Assembly (NCBI GenBank): GCA_021813945.1
Contig: JAKAJD010000003.1
Coordinates: 1-43,192, forward strand
DNA length: 43,192 nucleotides
Source: a bacterium
GTDB taxonomy: Bacteria; Patescibacteriota; Microgenomatia; Curtissbacterales; GWA2-41-24
Reading direction: 5' to 3'
In this document: positions 1 through 43,192 of the stretch, piece by piece
Layout of the letters: every line of letters begins with the position of its first letter
How positions within the stretch are numbered: position 1 is the first letter of the stretch
Position numbers and translations under genes: made by a program
The notes under the pieces: model-generated
What the model was told of the DNA's origin: nothing
Databases searched by the model: none
Seen by the model: the letters and a program-made list of their open reading frames with translations, nothing else

Positions 1-53
1 CAGATCATTGAAGACAACTGTTTGGAATGATAAAATCACACTTGAATTTATAT

Positions 54-125
54 TCCCCGGTGGCGCAACGGTAGCGCGGCGAGCTGTTAACTCGAAGGCT
101 GTAGGTTCGAATCCTACCCGGGGAG
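54..125 (+). tRNA. tRNA-Asn (anticodon GTT), CCA not encoded (followed by CAA)
   Basis: Cloverleaf read directly: acceptor stem TCCCCGG(54-60)/CCGGGGA(118-124), discriminator G125, D stem GCGC/GCGC, anticodon loop CT-GTT-AA (GTT at 86-88), T arm GTAGG-TTCGAAT-CCTAC. Confidence 0.97.
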
Positions 126-1802
126 CAAAGGTGCTAAATTTGAAAAGTTTAAGGCTGTTTGGCTTGTGCTATCAGCCTTTTCTTTAGGTTCGAACATTGG
201 AGATATTTCCGGTACTTCTTGTATTGCTTCTTCAATAAACATTAACGGTTTTTCCAAATCAACACGCACAATTTTGTCTTTTAGAATAAGGTTCGAACCA
301 AGAGCAGCCAGAATCTCCCTTTTCTCTTCTCTTGTTCCGTTTTTGAACCAATGTCTGGCATGGCAAGCGAAGTTAAAAGTCTTTTCTGTCTGTGTAAACA
401 ATTTATTGACTCTATTGTCAGTATCCACGAGCTTTTCTTGCAAGGAGTCTTTTTCTATCAAAAGTGCCTCTTTTTGCGCTTTAAATTCCTCGTCTGTTAA
501 TAATGATCCATCTACATTCTGAGGGGAAATTTTGAGTTTAACTAGATTATCGATGCGTTTTAAGCAATTCTGGTATGTGTTTTGTAAAGAATCGACAATT
601 GAGCTCCTGTCTTCTATTTCTTTGTCAGTTACTTCATTAAGGTACTTAATTGCCCAATCTTTGAACTTTTCTGAAATTTGTATTTTTTCAAGCAGTTGAT
701 CTATTTGTTCTTCCAGGGTTTCTTTCCTAATGCTTCCCTGAGTACATTTCGGATTTTTCCTTTTTGTGCAGTGGTAGTAAATATAGTGTAAAAGTTTGGG
801 CTGGTGCATATTCTCAATTTTTATCTTGCAGTATGGGCACGACACCTTATTATTGGATGAAAATTTCTGGTTGCAAGCCGAGCAAATAATTTGCCATTTC
901 TCCTCGGCCGTTATTGCTGCGTTGCATTCGCCGCATTTTAGGAGACCGACGTAATCAAAGCTATTGGTTTTGGGTCTAGGGCTATCTGTTCGACCTACCA
1001 ATTTTTGAACCCGTTCGAATTCCTCTTTCGTGATCATTGGCTCATGTTTGCCCTTATGCCACTCTCCGCTTCCAGCAGGGTATTCGAAGTATCCATAATA
1101 GAAAGGGTCTGTAAACAGGCGGTAGATTGCACTTCGAGTCATAGGTTTGCCTCCTAACTTTTTGTGTTTTGGTGTTCGATAGCCCCATTCATTGTTAAGC
1201 TTTTCTAGGATTTGTGGTGGGGTATAAGCGCCAGTTATTATCAGCTCCCACGCTTTTCTGATTAGGTTAAAACTGGCAGGATCTTTCTTAATTGTTTTGC
1301 TACCCTTTTCTGCGTATTTATCGTTCATATAGCCTGGCTTTGCTCCGCTAGGGAGCCAGCCATTTTGAGCTTTTTGCTTAAGACCGCGTTTAACATTTTT
1401 GGAAAGGTCGTCAACAAACTTTTGAGCCATACCGAACTCGATATACATAAGGATGCTATTTTCATTAGTCTGGTTAAAGGTTTGGGCTGGCGTCACAATA
1501 TCTATTCCTTGCTCCTTTAATGCCCAAATAATAGAGCCACCGTCAACAGGGTTTCTTGCAAGCCTGTCTAGCTTCCAACAAAGGACGCCTTGGGCTTCTC
1601 CGGATAAAACCTTGGTCATCATTTCAGCGAATACAGGTCTTCCAGGCGCTTTTGCTGATTGTGATTCGGTAAATGTATGAGTAACTTTGATATGAAGCTT
1701 GCTTGCCAACTCCTTTAGCTCTCTTACTTGGGAATCGATTGAAAGTATTTGTCTGTCCTCAGACTCGCTTGATTTTCTTGCGTAGATGAAATATTTACTC
1801 AT
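114..1802 (-). CDS. Large serine recombinase (Int1); stop codon lies inside the tRNA (antisense)
   Basis: N-terminal YARKS catalytic Ser, DRLARN motif, recombinase domain, Zn ribbon (CGEC...CSAC...CPYC...YYHCT), coiled coil; ends LLPG*, the reverse complement of the tRNA 3' end. Confidence 0.95.
   Translation of the reverse strand: MSKYFIYARKSSESEDRQILSIDSQVRELKELASKLHIKVTHTFTESQSAKAPGRPVFAEMMTKVLSGEAQGVLCWKLDRLARNPVDGGSIIWALKEQGIDIVTPAQTFNQTNENSILMYIEFGMAQKFVDDLSKNVKRGLKQKAQNGWLPSGAKPGYMNDKYAEKGSKTIKKDPASFNLIRKAWELIITGAYTPPQILEKLNNEWGYRTPKHKKLGGKPMTRSAIYRLFTDPFYYGYFEYPAGSGEWHKGKHEPMITKEEFERVQKLVGRTDSPRPKTNSFDYVGLLKCGECNAAITAEEKWQIICSACNQKFSSNNKVSCPYCKIKIENMHQPKLLHYIYYHCTKRKNPKCTQGSIRKETLEEQIDQLLEKIQISEKFKDWAIKYLNEVTDKEIEDRSSIVDSLQNTYQNCLKRIDNLVKLKISPQNVDGSLLTDEEFKAQKEALLIEKDSLQEKLVDTDNRVNKLFTQTEKTFNFACHARHWFKNGTREEKREILAALGSNLILKDKIVRVDLEKPLMFIEEAIQEVPEISPMFEPKEKADSTSQTALNFSNLAPLLPG
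122..126 (+). other. attL core (GGAGC) at the tRNA 3' end
   Basis: GAGC recurs at 7130-7133 and 17682-17685 in the same orientation and the same codon phase (CTC = Leu on the minus strand) relative to the recombinase ORFs. Confidence 0.8.
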
Positions 1803-1824
1803 ATCTTAACTCTATTTTTTACGT

Positions 1825-1835
1825 GACTTATAGTC
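1825..1835. promoter_or_regulatory. Single C-box-like operator GACTTATAGTC upstream of int1
   Basis: Palindrome GACT-TAT-AGTC 23-33 bp upstream of the int1 start; matches the paired boxes at 3895-3920. Confidence 0.7.
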
Positions 1836-2313
1836 AACTAAGTGATTTCTTCAGCGCTAACTCTCTCGATTTCTCCTTGAGTTCTTTAATTCTCTTATTT
1901 CTTCTTTCTTCAATAGATTCGTTTTGTTCTGCCCCCTGAGCAAACTGTTCAGCCAATTGAACATGTTCTTCAGTACTGTGATCAGTATTTTCGTATGTCT
2001 GAACCAAATACGTTTCGTCATAAACATAAAGAATAGTCCTTGAAATTCTTTTTATATAACCTTTTTTAATGAGTGACTTTGTATATCCTGATAGTTTTCC
2101 TATCGACCAGTTTGGAAGCAATATGCTCTTGATTTCTCGATAGGAAAGATTAAACGTACGATAATGTCTACTTTTTGAAAAGTAGTTTGCTAATAGTCGA
2201 TATAGTCTTAAGAGTCTGACTTCGGGATCTAATAGGTGAGTTTCGACTAACAAAAGCTTTTTGTGTTCCCGAACGAATCCATTGAAGTTCACGTCTTCTA
2301 TTGTCATTTTCAT
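1834..2313 (-). CDS. Winged-helix DNA-binding protein (Rep N-terminal-like)
   Basis: LSYREIKSIL...SIGKLSGYTKSLIKKGYIKR pattern resembles a wHTH; located directly upstream of the LSR. Confidence 0.6.
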   Translation of the reverse strand: MKMTIEDVNFNGFVREHKKLLLVETHLLDPEVRLLRLYRLLANYFSKSRHYRTFNLSYREIKSILLPNWSIGKLSGYTKSLIKKGYIKRISRTILYVYDETYLVQTYENTDHSTEEHVQLAEQFAQGAEQNESIEERRNKRIKELKEKSRELALKKSLS

Positions 2314-2329
2314 TTTAAAGTTTGCCTTA

Positions 2330-2473
2330 TTAGTTCTTGGGTGGCCTATATATGGTTTTAAAAAAATTTAATAGTCTCGAAGCTTTTTCAATTGCTTCAG
2401 CGTTATTTAACCGGATTCCAAACTCTTGGTAATAGATCGTTTTAAATTCTTCCACGGCTTCCGGTGATGGCAC
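2330..2473 (-). CDS. 47-aa microprotein (not in ORF track)
   Basis: Manual translation from GTG 2473: MPSPEAVEEFKTIYYQEFGIRLNNAEAIEKASRLLNFFKTIYRPPKN*; starts immediately after the DUF5659 stop; positional paralog at 10875-11018. Confidence 0.75.
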   Translation of the reverse strand: MPSPEAVEEFKTIYYQEFGIRLNNAEAIEKASRLLNFFKTIYRPPKN

Positions 2474-2474
2474 T

Positions 2475-2723
2475 TTAGCTTTCTGCATATATCCTGGTTT
2501 TTAGTATTTTGATTTGGTTGAAGTATGATTGGGGATCAACTCTGAGTTTCCCTTGCCAGTAATCATCTATCAGCTTATTTAGTTTTGGTGTTTTTTTAAA
2601 ACGGAAGAGAACTTTAGATGGGTTAGATTTATCGATAGAATCTAAAAAGAAGAACAGTGAAATTGCCGAGGCCAAAGCCATATCGTGCGTACTGAACAGC
2701 TCCATACTTTTAGTAATAGTCAT
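2475..2723 (-). CDS. DUF5659-like small protein
   Basis: FSTHDMALASAI...IDKSNPSKVLFRF...YWQGKLRVDPQSYFNQIKILKTRIY; clearly paralogous to 11021-11275. Family name from recall. Confidence 0.75.
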   Translation of the reverse strand: MTITKSMELFSTHDMALASAISLFFFLDSIDKSNPSKVLFRFKKTPKLNKLIDDYWQGKLRVDPQSYFNQIKILKTRIYAES

Positions 2724-2773
2724 ATGGAGTTAATGATAAAAATCGGGAAAGGAAGTAGATATTACACCAATAT

Positions 2774-3394
2774 TTAAATCTTGGTGTTTAAGATATGCTC
2801 TCTGGCTCTACCGCGTTTGGTAATTTCATGTATTTTCTTTTTGTATCTATTTACTTCAGTGCCAACTGTAGAATAGACGGCCTCAAACGGCAGCTTATTC
2901 TCGTATTCATCTGCAATTTGTGAATGCGTTTTGGTTGTTTTTTCTTTTACTAAAGTGTTTTTTAAAGAAACATTTGTTGTTTTTGCTTTTGGCCTAACGG
3001 GCAAAAAACTTAATTTGTAATAAAACTGTTTTTTATTGTTTTTGATAAACGTAAATAATTCGTTTATCTTTATTTGTTCTCTGATGTTGATCTGAATTGA
3101 GGACCCTTGACCTTTGAGCTCTATAGGTTGGTGCTGGGTTTTTGTGGCTGGTGTAATCCGATTATGGAGTATTAAGTTCATAAAAGATGACAACCAAAAT
3201 AATTCCTGGAGATTATATCTTTGAACTAGAATCAAAGCATTTTCAAAGAGTTTCTGTTTTCCTTTTTTGTTTAGAATTTCAGATTCTTTTCTTGCCAACG
3301 GTAGGAAATCTTCGAGGAAGGGGTCAGACTCTAAAAGTTTAAAGAAGTTTATTTCTTCACGAGAAAGCCCTTTGTGATGAATTTTAATTTTCAT
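2774..3394 (-). CDS. Hypothetical Lys-rich protein, possible DNA-binding regulator
   Basis: 206-aa ORF in the same position as 11356-12207 in element B. Confidence 0.65.
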   Translation of the reverse strand: MKIKIHHKGLSREEINFFKLLESDPFLEDFLPLARKESEILNKKGKQKLFENALILVQRYNLQELFWLSSFMNLILHNRITPATKTQHQPIELKGQGSSIQINIREQIKINELFTFIKNNKKQFYYKLSFLPVRPKAKTTNVSLKNTLVKEKTTKTHSQIADEYENKLPFEAVYSTVGTEVNRYKKKIHEITKRGRAREHILNTKI

Positions 3395-3437
3395 TGTAAT
3401 AATTGATGGAAGACAATTATAAACTAAGCGAGAGGTA

Positions 3438-3884
3438 TTATTTTCTAATTTCGTCGAGCTTCTTTTTAACTTGGTATGGTTTGTCTATGTGTGTAAGAAC
3501 AATCTCTTGAAACGTAGTTCCGGCAGTATTAATAAATAGAGAGCCAGTTTTAGTAAGTATTTTGTCAAAAAATTTTTCTGATATTGTTACATCCGTGATC
3601 TTGTTGTAATCAACACTAATGGTGTTTGTAGAAAGAAGGCCCTTATGGACTAGTATTCTTTTATTAGTAAAAGCATACGCATTGGATTTTTTTAGATAAA
3701 AACCATAATAAATTAAGGCTACGATGAATGTTATTAATCCTAGCCCGAATATGAATAATAGGGGAACGGATATTACACCCCAGATAATTAAATATGTTTT
3801 GGAGTAATTACCGGAGACAGAAAATTCGTATAAGACTTTCTCCTTTTCAGATAACACTTTTTGCCAAATGTCTGTGTAAATCAT
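3438..3884 (-). CDS. Membrane protein with bacterial PH (bPH_2) domain
   Basis: N-terminal TM hairpin then YAFTNKRILVHKGLLS...KITDVTISEK...TGSLFINTAG, the typical bPH_2 pattern. Confidence 0.8.
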   Translation of the reverse strand: MIYTDIWQKVLSEKEKVLYEFSVSGNYSKTYLIIWGVISVPLLFIFGLGLITFIVALIYYGFYLKKSNAYAFTNKRILVHKGLLSTNTISVDYNKITDVTISEKFFDKILTKTGSLFINTAGTTFQEIVLTHIDKPYQVKKKLDEIRK

Positions 3885-3890
3885 GGCTAA

Positions 3891-3925
3891 ATGTGACTAA
3901 TAGTCCGTAGACCAATAGTCCACTT
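3891..3925. promoter_or_regulatory. Tandem C-box operator pair
   Basis: ATGT-GACTAATAGTC-CGTA-GACCAATAGTC-CACTT: two GAC(T/C)-N3-AGTC boxes at 3895 and 3910 (15-bp spacing, central GT), just upstream of the XRE gene. Confidence 0.8.
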
Positions 3926-3945
3926 TAGCCCAATTATGGTTTAAA

Positions 3946-4164
3946 GTGGTAAACAAATCAAGTCCGGTTCAAAAAAAGTTTGGTGAGAGAGTACGAAAGA
4001 TAAGAATTAAGGTAGGAATTTCCCAGGAGCAATTAGGTTTTGAGACGGGTTTGGATCGAACGTATATATCTGGGATAGAAAGAGGAACTAGAAATCCTAC
4101 TTTAAAGATAATTTCTAAGATCGCTAAAGCCCTAAAAGTTTCAGCATCAGATTTAATGAAGTAA
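3946..4164 (+). CDS. XRE-family HTH protein, R-M controller (C-protein)-like
   Basis: SQEQLG...LDRTYISGIERGTRNPTL; the LDRTYISGIER recognition helix is typical of C proteins; C-boxes upstream. Confidence 0.9.
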   Translation: MVNKSSPVQKKFGERVRKIRIKVGISQEQLGFETGLDRTYISGIERGTRNPTLKIISKIAKALKVSASDLMK

Positions 4165-4207
4165 AATAATCACAAAAGTTCACCTTTATTCACTTTTTGA
4201 TACCTAA

Positions 4208-4621
4208 ATGAACAATTTATACCAAAGTGCGATAGAGCTTAGGTATGAGGGGTTAACTTATAGAGAAATCTCCGAAAAGCTGGGGAATGGGTTATCCGAA
4301 CTTACACTAAGGCACTATTTTGCTCGCGATGGCCAGTTACACGATACTTATGAGGAGTACGAGGATGATCAGAATAAATTACGATGTAAGGAAGCAAAAA
4401 CACTTCTACGACGAGAGACTATCCATGCTGCCAGGGCTCTAATAAATACTTTAAACAGAGCGGAAGAAAAAGAAGACTACGCTTTGATTTTAAAGGTAGC
4501 AGCAATGATCTTAGATAGAAGCGGACTGCGGATTCCTAAGGATGAGTTAGGTGGAACCGAACCTGGTGATTATGCTGAGCAGAAGGAGACGAGTGAGCTA
4601 ATAAAATCCATTAAATTGTAA
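4208..4621 (+). CDS. HTH protein resembling a phage small terminase subunit
   Basis: N-terminal HTH (GLTYREISEKL...SELTLRHY), helical middle, AAMILDRSG motif seen in TerS-like proteins. Confidence 0.5.
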   Translation: MNNLYQSAIELRYEGLTYREISEKLGNGLSELTLRHYFARDGQLHDTYEEYEDDQNKLRCKEAKTLLRRETIHAARALINTLNRAEEKEDYALILKVAAMILDRSGLRIPKDELGGTEPGDYAEQKETSELIKSIKL

Positions 4622-4769
4622 CAGCACAGATTTTTTGAATAATAAGCTGTTAGCCTCAAAATTGTTAACTTTCATTAACTTTTAACCCTAAAAAACCTGC
4701 TTTTGGATACCGTAAATTTGGCATACTTGTGCGGACCAACTACGCAAACCAGCACAAGATTTAGAGCTT

Positions 4770-5396
4770 CTACAAATGCCTTCTTATTAGACCGGCAAAG
4801 ATTCCTCTTACTTCGAAATATTTTGGATCGACATATATGTTGTTCAACTTCTTGTTCCGAGGTTGTAGCACTACTTGGCCCAAATGATTCACCCCACCGT
4901 AAATTTTTAAAGTGACTTCACCATCTACAACGGCAACGATCATTTCGTTCTGTTGAGGCACTTTTCGATATTTAATTAGGATTATGTCACTATCCCAGAC
5001 GTCGTCTTCAATCATAGAGTCACCTTTTACTTCCAGAGCATAGTAATCTTTTATGTCTCCTTTGATCATGTAGTCTGGCACATCAATGGGTTCGGGATTT
5101 TCAAACGGCTCAATTGGAGGTCCGGCTGCTATTTTTCCGAGAAGGGGTATTTGAATACTCGTTTGATGTGATAAAGAGGTAAATCCACGAGCTAGATTGG
5201 GGAGTTTTTTTATGTGGCCTTTCTTTCTTATGGCCTCAACCATTTCATGAACAGTTGAGACCGCTTTGCCTTCTTGTCTAGCCAGTTCAGAAAGACTGGG
5301 AGCATAACCGTGTTTGCGGTAGTGCGCAACCATTTTGTCTAAAATTTTCTTTTGTATTGGAGTTAATGGTCTTGGTCGAAGGGTATTGACAGTCAT
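4770..5396 (-). CDS. lexA: LexA-family autocleavable repressor (start reassigned to ATG 5396)
   Basis: LTPIQKKIL...GYAPSLSELA N-terminal wHTH; IPLLGKIAAG Ala-Gly cleavage site; GDSM catalytic Ser; VTLK catalytic Lys. Confidence 0.9.
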   Translation of the reverse strand: MTVNTLRPRPLTPIQKKILDKMVAHYRKHGYAPSLSELARQEGKAVSTVHEMVEAIRKKGHIKKLPNLARGFTSLSHQTSIQIPLLGKIAAGPPIEPFENPEPIDVPDYMIKGDIKDYYALEVKGDSMIEDDVWDSDIILIKYRKVPQQNEMIVAVVDGEVTLKIYGGVNHLGQVVLQPRNKKLNNIYVDPKYFEVRGIFAGLIRRHL

Positions 5397-5541
5397 GATT
5401 TGCGCTTGAGATAATATACCCTGAAATCTTCCGAAAGGTAAGATATCAAAAAAATCCGGGGGAAACCGAATTTGTTTGAAGGACGTTAGTCCTTTTAACA
5501 TTTAATCAATAAATCGGCATCCGGTCAAGGTGGTGATAAAA

Positions 5542-5775
5542 ATGCCAGGCAAGAATCAACATGTAGTTCCAGTAGGAAGTGATTGGGGTATTCGTGGAGA
5601 GGGCAATTCTAGACTTACTTCAGTTTTTGAAAATAAACAAGACGCATTAAAGGTAGGTAGGAAGATTGCAATCAACCAACAAGCAGAGCTTGTTATTCAC
5701 GGCCGAGATGGTCGGATCCAAGACAAGGATAGTTTTGGCCACGATCCAGTCCCGCCAAGAGATAAAAAACATTAA
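5542..5775 (+). CDS. DUF2188 family protein (start reassigned to ATG 5542)
   Basis: HVVP...WGIRGEG...F...QDA...ELVIHGRDGRIQ pattern. Confidence 0.85.
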   Translation: MPGKNQHVVPVGSDWGIRGEGNSRLTSVFENKQDALKVGRKIAINQQAELVIHGRDGRIQDKDSFGHDPVPPRDKKH

Positions 5776-5777
5776 AT

Positions 5778-7103
5778 ATGGATATTCTGACCAAGAAAAT
5801 AGAATCATTCGGTTTTGATGATATAGTGACTTTTTGCAAAGAAGGTCACCGAGAAGATTATCAAATTGATTACAAAAAAGATCTTCCTTCGAATGGTTTG
5901 GCAAAGCACTTCGCCGCTTTTTCGAATTCAAAAGGTGGTTTGATCCTAATTGGTGTTGAAGAAAATAGAATCACAGGTATTCCTATTAAGTGGGATGGTG
6001 TGAATAATGATGCGAAGTCGATTGAAAGGATACATCAGTGGGCTTCAAACGTGGAGCCTTTACCGAGAAGCACAGTTCATGTTACTGAAGAGAAAAACGG
6101 AAAGGTTTTTATATTGATTCGAATATTGGAGGGTGATCGAACACCATACTACGTTCAGAACGATTCAAATCTGTGGGTTAGGACTGGAAATATTAGTACT
6201 CCTATTGATCTTGCGTCCCCTGATTATGCAGAGTTGTTATTTAAGAGAAAAGAGCAGGCTGATATCAGCCGCAATATATTTATAAAACAGACAGCCGATG
6301 TTTATAACGCGGCTTTAAGAAGGGCAGAACGAGAACGTTTGGCGAAGATTGCGAAAGAGGCAGAAGATTACAAAAAGAAAAAAGAAGCGGGAGACCCTCA
6401 ACCCATAATAGATGCATTTGCTGGCGGCTTTCATTCCCACATTTATTCAAATAAACTTGGAAGCCAAGCCTCAATGTGTACTATCATTCTACAGCCATTT
6501 TTCCCAAAGGAGGCATTATTAAAGCCTTCTGAAATAAAAGATCGAATAGTTGAAATTAGAGATTTGCAGAGAACTCCCAGAATGTATTTTCCAGATTTAA
6601 ATGTGTGGCCAATACCTCAGGGAATTTTGCGTTTTGATTGGGGGGAAAGTGATGGACAAATTGACTGTCATCAGATTTACGCTTCTGGTTTGGTTTACTC
6701 TTCAACTGATGTTTTGATGGTAGACCATGAATCTAAGAAAAAACTAATTTACTTGTCTCACGTTTTAGGAAGACTATTTCAAGTTTTGAAGGCGGCTAGT
6801 AATTTTTATCAAATTGCCGGATACCAAGGTGGTGTGGAAGGATATCTGGAGCTGGCTAATACTGAGGATATTAGCTTGGTGGGGTTTCAGCATGAGCTTT
6901 TTAACAGAGATTTGCTGGGTTTAATGCCCAGCTACCAACTTAATTTTTCAGATTTAGATACTTCAAAATTAAGTGACCCTAAAGCTTTCCAGGAATTTTT
7001 CGAGAATTATGTTAAAGAATTTTTCTGGTCTATTGGAAAGCCTGACTTGCACGAGTCTCTAATTAAGAAATTTTTGCAAGATAATCAGTGGCTTGTCACG
7101 TAA
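5778..7103 (+). CDS. Schlafen/AlbA_2-domain protein with an unknown C-terminal domain
   Basis: E...IDYKK...KHFAAFSNSKGGLILIGVEE AlbA_2 signature in the first ~150 aa. Confidence 0.85.
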   Translation: MDILTKKIESFGFDDIVTFCKEGHREDYQIDYKKDLPSNGLAKHFAAFSNSKGGLILIGVEENRITGIPIKWDGVNNDAKSIERIHQWASNVEPLPRSTVHVTEEKNGKVFILIRILEGDRTPYYVQNDSNLWVRTGNISTPIDLASPDYAELLFKRKEQADISRNIFIKQTADVYNAALRRAERERLAKIAKEAEDYKKKKEAGDPQPIIDAFAGGFHSHIYSNKLGSQASMCTIILQPFFPKEALLKPSEIKDRIVEIRDLQRTPRMYFPDLNVWPIPQGILRFDWGESDGQIDCHQIYASGLVYSSTDVLMVDHESKKKLIYLSHVLGRLFQVLKAASNFYQIAGYQGGVEGYLELANTEDISLVGFQHELFNRDLLGLMPSYQLNFSDLDTSKLSDPKAFQEFFENYVKEFFWSIGKPDLHESLIKKFLQDNQWLVT

Positions 7104-8698
7104 CTGGTTCTAACGTTCTCTACTAGGCGGAGCCAAATAGGACGCTCAAGGTATAAATGACCTGTTTGGAGCGTATTGTCAGGCTTTTCTTTAGGTTCGA
7201 AAGTTTTATCTGTAATTTCTTCTTTATTCTGCACTTTCGAATTATTTGTTATTCGTACAGCTTCGGCAAGGAGTTCAAATGTCTTTGAGTATTCAATATT
7301 AAGCTTGCCTTCGTTAAGGGTAAGTTTTGAGAATACCAGGTTGATAAGGGCTCGTTTATCCTCTTCGCTCTTTGCTTTCTCGTATATCTGTCTGGCTCTT
7401 TGGGAAAGCTCGTAAATGTTAATCCCTAATTGGTAGTATTTACTACTTGCGTGGTTGTGCTTTTCCGCAGTTTGGGTGAGTTTATCCAACTCGTCATTCC
7501 ACTGCTTTGATAACCTGTTATACGCCTCTTCGGTGACTTTGCCATCCAGCTTATCAATGTATAACTTATCCAGTCGGTTTCTCAGTAATTCTTGTTTCTG
7601 ATTGAGCTCAGCAATAACAGATGTGTAATATGCAATTTGGTCTTTGTGACCTTCTTTCAAAGCTTTTCTTATCCACTCGACAATTCGGGTATTCTTAATT
7701 TCCAGCTTCTCAAACTCACCAACAATCTGCTTTTCAACTTCATCTTGTGTTACCCAACTCTTTTGTGAACAGTTTTTATAGTGATTACAGTGACCGTAAA
7801 TAATGCCTTTATGTATTTCCCAAGTAATCGTTCCATTGCATTCTTGGCAACGAAGCACCCCCTTAAATCTATAGCTATGTTTGGCGTATTTGGGAGTATT
7901 TTTACTTCTGAGTAGCGACTGTACTTTATAAAATACTTCCTCGGATAGTAATACTGGGTGATTTCCTTTATAGATTTCTCTGTTCCAGCACATCTTGCCA
8001 ATGTAAAACGGGTCACAAAGTAGTCTATGAATTCTGCTTTTAACCACTTTACTTCCACTATCGTTTCTTAAGCCTTCCTCATACATTTTGGTTGTGAGTT
8101 TCTTGAGCGAGTATTCACCGGACGAATACAGCTCAAACATTTTTCTAATGAATCCTGCTTTTTCTTCATCAATAATGTGCGTTTTGTGCCCTTTTTCTCC
8201 TATGGTTTTGTAGCCGATTGGCGGTTTAGTGGGTAGCCAACCTTGAGCAATTTTCTCCTTTTGCCCCTTCTTTACATTCTCCGACAGCAATCTGACATAG
8301 TATTCGGCAGTGGCTACCTTTACTCTCCACATAAACCACTCATGGGACTTTGAGTTTTTGTGTAATATGCAGCCTTCCTTAGCAAGATGAATCTGGTTGT
8401 TATCGTTCTCTAAAACCCACTTATCAATGGTTGGAACATCAGCGAAGTTACGAGTTAGGCGGTCTGTGGTTTCGACAATAACCACGGAAATTTTGAATTT
8501 ACGAATGTAAGCAGCCATCTCATTGAATACTTTTCTTTGAACACTTCCGCTTGCTGATTCTGAAACTGCAAATACTTTTTCAATAGTAAAGTTATTGCGT
8601 CCAGCATAATCCCGAAGGTACTTCTCTTGTGCGGGAAGGGAATAGCCCGTTTCCTCCTGCTCTTTACTCGATACTCTGCAAAATAAAACTGCTTTCAT
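7085..8698 (-). CDS. Large serine recombinase (Int2), currently with a chimeric C-terminal tail
   Basis: FCRVSS catalytic Ser, DRLTRN, recombinase domain, Zn ribbon CQEC...YGHCNHYKNC, coiled coil; reads through the att junction (W-L at 7135-7130). Confidence 0.95.
   Translation of the reverse strand: MKAVLFCRVSSKEQEETGYSLPAQEKYLRDYAGRNNFTIEKVFAVSESASGSVQRKVFNEMAAYIRKFKISVVIVETTDRLTRNFADVPTIDKWVLENDNNQIHLAKEGCILHKNSKSHEWFMWRVKVATAEYYVRLLSENVKKGQKEKIAQGWLPTKPPIGYKTIGEKGHKTHIIDEEKAGFIRKMFELYSSGEYSLKKLTTKMYEEGLRNDSGSKVVKSRIHRLLCDPFYIGKMCWNREIYKGNHPVLLSEEVFYKVQSLLRSKNTPKYAKHSYRFKGVLRCQECNGTITWEIHKGIIYGHCNHYKNCSQKSWVTQDEVEKQIVGEFEKLEIKNTRIVEWIRKALKEGHKDQIAYYTSVIAELNQKQELLRNRLDKLYIDKLDGKVTEEAYNRLSKQWNDELDKLTQTAEKHNHASSKYYQLGINIYELSQRARQIYEKAKSEEDKRALINLVFSKLTLNEGKLNIEYSKTFELLAEAVRITNNSKVQNKEEITDKTFEPKEKPDNTLQTGHLYLERPIWLRLVENVRTSYVTSH
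7129..7144 (+). other. Hybrid att junction: right end of element A and left end of element B
   Basis: GGAGCCA core; the arm GCCAAATAGGACG (7132-7144) is the inverted complement, 11/13, of CGTCCCACTTGGC (17669-17681). Confidence 0.8.
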
Positions 8699-8724
8699 AT
8701 TTTTATAGTTATTTTTAGTATATT

Positions 8725-8754
8725 GATACTATCAAGTAATGTCAACTAATATCA
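8725..8754 (+). promoter_or_regulatory. 10-bp tandem direct repeats upstream of int2
   Basis: GATACTATCA-AGTAATGTCA-ACTAATATCA; the same unit occurs at 12273-12292. Confidence 0.65.
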
Positions 8755-8958
8755 TAAATGTGAACCTATTTCCAATTCCGCCCATTGAGCCTTATCAATA
8801 ATTCTCCGCATAAGGGATGCCAAATGTTTTCTACACCTTACACATGGGGATGGGGCTTTCGTAGAAATATATTCATCAATCGCTTCTGTCAGAAGAATTA
8901 AATCTTGCCTATCTACCTCTAATTGATAATACCTCTTTTTATTGTTTATATTCTTCAT
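8752..8958 (-). CDS. Small hypothetical protein (CxxC)
   Basis: 68-aa ORF overlapping the upstream ATPase stop by 4 nt (ATGA). Confidence 0.6.
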   Translation of the reverse strand: MKNINNKKRYYQLEVDRQDLILLTEAIDEYISTKAPSPCVRCRKHLASLMRRIIDKAQWAELEIGSHL

Positions 8959-10250
8959 ATCGATTCACCCCCTGTGTCTGCTGACATTTCGGGTAAGGAC
9001 TCGTCTGACCCAAAAATCTCTTTGGCGGTTTCAACAATATCTTCGTGTGGTTTGGCATTACCAAGGAGTTCTCTTGTGGACTCTTTTATTCTCCACCTGT
9101 CTGCCACGCCTTGTCCTTGATGTTCTCTATCGATAAGTCCAAGCCCATTGAGGTCTTCCAATAATCTCCTGGTTGTGTTTGTGGGATAGCCGATTTTCGT
9201 TGCTATTTCTGCTGTAGTGAGATAGTCTTGCGTTTCAAGTAAAATTCCTATTGCTAATTTTCGCTTTATCGGTAAACAGTCAAAGCCAACTTTATATACC
9301 AGTTCATAGTCCTCATCAGCAAACTCACCATTACGCATTAAAGCCATTGCCGAGCATAAAGTGATGAGTTGTTTGGCAAGTCGAGTAGGAAGTTCAACAT
9401 CAGGTATTTGTTCAATCTCTCTCGTAGAATAACTTTCTCTAATAACGCCACTTCTTGCTCTGGTTACAAAACTTGCAAGATTAGCAATTCGGTCTATCAA
9501 CGATTCAGGAAGTGAGTAATTTGTCTCTGGGACGTTGATGCTTTCAATATAATCAGTAAAAGCAGTCTGAATTTCCGTTCTCATTGCCGTTTCACCTCCA
9601 CTATTTGCAATTGCTTTCTTGGCTACAGCTATGTAATCGGGTTGCAGGGGGCGGTATTGGATAAAACGCTCTCCTAATACCGTGTATATTTCGTGATGTC
9701 TATCAATAACGGTGGTGACACCAGCGATAAAGCCTATTTTGCCTTGCCACTCCTTTGTTTCTCCAGTTCCAAATTCTTTGCGATAGGTGCCGTCGAATAT
9801 TTCTCGTAGCTGCGAAATAATAACCTGCTGTTTATCACGGTGCATACTGAGCACTGTCGTGAAGTCTTTCAAGGTAAGAATTGTTCCGGTTGGTATACGC
9901 AATAATAAACTTGCGTTTTTGTTACCCTTTTCACCACTGAGGAAAGTTTGCGTTGTTAGGTCAGATAAAGCGTATATTTTCTCAATTTTGTTGAGTCCTC
10001 GAATAAGCTCTGTTTTTGTGGCTCCTGGCGGAGCGACGATAAACAACCACACAGGGTCGGCATTTAAACGGTTGGCGATAACAGTTGCAGCAAGCAATCG
10101 AAGAATACCCTTATCTTTTATTAACAGCCACTTATTCACGATACTTTCCAGTGTGTTAAAGTCTATCGGATGCCTGTCCTCAAGCAGGTTCTTTTCTATT
10201 TCTAAGAATTTTTGCTCTATTTTTTGCTCGTTAAATGAATAATTTGTCAT
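8955..10250 (-). CDS. AAA+/MCM-like ATPase with C-terminal wHTH, putative replicative helicase
   Basis: Walker A-like VAPPGATKTE, Walker B-like ILTLKDF, QLREIFDG, GFIAGVT, LGERF arginine-finger region, C-terminal TTAEIATKIGYPTNTTRRLLEDL HTH. Confidence 0.7.
   Translation of the reverse strand: MTNYSFNEQKIEQKFLEIEKNLLEDRHPIDFNTLESIVNKWLLIKDKGILRLLAATVIANRLNADPVWLFIVAPPGATKTELIRGLNKIEKIYALSDLTTQTFLSGEKGNKNASLLLRIPTGTILTLKDFTTVLSMHRDKQQVIISQLREIFDGTYRKEFGTGETKEWQGKIGFIAGVTTVIDRHHEIYTVLGERFIQYRPLQPDYIAVAKKAIANSGGETAMRTEIQTAFTDYIESINVPETNYSLPESLIDRIANLASFVTRARSGVIRESYSTREIEQIPDVELPTRLAKQLITLCSAMALMRNGEFADEDYELVYKVGFDCLPIKRKLAIGILLETQDYLTTAEIATKIGYPTNTTRRLLEDLNGLGLIDREHQGQGVADRWRIKESTRELLGNAKPHEDIVETAKEIFGSDESLPEMSADTGGESI
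8983..8996 (-). repeat. Element B dispersed motif TTACCCGAAATGTC, copy 1
   Basis: GACATTTCGGGTAA on the plus strand; exact match to the reverse complement of 17563-17576. Confidence 0.75.
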
Positions 10251-10882
10251 AGATTTCCATTGAGATAATTAACTGCTTCTTTGAATGAATAGTTGTGTAG
10301 TAACCGGACAAGATTGATAGAATTACCCCCTTGATTACACCCAAAACACCAACAGGTATTTGAATCAGGGTAAATAAAGAATGAAGGCGTATGTTCTTCG
10401 TGAAGTGGGCATAAACATACGATTCTGCTTCCGCTTCTGCGAAGCCTCACATCCTTACTGAGGAGTGTTTCGATAGGCACTTGAAGTGCTGAGGACATTT
10501 CGTCTTCACTCAATCTGTTTAATTTCTTTGCTTGCCTATTTTTACTAATCCAGAGGAGATGTTTCAGTCTTGAAATGTGGGTATCAACTTCAAATAGCTT
10601 CTGTCCCTCCGTTGCTTTTATCCATTCCCTCCAAAACCATTGCGTAAAGTCGTCTTTAATCTCTCTTTTAATATACGAAAGCTTATTTGCTATGGTTTGC
10701 ACTAACAAGACTCGGTCTACCTCGAATTCTGAGATTTTAACGGGGATAATTTCTTTTGCTTCAGGAAATATTGCCAATAGCTCTTTATCTGTATATTTAG
10801 GCTGGCTTTTTCGCCATTCTTTTTCCAGCTCAAAGGCATAGTCAAGATACTCATCGTCTATTACTAAGGTTTTATTATTCAT
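10247..10882 (-). CDS. Stand-alone CHC2 (DnaG-type) primase zinc-finger protein
   Basis: C-terminal CPLHEEHTPSF...WCFGCNQGGN; no TOPRIM domain; ATGA overlap with the ATPase gene. Confidence 0.85.
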   Translation of the reverse strand: MNNKTLVIDDEYLDYAFELEKEWRKSQPKYTDKELLAIFPEAKEIIPVKISEFEVDRVLLVQTIANKLSYIKREIKDDFTQWFWREWIKATEGQKLFEVDTHISRLKHLLWISKNRQAKKLNRLSEDEMSSALQVPIETLLSKDVRLRRSGSRIVCLCPLHEEHTPSFFIYPDSNTCWCFGCNQGGNSINLVRLLHNYSFKEAVNYLNGNL

Positions 10883-11018
10883 AGTTGATTTTTATTAGTA
10901 GTTCAAAAAACATAACCAGAGAATTTCCAATTTCAGATAGTTCGGATGGAGTTAAACTAACTCCGTAATCCTCTTCAATAATAGTCTTGAGCTCTTGTAA
11001 TAGTTGTTGACTAACCAT
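10875..11018 (-). CDS. 47-aa microprotein (not in ORF track)
   Basis: Manual translation: MVSQQLLQELKTIIEEDYGVSLTPSELSEIGNSLVMFFELLIKINYE*; overlaps the next start codon; similar to 2330-2473. Confidence 0.8.
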   Translation of the reverse strand: MVSQQLLQELKTIIEEDYGVSLTPSELSEIGNSLVMFFELLIKINYE

Positions 11019-11020
11019 AG

Positions 11021-11275
11021 CTATCTTTCTCCGTAAATCCTCCCTTTAATTACCTTGAGCTGGTTAAAGTAAGCCAAAGGCTCGACTCTGACCTCTCTTC
11101 GCCAAAAAGACTCAATAAGCTCATCGAGTTGTTCGTTGCGTTGGAACAGAAAACTAACTTTGTGAGGAGAGGTTCTGTCTATCGAATCAATAGGAAACCA
11201 AAGTGATATAGCAGTAGCCAACGGGAGACTTTGTGTGGAGTAAATAGTATCCAGTTTTATGTTTTCTTGGCTCAT
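11021..11275 (-). CDS. DUF5659-like small protein
   Basis: YSTQSLPLATAI...IDRTSPHKVSFLF...FWRREVRVEPLAYFNQLKVIKGRIY; paralog of 2475-2723. Confidence 0.78.
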   Translation of the reverse strand: MSQENIKLDTIYSTQSLPLATAISLWFPIDSIDRTSPHKVSFLFQRNEQLDELIESFWRREVRVEPLAYFNQLKVIKGRIYGER

Positions 11276-11355
11276 ACTTATGCAAATAAAAAAGCTCTGA
11301 ACTTTTACATCCAGAGCTTACCAAGTGAGCCTCTTGAAATTGTGACACTAATTTT

Positions 11356-12207
11356 TCATTTTTTGTGTAGTAGAAGTCTTGCTCGCTCTTTTAATCGTTG
11401 TTTTTGTTTACGCACGACTTGACTCCTTTTACCAGTATTATCATTAAATATTCTGGTTGCTAAGTCTGTCGAGGTAACCTTGTGGTGCTCTTCCTCACCC
11501 CCAAGCCCTCTTGCAAAATCGAACCGGTGTTCAATCTGTCCCATTTTTCTTGTTTTCAAAGCCGTATCAAGAGTGCGGAAACGCCTGCGTATATTTTTGC
11601 TTCTTTTTAGAATTTCTTTAAGCTCTCTATATGCCTGTCTAAACTTGGGTTTTGGTATTTGCGGGTTATTTCCGACTATTCCTTTAAAGCAGGCGAGAAT
11701 AAATTTTTTCTCTTGAGTGGTAAGCACAAACCTTTCTATTTCGTCAACGTGGTTTATTACTTGGTTAATAAGTTCGAAGTTATAGGAGGGAATATATGAT
11801 GGTTTGCCATAAAGTAGATAGTCTTGTACCCAATCGTAAAAATTCAGTGGCAATTTATACTCTTGTATAAGGTCAGTAATCGTTTTTTCAAGCATTTCCC
11901 GTTTCGCGGGTGGCAATGATTCTAGCCAGTCGTGTACTTCGATGTCTACGCTCCTGCCTTCGTACTCAATTTGTATGGTTTTAAAATCATGATTGGGGTT
12001 CAGACTGGGGATTTTAAATTGTGTTTGTATATCTCGGATTTCCGCGTTAAACTTCTTATCCCGTTTAAGATAAGTCGCAATCTCCTCATTTAGATTGCTT
12101 CGCACTCCAAAGAATTTTTCGGCTTCACGCCACAAACTTATTTGAATTAGAGTGCCAATGGGAGAAAGTTTCTTTAATGTATTGATGTGTTTTTTCTTTA
12201 ATCTCAT
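11356..12207 (-). CDS. Hypothetical protein with a basic C-terminus
   Basis: 283-aa ORF, first gene of the leftward backbone operon. Confidence 0.7.
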   Translation of the reverse strand: MRLKKKHINTLKKLSPIGTLIQISLWREAEKFFGVRSNLNEEIATYLKRDKKFNAEIRDIQTQFKIPSLNPNHDFKTIQIEYEGRSVDIEVHDWLESLPPAKREMLEKTITDLIQEYKLPLNFYDWVQDYLLYGKPSYIPSYNFELINQVINHVDEIERFVLTTQEKKFILACFKGIVGNNPQIPKPKFRQAYRELKEILKRSKNIRRRFRTLDTALKTRKMGQIEHRFDFARGLGGEEEHHKVTSTDLATRIFNDNTGKRSQVVRKQKQRLKERARLLLHKK

Positions 12208-12225
12208 TCTTATGTTTATACTTCG

Positions 12226-12242
12226 GTTTACCCGAAAAGTCG
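12226..12242 (+). repeat. Element B dispersed motif, copy 2
   Basis: GTTTACCCGAAAAGTCG, 16/17 identical to 17561-17577; in the divergent promoter region. Confidence 0.75.
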
Positions 12243-12272
12243 GTTAATTGATTTAGCCTGGTGATAGTGTAT

Positions 12273-12292
12273 ACTAATATCAAGTAATATCA
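12273..12292 (+). promoter_or_regulatory. 10-bp tandem direct repeats upstream of the excisionase-like gene
   Basis: ACTAATATCA-AGTAATATCA, ending 11 bp before ATG 12304; TATCAAGTAAT(A/G)TCAA is 15/16 identical to 8730-8745. Confidence 0.65.
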
Positions 12293-12303
12293 AAGAATAA
12301 TTT

Positions 12304-12489
12304 ATGAAAAAAGACAATAGCGAAGGTTTAATTAAGCTTAGCGAGGCATGTAAGATTCTGAATGTTCACCCCCAAACGCTCCGGCAGTGGGATAGAAAAG
12401 GGATTCTAAAAGCTGTGAGGTTTGGACAAAGAGGTGATAGGAGATATAGAAAGGAAGATATCTTAAAATTAATTGGCAAAAAAACTTAG
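12304..12489 (+). CDS. MerR-type HTH, excisionase/RDF-like
   Basis: LIKLSEACKILNVHPQTLRQWDRKG...GDRRYRKEDI. Confidence 0.9.
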   Translation: MKKDNSEGLIKLSEACKILNVHPQTLRQWDRKGILKAVRFGQRGDRRYRKEDILKLIGKKT

Positions 12490-12491
12490 TT

Positions 12492-12908
12492 ATGAATCTA
12501 AATATTAAGGAATTCTTGTCGTCAAGCCTTGTAGATGCAGTAAAAAGGCTTGGCATAGTTGGGACGATTTCTTATGTAGGAGCTGCCACTGTTTTCGTTG
12601 TTCTCCTTTTGGTCAATTTTAATGCGGAACCTGTAAAAGCTGGCGTGTTGTTAAGCATAGGCGTTGCCTTGTTAATGTACTCAGGAGCAATCTATTGGTC
12701 TGAAACAAAACAAGAAACCGAGAAAATGAAGGAGGCTTTAGGAGTTCTGCGTGAGGTATATAACCGTATGGCCGAACAAATATCAACAGCAGATAAAGAT
12801 AAAACCGTTTCAATAACCATGACTATTGATAACCTGCCAGATAAAATTGCAGAGGTTATTAAGAAGACTTCAATTCAAGGAAAAGAAAGTCATGAAACAA
12901 AAAAATAA
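12492..12908 (+). CDS. Two-TM membrane protein with coiled-coil tail
   Basis: Two hydrophobic segments followed by a charged helical region. Confidence 0.7.
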   Translation: MNLNIKEFLSSSLVDAVKRLGIVGTISYVGAATVFVVLLLVNFNAEPVKAGVLLSIGVALLMYSGAIYWSETKQETEKMKEALGVLREVYNRMAEQISTADKDKTVSITMTIDNLPDKIAEVIKKTSIQGKESHETKK

Positions 12909-13635
12909 ATTTGCATTAGTTACAGGAGCATCCACAGGCATCGGTAGAGCAATTGCTATTGAATTAGCAAAATCAGGTGTTTATGTTGGATTGGTTGCTC
13001 GAACTGAGGATAGACTAAAAATAACTAAAAAATTAATTGAACAAGGAGGTGGTCAAGTTGAAATCTTCATTGCTGATTTGAGCAGAGTTGAGTCGATAAA
13101 TAACTTAATTTTTCAAGTTAAAAACAAAACGAAAAAGATTAGTATTTTAATAAACGTTGCTGGAATATGGCATGGAGACGATGAGGTATTTGCGGATAAA
13201 GATTTTGATACCTTTTCCCAGAAAGTAATTCTTGATACTTATCATGTTGGCATGATTGCCCCTACCTTACTTGCTCACGCTCTCATACCCTTAATGCTAA
13301 GGGGTAGCAGAATAATAAACATTTCAGGTACTTTTGAAAGTGGTGCTAAGGGATGGCTACCTTACTTTGTATCAAAGAAAGCAATAGAAGACTTGACCAT
13401 CGGTTTGGCTGAGGAGTTGAAAGACAAAGGCATAACAGCCAATGCTATTTCTCCTTCTGATACTGCTACGGAAGCCTACAAAAAGTATTTTCCTCAGTAT
13501 ATGGCAGAGGCTATTGAACCAGAAGAAATCGCCAAATTTGCAGTATATTTGTGCTCACCTCAGGCAAGTGACATTTCGGGTAAAGTGTTTGTGTTGAAAA
13601 AGGGCAAACAACCTTTTGAGGGATATCATACTTAA
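12892..13635 (+). CDS. Short-chain dehydrogenase/reductase (start reassigned to ATG 12892)
   Basis: TGASTGIG glycine-rich motif, NVAG, YFVSK catalytic YxxxK. Confidence 0.92.
   Translation: MKQKNKFALVTGASTGIGRAIAIELAKSGVYVGLVARTEDRLKITKKLIEQGGGQVEIFIADLSRVESINNLIFQVKNKTKKISILINVAGIWHGDDEVFADKDFDTFSQKVILDTYHVGMIAPTLLAHALIPLMLRGSRIINISGTFESGAKGWLPYFVSKKAIEDLTIGLAEELKDKGITANAISPSDTATEAYKKYFPQYMAEAIEPEEIAKFAVYLCSPQASDISGKVFVLKKGKQPFEGYHT
13570..13584 (-). repeat. Element B dispersed motif, copy 3 (inside the SDR gene)
   Basis: GACATTTCGGGTAAA, a 15-bp exact match to the reverse complement of 17562-17576. Confidence 0.7.
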
Positions 13636-13653
13636 GAAAATAAAAAAAGCATT

Positions 13654-14121
13654 ATGGCAAGTAGAGATAGAGATGAAGATAAACTTCGCAAAAGGCTTGT
13701 TTCAGCATTAAGAGAAATCTTAACAAAGAATGACCCCGAACTTTTAGTTGAAGAAGTACACGGCGTTGGGGAGCATGGATTAGATATTATTTTTCTCGCT
13801 CGTGATTACTCCGGAGAAAAACATTGCTTCGGAATACAAGTAAAAGCAGTTAATATTTCCTGTCAGGGACACCCTACGAAGGATGTTAAAGAGATAATAG
13901 GGCAACTTACTATCGCAACAGGTTACGATTATAAATTCCAAGCAGATAATACCTATGAGTTTAGTGGCTTTTATGTTGTGACAGACAAAGAAGTTTCCGA
14001 AGTAGCAAAAAAGTATATCTCGTCGGCATTCAAACACGGAAAGCCAATTTACTATTTGTACGGCTCAAGATTGGAGAAGTTTCTACTAGACAACGAAAAT
14101 AAAAACATAACAAAACCATGA
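13654..14121 (+). CDS. Mrr-like PD-(D/E)xK restriction endonuclease-fold protein
   Basis: GEHGLDII...FGIQVK motif (D...QxK), FYVVT strand; 155 aa, stand-alone. Confidence 0.8.
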   Translation: MASRDRDEDKLRKRLVSALREILTKNDPELLVEEVHGVGEHGLDIIFLARDYSGEKHCFGIQVKAVNISCQGHPTKDVKEIIGQLTIATGYDYKFQADNTYEFSGFYVVTDKEVSEVAKKYISSAFKHGKPIYYLYGSRLEKFLLDNENKNITKP

Positions 14122-16295
14122 AAATAAAATTTGAATTTAAAGACGACAAGAGTAACCCTACGGAACAAGTAAAAGCATTCATCGCATACTGGCTGGAAGA
14201 ACATGGTATCAGAGATGAGGTAAAAGTATTATCCCCAGAAAAAATTTTGGGTAAAGGAGCAGACTATTTTGTTATAAATTCTGGACTTCTAATTGAAGCG
14301 ACCCAGTTGATTGACAATGAAGATTTAGCTAGGAGTGCTAAGTGGGCTATTACGGTAAATACTCTAAGCAAATTAATTAAAGAAGATAGCAGATTTTCTT
14401 CGATTAAAGGATTGCATTCTATTTCTACACCAGAAAACTTCGGTCTTAAAGCATCGCAACTAAAAAACGAGTCTGTATTAAATACAAAGATAAGTAAGGC
14501 TGTTGACGACATAATTAAAGCAATTTTGTCTAAAAGACCAGAAGTGGATGTATTTGGATATAAACTAAGAGTTGAAAAAGTTAACGAGGTTGACGATGGT
14601 ATTTATTTCTCAACCATAGGAAGAGCGAGGTCTATTAGTGTAGCAGGAATTTTCCATGAGAATTTGAGGAAAAAATTTGACAAGGCCAATACACAGCTTG
14701 GGATAGAAGAAATTGATGGAGCCAAGGTTAAGAGCAGAGTGCTTCTAATTGTAAATAAATATCGTTTGCTAACTTTCGATTGGGATTTATTTGAGGGACT
14801 CAGTTATTCATATAAAGAGCTAGTCGAGAAATACAGCAACATCAGCGAGATTTGGTTTCAAGCTGAAGACGGGGAAGGTAAATATCAGCATAAGTTGCTT
14901 TACAGAAAGGCTATCTTTACGCAGTTTGAAAACATGGATTTCTCAAATATGAACAGCCAAGATTACGAGGTCTTCGCAAAGTGGTTTTCAGCGCTTGAGA
15001 AATTAGATGATAATAAAAAACAAATCTTAATCGAGGCTCTTAAAATTCTATTAAAAAGACACTCACCTCATAAAATCTTTCCTGACCCCCAGACGAGAAT
15101 TGAAATGGTAAGGTATGGAAGATGGCTTGCCGAGAACAACAAAAGGAATGACGCAAACTGGCTGATAAAGCAATTTCTTAACGACCCTGACCCAAGCGAC
15201 CCCCCAACTGGGGACAAAAAAGATTATGGTAATGAGTTGCATGAAAGCATTAAGAAAGCAACTAAATCTGATATACATGCGATACATACTGTAAAAGGTC
15301 ATTTGGCATGGACTGTTCAATTGCTATCACTAAAAAAAGATTTTCTTCTCAAAGAGTCTTATGGTTATACACAAGGGGTGCTAAGAAGTACTAAGCACTT
15401 ATATTTAATCCTTCAGTGGATATTCCCACTAATCGAAATATCTAATAGACGATTCTGGTTAAAGGAACTCGATGAAAAACTTTATGAAGATTTTAGGAAG
15501 CTATGCTTTGAGCTTCTTGAGTCTTATTCAAAATATCCTGATATAGCAAAAGGGTTAGTTCATGTTTTTCATTACTTCAAGGAATTAACCACAGAGGAGA
15601 CTAAAGAAGTACTAAATAAACTTGAGAAAGCCGATGATTATGAAACGTTACTTCTTTATTTTGCAATATACAGAGAAAAGCACTTCAAAGAGGAAAAATA
15701 CAATAAAGAGATTAGAGATTACAATCCTACATATGCAAAGAAAAAACTTGAAGAGACGATATTAAATGACGATAACGGACTTCTCAATCTGCGTTCGGGA
15801 ATAGCTTGGAATATTTGGAAGATACTATCAGAGGATGAAAAAGAGCTTGAAACCCTTATCCCATTAATAGACAGTTTTTTAACAAGCCCTTACGATGGTC
15901 ATCTTTTTCACAATTTTGAGAGAATTGTTGAGGAGTATATTGATAAATTCCCAGAGAAAAGTATCACATGGTTTATACAAATAATTAAAGCTGCGAAACT
16001 GTATTTAGACAAAAAACCTGACGAAGGCAGAAACGTGTGGTTAAGCACCGAAATAGGAAAAGTATTAAGGAAAACAGCAGAGAAAAAACCCGAGCAACTG
16101 CTGGTACTAATAGAACTTCTATATGAAATGTGGATGAAAGGAGCGTTCGTGGGAACTATATCAGAGATTTTTACTTCGTATAAATTTATTGATAACAAAG
16201 AGCTTAGATTACAACTGGAAGGTAAGTTCAAGGAAATTTACTTTCGAATGAAAAAAGTGAATGAGAAACTTGAAAACGTAGATTGGTCTGAGTAA
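14118..16295 (+). CDS. 725-aa protein: possible N-terminal nuclease-like domain plus long alpha-helical C-terminus
   Basis: GADYF-x6-IEAT near the N-terminus resembles a PD-(D/E)xK-type centre; the C-terminal ~450 aa looks helical-repeat-like; ATGA overlap with the upstream nuclease gene. Confidence 0.7.
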   Translation: MKIKFEFKDDKSNPTEQVKAFIAYWLEEHGIRDEVKVLSPEKILGKGADYFVINSGLLIEATQLIDNEDLARSAKWAITVNTLSKLIKEDSRFSSIKGLHSISTPENFGLKASQLKNESVLNTKISKAVDDIIKAILSKRPEVDVFGYKLRVEKVNEVDDGIYFSTIGRARSISVAGIFHENLRKKFDKANTQLGIEEIDGAKVKSRVLLIVNKYRLLTFDWDLFEGLSYSYKELVEKYSNISEIWFQAEDGEGKYQHKLLYRKAIFTQFENMDFSNMNSQDYEVFAKWFSALEKLDDNKKQILIEALKILLKRHSPHKIFPDPQTRIEMVRYGRWLAENNKRNDANWLIKQFLNDPDPSDPPTGDKKDYGNELHESIKKATKSDIHAIHTVKGHLAWTVQLLSLKKDFLLKESYGYTQGVLRSTKHLYLILQWIFPLIEISNRRFWLKELDEKLYEDFRKLCFELLESYSKYPDIAKGLVHVFHYFKELTTEETKEVLNKLEKADDYETLLLYFAIYREKHFKEEKYNKEIRDYNPTYAKKKLEETILNDDNGLLNLRSGIAWNIWKILSEDEKELETLIPLIDSFLTSPYDGHLFHNFERIVEEYIDKFPEKSITWFIQIIKAAKLYLDKKPDEGRNVWLSTEIGKVLRKTAEKKPEQLLVLIELLYEMWMKGAFVGTISEIFTSYKFIDNKELRLQLEGKFKEIYFRMKKVNEKLENVDWSE

Positions 16296-16303
16296 TTATC
16301 GAC

Positions 16304-16317
16304 TTTACCTAAATGTC
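16304..16317 (+). repeat. Element B dispersed motif, degenerate copy 4
   Basis: TTTACCTAAATGTC versus TTTACCCGAAATGTC. Confidence 0.45.
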
Positions 16318-16325
16318 AGAGGGGA

Positions 16326-16535
16326 TTATTTTTCAAACAATTGAGCTAATTCTATTTCAAGAGCACGAGCAATCTTAGTGAGAGTTTTTAGGGTTGGATT
16401 TCTTTTTCCACTTTCTATATCCACAATCGAACGAGCTTCGATTTTTGTAAGCTCCGCTAATTTTTCCTGAGTCATATCCTTCTCTTTCCGTAACCTTTTT
16501 ATCCGTTCGCCTACTTTTTTGTAAGTCCCAATCAT
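16326..16535 (-). CDS. XRE-family HTH regulator
   Basis: GERIKRLRKEKDMTQEKLAE...IESGKRNPTLKTL. Confidence 0.9.
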   Translation of the reverse strand: MIGTYKKVGERIKRLRKEKDMTQEKLAELTKIEARSIVDIESGKRNPTLKTLTKIARALEIELAQLFEK

Positions 16536-16549
16536 ATTGACTAAAGTGT

Positions 16550-16615
16550 GAAATATATGTAAGATTTAAACCAGGAAATATATTTCGGATTTTTATTAAA
16601 ATAGACTGAAATATA
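16550..16615. promoter_or_regulatory. Candidate XRE operators (GAAATATA x3)
   Basis: GAAATATA at 16550, 16575 and 16608; 16575-16586 is the perfect palindrome GAAATATATTTC; lies in the divergent promoter region. Confidence 0.55.
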
Positions 16616-16676
16616 GGCATAAAAAGAATAAAAAATACTTTGGATTAAACAACCAAAAGATTAATAAAAACTACTT

Positions 16677-17027
16677 ATGAATAGAACTTTTAGCGGTACA
16701 CGATTTTTAAAACTATTTCAAATAATTTCAGCCTCATCCATTCTAATTGCTGTGTTAGCTCTTTTAGCTTCTAAATATTCTCTCCCCGTGGCATTTAGTA
16801 GTTATGAAAGAAAGCAACAATATTGTTATGACAAATACTGGAATGTAAGTATGCCAACGTACGCTTCCTGTTTTAGAAGGGAAGCAGACTACTGGTCTTT
16901 CTGGATTCAAGTAGAAGAAAAATCTCCTAGAATTCTTGTAGCTGTATTAGGTATCAATTTACTTGGATTTGGCTTATACAGATTTTTGTTTCCGCGTAGC
17001 CATAGAAGTCTGCATGCTGAAGCATAA
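16677..17027 (+). CDS. Small membrane protein with a Cys pair
   Basis: TM - loop (YCYD...ASCF) - TM. Confidence 0.6.
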   Translation: MNRTFSGTRFLKLFQIISASSILIAVLALLASKYSLPVAFSSYERKQQYCYDKYWNVSMPTYASCFRREADYWSFWIQVEEKSPRILVAVLGINLLGFGLYRFLFPRSHRSLHAEA

Positions 17028-17028
17028 T

Positions 17029-17208
17029 ATGATTAACTTAATTTACCGCATTCTCTATCTTTATACATTCGCATTTGCGTATTTTATTTCCATCGCCTTG
17101 CTGTATGAAACAGTATTTAACGGATGGAAACCATGGGGGCTGACGCTGTTATTGCCGGTTGATTTGTTCCTGATTCTCGTTTTTATCAACCGCCGGAAAA
17201 AAGCATGA
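17029..17208 (+). CDS. 59-aa two-TM protein (start reassigned to ATG 17029)
   Basis: Hydrophobic, basic C-terminus; starts 1 nt after the previous stop. Confidence 0.5.
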   Translation: MINLIYRILYLYTFAFAYFISIALLYETVFNGWKPWGLTLLLPVDLFLILVFINRRKKA

Positions 17209-17560
17209 TAAGTAATGATTACAGTCATACTACTGTAGTAATACAGTAATACTTATAGTGTGTGGTACGACACATTAAACACATAAAAATATGCTGCAAA
17301 GTGTGTAAGTAATTAACCCCCGTATTTCCAAATAGCCTCAAAAATAGATGTTTTTCGTGATACCCCCATTGATACTCACTGTTACTTTTATGTATACATG
17401 TATATGTGCTGCATGATACTTTATGATGATTTTTGTGATGACAAGTTATGACTTTATGATGTCTTGTTTTACCTGCGGTGTGCGGATATTGACCTGAAGG
17501 TTGAACAGGTTTGAGCAACTTGAAGTAGTAGTACCCTCCCTCGTCAAATTATGAAACTGA

Positions 17561-17577
17561 GTTTACCCGAAATGTCG
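17561..17577 (+). repeat. Element B dispersed motif, copy 5
   Basis: GTTTACCCGAAATGTCG, about 105 bp inside the right end. Confidence 0.75.
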
Positions 17578-17582
17578 AAAGA

Positions 17583-17687
17583 CTAATAGGTAGATAAGAA
17601 GTATTGTGATTGTTTAAGCGTAAGCTCAGGATATTCAACCTCCTCTGACCAATTCACTCGTCTAAATTCGTCCCACTTGGCGAGCCA
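17583..17687 (-). other. Orphan recombinase C-terminal coding segment
   Basis: Translates WLAKWDEFRRVNWSEEVEYPELTLKQSQYFLSTY*; in-frame stop three codons upstream (17694-17696) and no start; in phase with both LSRs across the GAGC core. Confidence 0.8.
17669..17687 (+). other. attR of the tandem array
   Basis: CGTCCCACTTGGC-GA-GCCA; joining the tRNA at GA restores ...CCGGGGAG-CCA. Confidence 0.85.
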
Positions 17688-17763
17688 TTCGACTCACCCT
17701 GTTCGCTCATGGCTATAGCCGCTAACTACTTGAGTCGAATGTCTTGAGTGAGTCATGAGCGAA
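17686..17763. repeat. Interleaved inverted repeats (REP-like) upstream of the GIY-YIG gene
   Basis: CATTCGACTCA(17686-96)/TGAGTCGAATG(17731-41); TTCGCTCATG(17702-11)/CATGAGCGAA(17754-63); palindrome GGCTATAGCC(17711-20). Confidence 0.8.
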
Positions 17764-17768
17764 GGCGA

Positions 17769-18053
17769 ATGACGAATCGAAAGACATACTATTTTTACAT
17801 TCTCCGCTGCGCTGACAATTCACTTTATTGTGGGATGAGTTCTAATTTAGAAAACCGACTTAAAGAACACAACTCCAACGGCTCAAAAGGAGCTAAATAT
17901 TTGAGAGGTAAAAAGCCGGTTAAATTTGTACACACGGAAAAATTTCAAGATATTAAATCAGCTATGAATAGGGAGTTGCAAGTTAAGAGGTGGACTAAAG
18001 CTAAAAAGGAGGCTTTGATAGCCGGAAATTTTGAATTGTTAAAAAAGTTATAA
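17769..18053 (+). CDS. Stand-alone GIY-YIG nuclease (UPF0213-like)
   Basis: YFYIL...LYCG, RLKEH, A...E..VK.W...KK..LI. Confidence 0.9.
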   Translation: MTNRKTYYFYILRCADNSLYCGMSSNLENRLKEHNSNGSKGAKYLRGKKPVKFVHTEKFQDIKSAMNRELQVKRWTKAKKEALIAGNFELLKKL

Positions 18054-18159
18054 ATTGAAAAATTGTAATCGGAAATTTATATTAAGGATACCTACCTGCT
18101 TGCCAAAATTGATTAAAGGAGTCAGTTTTGTAGTCAATAAAGCGCGGTAGAAGAGAACA

Positions 18160-19072
18160 ATGAAATCTATTTTGATAAAGCCACCATCATCTCCGCTAGT
18201 GACAGTAATCCTCCGCTGTCTAGGAATTGGAGTAATCTACGCTGTGACCAACGCACTAGTAGCGGTTTTGCTGGGACAAATGACCCGTCTCGCCCCGACC
18301 TGGGAAACGCCCTTATCTGGACCCTAACCGGCACTATTATCGCTTTATCCTTGAGTCCTTTTATTCGTCACTCTTTCTGGTCGCGAAACAAAACTATTCT
18401 TGCAGTGTGGACACTTTTAACGTTTGTCCGTGCAATCGGATTGGGAATTGAAGGCGCTCTTTTCAAGCCTACCACCGCGACTAACCAATTCGTTAGTGCA
18501 ATCACTGGTACTCTTGTCCTTCTATGGATTGCCTGGGTCGCCGTCCGTTTGCTCGCTCCAAATACTCTAGCAAAGAGTGTGGACGGAATAAGATTTCCCA
18601 GTTCGATTAAAGCCTGGTGGGAATGGATTTTGCGAGTAATAGTTGGCAGTCTATCTTACCTTGTTTTCTACTTTGTGTTTGGAGCTGCGAACGCTTTCCT
18701 GTACACCCTTTTGTGTTTGGAGCTGCGAACGCTTTCCTGTACACCCTGAGTTTTTACAAGGACAATCCACAGTACGGATTCAGTCTTCCGCCTGTTGGAA
18801 TAATCTTTATCGCACTACTAATACGCGGTCCTCTCATGGTTCTTGGTGCTGCTCTCCTTGCCCAGTCTGTGTCGGTATCGCGTCGCCAGCTTGCGGTCTG
18901 GTTGGGTCTGCTCCTGTTCGTTGTGGATGGGCTTGCCGCCTATGTTGAGGGGACCTTCCGCACAATGCCGTTGGGCTTTAATATGGCAACACTCGCCGAG
19001 CTTTTCTTCCAGAACTTTCTAACCGGTGTGGTCGTCGCCTACTTGTTTGGCAATCAGTCCCAGAGGGGCTGA
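18160..19072 (+). pseudogene. Multi-pass membrane protein gene with two frameshifts
   Basis: Hydrophobic coding in three consecutive frames: ATG 18160 frame to ~18295, the 18351-18749 frame, then the 18617-19072 frame after a 38-bp duplication; repaired length about 291 aa. Confidence 0.7.
18672..18747 (+). repeat. Perfect 38-bp tandem duplication
   Basis: TTTGTGTTTGGAGCTGCGAACGCTTTCCTGTACACCCT at 18672-18709 and 18710-18747. Confidence 0.95.
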
Positions 19073-19214
19073 CGTGCACCTTATTTCATTGACTGCTGTA
19101 GCCCTGTGAGATAATTGGATTGTTGTAGCTTTTTAATTTCTTCCCATCTCTGCCGCATTTTGCTACCAAATCCTATAGTTTGACTTTAAAGCCTTTTTTG
19201 GTATAATTTTCCCC

Positions 19215-19511
19215 ATGACGATTGAAATTTGTCAAAGAAGTTGGATTAACAGGCCGGGAGAATTTGGAGCTGTAAAGGGCACCGTTGAGCCAGAAAATGA
19301 TACTGTTTTTCGTTTGAATAGTGGCACTGTAGCTGAAATAACCGGCACAGAAGACGGTGGTAAAGTAGTTATTAAAGAGGGTGTTTATGATACTAAATCA
19401 ACTGTTAGTAGCGTAACTTTAAATGATGGCGATTTTTTTAGGCACGGAAAGTGGACATTTTATGGTCATAGCATGGATAAACCGATGCCAGTTAAGATTT
19501 TACATTTTTAG
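19215..19511 (+). CDS. Hypothetical protein
   Basis: 98-aa beta-rich ORF filling the gap; no motif recognised. Confidence 0.6.
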   Translation: MTIEICQRSWINRPGEFGAVKGTVEPENDTVFRLNSGTVAEITGTEDGGKVVIKEGVYDTKSTVSSVTLNDGDFFRHGKWTFYGHSMDKPMPVKILHF

Positions 19512-19513
19512 TA

Positions 19514-20587
19514 CTATCGAATCTTAGTCACAATTCCCTTTTCCGCATCTACCTCAACCATATCTCCATCCTTAAAAACTTTTGTTGCATTGCCTGTTGC
19601 AACTATACAGGGTATCCCAAATTCACGGCTTACAATGGCGGCGTGAGATAAAAGGCCTCCTACATCAGTAACAATAGCTGCTGCTTTTTGACAAGCAATT
19701 ATTAACTCCGGTGCTGTTGTCTCTGCAATGAGGATGTTACCTTTTTCCATTTTGGATATTTCCGCATTTAAGATACCTATATCTTTGTAATCGACATTAA
19801 TAACTTTAACCTTTCCAGTTGCCTTGCCTAAGCTTGCGGGTGTGCCGTTTACCGTTTTTGTTGAAGATGCGGTATCTCTAAATGATTGAATAATTGTTAG
19901 AACATTTTGTCCCTGGTCTATTGCGCTGCGATCGTAATTTATAAGGAAAGCGGTTTGTCGTTTGGAGATCTGGTGTAGATTGGGTTTTTTACCTTCGAAA
20001 AGACCAAGGATTTCCTGCTGGGTTAAATCGGCAAGGATTTTCGGATCAAGATTAAATTGTTTTGCCAGAATTGTAAAAAATTCGCTACTGTATCTGCTTT
20101 TTTCGAATAAAACAGTGTTCATGAATGATCGGACTTTGTCCTTAAACTGAGACATTAAAGCAAGATTTTTCTTAATAATGGGATTCTTTTCTTGGTTGGA
20201 AAAGGCTTTATCTGTGAATTCGAAATTCATCTTTGTATAGTCTTTACAAAGCTTTATTGTGTATTTGAAAAACGTTTTAACGACAGATTGAGAAAGCTTT
20301 TCCTTTTTGCGGATTTCCTTTGAATAAAAATCTTTAAAAGTCTTAAGGTGTTTTATTAAATCTGTTTGATATTCTGTGAATGCGTTTTTTTCGCTATAGA
20401 ACTTTAGACCTCGATCCAGCGTTTTGTTGTAAGCAATATTTGTGAAATATTGCTTAAACATTCCGTTGTCTATTAAAAATAGGACTTCCAAATCTTTATA
20501 GACATCGACGTGAATGTCGGTGACAAATACACTGACTCCTTGAACCCAGAAGCTTAACGTATAGTCCTTCTTATTGAACTTTTTCAT
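19514..20587 (-). CDS. PEP-utilising enzyme mobile (phospho-His) domain protein (start reassigned to ATG 20587)
   Basis: C-terminal TDVGGLLSHAAIVSREFGIPCIVAT...DGDMVEVDAEKG. Confidence 0.85.
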   Translation of the reverse strand: MKKFNKKDYTLSFWVQGVSVFVTDIHVDVYKDLEVLFLIDNGMFKQYFTNIAYNKTLDRGLKFYSEKNAFTEYQTDLIKHLKTFKDFYSKEIRKKEKLSQSVVKTFFKYTIKLCKDYTKMNFEFTDKAFSNQEKNPIIKKNLALMSQFKDKVRSFMNTVLFEKSRYSSEFFTILAKQFNLDPKILADLTQQEILGLFEGKKPNLHQISKRQTAFLINYDRSAIDQGQNVLTIIQSFRDTASSTKTVNGTPASLGKATGKVKVINVDYKDIGILNAEISKMEKGNILIAETTAPELIIACQKAAAIVTDVGGLLSHAAIVSREFGIPCIVATGNATKVFKDGDMVEVDAEKGIVTKIR

Positions 20588-20628
20588 AAGCGGATTGTAC
20601 CAAAGTAAAGGAAATTGGTGATTGGTAT

Positions 20629-21063
20629 CTAGGCTGCAGGAGCGGCTGGTGGCGGTGTAGCTTGAGGAGTAGCAGCTGGCGGAGGATTTGTCGGCGGTTG
20701 CTGGACAGGCGCAACCTGATCTGTATAATGCCTTTTGACAATAAAATAATAAATTAGCGCTCCAATTACGTGCGTAAATACAATCAAGATTATCCACATG
20801 GCTTTGTTTTCAATATGATGAGAGGCGGCATGTACCAACATCCAAACCCAAAAGATGGTGAAAAGAACCGAAACGACAATAACAATAACAAAAAAAGCAA
20901 TGCCAAGACCAATAAAGCCCCCAATTTGTTTTCCTAATTGGTCGCAGGCGATTGGTTTATTGTTTAGAGTACAAGTCGCGCTACTGACAGTTGAAGATTG
21001 GGTAGCGTAATTGATTGGGGTTGTTGCAACTGCAAGAAGTTTGGATATGTCCACTTTCTTCAA
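20629..21063 (-). CDS. PLDc_N-type membrane protein with Pro-rich tail
   Basis: FWVWMLVHA...KAMWIILIVFTHVIGALIYYF. Confidence 0.75.
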   Translation of the reverse strand: MKKVDISKLLAVATTPINYATQSSTVSSATCTLNNKPIACDQLGKQIGGFIGLGIAFFVIVIVVSVLFTIFWVWMLVHAASHHIENKAMWIILIVFTHVIGALIYYFIVKRHYTDQVAPVQQPPTNPPPAATPQATPPPAAPAA

Positions 21064-21161
21064 CTATAAAAGTTATCCCAAACGTTGTAAAGGATTAGAC
21101 ATTCGTTTGCTTTTAATGATCTTCTAACACAATTTTCATAAATGTTCTTTATAATAGCGGC

Positions 21162-21761
21162 ATGAGGAAAATTGTTGTTCTGGAATTTTTGACACTGGAC
21201 GGTGTTATGCAGGCACCCGGAGGCTCAAAAGAAGATACAGCTGAAGGCTTTAAATACGGTGGGTGGACTGCGCCTTATTTTGACGATTTTGCAGGGAAAA
21301 TAATGGCCGGGCAGATGAAGAAGCCTTTTAGTCTCCTTTTAGGCAGAAAAACATTTCAAATTTTTGCGGGGTATTGGCCGGAACATGAAGATATGTGGCC
21401 GGGTGTTAATGATGCAACCAAGTATTGTGTTTCCAAAACTCTTTCGTCTTCTGACTGGCAAAATTCGGTCTTTATTGGCGGAAATGTGGTTGGAAAATTA
21501 AAAAAAATCAAAAAAGGAAAAGGACCGGATCTGCAAGTTTATGGATCTAGCAAACTTGTTCAGACTTTAATGAAAAATGATTTGGTTGATGAGTTTTGGT
21601 TAAAAATTTTTCCAGTGACTTTGGGAAGCGGTAAAAAACTGTTTGAAGATGGAACGATTCCCGTAGCATTCAAATTAACAGAGTCTAAAATTTCTCCAAG
21701 TGGAGTGATATTTGCAAACTACAAGCGCGCCGGGAAAGTTAAAACCGGCTCTATGGTGTAA
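21162..21761 (+). CDS. Dihydrofolate reductase-like / RibD C-terminal domain protein
   Basis: TLDGVMQAPGG...LLGRKTF...GSSKLVQTL...LVDEF...PVTLGSGKKLF. Confidence 0.92.
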   Translation: MRKIVVLEFLTLDGVMQAPGGSKEDTAEGFKYGGWTAPYFDDFAGKIMAGQMKKPFSLLLGRKTFQIFAGYWPEHEDMWPGVNDATKYCVSKTLSSSDWQNSVFIGGNVVGKLKKIKKGKGPDLQVYGSSKLVQTLMKNDLVDEFWLKIFPVTLGSGKKLFEDGTIPVAFKLTESKISPSGVIFANYKRAGKVKTGSMV

Positions 21762-21797
21762 ACATTCCGATTTTTGCTTCTGATATAATCCTTTGTT

Positions 21798-22226
21798 ATG
21801 AAAGCTACTAAAAATAAAAAGGCCATGGGATTTTCGGAAGAAGAAAAAGCGGCAATGAAGGAGTATGCCGGTGAGCTTGTGCTGGGTAAAGGACAAGGAG
21901 AAGCGGCAGTGCTCGAGAAAATCGCTCAGATGCCAAAGGCCGATCGAGATTTAGCAAAAAGAATTCACGAAATTGTTAAGAAAAATGCACCTCAACTCAC
22001 ACCAAAAACATGGTATGGGATGCCGGCTTATGCAAATTCGGACGGTAACGTCATATGCTTTTTCCAAAATGCGTCAAAATTTAAATCAAGGTATGCCACA
22101 TTCGGATTCAACGACAGGGCAAATCTCGACGAAGGCAATATGTGGCCAACTTCATTTGCTTTGAAAAAGTTAACCCCTGCGGATGAAAAAAGAATCGCCA
22201 CGCTTGTCAAAAAAGCAGTAAGCTAA
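21798..22226 (+). CDS. DUF1801 (YdhG-like) protein
   Basis: [16 protein letters not shown]...[19 protein letters not shown]...MWPTSFAL. Confidence 0.85.
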
Positions 22227-22227
22227 C

Positions 22228-22443
22228 TTAGGCCATTGCACCCATTCCCTTGTCCATACCAAGCGCTTGCATTACTTCATCGGCGCTTTTGTAGGTGCCT
22301 TCAGGCAATGTGTCCTTAAACCATTGCTTGTCTTTTTCGGAAAAATCCGACAGGTTGTTGCATTCTGCTATCAACTCGTCGCGGGTTGCAGGGTACATTT
22401 GATGGGTTTTTAAATGGTTCATCATATTTTTTACATCGTCCAT
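22228..22443 (-). CDS. DUF2795-like small protein
   Basis: YPATRDEL...LPEGTYKSADEV; SD GGAGGTG upstream. Confidence 0.7.
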   Translation of the reverse strand: MDDVKNMMNHLKTHQMYPATRDELIAECNNLSDFSEKDKQWFKDTLPEGTYKSADEVMQALGMDKGMGAMA

Positions 22444-22536
22444 ATTAATTCACCTCCGATCTTTTGGAATTATGACTGGGTTTAGTTAAAAGCAGGTGAA
22501 AGATGTGCAAGAAATGTGTAAAGGTGGCGAATTATC

Positions 22537-23235
22537 TTATCTCAGTTTTACTAAAACCGTTGCGATGGTGGATAGGGTATAGGCAACGGTGCTGTAGGTT
22601 ATAAAAGGGTAAGCGCGATATTTGAATCGGATTTTTGCGACAAATACCCAGGAAATTACCATGAGAAGTGCGCTAAAAAATAAGCCAATAAGCACTTTGT
22701 CAAAGGCCGCATAAGCAAACCAGGTGAATGCATAAACGAGACTGTTTAAGGAGAGAACGACCATTTCCTTTTTGGTAAATTTCTTTATGACAAACTTTGA
22801 GGCGAGATAGAGCAGGGGAACAGTTACGAGTAAACTTCCAATAAAGAAAATGATGTTTCCGGCATAGTAGTCGTTAATAAATAAGCCGTTACAAAGGTTG
22901 CCGATAAGCATCTTGGTGTCACAGTAAGTGTTGAGAGTGAAGCTGGCGACCTCGTGCCATCCTTCACCTGCTCCATAGAGGTAAATTCCGACTAGAAAGA
23001 CTAAGGCAGCGAAAGAATTTGTGCGGTTTTTGAGGTTTTGGAAATTGTCGGTTACAACTTTGAGATAGAAAAACGAAAGAACGACTGTTGCGGTTATAAA
23101 GATGACGGTTTGATTGATTTCATGAAGACGGATGAAGTTGAAGGGTTGCAACGTAGGTGAGGGGAGGAGCCGCTCGATTATGATGACCATGGCGATTGCG
23201 GAATAGGCAGTAAAAAGCCAATTGAGTTTGTTCAT
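22537..23235 (-). CDS. Multi-pass membrane protein
   Basis: About 7 hydrophobic segments; G.G.HE motif. Confidence 0.75.
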   Translation of the reverse strand: MNKLNWLFTAYSAIAMVIIIERLLPSPTLQPFNFIRLHEINQTVIFITATVVLSFFYLKVVTDNFQNLKNRTNSFAALVFLVGIYLYGAGEGWHEVASFTLNTYCDTKMLIGNLCNGLFINDYYAGNIIFFIGSLLVTVPLLYLASKFVIKKFTKKEMVVLSLNSLVYAFTWFAYAAFDKVLIGLFFSALLMVISWVFVAKIRFKYRAYPFITYSTVAYTLSTIATVLVKLR

Positions 23236-23304
23236 GGGTCAATATTATCACAGCGCAAAAAAGCAAGTTGAATTTTATGCTTGAGATCTATATAGTGTCC
23301 CGTT

Positions 23305-24138
23305 ATGGAGAGAATAGCTTCATTGAGGGGAAGGGTTACTGAGGCTGCAAAACAACAAGTTCTTATCAGCGCAAGAGCTGAGATAATAGATTTTCCTATT
23401 AATTACAACATAATAGGTAAGGAAAACATTGGAACGGGAAGGGAGCTTCTTAGCGAAGGTAAAATACTGGTTGCTGCTTTGGATCATCGAGTTTATGCAG
23501 ATTTGGTAACTGGCGCCTGTATTGCTATCAAAGAAGATTTTGACGATCTTGTTCAAGTTGGCCATATTGTGATGAGGATTAGCTATCTTCAAAATTTTCC
23601 TACAAATTTACTGCCAAATTACTTTGAAGTTTTGCCTGTTGTCCCGCATACAATGCCCGATTACCCTAAACGTGATGAAATAAACGGACAAGCTATTTCG
23701 ACGGCGCAAAACCTAGATGACGGTTCACTTTTGATTGTGACTCCGGAAGGAACAAGAAGTGGACAAGCCGGGATGCAGGAAGCCAGGTACGGAGCTGAGC
23801 GTTTTTGGCATGGCAGAGGGGAAAGATGGCTAATCCCAATTGCCATCGAAGGAACTGAAAAACAGTGGCCGAAAAAGCTGGGGATGATTGCAGGTGGTGC
23901 CTATTATATTTTGGCTGGGCGATTATGGAATGCTAAGTTTATTTTCGGTGAGCCGGTTGAGGTTGAGGAAATAGATTCAATAGCGGGAAAACTGGCAAAA
24001 AATGAAGATGATTTTGCCAGGTTAAAAACAGAGGTACCTATGGGTCTAATTGCAAGGCTCCACCTTGAAAAGGGAAATCCAAGGTATGCCGGTCGATATG
24101 CAGACCTTGCAAGGCAGCTTCAGGAGATCAGGCCATAA
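23305..24138 (+). CDS. PlsC-like lysophospholipid acyltransferase family protein
   Basis: DHRVYAD (HxxxxD) and PEGTRS motifs. Confidence 0.8.
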   Translation: MERIASLRGRVTEAAKQQVLISARAEIIDFPINYNIIGKENIGTGRELLSEGKILVAALDHRVYADLVTGACIAIKEDFDDLVQVGHIVMRISYLQNFPTNLLPNYFEVLPVVPHTMPDYPKRDEINGQAISTAQNLDDGSLLIVTPEGTRSGQAGMQEARYGAERFWHGRGERWLIPIAIEGTEKQWPKKLGMIAGGAYYILAGRLWNAKFIFGEPVEVEEIDSIAGKLAKNEDDFARLKTEVPMGLIARLHLEKGNPRYAGRYADLARQLQEIRP

Positions 24139-24212
24139 ATTTTTAAGAAATAGGGAGTTGCGCCGATTTCTTCAATAGTATATAAAGGTTTTTCATAGTT
24201 TTGGAGCGAAGA

Positions 24213-24737
24213 ATGAAAAAAGCCGTAATTTTAACAGCAGATCAATTTGAAGATATGGAACTGATGTATCCTGTTTTCCGATTACAGGAAGCAGGGTGGA
24301 AAGTGGATATTGCTGCCCCCAAAAAAGAGGCTATTTCCGGAGAAGGAGGATATGGCCAGTTTATGCCTGATTTGACTATCGATGAGGTCGATCCTGATAA
24401 GTACGATTTGTTGGTTATTCCGGGAGGATCTCCGGATGGAGCGCCGGCAGTTGTTCGCAAAATCAAAAAGGCACAGGAAATTACTCAATCATTTTTTGAA
24501 AAGAATAAACCCGTTGCATCGGTTTGTCATGGACCGTGGCTTCTTGCAGATTCAGGAGTAGTCAAAGGCAGAAAACTGACTTCTTATTGGCACGATGGAG
24601 TTCCCGAAAGCGTCAAAGAAGCAGGCGGAAAATGGGAAGATAAAGAAGTCGTAGTTGATGGGAATTTGGTTACTTCTAGATGGCCGGCGGATTTGCCGGC
24701 TTTTATGCGGGAAGTGATGAAGATCACGGGAAAATAA
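24213..24737 (+). CDS. DJ-1/PfpI family protein (start reassigned to ATG 24213)
   Basis: FEDMEL, IPGG, SVCHGPW nucleophile, VDGNLVTSR. Confidence 0.93.
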   Translation: MKKAVILTADQFEDMELMYPVFRLQEAGWKVDIAAPKKEAISGEGGYGQFMPDLTIDEVDPDKYDLLVIPGGSPDGAPAVVRKIKKAQEITQSFFEKNKPVASVCHGPWLLADSGVVKGRKLTSYWHDGVPESVKEAGGKWEDKEVVVDGNLVTSRWPADLPAFMREVMKITGK

Positions 24738-24820
24738 GCGCGGGATTACAAAGCCATCTCCAAATAAATTTTGAATCTACTTGTAAAAAAAATTGCCGAA
24801 GCTTAATATAAAATTGGCAA

Positions 24821-25351
24821 ATGATGGCGAAGTATCTAGTATTTGTAATTATACTGGTTGTTATTGCGGGAGGGGCGTATTATTTTGGAGTTCAGAAGAA
24901 TAAAGCCGCTCCGATCGTATCGCCAAGCGCTTTGAATAGCCTGACTTCTCCTACACCCCAAGCTTCAAATTCGTCTGAGGCAACTAGCAAAACTCCGGAC
25001 CAAGCTGCGAAGGCATTTTATGACTTTTACCAGGATTGCATGAAGAATCCGCCGAAAGCCGCTTTGGGGCAAGTTGGCAATTGGTGCCAGGAAAATAACC
25101 CTAACATAACTTCGACTTTTGTGGCCAATTTAGAAAAAGGCGACGTTGCCAAAGAAGGTGCAGATCCAATTGTTTGTGCCCAGCAACCTCCGGAAAGCAT
25201 TACGGCGGAAGCATTTATAATTTCTGGCAACAGCGCACAAGGAAAGGTGAGTGAGAAATTTGGTCCAATGACAGTTGAGCCGGTTTTAAGTCTTCTTAAA
25301 GAGACGAGTGGATGGAAAGTTGACAATATAACTTGTCCAAAGCCACAATAA
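24821..25351 (+). CDS. Exported or membrane-anchored protein with Cys pairs
   Basis: N-terminal TM, Ser/Pro linker, FY..Y...DPIVCAQ...WKVDNITC. Confidence 0.75.
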   Translation: MMAKYLVFVIILVVIAGGAYYFGVQKNKAAPIVSPSALNSLTSPTPQASNSSEATSKTPDQAAKAFYDFYQDCMKNPPKAALGQVGNWCQENNPNITSTFVANLEKGDVAKEGADPIVCAQQPPESITAEAFIISGNSAQGKVSEKFGPMTVEPVLSLLKETSGWKVDNITCPKPQ

Positions 25352-25353
25352 AA

Positions 25354-25524
25354 ATGGATTTAAAAAAGTGGTTGGTTGTTGCGATAATAGTTTTACTTTT
25401 GGCTTTGGATTTTCTGTCTTTCCACGACATTTTTGAAATGCACAGCTTACGGGATTGGCTGACACTTCTTTTGTCAATTTTGGTATTTTTCTATTTTGCC
25501 AAGGTATATTTGGAGAAAAAATAG
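25354..25524 (+). CDS. Small two-TM protein
   Basis: MDLKKWLVVAIIV...; starts 2 nt after the previous stop. Confidence 0.6.
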   Translation: MDLKKWLVVAIIVLLLALDFLSFHDIFEMHSLRDWLTLLLSILVFFYFAKVYLEKK

Positions 25525-25531
25525 TTTATTC

Positions 25532-26494
25532 TTATTGCTTGGCAAGCTCTTTTAGAAGTCCTTCGCCAACACTTATTCCAGGGTGAATTCTGAAGGCAAA
25601 AAAGCGATCTTGATTGCCGATTGTGGTTCCGGCAACAGTCGAGGCAGCTGTTCGAAATCCGGCTTCTTTAACAAGAGCTATTGTTGAAAGGTTAAATGAA
25701 CCGTAAGGATAAGCAAAAGCTGTTATTGGAACGCCCAACTTTTGCTCAAGTTGGATTTTGCTGGTGTTGATTTCTATCTTGGCTGAGTTCTCATTTAGTG
25801 ATGCCAATCCTAAATGATGAGCGGTGTGGGCGCCTATCTCGACAAGCCCACTTTGGGCAACAGAGGTAAGCTCGGCTGATGTCATGTAGTTGGGACGATC
25901 TATAAAGCCGGAAACAATGTAGGCTACTGCCTTAACGTTATATTTTTTCAGAATTGGCAGAACATCAAAGTAGAAATCTTCGTAACCGTCGTCAAATGTC
26001 AGAACCACAGGTTTAGGTGGAGCAGGTTTAATATTGTCCAGAATGTCTGCAACATCCGACATATTTATAAATGTATAGCCGCTATCTTGGAGGGTTTTGA
26101 TTTGCTTTTCAAATGTTTCCGGCAAGATATCCAAAGACATGCGAATGGTATCTTTTCTATCGCGGACGTGTTCAACATAGTGGTATATGAGAATTGGCAG
26201 ATGGAAAGTTTGCCCATCTGCTCTAATGCCACTCGCGGGCTGGCCTGTTTTGACTGCTTGATCTATGGCTTGGCGAACATCGTCGGGGATGTTGTATTGC
26301 GAGATTTGGTCTTCGTTTTGTGATTTCGTGGAGTTGCCGGTTACAAATAATTTATTGAGTTGATTTGCGCTTAGGCTTTTGTTGACAAGCAAAAAGGAAA
26401 AAAAGATAAAAAATATCAAAGCAAGAACAAAGAATCCGGATCCAAGCGCTACCATAAGTGTTAATTGCCTATTTTTTCTTGAATACTTTTTCAT
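25532..26494 (-). CDS. Polysaccharide deacetylase (CE4/NodB-like), membrane anchored
   Basis: LTFDDGY, GAHTAHH, FAYPYG motifs; N-terminal TM. Confidence 0.92.
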   Translation of the reverse strand: MKKYSRKNRQLTLMVALGSGFFVLALIFFIFFSFLLVNKSLSANQLNKLFVTGNSTKSQNEDQISQYNIPDDVRQAIDQAVKTGQPASGIRADGQTFHLPILIYHYVEHVRDRKDTIRMSLDILPETFEKQIKTLQDSGYTFINMSDVADILDNIKPAPPKPVVLTFDDGYEDFYFDVLPILKKYNVKAVAYIVSGFIDRPNYMTSAELTSVAQSGLVEIGAHTAHHLGLASLNENSAKIEINTSKIQLEQKLGVPITAFAYPYGSFNLSTIALVKEAGFRTAASTVAGTTIGNQDRFFAFRIHPGISVGEGLLKELAKQ

Positions 26495-26580
26495 TGATTT
26501 TTATATTATATCTTTGGCTTGTTGGTGTTGATAGATGGATAGGTTTGATTTTCTTATTATTTTGTAGTATTTTGTACTTA

Positions 26581-26632
26581 GGTATACAGAGTTGTGTGCC
26601 AAGACAAAGACGTCGAATCGGCGTCTTTTTTT
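26581..26632 (+). promoter_or_regulatory. ANTAR-type dual-hairpin leader overlapping an intrinsic terminator (site 1)
   Basis: P1 GGTATAC-AGAGTT-GTGTGCC, P2 GAC-AAAGAC-GTC (both hexaloops with A1/G4); P2 overlaps the 5' arm of terminator AAAGACGTCG-AAT-CGGCGTCTTT followed by a T run. Confidence 0.75.
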
Positions 26633-26646
26633 GTTGGAGAAAAATT

Positions 26647-27030
26647 ATGATCGATCGAACTGAATTAACTGGAAATGAAAGTGGATATGAAGGTCTTCAC
26701 CAAGGTTTGGTGGCAGCTTACCGGCAATCTGGTGATGGATGGCGGGTAGTAGAGTTAGCTCGGGATTTGATGCGCGAGGCATACCGGGATAGAGGAAGGA
26801 GCGGTATTATCGATTTATCTCGTAAGCCAACGCCTCAGGTTAAAAGTGCTTTGGATAATTTGGACGGGGATGTGCGTGGTAGACTTTTAAGTCTTGCCAA
26901 AAATGAACCATTAAGAGAGGGTTCCATCGAGGGTTTAAGAGAATATTTTAGTGAGCACTTTGCCCAAGCGGAAGCTGCAGTCCGTTGTATTTTAGGTGCA
27001 CATATTGAAGCAAGCAGAAGTGCTGCTTAG
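26647..27030 (+). CDS. Hypothetical protein (start reassigned to ATG 26647)
   Basis: GGAGA SD; begins 14 nt after the terminator T run. Confidence 0.7.
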   Translation: MIDRTELTGNESGYEGLHQGLVAAYRQSGDGWRVVELARDLMREAYRDRGRSGIIDLSRKPTPQVKSALDNLDGDVRGRLLSLAKNEPLREGSIEGLREYFSEHFAQAEAAVRCILGAHIEASRSAA

Positions 27031-27042
27031 ATAGAGTTTGCT

Positions 27043-27095
27043 GCACAAGGAATGTGCAAATATAGACAAAGGCGTCTTAAAAGACGTCTTTTTTT
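27043..27095 (+). promoter_or_regulatory. ANTAR-type dual-hairpin leader overlapping an intrinsic terminator (site 2)
   Basis: P1 GCAC-AAGGAAT-GTGC (7-nt loop, A1/G4), P2 GAC-AAAGGC-GTC overlapping terminator AAAGGCGTC-TTAAAA-GACGTCTTT followed by a T run. Confidence 0.7.
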
Positions 27096-27133
27096 AATCG
27101 CAAAAAAAGGCGGCAAGAAAGGAGGCGAGAAAC

Positions 27134-27361
27134 ATTAGTCGAGAAAATCTAATAAGCGCTGTGGCGAACAGAGCCGGTTTGGAGTTTAACAGAGCCACAG
27201 ATAAACTTGAACACTTGGAAGGCGCTCCACTCGATGTAGTCTATCGAGCAATAAGGGATGATCTGAGTGTAGATTGCGAAACAGCAAGGGATTTTGTAAT
27301 CGGACTGGATAGCGGCGCCTTTTATATTCCTGAACCGCGTGAGTTGGGGATAGGAGATTAG
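27134..27361 (+). CDS. Small hypothetical protein (ATT start 27134 or GTG 27161)
   Basis: AAGGAGG SD at 27119-27125 is spaced for in-frame ATT 27134; the first conventional start is GTG 27161. Confidence 0.55.
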   Translation: MSRENLISAVANRAGLEFNRATDKLEHLEGAPLDVVYRAIRDDLSVDCETARDFVIGLDSGAFYIPEPRELGIGD

Positions 27362-27384
27362 TCTAAGTGTGTTAAAATCTGGCC

Positions 27385-28074
27385 GTGGCAGATAGCAAAA
27401 ATCGGGAACTGGAGATACTTTCGGCGATTGTTGATTCAATTGCCTATAACCTAGACCTTGATGCAGTTTTGGGGCAGATTGTGGAAATTGTCCACAAAGA
27501 AACTTTGGCTGATTCTATCTTTCTTTATGTTTACGATGAGCCTTCGGCACAAGTTGTGCTTCGTGCTTCTAAAAACCCGCACCCAACCTTACTGGGGAAA
27601 GTGTCTTTGAATTTGGGGGAAGGGATAACTGGTTGGGTTGCAGAACACAAAAAAATTGTCGAGATTACCGAAAACGCTTCGGACGATAAGCGGTTTAAGT
27701 TTTTCCATGATATTCCGGAAGATAGATATGAAGCATTTTTGTCTTTACCTATTACTTTTCAGGGTAAATTGATTGGTGTTGTAAATATCCAGTATAAAAA
27801 GCCTAAAAAACACACGCCTGAGCAAATTCGGTTGCTTTCGACTGTGGCTAAGCAAGTTGGTGGAGCTTTGGAAAACGCAAGGCTTGTTTTGGAGTCGGCT
27901 GCCCTTAAGGATGCGCTCGAAACAAGAAGGCTTGTCGACCAAGCAAAAGGGATTCTTATAAAAAAGGAGGGCATGAGTGAGCCCGAAGCATATTCTCACT
28001 TGCAGAAACTTTCAATGAAACACAGAAAACCAATCCGCGAAATTGCCGAGGCGGTTGTAATTTCTTCAAAATAA
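27385..28074 (+). CDS. GAF-ANTAR RNA-binding antiterminator
   Basis: N-terminal GAF (GEGITGWVA...FLSLPI...LIGVVN), C-terminal ANTAR (RRLVDQAKGIL...EPEAY..LQKLSM...IAEAVV). Confidence 0.93.
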   Translation: MADSKNRELEILSAIVDSIAYNLDLDAVLGQIVEIVHKETLADSIFLYVYDEPSAQVVLRASKNPHPTLLGKVSLNLGEGITGWVAEHKKIVEITENASDDKRFKFFHDIPEDRYEAFLSLPITFQGKLIGVVNIQYKKPKKHTPEQIRLLSTVAKQVGGALENARLVLESAALKDALETRRLVDQAKGILIKKEGMSEPEAYSHLQKLSMKHRKPIREIAEAVVISSK

Positions 28075-28111
28075 GTAATTAAAGTAATCAAGTATTGACA
28101 TTTTGAGGTAG

Positions 28112-28131
28112 ATATGATTAAATTCACATAT
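28112..28131. promoter_or_regulatory. Candidate ArsR operator (ATATG-N10-CATAT)
   Basis: Inverted repeat between TTGACA (28095-28100) and the arsR start. Confidence 0.5.
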
Positions 28132-28143
28132 TAACATATTCTC

Positions 28144-28434
28144 ATGAATGCAAATGCTATCAAAATCTTCAAGTCTTTAGGAGACCCTACACGAATTCGG
28201 GTGCTTCTTTTGTTGCAGCACAAGAAAGAAGAAACGTGCCAAAACTTGATGAAAGAATTTCCCCTAACGCAATCTGCAATGTCGAGGCATTTTAACAAAA
28301 TGGTCGACGGCGGAGTGCTTTCAGGAAGGCGTGACGGAGCATTGTGGTTTTACAGTATAAACAGGGAATTTCTGAAAAAATCCGGAATCGATATAGACAG
28401 AATTTTGGAAAATTACAAAAAAGAAATTAATTAG
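28144..28434 (+). CDS. ArsR/SmtB-family regulator
   Basis: FKSLGDPTRIRVL...TCQNL...TQSAMSRHF...G...YSIN. Confidence 0.9.
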   Translation: MNANAIKIFKSLGDPTRIRVLLLLQHKKEETCQNLMKEFPLTQSAMSRHFNKMVDGGVLSGRRDGALWFYSINREFLKKSGIDIDRILENYKKEIN

Positions 28435-28448
28435 GAGGTGATTTAGTT

Positions 28449-28610
28449 ATGTGCTACAACTGTGGATGCGGAATGCTCGATAACGATATGGGCAATCCGG
28501 ATAACATTACAACAAGTGATTTTAAGGCTGCGGCAGGGGCTTCAAATCAGAGCGAAAAGGAAGCTAAAGAGCAAACTTTTGAGGCTTTGAAAAGAGAGTT
28601 AGGAAAGTAA
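28449..28610 (+). CDS. 53-aa CxxCxC microprotein (not in ORF track)
   Basis: MCYNCGCGMLDNDMGNPDNITTSDFKAAAGASNQSEKEAKEQTFEALKRELGK*; strong SD GGAGGTG; paralog at 29098. Confidence 0.85.
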   Translation: MCYNCGCGMLDNDMGNPDNITTSDFKAAAGASNQSEKEAKEQTFEALKRELGK

Positions 28611-28618
28611 TAATCAGA

Positions 28619-28762
28619 TTAAATTCTGGCTGATGTGATAATTGCCAGAGTGGTAATTACCATGCCAGCCGCAATTGCTGCACTTGAAGCTATAATTTTT
28701 CGGTATACGTGTTCATACATTGCCCGGTTATGTGCCTGTTGAGTGAAGTAGACGCTTTTCAT
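28619..28762 (-). CDS. Possible 47-aa single-TM protein (not in ORF track)
   Basis: MKSVYFTQQAHNRAMYEHVYRKIIASSAAIAAGMVITTLAIITSARI*. Confidence 0.4.
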   Translation of the reverse strand: MKSVYFTQQAHNRAMYEHVYRKIIASSAAIAAGMVITTLAIITSARI

Positions 28763-28891
28763 ATTAAACAGTTTATCGTGACGGCTTTAGAACAATTAAT
28801 TGGAAGCTGTAATAAAAGTGTTAATTCTTCTTAGTCTTTTTCTCATCTTATTTACACATTATTCTTACAGCCTGCTTTTAAGATACGTTTT

Positions 28892-29074
28892 GTGAAATAT
28901 AAAGTTAAAGACGATTCTTTTTTTAACAAGGGGACATTAGGACGCTGGGTTTTAATTTACCTAATAATAGCGGCGGTCATATTTAGTCTTGTTTATTACT
29001 TTCTACTTACCGTTCCCAAGGTCGACGGAATGACGCTTCGCACGCAAACAATGATTCTGAATAGACAAATATAA
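28892..29074 (+). CDS. Small single-TM protein
   Basis: WVLIYLIIAAVIFSLVYYF hydrophobic stretch. Confidence 0.5.
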   Translation: MKYKVKDDSFFNKGTLGRWVLIYLIIAAVIFSLVYYFLLTVPKVDGMTLRTQTMILNRQI

Positions 29075-29097
29075 TTTTGAGGAGGTGATTTGGGTTT

Positions 29098-29292
29098 ATG
29101 TGCTACAACTGCGGATGTGGAATGCCCGATGATGACATGGGTCAAGGGCATGCAGGAGTTGACCCGGGTGGTAAATCAATAACCAATAAAACTTTTAAGG
29201 CAGCGTCAGATTCTCAGGGAATGAGTGTGGAAGAATCAAAAAAGAATGCTTTGGATCTTTTACAAAAGACCTTGGGAGAAAAAGGCGATTAA
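29098..29292 (+). CDS. 64-aa CxxCxC microprotein
   Basis: MCYNCGCGMPDDDMG...; SD GGAGGTG. Confidence 0.85.
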   Translation: MCYNCGCGMPDDDMGQGHAGVDPGGKSITNKTFKAASDSQGMSVEESKKNALDLLQKTLGEKGD

Positions 29293-29328
29293 CTTCTCAG
29301 TGCAAAAGTCAGAATTTAGTTTTACAAT

Positions 29329-30285
29329 GTGCCTGTGGAAAAAATAACTTTAAATTCTGGCGGCAAAATGCCGGTTTTGGGCCTTGGAACGTGGAAATCG
29401 AAGCCGGATGCTGTAGGCGCGGCAGTAGAATATGCTCTCTGCGAAGCTTCTTACGATCATATTGACTGCGCCTCGATTTACAGAAACGAAGATGAAATTG
29501 GAAGGTCTCTAAAAAATGTTTTTGAAAGCGGTAAAAGAAAAAGGGAAGATGTTTTTATCAACAGCAAGCTTTGGAATACAGATCACAAGAGAGGCGCTGT
29601 TAAAGCAGCATGTCAGGCAACTCTTTCGGATCTTAATCTCAAATATTTAGATTTGTACTTGATGCATTGGGGAATTGCTATTCCTCCAAATGAAAATAAT
29701 AGGCAACATTACGGAAGGCTAGAAGAGCAATTGGACGAGAACGATTATCTTATTTTGGACAAAATTTCTGTTCGGGAGACTTGGGAAGCGATGGAAGAGC
29801 TGGTTTCTGCCGGTTTAGTTAAAGCGATCGGGGTTGCTAACTTTACTGCTCCTCAACTCGTCGATCTTTTAACCTATGCAAAAGTTAAACCTGCAATGAA
29901 TCAAATTGAATTGCATCCTTACCTACAACAGACAAGGCTTATTGAGTTTTGCAAATCACAAGATATTGTTGTGACTGCTTATTCTCCTTTGGGCTCGCCA
30001 GGGAATTATAGAGGAAGCGGTTTGCCGGTGTTGGTGGAGGATGAAACTATTGCGGAGATTGCTAAAAATCATGGTAAATCGCCAGCGCAAATTCTTATAA
30101 GATGGGCGATACAACGAGGAACTGTGGTTATTCCCAAAAGTGTTACACCAGAGCGAATCAAAGAAAATACAGATGTTTTTGGTTTTGAACTATCAGACGA
30201 TGAAATGAAAAAAGTCGCCGGTTTGGATCGGAATGTGCGTTTTGTCGACCCTTACAGTTGGTGGAAAATTCCCTATTTTGGGTAA
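29329..30285 (+). CDS. Aldo/keto reductase
   Basis: LGLGTW, HIDCASIY.NE, SKLWN, LDLYLMHW, IGVANF, NQIELHPY, IPKS. Confidence 0.96.
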   Translation: MPVEKITLNSGGKMPVLGLGTWKSKPDAVGAAVEYALCEASYDHIDCASIYRNEDEIGRSLKNVFESGKRKREDVFINSKLWNTDHKRGAVKAACQATLSDLNLKYLDLYLMHWGIAIPPNENNRQHYGRLEEQLDENDYLILDKISVRETWEAMEELVSAGLVKAIGVANFTAPQLVDLLTYAKVKPAMNQIELHPYLQQTRLIEFCKSQDIVVTAYSPLGSPGNYRGSGLPVLVEDETIAEIAKNHGKSPAQILIRWAIQRGTVVIPKSVTPERIKENTDVFGFELSDDEMKKVAGLDRNVRFVDPYSWWKIPYFG

Positions 30286-30288
30286 ATC

Positions 30289-31095
30289 ATGGCAGATTCA
30301 GAAAAGCAAGAAATAATCAGTTTTTTCCACGAGATATCTCCAATAATCCTGGCATTAGCTGCAGAGAAATTCAAAAAAGCCAAGATTGTTAAATACAAAG
30401 GCAGGGATAAGGACACTTTGAATTTTGTGACAGAGGCGGATATTGCTTGTGAGAATGTGATAGTTGCGGAGATTAAAAAAAGGTTTCCGGCCGATGGGGT
30501 TGTGGCTGAAGAAAATTATTCTAATGTGAAGGTTGGGCAACATGGGCGGTTTTGGATTATTGATCCCATCTGCGGTACTTCTAATTTTGCCAAAGAGCTA
30601 AAGCTTTTTGTTTCTAATATTGCGCTTGCTGAGGATGGTAAATTGGTTGCAGGGTGTGCGGTTGACCATTCTCAGGGAGAGTACATTTGGAGTGTAGGAA
30701 AGGGAATTTTTATTGGGCAAAAGAAGGCTGATTTGGGGCGAAAATCTTCCGGTCGGACAATCGAGGTTGATTTAGGGGCGGCCATGACCGGTTCTCGAGC
30801 GATAAGGGAACAATTTGCAAGGTTTGTCTCTAAGCTTGTTGTTGAGACCAACTATGCGCCGGTGTCTTACAATTCATCTCTGGGTTTTTCTTACGCAGCA
30901 ATTGGCAGATTAGATGCTTATGTTAGCGCAGATAACAAAGTTTGGGATGTAGCAGCGCCGAATTTTCTGATAATGGTAGCAGGTGGTGTTGTGACCACGT
31001 TTGAGGGAAAGCCCTGGACTTTGGAATCCAGAAGCGTTGTTGCAGCAAGAGAAAAAGATTTCCATAAAGAGTTGATAAGCTATTTAAATAGCTAA
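30289..31095 (+). CDS. Inositol monophosphatase family protein
   Basis: FVTEAD, AEE, WIIDPICGTSNF, WDVAA. Confidence 0.92.
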   Translation: MADSEKQEIISFFHEISPIILALAAEKFKKAKIVKYKGRDKDTLNFVTEADIACENVIVAEIKKRFPADGVVAEENYSNVKVGQHGRFWIIDPICGTSNFAKELKLFVSNIALAEDGKLVAGCAVDHSQGEYIWSVGKGIFIGQKKADLGRKSSGRTIEVDLGAAMTGSRAIREQFARFVSKLVVETNYAPVSYNSSLGFSYAAIGRLDAYVSADNKVWDVAAPNFLIMVAGGVVTTFEGKPWTLESRSVVAAREKDFHKELISYLNS

Positions 31096-31097
31096 GG

Positions 31098-31787
31098 ATG
31101 AAACTTAAAGTTTTGTGCTGGAATATTTGGACCGATGGCGATTTCGATGAGGTCTGCCGTTTTTTAAAAGCAGCGGATGCAGATATTATTGGGCTTGAGG
31201 AAGTGCAAGCGGATGTTCCGGAACGTGATGTCATTGGTTTTCTTTTCAAATTAGGCTATGGCCATGTTTTTGCGCCGGTAAAAAAAGACTGGGGGAATAG
31301 GATTGTTTCCGACGGGCCGGCGGTTTTTAGCAAGCATAAGATTCTCAAATCGGAAACCTATCTTCTTTCGAGCACTGACCCGAGAGCCGCTGCTAGGGCG
31401 GACATTCAAATAGGGGGTGAAACTTTGCACATTTTTGGAACTCACTTGGTTCACAGTCACCAAAAGCCTTATAAGGTTCAGGAGGAACAGGCAAGGAAGC
31501 TTTTGAGTTTAGTTCCGGAAGAGAGCAGTATTGTGATGGGAGACTTTAACGCAGGTCCCGATAGCGAAGCAATAAGGATTTTAAGCAGCAGGCTTGTTAA
31601 CTCAGATTCTGGCTTGACGCCGACATGGAGTGTCTATCCTGAGGGTTGTGCCGTATGCAAGCCGGAAAAAGTTAGTATCAAGCTAGATTACATTTTTATA
31701 ACATCTGACCTGGAAGCTAGTAACTTTCAAGTAGAAGCTTCAAAAGCATCCGATCATCTGCCTATTTCTCTGGCTTTAGCGCTTTAG
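31098..31787 (+). CDS. Endonuclease/exonuclease/phosphatase family protein
   Basis: WNI, GLEEV, THL, MGDFNA, LDYIF, ASDHLP. Confidence 0.92.
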   Translation: MKLKVLCWNIWTDGDFDEVCRFLKAADADIIGLEEVQADVPERDVIGFLFKLGYGHVFAPVKKDWGNRIVSDGPAVFSKHKILKSETYLLSSTDPRAAARADIQIGGETLHIFGTHLVHSHQKPYKVQEEQARKLLSLVPEESSIVMGDFNAGPDSEAIRILSSRLVNSDSGLTPTWSVYPEGCAVCKPEKVSIKLDYIFITSDLEASNFQVEASKASDHLPISLALAL

Positions 31788-31817
31788 AAAAAGAGTTTAC
31801 AATCAAAAATAATTGCT

Positions 31818-33332
31818 GTGAAGAAAAATTTGCCGCTTTTGGCTGTTTTAGGTGTTGTTCTTTTAGGTCTTTTAATTAGGATCGTTCCCACATTTGGCAA
31901 TAATTTTTACTTCACAATGGATATTGCCAATGAGGCAACGAAGGCAAGAGAAATTATATTTTTTAGATTGCATCCCCTAGTAGGACAGGAAACAAGCATC
32001 CCAGGTTTTTACCATGGCCCATTGTGGCTTTACTACATCAGTATCGGATATTTGCTTTTTAACTTTCACCCTTTCGGTTCCCTTTTTATGCTCTTTTTAT
32101 TAAACGCTGCAGCAACTGCAGTTTTGATGTGGAGGGTTATAAAGAAGGTAAGTTTAAAAGTCGGTATTTTAATTGGTTTATCGCTTCAGTTTTTTTGGCC
32201 TTATTACGACACAACCCGATTTGCTTTTAGTCCTTTTCCTTTGGTATCTGTTGCAATTGTCAACTTAATACTCCTTGCTTGGGCACTCGAGGGAAATGTT
32301 GGAGCTCTAATTGGATCTGCTGTCGTCAGTTCCCTACCGTCCCATTTGGAAGTGGCAAGTTTGCCACCATTTTTGGGACTTTTCTCAGCGGTGGCGTTTT
32401 GGCTTTTTGTTAAAAAAAGGTTCACGGGTAAGCAGTTTTTCTATGCAATTTTGGCTCTTGCTGCAACTCATTTGGCAAGAATTGTGTCAGAGTTGCTTTC
32501 TGATTTTTCTCAGCTCAGAGCAATTCAAGAGCATGCAGCGTCTCAACGTAGCTTTTTGTCGACAACTCAGTTTATTAAATTTTTTGGCCAGATGATTGAG
32601 ATTATTCGACAAGGTTTGGTGCCGCAAAACACTATTCTATCTATTTTTTTGATTCTAGGTTTTGCTTTGATCCTTTATAAACAGAAAAAAAAGAACCGGT
32701 TTATTTTAAGGTTTGCTGTTTTAACATTTATTCTTTGCGTCTTTAGTTTTGTCTGGTTTGCGTCAAATACGGGTTGGCACCCATGGCACACAGTCTATAT
32801 TGCACCTCTGGTTTTTATTTCAACTCTTCTTATTGGAAGTTCCCTAAAGCGTAAATGGGCAATTGCCGTTTGCATTTTTTTAATTGCTGTTCAGCTGCCA
32901 GTGTTTTATAAAAATTACATTTATAATTTTAGGCCGACCAATGATGCCAGTATTCTTTCCAATGAATTGGCTGCTATTGATTGGACGTATTCGGAAAGCG
33001 GTGGACAAGGTTTTTACGTTTATACCTTTCTGCCATCGGTTTACGATTACCCTTATCAATATTTATACTGGTGGCGAGGAACCAGAAAATATAAATACGT
33101 TCCTTGTGAATACACGACATATCCCGGAGTGCCCGACTTTTTTGTCAGAAACTACGCTTTATACCAAAAGCCACAAAGATCATGTGAGAATGTAAGATAT
33201 TTGATTGTGGAGCCTGATCAAAATACTGGTACGCAAGCACTGTGGCTTTCGGAAGTCAGGAAAAGCACCAGTTTAGACAAGGAAGCAAACTTTGGAACAA
33301 TTAGGGTTGAAAAAAGAAAAATTAACCCTTAA
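31818..33332 (+). CDS. GT-C fold (GT39/ArnT-like) membrane glycosyltransferase
   Basis: Many TM segments, early P.VG...G.Y.GP.W.Y loop, soluble C-terminus. Confidence 0.75.
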   Translation: MKKNLPLLAVLGVVLLGLLIRIVPTFGNNFYFTMDIANEATKAREIIFFRLHPLVGQETSIPGFYHGPLWLYYISIGYLLFNFHPFGSLFMLFLLNAAATAVLMWRVIKKVSLKVGILIGLSLQFFWPYYDTTRFAFSPFPLVSVAIVNLILLAWALEGNVGALIGSAVVSSLPSHLEVASLPPFLGLFSAVAFWLFVKKRFTGKQFFYAILALAATHLARIVSELLSDFSQLRAIQEHAASQRSFLSTTQFIKFFGQMIEIIRQGLVPQNTILSIFLILGFALILYKQKKKNRFILRFAVLTFILCVFSFVWFASNTGWHPWHTVYIAPLVFISTLLIGSSLKRKWAIAVCIFLIAVQLPVFYKNYIYNFRPTNDASILSNELAAIDWTYSESGGQGFYVYTFLPSVYDYPYQYLYWWRGTRKYKYVPCEYTTYPGVPDFFVRNYALYQKPQRSCENVRYLIVEPDQNTGTQALWLSEVRKSTSLDKEANFGTIRVEKRKINP

Positions 33333-33374
33333 TTTCGTCTTGATATTTGGTGGTATAATGACCCTTCGACTATT

Positions 33375-33767
33375 ATGAAGAAATCTCCAGTTGTGCATTT
33401 TGAAATGCCTTACAAAAACCCAAAACGGGTTTCTAAATTTTACAGTTCAGTATTTGGCTGGGAAATGAACGATGCCGGAGCTGATATGGGCAATTATGTC
33501 GTGGCTTATACGGCTGAGGTGGACAAAAATAGAATGGTTAAAACTCCCGGTACGATAAACGGAGGTTTTTACAAGTGGTCTGCTAAATCTAAAGAGCCTT
33601 CGGTTGTTATTTCGGTTGATGACATTAAAGTGAGCATAGCAGCAGTTAAAAAAGCGGGAGGAAAGATACTTGGCAAGCCACAGGAAATCCCTGGAATTGG
33701 GATGTGGGTTTCTTTTAGGGACAGCGAGGGAAATAGAGTTAGTATTCTACAGGCTAGTCCTAGATAA
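33375..33767 (+). CDS. VOC/glyoxalase family protein
   Basis: VVHFEM...FY..VFGW...INGGF...VDDI...GGK...IPGIG...F.DSEGNRV. Confidence 0.92.
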   Translation: MKKSPVVHFEMPYKNPKRVSKFYSSVFGWEMNDAGADMGNYVVAYTAEVDKNRMVKTPGTINGGFYKWSAKSKEPSVVISVDDIKVSIAAVKKAGGKILGKPQEIPGIGMWVSFRDSEGNRVSILQASPR

Positions 33768-33861
33768 TTTCCCTCTTACAAATTTAATACATTTTTCTTA
33801 CGAAAGATTGTCAGGGAGCCCTTTATGATGAAATCTTTCCCACGAAACCAGAGTTTTTATT

Positions 33862-34383
33862 ATGGATAGGGTAAACAAAAAGATAATAATAGAACGGATA
33901 TTTGATGCTCCAAGAGAAGCGGTTTGGAATGCGTGGACGGATCCAACAGAAGTTAAAAAATGGTGGGGTCCTAAGGATTTTTGGTCACCTTCTGCAAAAA
34001 TAGATTTTAAGGTTGGGGGCAAATATATTTACGCGATGCACGGACCAAAAGGAACGGAATATGACCGCGATCTTTGGAGTGCCGGAATTTACAGAGAAAT
34101 TGTGCCTAAGAAAAAGATCGTCGTTTCCGATTATTTTTCTGATAGCCAAGGGAATAAAACAAGCCCGACAGATCATGGTTTAAGCCCTGATTTTCCGACT
34201 GAGATGAATGTTGAAGTAACATTTAACGAAATTGGCAAAGAAAAAACTAAACTTTCTATTGTCTACACCCCTGAGTCAGAAAGTCAGTATGAAGCAATGA
34301 TTAAAACTGGAATGGAAGAGGGTTGGGGGACAAGTTTAGACAAATTGGCTAACTTATTAAAAAGCGGGGAGGTGAGTAATTAA
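33862..34383 (+). CDS. SRPBCC/AHSA1 domain protein
   Basis: ERIFDAPREAVWNAWTDP...WWGP...GW..SLDKL. Confidence 0.92.
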   Translation: MDRVNKKIIIERIFDAPREAVWNAWTDPTEVKKWWGPKDFWSPSAKIDFKVGGKYIYAMHGPKGTEYDRDLWSAGIYREIVPKKKIVVSDYFSDSQGNKTSPTDHGLSPDFPTEMNVEVTFNEIGKEKTKLSIVYTPESESQYEAMIKTGMEEGWGTSLDKLANLLKSGEVSN

Positions 34384-34766
34384 TGCTTAACTTTAACTCA
34401 ATTTTGCTTTCGACAGAAGATCCAAAAAAACTGGCCGAGTTCTATGCAAAGGTTTTCGATAAAAAACCGGAGATGGAAGAGGACAAGTACATTGGATTTT
34501 TGGTAGGAAGCTGTTTTTTTAGTATTGGAGAACACGACAAAATCCATGGAAAAAATCCGAACGCGGACAGGATCCTTTTTAACTTTGAAACAAAAGACGT
34601 AAAAGGGGAATTTGAAAGGATAAAGGGAATCGGTGCTGAGGTTATCAAAGAACCATATAAAATGGGTGAAGGAGACTTCTGGATCGCAACTTTTGCTGAT
34701 CCCGACGGAAACTATTTTCAGGTTTTGACTCCTTGGGACGAAGGCAATGAACAAAAAGAAAAATAG
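34383..34766 (+). CDS. VOC family protein
   Basis: LAEFY..VF...FADPDGNYFQV. Confidence 0.9.
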   Translation: MLNFNSILLSTEDPKKLAEFYAKVFDKKPEMEEDKYIGFLVGSCFFSIGEHDKIHGKNPNADRILFNFETKDVKGEFERIKGIGAEVIKEPYKMGEGDFWIATFADPDGNYFQVLTPWDEGNEQKEK

Positions 34767-34848
34767 CCCAAAAATAACCACTTGACATTCGGGTTTGTTT
34801 CGGGTATTGTTAATTAGGATAAGAGATTTGAGGGGAGGTGAAGAGAGA

Positions 34849-35100
34849 ATGGACGAGAAGAAGAATAAAAAATCGGATTTTTCTAAAAACCGCGTTAAAT
34901 CTTCAATTTTAAAAGCCCAAGGCAAAACTTTTTTCTTTGACGTAAATGTTTCCGAAAGTGACAGAAAATATTTGAAAATCACGGAATCGAGGTTTATGGG
35001 CGAGGGAAAGGACCACGTGAGAAATTCCGTGGTTTTATTTGCCGATAATATTGATGCTTTTCAAAATAGTTTGCGAGAAATCTCCGCTTATTTGAGGTGA
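34849..35100 (+). CDS. DUF3276/PUR-like nucleic-acid-binding protein (start reassigned to ATG 34849)
   Basis: KAQGKTFFFDV...YLKITESR...RNSVVLF.D; SD GGAGGTG. Confidence 0.8.
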   Translation: MDEKKNKKSDFSKNRVKSSILKAQGKTFFFDVNVSESDRKYLKITESRFMGEGKDHVRNSVVLFADNIDAFQNSLREISAYLR

Positions 35101-35145
35101 AGGCACTAAGCGCGGCCGGCCGCGTGGACGTATATAATAGTTAAT

Positions 35146-37002
35146 GTGAGCCTCGGGACGAAGTTTTTAAAATCTCCATTACGTGAATATTTTATTGTTG
35201 GGTTAGTATTTCTAGGATTTCTGATATTTTTTGTTTCTGGTAATCAGTTTTTGCTTCTTTGTGCTGCTGCTTTAGGATCTATTCCGACGTTTTGGAATGC
35301 TTTTTTAGCACTTTCAAAAAGGCATATAAGCATTGAAGTTTTTAATTCTTTTGCTTTAGGGGTCTCTTTTCTGCTGAAAAGCTATGAATCGGCTGGGTTT
35401 ATAGTTTTGATGCTTTCTTTTGCTGCGGTTTTAGATTGGTACACTCAAAGCCGGGCCAATCGAGCGGTTGAGGAGCTTTTAAAACTAAAACCGCTTAGAG
35501 CTTTTTGCGAAAAAGGCTCAAGCCTAATTGAGGTTTCTGTAGACCAGTTAAAAGTTGGAGATGTGGTTGTTGTAAAAAGCGGTGAGCGGATTCCGGTTGA
35601 TGGTCTGGTGGTTTTTGGTAAGGCCGAGGTTAACCAATCTTCGATTAGCGGAGAATCGGTGCCGGTTGAAAAAGTCGTGGGTGATGAGGTTTTAAGCTCG
35701 ACTCTCAATGAGTCTGGAATTTTGAAAGTCAAAGCAACAAGGGTTGGGAAAGACTCAACACTCGAGCGAATGGCAGCTTTGGTGGCTGATGCTTCAAAAC
35801 ATAAGTCTAGAATGATGAAGCTGGCTGACAGGTTTGCCGGGATATTCTTGCCGATCGTTCTTTTGACAGGTGTTTTGGTCTATTTAATAACAAAAAATAT
35901 CGAAATGACTGCCGCTTTGTTTTTGGTTGCCTGCGCTGATGATATGGCTGTTGCAATTCCACTGGCGATGACGATGGCTTTAGGAAGAGCGGCAAAGAGG
36001 GGTGTAATTGTTAAGGGAGGGGAGTGGTTTGATGCGCTTTCAAAGCTAAAAATTTTGGTTCTGGATAAAACTGGAACTTTAACTTACGGGAGTCTCCAGG
36101 TTAAGGACGTCAGTTTGGAAAATGCCGTGGATGAGAAGTTGTTTTGGAAAATGGTTAGTCAGGCGGAAAGATATTCAGAACATCCAGTTGGAAGAGCAAT
36201 TTATAAGGAAGCTGCTTTGAAAGCTGATAATCCCGGAGAACCTGATGATTTCCAAATTTATGCAGGGAGCGGAGTTTGGGTTAAATCAAAAGGCAACGAA
36301 GTTCTTATTGGCAATTCAAAGATTTTGGAAAATACTCATTTCAAGGCAGATTCTAAACTAAAAAAGAAAATTCTTGCTAAATTTTCCAACCTAGCGGACG
36401 GAACGCAATCCGCAGTTTTGGTAATTATTAACAATAAGCTTTCAGGTTGGATTTGTGTTGCTGATACAGTTCGAGTAGAGGCAAAAGAAAGTATTGCCAA
36501 AATTAAAGAGGCTGGAGTTTCTAGGGTTCTAATGTTTACAGGGGACAACAGGAAGGTGGCACAATCTGTTTGTCAAACGTTAGGAATTACCGAATATGAA
36601 GCAGATATGAAGCCTGAGAGCAAACTGGATCAGTTGGCTAAGCTTTCCAAAGAAGGAGCGGTTGGAATGATTGGGGACGGAATCAACGATGCGCCGGCTT
36701 TGGCGCGGGCTGATGTTGGGATTGCTATGGGCGGAGAAGGAACAGCAGTTGCGGTAGAGGCGGCTGATGTTGTCATTTTGACGGACGATTTGTCGAGGCT
36801 TCCTGAAGTGATTAACCTTGGAAGGCGGACAATTTCTGTTATTCGAGGCGACATCGTGATTTGGGCGGTAACCAATGCCATTGGCTTTGCGCTTGTTTTG
36901 AGCGGTTTTGCAGGGCTGTCGATTGCGGCTTTTTATAATTTTGCAACTGATTTTTTACCACTTTTCAATTCGACCAGGTTGTTTAGCCGCGAGCGGCGTT
37001 GA
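35146..37002 (+). CDS. P1B-type heavy-metal ATPase with atypical membrane motif
   Basis: SGES, DKTGT, SEHP, TGDN, GDGINDAPAL; ACADD in place of CPC; no N-terminal metal-binding domain. Confidence 0.93.
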   Translation: MSLGTKFLKSPLREYFIVGLVFLGFLIFFVSGNQFLLLCAAALGSIPTFWNAFLALSKRHISIEVFNSFALGVSFLLKSYESAGFIVLMLSFAAVLDWYTQSRANRAVEELLKLKPLRAFCEKGSSLIEVSVDQLKVGDVVVVKSGERIPVDGLVVFGKAEVNQSSISGESVPVEKVVGDEVLSSTLNESGILKVKATRVGKDSTLERMAALVADASKHKSRMMKLADRFAGIFLPIVLLTGVLVYLITKNIEMTAALFLVACADDMAVAIPLAMTMALGRAAKRGVIVKGGEWFDALSKLKILVLDKTGTLTYGSLQVKDVSLENAVDEKLFWKMVSQAERYSEHPVGRAIYKEAALKADNPGEPDDFQIYAGSGVWVKSKGNEVLIGNSKILENTHFKADSKLKKKILAKFSNLADGTQSAVLVIINNKLSGWICVADTVRVEAKESIAKIKEAGVSRVLMFTGDNRKVAQSVCQTLGITEYEADMKPESKLDQLAKLSKEGAVGMIGDGINDAPALARADVGIAMGGEGTAVAVEAADVVILTDDLSRLPEVINLGRRTISVIRGDIVIWAVTNAIGFALVLSGFAGLSIAAFYNFATDFLPLFNSTRLFSRERR

Positions 37003-37036
37003 CCTTTTTTTCTTTTTAGGTTAAGTTGTAGTTCAT

Positions 37037-37855
37037 ATGATTAAAGTCGATTACACGCCAATTATTGAGAAAGTCGCTTCGCACGGTTTGAAGATAATTA
37101 TTATTATTGCCGGAGTTATCGTTTCCCAGATGGTTTTAAAAAGAGCGCTGCCTAAACTTTTGGCACTTTCGGAAAAGCGTGTAGGGGAAAGACAAGACGA
37201 ATTTAGAAAGCGTGTACGAACGCTTGGTTCTGTTATAGCTAACGCGGTTACGGTGGTTTTGATGGTTATAGGGGGACTGATGATTCTTTCTGAAGTCGGA
37301 ATCGATATTTTCCCGCTTTTGACTGGTGCCGGTTTAGTCGGTTTGGCCTTTGGATTTGGAGCGCAGAATTTGGTGAGGGATTTAATTGCGGGATTTTTCA
37401 TTTTGTTGGAAAACCAATATAGAAAAGGTGATGTTGTCAAAATTGCTGGTGTTGAGGGTTTGGTTGAGGATGTCAATTTGAGACGCACAATTTTGAGGGA
37501 TCTTGATGGTACTGTGCATTCAATTCCTAACGGTGCAATTACCGTTGCTTCCAATTACAGTTTGGGTTTTTCCAGAGTTAATTTAGATGTGCCTATTGCC
37601 TACGATAGTGATGTTGATAAGGCGATAACAATCCTAAATAAAATAGGAGAGGGTATCGCCAAGGATAAGCAATTTGGCGAATTTGTCATTAAGACCCCAC
37701 AGGTTTTGGGAGTTGATGCATTTGGAGAGCGTGGTCTGGAAATCAGATTTTTGGGCGACACAAAACCGATTAAGCAATGGGTGGTTGCAAGGGAGCTTAG
37801 GCGCAGGATAAAGGTAGAATTCGACAAAGCAAAAATAGAAATTCCACACGCATAG
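37037..37855 (+). CDS. MscS-family mechanosensitive channel
   Basis: GAGLVGLAFGFGAQNLVRDLIAG...GDVV...VEDVNLRRT...G....IPNG. Confidence 0.95.
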   Translation: MIKVDYTPIIEKVASHGLKIIIIIAGVIVSQMVLKRALPKLLALSEKRVGERQDEFRKRVRTLGSVIANAVTVVLMVIGGLMILSEVGIDIFPLLTGAGLVGLAFGFGAQNLVRDLIAGFFILLENQYRKGDVVKIAGVEGLVEDVNLRRTILRDLDGTVHSIPNGAITVASNYSLGFSRVNLDVPIAYDSDVDKAITILNKIGEGIAKDKQFGEFVIKTPQVLGVDAFGERGLEIRFLGDTKPIKQWVVARELRRRIKVEFDKAKIEIPHA

Positions 37856-37897
37856 AGTCTGCTTGACGAGGCTTGCTTGGTCAGTTTATAAAGGAGA

Positions 37898-38893
37898 GTG
37901 GTGACCAAAAAAGGTTTTATTCAGTTTCTCCCCTTGTTTGCAATCGCGATTGTTTTAATAGGGACAGTCGCAAGCCTCTCTGTTTATCAGCAAAATTCAC
38001 AGAAGGCAGCTGTTGGTAAAGTCCTTTCGGACCGATCTGGAAGCGATGATAATGGAGGCGACCATGGCGGAAGCTCTGGGGAGTCAGGGGGAAGTTCTCA
38101 GCAGTCTTCAGGTGGAGACCAAAAGCCAAGTACTTCAAATTCAAACAAGTCAGAAGTAAAGAATGTATCCGAGGGAGAAAACAAAGTAGAAAAACCGGAG
38201 AAGGTCGAGATTAAACAGCCTGAGTTTAAGCAGGAAGTGCATCAGGAGACAAGTGAGGCAAGCGGTTCGGCTAAATTTGAAAGTAAATTTGAGAATGGAA
38301 ATTTAAAGATTGAAATCAAGGTGGAGGACGGCAAAGTCGTGACGAAAGTCCACGACGAAAACGGACGCGAAGTCGAGATTGAGGCTAGTGACGAAGCTAA
38401 GCTTACACATGAGGCGGATAGTGTACTGGAAAAAGAGGATATCGAAATTGCCACAGGTTCTGCTGAGCCAGGATTTGTTCATAAAGGAGAAAAAGTAAGG
38501 ACTAACTTTCCACTTTCGGTTAATCCCACAACAGGCCAGTTGTTTGTAACTACGCCGGCTGGGACAAAAGTAGTTGCAATTTTGCCTGCTGTTGCAATTG
38601 AAAACATGATTAGGGCGGGTGTTATAACAACTGTTAGTGGTGGTGTATCTAACCCTCCAGGTGGAACTGGATCGGCGACACAAGTGGCTTCTGTTTTAGG
38701 TGCGGCTACCGAGCTGACGACTGACGGGAAGGGAAATCTTGTTTACAAAATAAGCGGTGAGAAAAGTAAGCACTTTTTGGGAATTTTGCCGGTTAATCTT
38801 AATGTGACAGCTGTCGTTTCTGCTGAAAATGGACAACTCATTTCTACCCAGGAAAGCCTCTTTGCAAGGCTTTTGGATTTGGTTTCCTTCTAG
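37898..38893 (+). CDS. Membrane-anchored surface protein with Ser/Gly- and Glu/Lys-rich linker
   Basis: N-terminal hydrophobic anchor, low-complexity linker, C-terminal TNFPLSVNP...TTPAG domain. Confidence 0.8.
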   Translation: MVTKKGFIQFLPLFAIAIVLIGTVASLSVYQQNSQKAAVGKVLSDRSGSDDNGGDHGGSSGESGGSSQQSSGGDQKPSTSNSNKSEVKNVSEGENKVEKPEKVEIKQPEFKQEVHQETSEASGSAKFESKFENGNLKIEIKVEDGKVVTKVHDENGREVEIEASDEAKLTHEADSVLEKEDIEIATGSAEPGFVHKGEKVRTNFPLSVNPTTGQLFVTTPAGTKVVAILPAVAIENMIRAGVITTVSGGVSNPPGGTGSATQVASVLGAATELTTDGKGNLVYKISGEKSKHFLGILPVNLNVTAVVSAENGQLISTQESLFARLLDLVSF

Positions 38894-38954
38894 TCTATTG
38901 ACACTTTTTGCAATAAGTGGATTAATTTAATGTATTCCTGCAATTGCAGGCAAA

Positions 38955-39152
38955 GTGATTGAGGCTAAAGAGAGAGCCGCTATTTTTTCTTCCAAACCCT
39001 TTGGTCAGGGAACTGCATTAGAGTCAAGCTTAAGAGAAACACTTTTAGCCTCCTCGCCAGATTTTTATTCAAATGATGGCAAAATATTTCCGATTGATGG
39101 CTTAACTGAATATGTTGTGGATAGGAGGGTTATAGATGAGCGGCGGTCTTGA
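38955..39152 (+). CDS. Small hypothetical protein
   Basis: 65-aa ORF after a TTGACA-type promoter; overlaps the next start. Confidence 0.4.
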   Translation: MIEAKERAAIFSSKPFGQGTALESSLRETLLASSPDFYSNDGKIFPIDGLTEYVVDRRVIDERRS

Positions 39153-40029
39153 AAGGACAGTTGTTTCGCCAGGCGATCCGCTGGCGGGTAAAAGGGTAGG
39201 ATGGGAAGAGGCAAGCAGGGCTTCTGAACTACTAGATACCGTAGAAGGTAACGCCCATTTGGAGTTTTTGGATCAACTGCCAAAAGGTTTACTGCAGCAT
39301 ATCATCAAGGAATCCAAAAGACCCTTGGTGAAACGCTTGATTGAGGCTGCGATGGTTGCGAATGATGCTGCTTTAGCCCTGATTGAAGCAGATAACTTCC
39401 GACGTGATCCATATAAAGGAGCAGATATGTATAGAAGGGGAGGGTCGACAGTTGTGGTTGGGACTGGGTTTGGAGCTCTCGGAACATGGTATGAGCCTAC
39501 TGAAACTTTTCTTACAAATGCTGGCCATCGGGTAGTAATTTTTGGTGAAGACGAGTTCAATTTGAGGCCACTTGAACATCAAGTGCCCGAATTTGTGGCT
39601 TTTGTGAGGGATCAGGCACAAATCGCTGGTGATAAGGTTGATCTCTGGATGCACAGCAAGTCTGGTTTATTAGCTTATGGTGCACATTTACTGCACACCA
39701 GGGATATGGTTGATAATGTGAACCATGTTGTCGACGTCGGGACCGGTTTAACTCATTGGGTCAACCCTTTAATTTTAGGTGGGTATTATGGAAGCCAGCT
39801 TGCTTTTAGCGGCAATGATTTTGAATGGGCCCGAAAACTTAAGGGCTATGCGAAGTCCGCTCGAATGGACGGTTTGAAGGTAACAACGATTTCCAGAAAA
39901 GACGATGATCCTGTTATGAGAGGTGACCCCTTTGGAGATAAGCACATTCCGATAACCGGTTCACATATAGGTAATGGGTGGTCACTTGAGACAATGCGCT
40001 TGGGTGAGCAGGCCTTAAGGGCTGCATAG
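39136..40029 (+). CDS. Alpha/beta-hydrolase-fold protein (lipase/esterase-like)
   Basis: VDLWMHSKSG nucleophile-elbow variant, VVVGTGF oxyanion region, DDPV Asp, GSHIG His. Confidence 0.65.
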   Translation: MSGGLERTVVSPGDPLAGKRVGWEEASRASELLDTVEGNAHLEFLDQLPKGLLQHIIKESKRPLVKRLIEAAMVANDAALALIEADNFRRDPYKGADMYRRGGSTVVVGTGFGALGTWYEPTETFLTNAGHRVVIFGEDEFNLRPLEHQVPEFVAFVRDQAQIAGDKVDLWMHSKSGLLAYGAHLLHTRDMVDNVNHVVDVGTGLTHWVNPLILGGYYGSQLAFSGNDFEWARKLKGYAKSARMDGLKVTTISRKDDDPVMRGDPFGDKHIPITGSHIGNGWSLETMRLGEQALRAA

Positions 40030-40131
40030 TAAGACCAAAGCTATTATGTCCAAAATTTTAAGGGATTTTGGGAAGAGTTCACAGTATGTGGCAGTTTTTA
40101 TTCTGCTATATTTGAAGCCGTTTCAGTTAAA

Positions 40132-40596
40132 TTAGTTGATTTGCCCGGCCTGCATTAAATTCCTTCTTTCCATTTCGATATTTGCCTTTTCAACATTTAG
40201 ACCTTCTCTGGCAGACATGGCAATTCCTTCCACTAAGCTTCTTATTTTATAGACGTCTTTTCGTGGCAAAAGTTCCACGCAGATTTGGGGACCTCCAGTT
40301 AAACTTTGAACGTGAATATGCCCAAAGAAAGGCCCGCTTGCTGCGTTAACGCAGGCAATATCTGTTGCCATTATGGAAACGATCTCATACGACCATGGCC
40401 CGAATCTTTTGAACCAGACGATTCGAAGCTCTTCGACGATTATTTCATCCGGGAAAAGCCTTAACGGGAAAATCTGGCGGGATCTGGCCAGAATTCTCGA
40501 TTGGCTGTTAGGTGTAATTTCCGCCTTGCCGGTGCCGTTTTTTAATCTCGTTGCCCGGTCAAGACGCCAAGAGTCGCTTAGTGCTAGGTAGTTCAT
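40132..40596 (-). CDS. Hypothetical protein, PH-like fold
   Basis: LFPDEIIVEELRIVW...SI...DIACV...GPFFGHIHV pattern. Confidence 0.65.
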   Translation of the reverse strand: MNYLALSDSWRLDRATRLKNGTGKAEITPNSQSRILARSRQIFPLRLFPDEIIVEELRIVWFKRFGPWSYEIVSIMATDIACVNAASGPFFGHIHVQSLTGGPQICVELLPRKDVYKIRSLVEGIAMSAREGLNVEKANIEMERRNLMQAGQIN

Positions 40597-41039
40597 TTTT
40601 TCACCCCCTTTCCATTTGAATTTTGCTCGTCAATTTTTCGGGAAAGCTTATTCACAGCTGAGGTGAAGGCTTTATATTCATCTTTTGTAAGGCTCGCTTT
40701 GACAAGGCTTTCTAGTTGAAACGCCTGTCTTTTAACTTTTTGAGCTTCCGTTTTGCCGAGTGGAGTTAATTTTATTTGATAGGCTCTTCTACTTTGGGGG
40801 TGGGTGTGGCGACGGACTAGCTTTAGCTTTTCGAGCTCGTCGACCAATGTTACAACAGAGGGAGGCTTTAAATGCAGACTTCGGGCAATATCGATTTGGC
40901 TTGTTTTTTCTTGGGAGTCGAGGATTAAAAGAGTAGAGGCTTGGGAGTTAGATAGGCTGTTTACTTGGGCATTCAGCCCAATATTGTTTTGTAACTTTTT
41001 AGAAAGTCCAATCACATGGAAAACAAGAGTATGTTTCAA
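40593..41039 (-). CDS. MarR-family regulator
   Basis: SQIDIARSL....PSVVTLVDELEK..LVRR......RRAYQIKLTPLG. Confidence 0.92.
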   Translation of the reverse strand: MKHTLVFHVIGLSKKLQNNIGLNAQVNSLSNSQASTLLILDSQEKTSQIDIARSLHLKPPSVVTLVDELEKLKLVRRHTHPQSRRAYQIKLTPLGKTEAQKVKRQAFQLESLVKASLTKDEYKAFTSAVNKLSRKIDEQNSNGKGVKK

Positions 41040-41069
41040 ATTGCTGCCCCTCCCTTGTTAACCTGATTG

Positions 41070-41096
41070 TTAGAATTCTAATTATTAGATATCTAA
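41070..41096. promoter_or_regulatory. Tandem palindromic operators, probably MarR sites
   Basis: TTAGAATTCTAA (41070-81) and TTAGATATCTAA (41085-96), both perfect 12-bp palindromes 15 bp apart. Confidence 0.75.
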
Positions 41097-41231
41097 CATT
41101 GGTTTACGCAATGAGATCTTATCGCATGGAAATAGATTTGTCAATAAAACTTATAGAAAATAGTTTTAATTCTGATAGATTCTGATTTGACAACTTATAA
41201 TAAAAGTTATATAATTCGCGGGCTTTGTTTT

Positions 41232-42536
41232 ATGAAAAATAGACATCTAAAGGTTGTTTTACCTCTTTTAAGCGGAATAGGGCTTGCTGTTTTTGCGGCT
41301 TTTAATGTAATGGCGAGTGTCGATTCTATTAGTGCTTCGCAGTTTTCTCAATTTTGTGCAGCAAATTCGACTACTTGTAAAAAGGTAGATTTTTCCGGAG
41401 CAACAAGCGGCTCTGTAGCATGTCCTTCAAATGGTCAAGAAGTGAAAAATGTTTATGTTCATGCTGGCGATGGCCAAACGGTATACAAGCTGCCGGAGCA
41501 GGGATTTGATTATGCAATAAACGGTAGTTCGGCACTGGTTACTGAAGAAGGTTTTCCACACGATATTAGTTGGGTTGCGGTAGATTGCAAAAACAGCGAG
41601 ACTGCAAGTCCAACGCCGTCTCCTACAGCTATTGCGACACCAACACCGACACCAACACCAACACCGACACCTACGCCTCAGGCAACGGCCACTCCTACAC
41701 CAACGCCTACGCCTCAGGGAAATTCAGGATCCATAACTGTTTGTAAGGTTATTGTGGATTCAAATGGAAATGTGACAGACGGATCTTCTACTCCAGGTGT
41801 AACCTTTTCTATTTCAGGTCTGAAGCCTGTTTTTAACAGCGGTGAAGGCCCAGGTGGTGTTTTGCCTAATACGACTTTTACAACGCCACTTAGCTTGAAT
41901 GCGAAGGTTTTACCAAACAGCAGTGGTAACGACGCAAAATGCGTTAAGTACAGTAATCTGGCAACAGGGGACTACTTTTATTCTCAGGAAACAATCAGTT
42001 CGGGAAGCGGTTGGCAAACACCCAAGTATAATGACCAGTTTAACTCAACCATTCAAGGTCTGAGCAACTTTTCCCCTTATGACAATGGGAATTTTATAAA
42101 TGGTTCTTCCAACAATAAGGATTCAGATGGCTTAATTATTCTCCAGAATGAAAGGCCAAATCGAACGTTGGTTATTTTGAACACGATGAATGTTTCGGCA
42201 ACGCCGACGCCGACACCAACACCGACACCGACACCAACACCGACACCAACACCTGAGGTTGTTAGCAATAATCAGAGCCAAAGCCAAACACAAAATAATA
42301 ACCAAACGGTTAACGTCACCGTACAAGGATCAGTTTTGGGTGCCAGTACACCTACAAAACAACCCGACACTGGTGTATCAGTTTTAGGTTTGGCATCGGT
42401 GTTTTCAGCTGCTCCATTTGGTCTTTTCCTTGCGAAATTTGGACGAGGAAAAGCTGTTTATAAGAAAAAAGAAGAACTAGGCGAATACGCCAGTGGACTC
42501 TTTAATAAAAGAAACAAGGGGCTTGACAACTTATAA
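41232..42536 (+). CDS. Secreted surface protein with Pro-Thr linkers and LPxTG-like C-terminal signal (start reassigned to ATG 41232)
   Basis: Signal peptide, two Cys-containing domains, (PT)n linkers, QPDTG followed by a hydrophobic segment and basic tail. Confidence 0.85.
   Translation: MKNRHLKVVLPLLSGIGLAVFAAFNVMASVDSISASQFSQFCAANSTTCKKVDFSGATSGSVACPSNGQEVKNVYVHAGDGQTVYKLPEQGFDYAINGSSALVTEEGFPHDISWVAVDCKNSETASPTPSPTAIATPTPTPTPTPTPTPQATATPTPTPTPQGNSGSITVCKVIVDSNGNVTDGSSTPGVTFSISGLKPVFNSGEGPGGVLPNTTFTTPLSLNAKVLPNSSGNDAKCVKYSNLATGDYFYSQETISSGSGWQTPKYNDQFNSTIQGLSNFSPYDNGNFINGSSNNKDSDGLIILQNERPNRTLVILNTMNVSATPTPTPTPTPTPTPTPTPEVVSNNQSQSQTQNNNQTVNVTVQGSVLGASTPTKQPDTGVSVLGLASVFSAAPFGLFLAKFGRGKAVYKKKEELGEYASGLFNKRNKGLDNL
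41608..41712 (+). repeat. Pro-Thr coding repeat 1
   Basis: ACACCA/ACACCG/ACGCCT hexamer repeats. Confidence 0.8.
42199..42254 (+). repeat. Pro-Thr coding repeat 2
   Basis: ACGCCG/ACACCA/ACACCG hexamer repeats. Confidence 0.8.
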
Positions 42537-42607
42537 TAAGTACTATAAAATGCGCAAACTGTATCAAACTGTCTCCTTGCCCCTTTAAGAAAAATCTGCC
42601 AAATTAA

Positions 42608-43192
42608 ATGATCGGAAGATATTTGAAAGTCTTCCTGCCCGTAATAGCAGTCTTTATGCTGCTTGCTTTTGGCGTCTCTGCTAAAAGTGTTTTTGCTTCA
42701 CAAAATCCTGGTTCAATTTCAATTTGTAAGATTATAATTGATCAAAACGGCAATGTTGTAGACGGTTCGCAAGCCTCTGGCGCAACCTTTGCTATAAATG
42801 GCTTGTCACAGATTTTTAACAGCGGTGAAGGCCCGGGTGGAGTCTTGCCTAACACGTCTTTTGCGACCCCTCTAACTTTAAATACAAAGATTTTATCGAC
42901 AAGTAACGGGAACGACGCTTCTTGTGTTACATACCACAACTTGGCAACTGGGGATTACTTTTATTCCCAAGAGTCAATTAGCGGAGCGGGGAGTTGGGCT
43001 ACACCAAAATATAATGACCAGTTTGACCATTCAGTTGTAAGTCTTTCTGATTTCTTTTCCTATGACAACAGACTTTTTGATTCTGACAAGTCGAATGATG
43101 ACGCAAGGAATAAAAACGCGGACGGCCACATAATTTTACAGGTCGAAAGGCCAAATAGGACTCTTGTAGTTCTCAACCAAATACAATCAAGC
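42608..43192 (+). CDS. Secreted surface protein, partial (runs off the window end; not in ORF track)
   Basis: MIGRYLKVFLPVIAVFMLLAFGVSAKSVFASQNPGSISICKIIIDQNGNVVDGS...PKYNDQF...ERPNRTLVVLN; paralogous to the second domain of 41232-42536. Confidence 0.85.
   Translation, partial: MIGRYLKVFLPVIAVFMLLAFGVSAKSVFASQNPGSISICKIIIDQNGNVVDGSQASGATFAINGLSQIFNSGEGPGGVLPNTSFATPLTLNTKILSTSNGNDASCVTYHNLATGDYFYSQESISGAGSWATPKYNDQFDHSVVSLSDFFSYDNRLFDSDKSNDDARNKNADGHIILQVERPNRTLVVLNQIQSS

Follow-up and report, generated by a model that had tools for sequence, protein, structure and literature searches.

The question raised by this locus is whether two short, hairpin-rich segments upstream of a gene for a GAF-ANTAR protein are transcription attenuators, whether the protein encoded beside them reads them, and what they control. 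The stretch of DNA that we analyzed, here called the window, comprises 43 kb (43,192 nucleotides) of a 975,962-bp contig. On its + strand it carries, in order, a leader (site 1), a predicted gene for a 127-aa protein (p127), a second leader (site 2), a smaller predicted gene (p75), and the regulator gene. ANTAR targets have been defined as two stem-loops of at least 3 bp, here P1 and P2, with A1/G4 loops and a variable linker, P2 overlapping a terminator (Ramesh et al. 2012, PMC3369931). The observed features of the locus are its RNA architecture, its membership in a covarying RNA family, the domains of its protein, and its conserved gene contexts. We regard it as very likely a canonical ANTAR transcription-attenuation system, with the adjacent GAF-ANTAR protein as the most likely reader.

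The first leader lies downstream of a candidate promoter (26545-26573, + strand; TTGATT, 17-nt spacer, TATTTT), which we propose from the sequence. In an alignment of six clade leaders, T1, A2, and T6 of its -10 element (26568, 26569, and 26573) are invariant; the candidate scores under the threshold of a consensus scanner, which lists TTGAAT-17-TATATT at 26479-26507 instead. The transcript would probably start near 26580, immediately before P1. This first hairpin (26581-26600, + strand) is GGUAUAC-AGAGUU-GUGUGCC, with a 7-bp stem whose pairing is kept in relatives despite U-G to C-G and G-C to G-U changes. The linker is AA, that is, 2 nt between full stems, or 3-4 nt with P1 trimmed to 5 bp. 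It leads to P2, the putative antiterminator element (26603-26614, + strand), a 3-bp hairpin of sequence GAC-AAAGAC-GUC that recurs unchanged in several loci of Patescibacteria-like genomes (L151, L226, L232, and L250). Both loops, AGAGUU and AAAGAC, are hexaloops with A1 and G4. The intrinsic terminator (26606-26632, + strand) has the form AAAGACGUCG-AAU-CGGCGUCUUU (26606-26628), with 10 pairs, five of them G-C, and a T7 tail at 26626-26632. Its 5' arm (26606-26615) consists of the P2 loop and P2 3' arm, and its predicted stability is -12.0 kcal/mol, compared with -0.7 kcal/mol for P2 alone.

The second leader repeats this plan, beginning at 27042, 12 nt past the p127 stop codon. Its P1 (27042-27058, + strand), UGCAC-AAGGAAU-GUGCA, can be drawn in two ways, with a loop of 7 nt or, if the stem has 6 bp, of 5 nt; AAGGAAU contains A1 and G4 and is one base longer than a strict hexaloop. 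Seven-nucleotide loop variants recur in relatives, in P1 of L417 and P2 of L136. After a linker of 5-6 nt, P2 (27064-27077, + strand) is AGAC-AAAGGC-GUCU, with 4 bp and an A1/G4 hexaloop. The terminator (27068-27095, + strand) spans 27068-27091 with 10 pairs, overlaps P2, and ends in T7 at 27089-27095; its 5' arm (27068-27077) again contains the P2 loop and P2 3' arm, and the predicted stabilities are -11.7 kcal/mol for the terminator versus -2.3 kcal/mol for P2 alone. All four stems are thus at least 3 bp long (7 and 3 bp at site 1, 5-6 and 4 bp at site 2). The minimum-energy fold of both sites is P1 plus terminator (z -3.7 and -4.0; none of 200 shuffles as good), and RNAs cut at the P2 3' end fold into P1 plus P2. 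In a scan of 25400-29400, the two leader terminators rank first and second among terminator-like sites. A preliminary description of this DNA had placed dual-hairpin leaders before both small ORFs, in which P2 shares sequence with the 5' arm of a T7-tailed intrinsic terminator. Sequence, folding, and the terminator scan confirm this for both sites, with terminators of about -12 kcal/mol.

We also asked whether the leaders belong to a wider RNA family. Rfam 15 at its gathering threshold returned only a tRNA across the whole window, and a permissive scan of 26300-28300 gave only chance-level matches, including one to narK RNA (15 bits, E 9.5). There was no match to a dedicated ANTAR-target family, and hence no curated score. 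Because no Rfam family matched either leader, we built our own covariance model, R1, from 16 leaders of distant loci, none of them from the window's clade. The R1 alignment used 16 sequences with longer linkers, because MAFFT, given 26 leaders, misplaced gaps in the P1 3' arm where linkers were short. Such a search had been proposed in the preliminary description, and when run on the 43-kb window (both strands, filters off) it returned sites 2 and 1 as its two best matches, at 29.1 bits (E 7.9e-5) and 14.6 bits (E ~0.1), respectively. Site 2 scores higher because its P1 (GCAC-AA.G..-GUGC) is nearer the family consensus, which reverses the earlier ranking of this P1 as the weaker match. R1 matches fall on the regulator's strand in 61 of 64 cases in related loci and in 35 of 35 in the Patescibacteria-like set. 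The identification of the leaders as ANTAR targets thereby gains independent comparative support, from the top two matches, the strand bias, and the conserved contexts described below.

Within this family, substitutions affect both sides of four of the five P1 pairs, and pairing holds in 98.9% of cells versus 20-56% in slid controls, values to be read knowing that the underlying alignment was fitted to the covariance model and that the seed leaders came from a scanner that demanded pairing. The GAC/GUC stem of P2 is invariant in 35/35 family members; this lack of covariation is uninformative on pairing, and P2 pairing is suggested only by conservation and analogy. Linkers range from 2 to 25 nt across the related leaders. 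In the eut leaders, linkers are 5-12 nt, and an eutP linker of 3 nt, and also one of 14 nt, abolished induction by EutV (PMC3369931).

The protein encoded downstream has the domains expected of a one-component ANTAR regulator. Its gene (27385-28074, + strand; 229 aa, GTG start) follows the second ORF co-directionally after 23 bp, as previously described, and Pfam confirms both an ANTAR and a GAF_2 domain. The ANTAR match (PF03861, E 1.3e-21; 76.6 bits against a cut-off of 27.3) places residues 173-225 on profile positions 2-54 of 54, a complete three-helix domain at the C terminus, homologous to the solved structures 1s8n, 6wsh, 4akk, and 1qo0 (Rv1626, EutV-type, NasR, and AmiR). Residues 23-164 match GAF_2 (E 4.7e-16), GAF, and GAF_3 and form the N-terminal signal-input domain. 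This domain is closest to PtsP/EI-Ntr (PDB 3ci6, E 1.5e-20; NCBIfam PtsP, E 1e-16), with NifA at E 2e-10, and the EI-Ntr GAF domain binds glutamine (PMC4848567). Both leaders lie less than 800 nt upstream of the regulator gene on the same strand, and no other ANTAR gene was found among the window ORFs scanned.

An extended -10-like box, TGtTAAAAT, lies 6 nt upstream of the regulator's GTG (27370-27378, + strand) and is a candidate promoter. The window and each of the six clade relatives that we examined keep it at a distance of 6-8 nt from the start codon, as TGnTA(A/G)AAT in six of these sequences and as a -10 hexamer without TG in L417. The positions T..TA.AAT are invariant while the regulator flanks are otherwise 57% identical; by itself, the box pattern shows no enrichment across the window (6 occurrences versus 6.8 expected). 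This conservation suggests that the regulator also has its own promoter, giving a leaderless mRNA, and that its supply probably does not depend on read-through alone. The positive feedback by read-through that had been proposed is therefore plausible as one contribution, with a separate promoter probably acting beside it.

The two genes between the leaders and the regulator are the predicted targets. The first, p127 (26647-27030, + strand), has GGAG 8 nt before its ATG. A longer ORF at 26458-27030 (190 aa) would cross the leader, and we rejected it in favor of the ATG at 26647, which both homologues and the ribosome-binding site favor. An exhaustive HMMER search of 1.84 billion representative proteins found four small homologues of p127. 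Its homologues share 36-46% identity, and every one of them is flanked by an ANTAR leader and a GAF-ANTAR gene; in the window's clade, this rare helical protein has 121-127 aa. A word-index protein search returned only p127 itself. NCBIfam gave no family match, and Pfam gave nothing over its curated cut-off, with HTH_32 below threshold (E 0.0033, 18.4 bits against 33.7). The structure prediction that had been suggested gave an all-helical AlphaFold2 model of seven helices (pLDDT 77.5) with no match in PDB, either by fold (Foldseek, best E 2.1) or by sequence (profile search, best E 0.3). WD40/STAND giants that the HMMER search also returned were rejected as spurious: what they share with p127 is a short stretch of the G-x-V-x-x-S-x-D-G type, and the p127 model is all-helical. 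The second gene, p75 (27134-27361, + strand), may start at ATT 27134, 8 nt after AGGAGG, to give 75 aa, or at GTG 27161 to give 66 aa. It has one detectable homologue, a 77-aa gene at the same position in L062 (BLASTP E 1e-6). Elsewhere in the clade the gene is decayed (L065 and L002), gives way to an unrelated 61-aa ORF (L416), or is missing (L415). The two genes had been described as orphans, a term too strict for proteins with a handful of homologues in the same context, for p127, and one, for p75.

The gene contexts of related regulators place the locus in a larger picture. Patescibacteria-like GAF-ANTAR proteins have the same length as the window's regulator and share 44-53% identity with it. 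In 27 fetched loci of this group, a count that is not de-duplicated, the order is regulator, leader, and then glnA (24 loci) or amt (3 loci); in L218 it is leader, glnA, regulator. In the window's clade, the leader comes first, followed by a p127-type gene and/or a variable small ORF and then by the regulator. Wherever upstream DNA is visible in a clade relative, the full P1-P2-terminator unit is present despite changes in the neighboring genes; on the L416 contig, the leader is represented only by its terminator end. The assignment of the clade to Patescibacteria follows from named relatives at about 50% identity and from genomes of ~1 Mb. The literature that we searched contained no description of the GAF-ANTAR, leader, glnA/amt cassettes. 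No GAF-ANTAR protein had been characterized as of 2012 (PMC3369931), and we found no later characterization in the same literature. RNA-level control of this kind, which the preliminary description had expected to be notable in a minimal genome, is not exceptional among small-genome bacteria; it is widespread in Patescibacteria-like genomes.

The attenuation reading has to be weighed against simpler ones. P2 plus terminator by itself is not diagnostic of an ANTAR target: the exact pattern GACAAAGRCGTC...CGTCTTTTT found 67 matches in genomes, and 65 of them are plain terminators without P1, spread over many unrelated genomes. Pseudomonas matches to this pattern were considered as nitrate-assimilation leaders and set aside, the one locus examined preceding an alginate-export-family porin gene. 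A loose dual-hairpin scan likewise has a background of about 23 matches in the window, and site 2 begins 12 nt beyond the p127 stop codon. These observations would suit a locus of ordinary hairpins and terminators under no regulation, with site 2 simply ending p127 transcription and a coincidental resemblance to ANTAR targets. We consider this highly improbable, since the two sites are the top two matches of a model trained on other loci, both lie within 800 nt upstream of an ANTAR gene on its strand, and the whole three-part unit persists in clade relatives as its neighbors change. A strict scan for dual A1/G4 hexaloops with a T-run gave only 4 matches on both strands of the window, and of these only site 1 combines a long stem with a real terminator. 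No + strand gene lies upstream of the site 1 terminator, the neighboring upstream gene being divergent, so this terminator can act only in a leader. It is also very unlikely that the attenuators are real but read by another factor, such as the product of an ANTAR gene outside this locus or an RNA that senses a small molecule or tRNA, with the neighboring GAF-ANTAR protein as a passenger. Only part of the genome is visible, and ANTAR targets of different phyla share one consensus, so that specificity cannot be read from sequence. However, the leader adjoins the regulator in dozens of loci, in different lineages and in three gene orders, and the leaders, at ~50 nt, are too short for a riboswitch or T-box and had no Rfam match.

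A further alternative concerns only the earlier claim that the circuit is self-contained, and it is compatible with the attenuation mechanism. A larger nitrogen regulon may extend beyond the window, with its main targets (glnA, amt, or others) behind similar leaders elsewhere and p127 and p75 as accessories, and to this we give an even chance. Regulons in which ANTAR proteins act on many leaders have been described (PMC3369931), and the window shows 43 kb of ~976 kb. Because glnA or amt is the target of this regulator family in the 27 related loci, where leader and target gene adjoin the regulator, other targets probably exist in the rest of the genome. The 43 kb in view do not establish the module as self-contained. 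On the other hand, neither glnA nor amt occurs in the window or in the clade loci examined, and the exact P2-terminator pattern gave one site only in each of the two clade genomes in the collection, a search that would miss diverged leaders.

Under the preferred reading, ANTAR-dependent attenuation by the adjacent regulator, the nascent RNA would fold P1 and then the weak P2. Without the protein, the far more stable terminator, which uses the P2 loop and 3' arm, would displace P2, and polymerase would stop at T7. We infer that the active regulator binds as an ANTAR dimer to both loops, through A1/G4, and to their closing C-G pairs, holding P2; the 5' arm of the terminator would then be occupied, and polymerase could read into p127. 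The second checkpoint, just past the p127 stop, would gate p75 and transcription continuing into the regulator gene. The regulator's putative extended -10 promoter may provide a basal supply that primes the system, to which read-through would add positive feedback. The GAF domain probably senses nitrogen status (glutamine and/or 2-oxoglutarate), judging from the similarity of the domain and from the target genes of relatives.

Similar arrangements are found in known ANTAR systems. In the AmiR/AmiC system of Pseudomonas aeruginosa, the amiE leader terminator heads an operon that includes the antiterminator gene, so that read-through feeds back. AmiR has an ANTAR domain homologous to that of the window's regulator (1qo0, E 7e-6); it is controlled by sequestration through AmiC, whereas the window's regulator has its own predicted ligand-binding domain. 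The AmiR system has a single leader terminator, while the window has two consecutive ones, and its regulator probably has a promoter of its own. NasR of Klebsiella oxytoca, acting on the nasF leader terminator, resembles the window's regulator as a one-component fusion of sensor and ANTAR domain (4akk, E 6e-7) and in its nitrogen theme. It differs in sensing nitrate or nitrite through a NIT domain rather than carrying a GAF domain, and its gene precedes the target, whereas the window's regulator gene follows its predicted targets. For NasR and nasF, the hexaloop A1 and G4 are needed (PMC3369931). EutV/EutW of Enterococcus faecalis and the eutP, eutG, eutS, and eutA leaders (PMC3369931) are alike in their A1/G4 dual hairpins and P2-terminator overlap, in having several leaders in series in one locus, and in an ANTAR domain that acts as a dimer. 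EutV, however, has a phosphorylated receiver domain and a partner kinase in place of a GAF domain fused to ANTAR, and its targets are ethanolamine-utilization genes rather than small genes such as p127 and p75. The 2-nt linker of site 1 is also shorter than those of the eut leaders, and P1 of site 2 has a 7-nt loop. The Patescibacteria-like cassettes have the same protein family and the same RNA family (R1); there, the leader sits between the regulator gene and glnA or amt, while in the window's clade it precedes p127 and/or a small ORF and then the regulator, with neither glnA nor amt nearby.

The proposed mechanism is textbook ANTAR antitermination, and the locus itself is unsurprising; its value lies in its context. 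Patescibacteria-like genomes commonly encode a single-GAF ANTAR regulator whose sensor is PtsP/NifA-like and which is tied by a covarying leader to glutamine synthetase or an ammonium transporter, and these cassettes give a simple, testable handle on nitrogen sensing in ultra-small bacteria. With a leader of 50 nt and a one-component regulator of 229 aa, the system is compact and could be tried in a heterologous host. A bolder and rather unlikely possibility is that, in the window's clade, a nitrogen-sensing GAF-ANTAR protein has been uncoupled from glnA/amt and drives a private module, in which tandem terminators and a leaderless basal promoter make a thresholded switch and p127, with or without p75, is a new small effector. 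As a modulator of glutamine synthetase or another nitrogen enzyme, p127 would resemble the small inactivating factors of cyanobacteria; as an anti-antiterminator, it would bind the regulator and add negative feedback to the positive. In this clade, the same regulator and leader are attached to a very rare protein family, which provides a regulatory context and a first hypothesis for p127.

Two dual-hairpin leaders stand on the plus strand in front of small open reading frames and the GAF-ANTAR regulator gene. At site 1, hairpin P1 (GGUAUAC-AGAGUU-GUGUGCC, 26581-26600) is joined by a 2-nt linker to P2 (GAC-AAAGAC-GUC, 26603-26614), whose loop and 3' arm form the 5' arm of a 10-pair intrinsic terminator (26606-26628, with a T7 tract at 26626-26632). 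Site 2 comprises P1 (UGCAC-AAGGAAU-GUGCA, 27042-27058), P2 (AGAC-AAAGGC-GUCU, 27064-27077) and a terminator (27068-27091, T7 at 27089-27095). Reading 26200-29000 bore out this architecture, as set out in the preliminary description, almost base for base. The 7-nt P1 loop of site 2 and the short linker of site 1 are borderline against the ANTAR-target definition; the leaders show most of its defining features, with protein binding putative. The system works like those of EutV, NasR and AmiR, binding here being predicted.

The switch logic is supported by computed folding: in both full-length leaders P1 forms together with the terminator (z -3.7 and -4.0 for leaders 1 and 2), and RNAs whose 3' end is that of P2 form both hairpins, P1 and P2. 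Because P2 alone is far weaker (-0.7 and -2.3 kcal/mol at sites 1 and 2) than the terminators (-12.0 and -11.7 kcal/mol), termination would be the default state and P2 would depend on outside help. In the 4 kb scanned around them, both terminators outrank every other terminator-like site. Since the gene upstream of site 1, a polysaccharide deacetylase, is divergent on the minus strand, the site 1 terminator ends no gene, and its only possible role is inside a 5' leader.

A chance origin of such elements has to be weighed. A strict scan of the window for dual A1/G4 hexaloops ahead of a T-run gave four matches, with a long stem and true terminator at site 1 only, and Rfam held no family match for the leader element. 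The weak resemblance of site 2 (window 27013-27078) to the Rfam narK RNA (RF03032) is at chance level, with E 9.5 and 15 bits where the gathering score is 43.2, although narK RNA could in its own right be a leader of ANTAR type. We consider comparison with relatives the decisive test against chance. The regulator has 5072 homologues (E <= 0.001); loci around members of this set were fetched and scanned for dual hairpins, and 16 leaders from Patescibacteria-like loci, leaving out the window's own clade, seeded a covariance model, R1. Across the whole window, on both strands and with filters off, the best R1 match was site 2 (27042-27077, 29.1 bits, E 7.9e-5) and the second-best site 1 (26583-26615, 14.6 bits, E 0.1), followed by a third at E 1.7. 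Identification as an ANTAR attenuator system was right in substance, but site 2, previously called the weaker match, scores higher. Among 163 related loci, 61 of 64 R1 matches lie on the regulator's strand, as do all 35 in the Patescibacteria-like subset. In the alignment of R1 matches both sides change in four of five P1 pairs and 98.9% of cells are paired, against 20-56% in slid controls, figures to be read knowing that the scanner that found the seeds required pairing and that the alignment follows the model. Neither caveat touches the statistics on position and strand. The P2 stem GAC/GUC shows no variation in that alignment.

Behind leader 1 lies the reading frame of p127 (26647-27030, +) and behind leader 2 that of p75 (27161-27361, 66 aa, or 75 aa from an ATT at 27134, +), followed by the 229-aa regulator (27385-28074, +), which combines GAF with a complete ANTAR domain (E 1.3e-21 for ANTAR). 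For p127, single-sequence AlphaFold2 predicts an all-helical bundle (pLDDT 77.5). The one Pfam hit of p127, HTH_32, falls below threshold (E 0.0033; 18.4 bits, cut-off 33.7), and there was no match in NCBIfam, PDB sequences or PDB folds (Foldseek); p75 had no family match. Possible roles are nitrogen-enzyme modulator or regulator partner.

A GAF-ANTAR word search found 22 further proteins (P0002-P0023) that align with the window's regulator at 67-88% identity. Among those whose gene context is available, L062 and L001 (regulator 87-88%) have the order cupin-sized gene, leader, p77, regulator; in L065, L066 and L135 (79-80%) and in L002 (82%) the leader is followed by p122, then by a 134-nt spacer holding a decayed small ORF, and then by the regulator. 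Identity between p127 and p122 is 44-45%, and the relationship of p75 to p77 is detectable (E 1e-6). HMMER, run exhaustively against 1.84 billion representatives, returned only four small homologues of p127, on contigs with the same context. The order is leader, p121, regulator in L415; terminator, p122, an unrelated 61-aa ORF, regulator in L416; and leader, p149, regulator in L417. The clade thus keeps leader and regulator, and usually p127, with a variable middle gene; the second, internal leader occurs in the window alone. Around the module, the DNA is chromosomal and in synteny with L062 (DUF1801 ... regulator ... aldo-keto reductase, inositol monophosphatase, Exo_endo_phos), and glnA and amt are absent from the window and from all clade loci examined.

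Further along the window, an ArsR/HTH_20 regulator (28144-28434) has its own promoter, TTGACA-18-TAAATT (28095-28124), and stands ahead of a 53-aa protein that begins MCYNCGCGM (28449-28610) and, 500 nt beyond that, a paralogous 64-aa protein (MCYNCGCGMPDDDMG..., 29098-29292). No family matched either of the small proteins, which could form a metal-related pair with a cysteine motif. Near the start of the window, a tRNA gene (54-125) abuts a large serine recombinase with Resolvase, Recombinase and zinc-ribbon domains (114-1802, -), GC falls to 0.33 at 2001-4000, and within 9 kb come another large serine recombinase and a protein of Schlafen/AlbA_2 type (5778-7103, +; 7085-8698, -). This region may be an integrated mobile element.

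The proposal that read-through is how the regulator is produced needs correction. A TATTTT hexamer upstream of leader 1 (26568-26573), with T1, A2 and T6 invariant in an alignment of six clade leaders, and a TTGATT 17 nt upstream of it in the window form a candidate leader 1 promoter, which would put P1 at the extreme 5' end of the transcript. As for independent promoters downstream of the terminators, a consensus scanner found no sigma-70-like site between terminators 1 and 2 or before the regulator; alignment does reveal a conserved extended -10-like box, whose distance from the start codon of the regulator is 6-8 nt in the window and in each of the six clade relatives compared. Six of these seven sequences have it as TGnTA(A/G)AAT (TGtTAAAAT in the window, 27370-27378, 6 nt before GTG), and L417 keeps the -10 hexamer with the TG out of register. 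The box is the sole conserved block in flanks otherwise 57% identical, and no Shine-Dalgarno sequence separates it from the start codon. It looks like an extended -10 promoter yielding a leaderless mRNA, an argument that rests on conservation, since the motif by itself shows no enrichment across the window (6 occurrences, 6.8 expected). Many distant GAF-ANTAR genes start 4-10 nt past a -10-like hexamer, as in TATAAT, 7 nt, ATG, without a Shine-Dalgarno sequence; loci with such hexamers include L146, L150, L216, L220, L223, L225, L227 and L231 (within about 75 nt ahead of the regulator start). The pattern suggests leaderless mRNAs across the regulator family. If correct, the regulator's own promoter would provide a basal supply independent of read-through. 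An antiterminator that lies behind two of its own terminators could then bootstrap itself, and the strict "cascade into the regulator" reading would be weakened.

The circuit had also been described as self-contained and as unusual for a small genome, and both points need correction. GAF-ANTAR regulators wired through a leader to glnA or amt are widespread in Patescibacteria-like bacteria. In these lineages (Paceibacterota, Gottesman-, Buchanan- and Uhrbacteria; regulators 44-53% identical to the window's) a dual hairpin and terminator lie 30-200 nt past the regulator stop codon on the same strand, and the ORF behind them is, by Pfam, a glutamine synthetase or ammonium transporter. Regulator, leader and then glnA (24) or amt (3) follow one another in 27 loci, counted without de-duplication, some pairs being one organism from two collections. 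In loci L137-L154 and L216-L250 (e.g., L228 3001-5145) the ANTAR gene has a single GAF domain, a promoter of TTGACA type stands directly past its stop, and a dual-hairpin leader with terminator precedes glnA or amt. The order is leader, glnA, regulator in L218, and in L217 a leader precedes a glnA gene 2.3 kb away. L136, with leader, two tiny ORFs and regulator, represents a further lineage in which an ANTAR leader adjoining the regulator controls small unknown ORFs. There (205-640), TTGACA-17-TATATA precedes a dual hairpin (P2 loop 7 nt) and terminator; the ORFs (44 and about 37 aa) have strong ribosome-binding sites, and beyond them lie a further terminator-like hairpin, a TATAAT box and the GAF-ANTAR gene.

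The consensus CAC-AAnGnC-GUG ... GAC-AAnGAn-GUC also occurs in Pseudomonas, Nitrospira, Acidobacteria and others, so the leader is a generic ANTAR target as defined by Ramesh et al. 2012 (PMC3369931), who also reported that such leaders cluster before nitrogen genes, including ammonium transporters and glutamate/glutamine synthases. In the tabulated Acidobacteria and Nitrospira loci no leader lies directly downstream of the regulator. Further Nitrospira observations concern L166, L170, L198, L202, L203, L257, L276, L288 and L289 (about 5280-5400), as well as L295, L312, L314 and others. Where the regulator is the double-GAF ANTAR form of ~400 aa, R1 matches lie about 1.1-1.3 kb downstream of it, on its strand. 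Nitrospira dual hairpins found by pattern (GCGCACAAUGGCGUGCG..GCGACAACGACGUC) are followed by a GAGAGAGG-like sequence without a U-tract, and may therefore act on translation rather than termination. In one Pseudomonas genome (L307, 1324-2691, -) an alginate-export-family outer-membrane porin gene, rather than an obvious nitrate-assimilation gene, lies behind a consensus-pattern dual hairpin and terminator.

The GAF domain is nearest to that of PtsP/EI-Ntr among solved structures (3ci6, E 1.5e-20; 3trc) and to PtsP (E 1e-16) and NifA (E 2e-10) in NCBIfam. The NifA GAF domain binds 2-oxoglutarate. Glutamine is bound by the EI-Ntr GAF domain (PMC4848567). Given the PtsP/NifA-like domain and the glnA/amt context of relatives, our best, still tentative, guess is that the regulator senses nitrogen status; nitrogen limitation would then be expected to favor read-through. 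We found no description of the glnA/amt-linked cassette of Patescibacteria-like bacteria in the literature searched, and this cassette is perhaps a more useful lead than the window locus itself.
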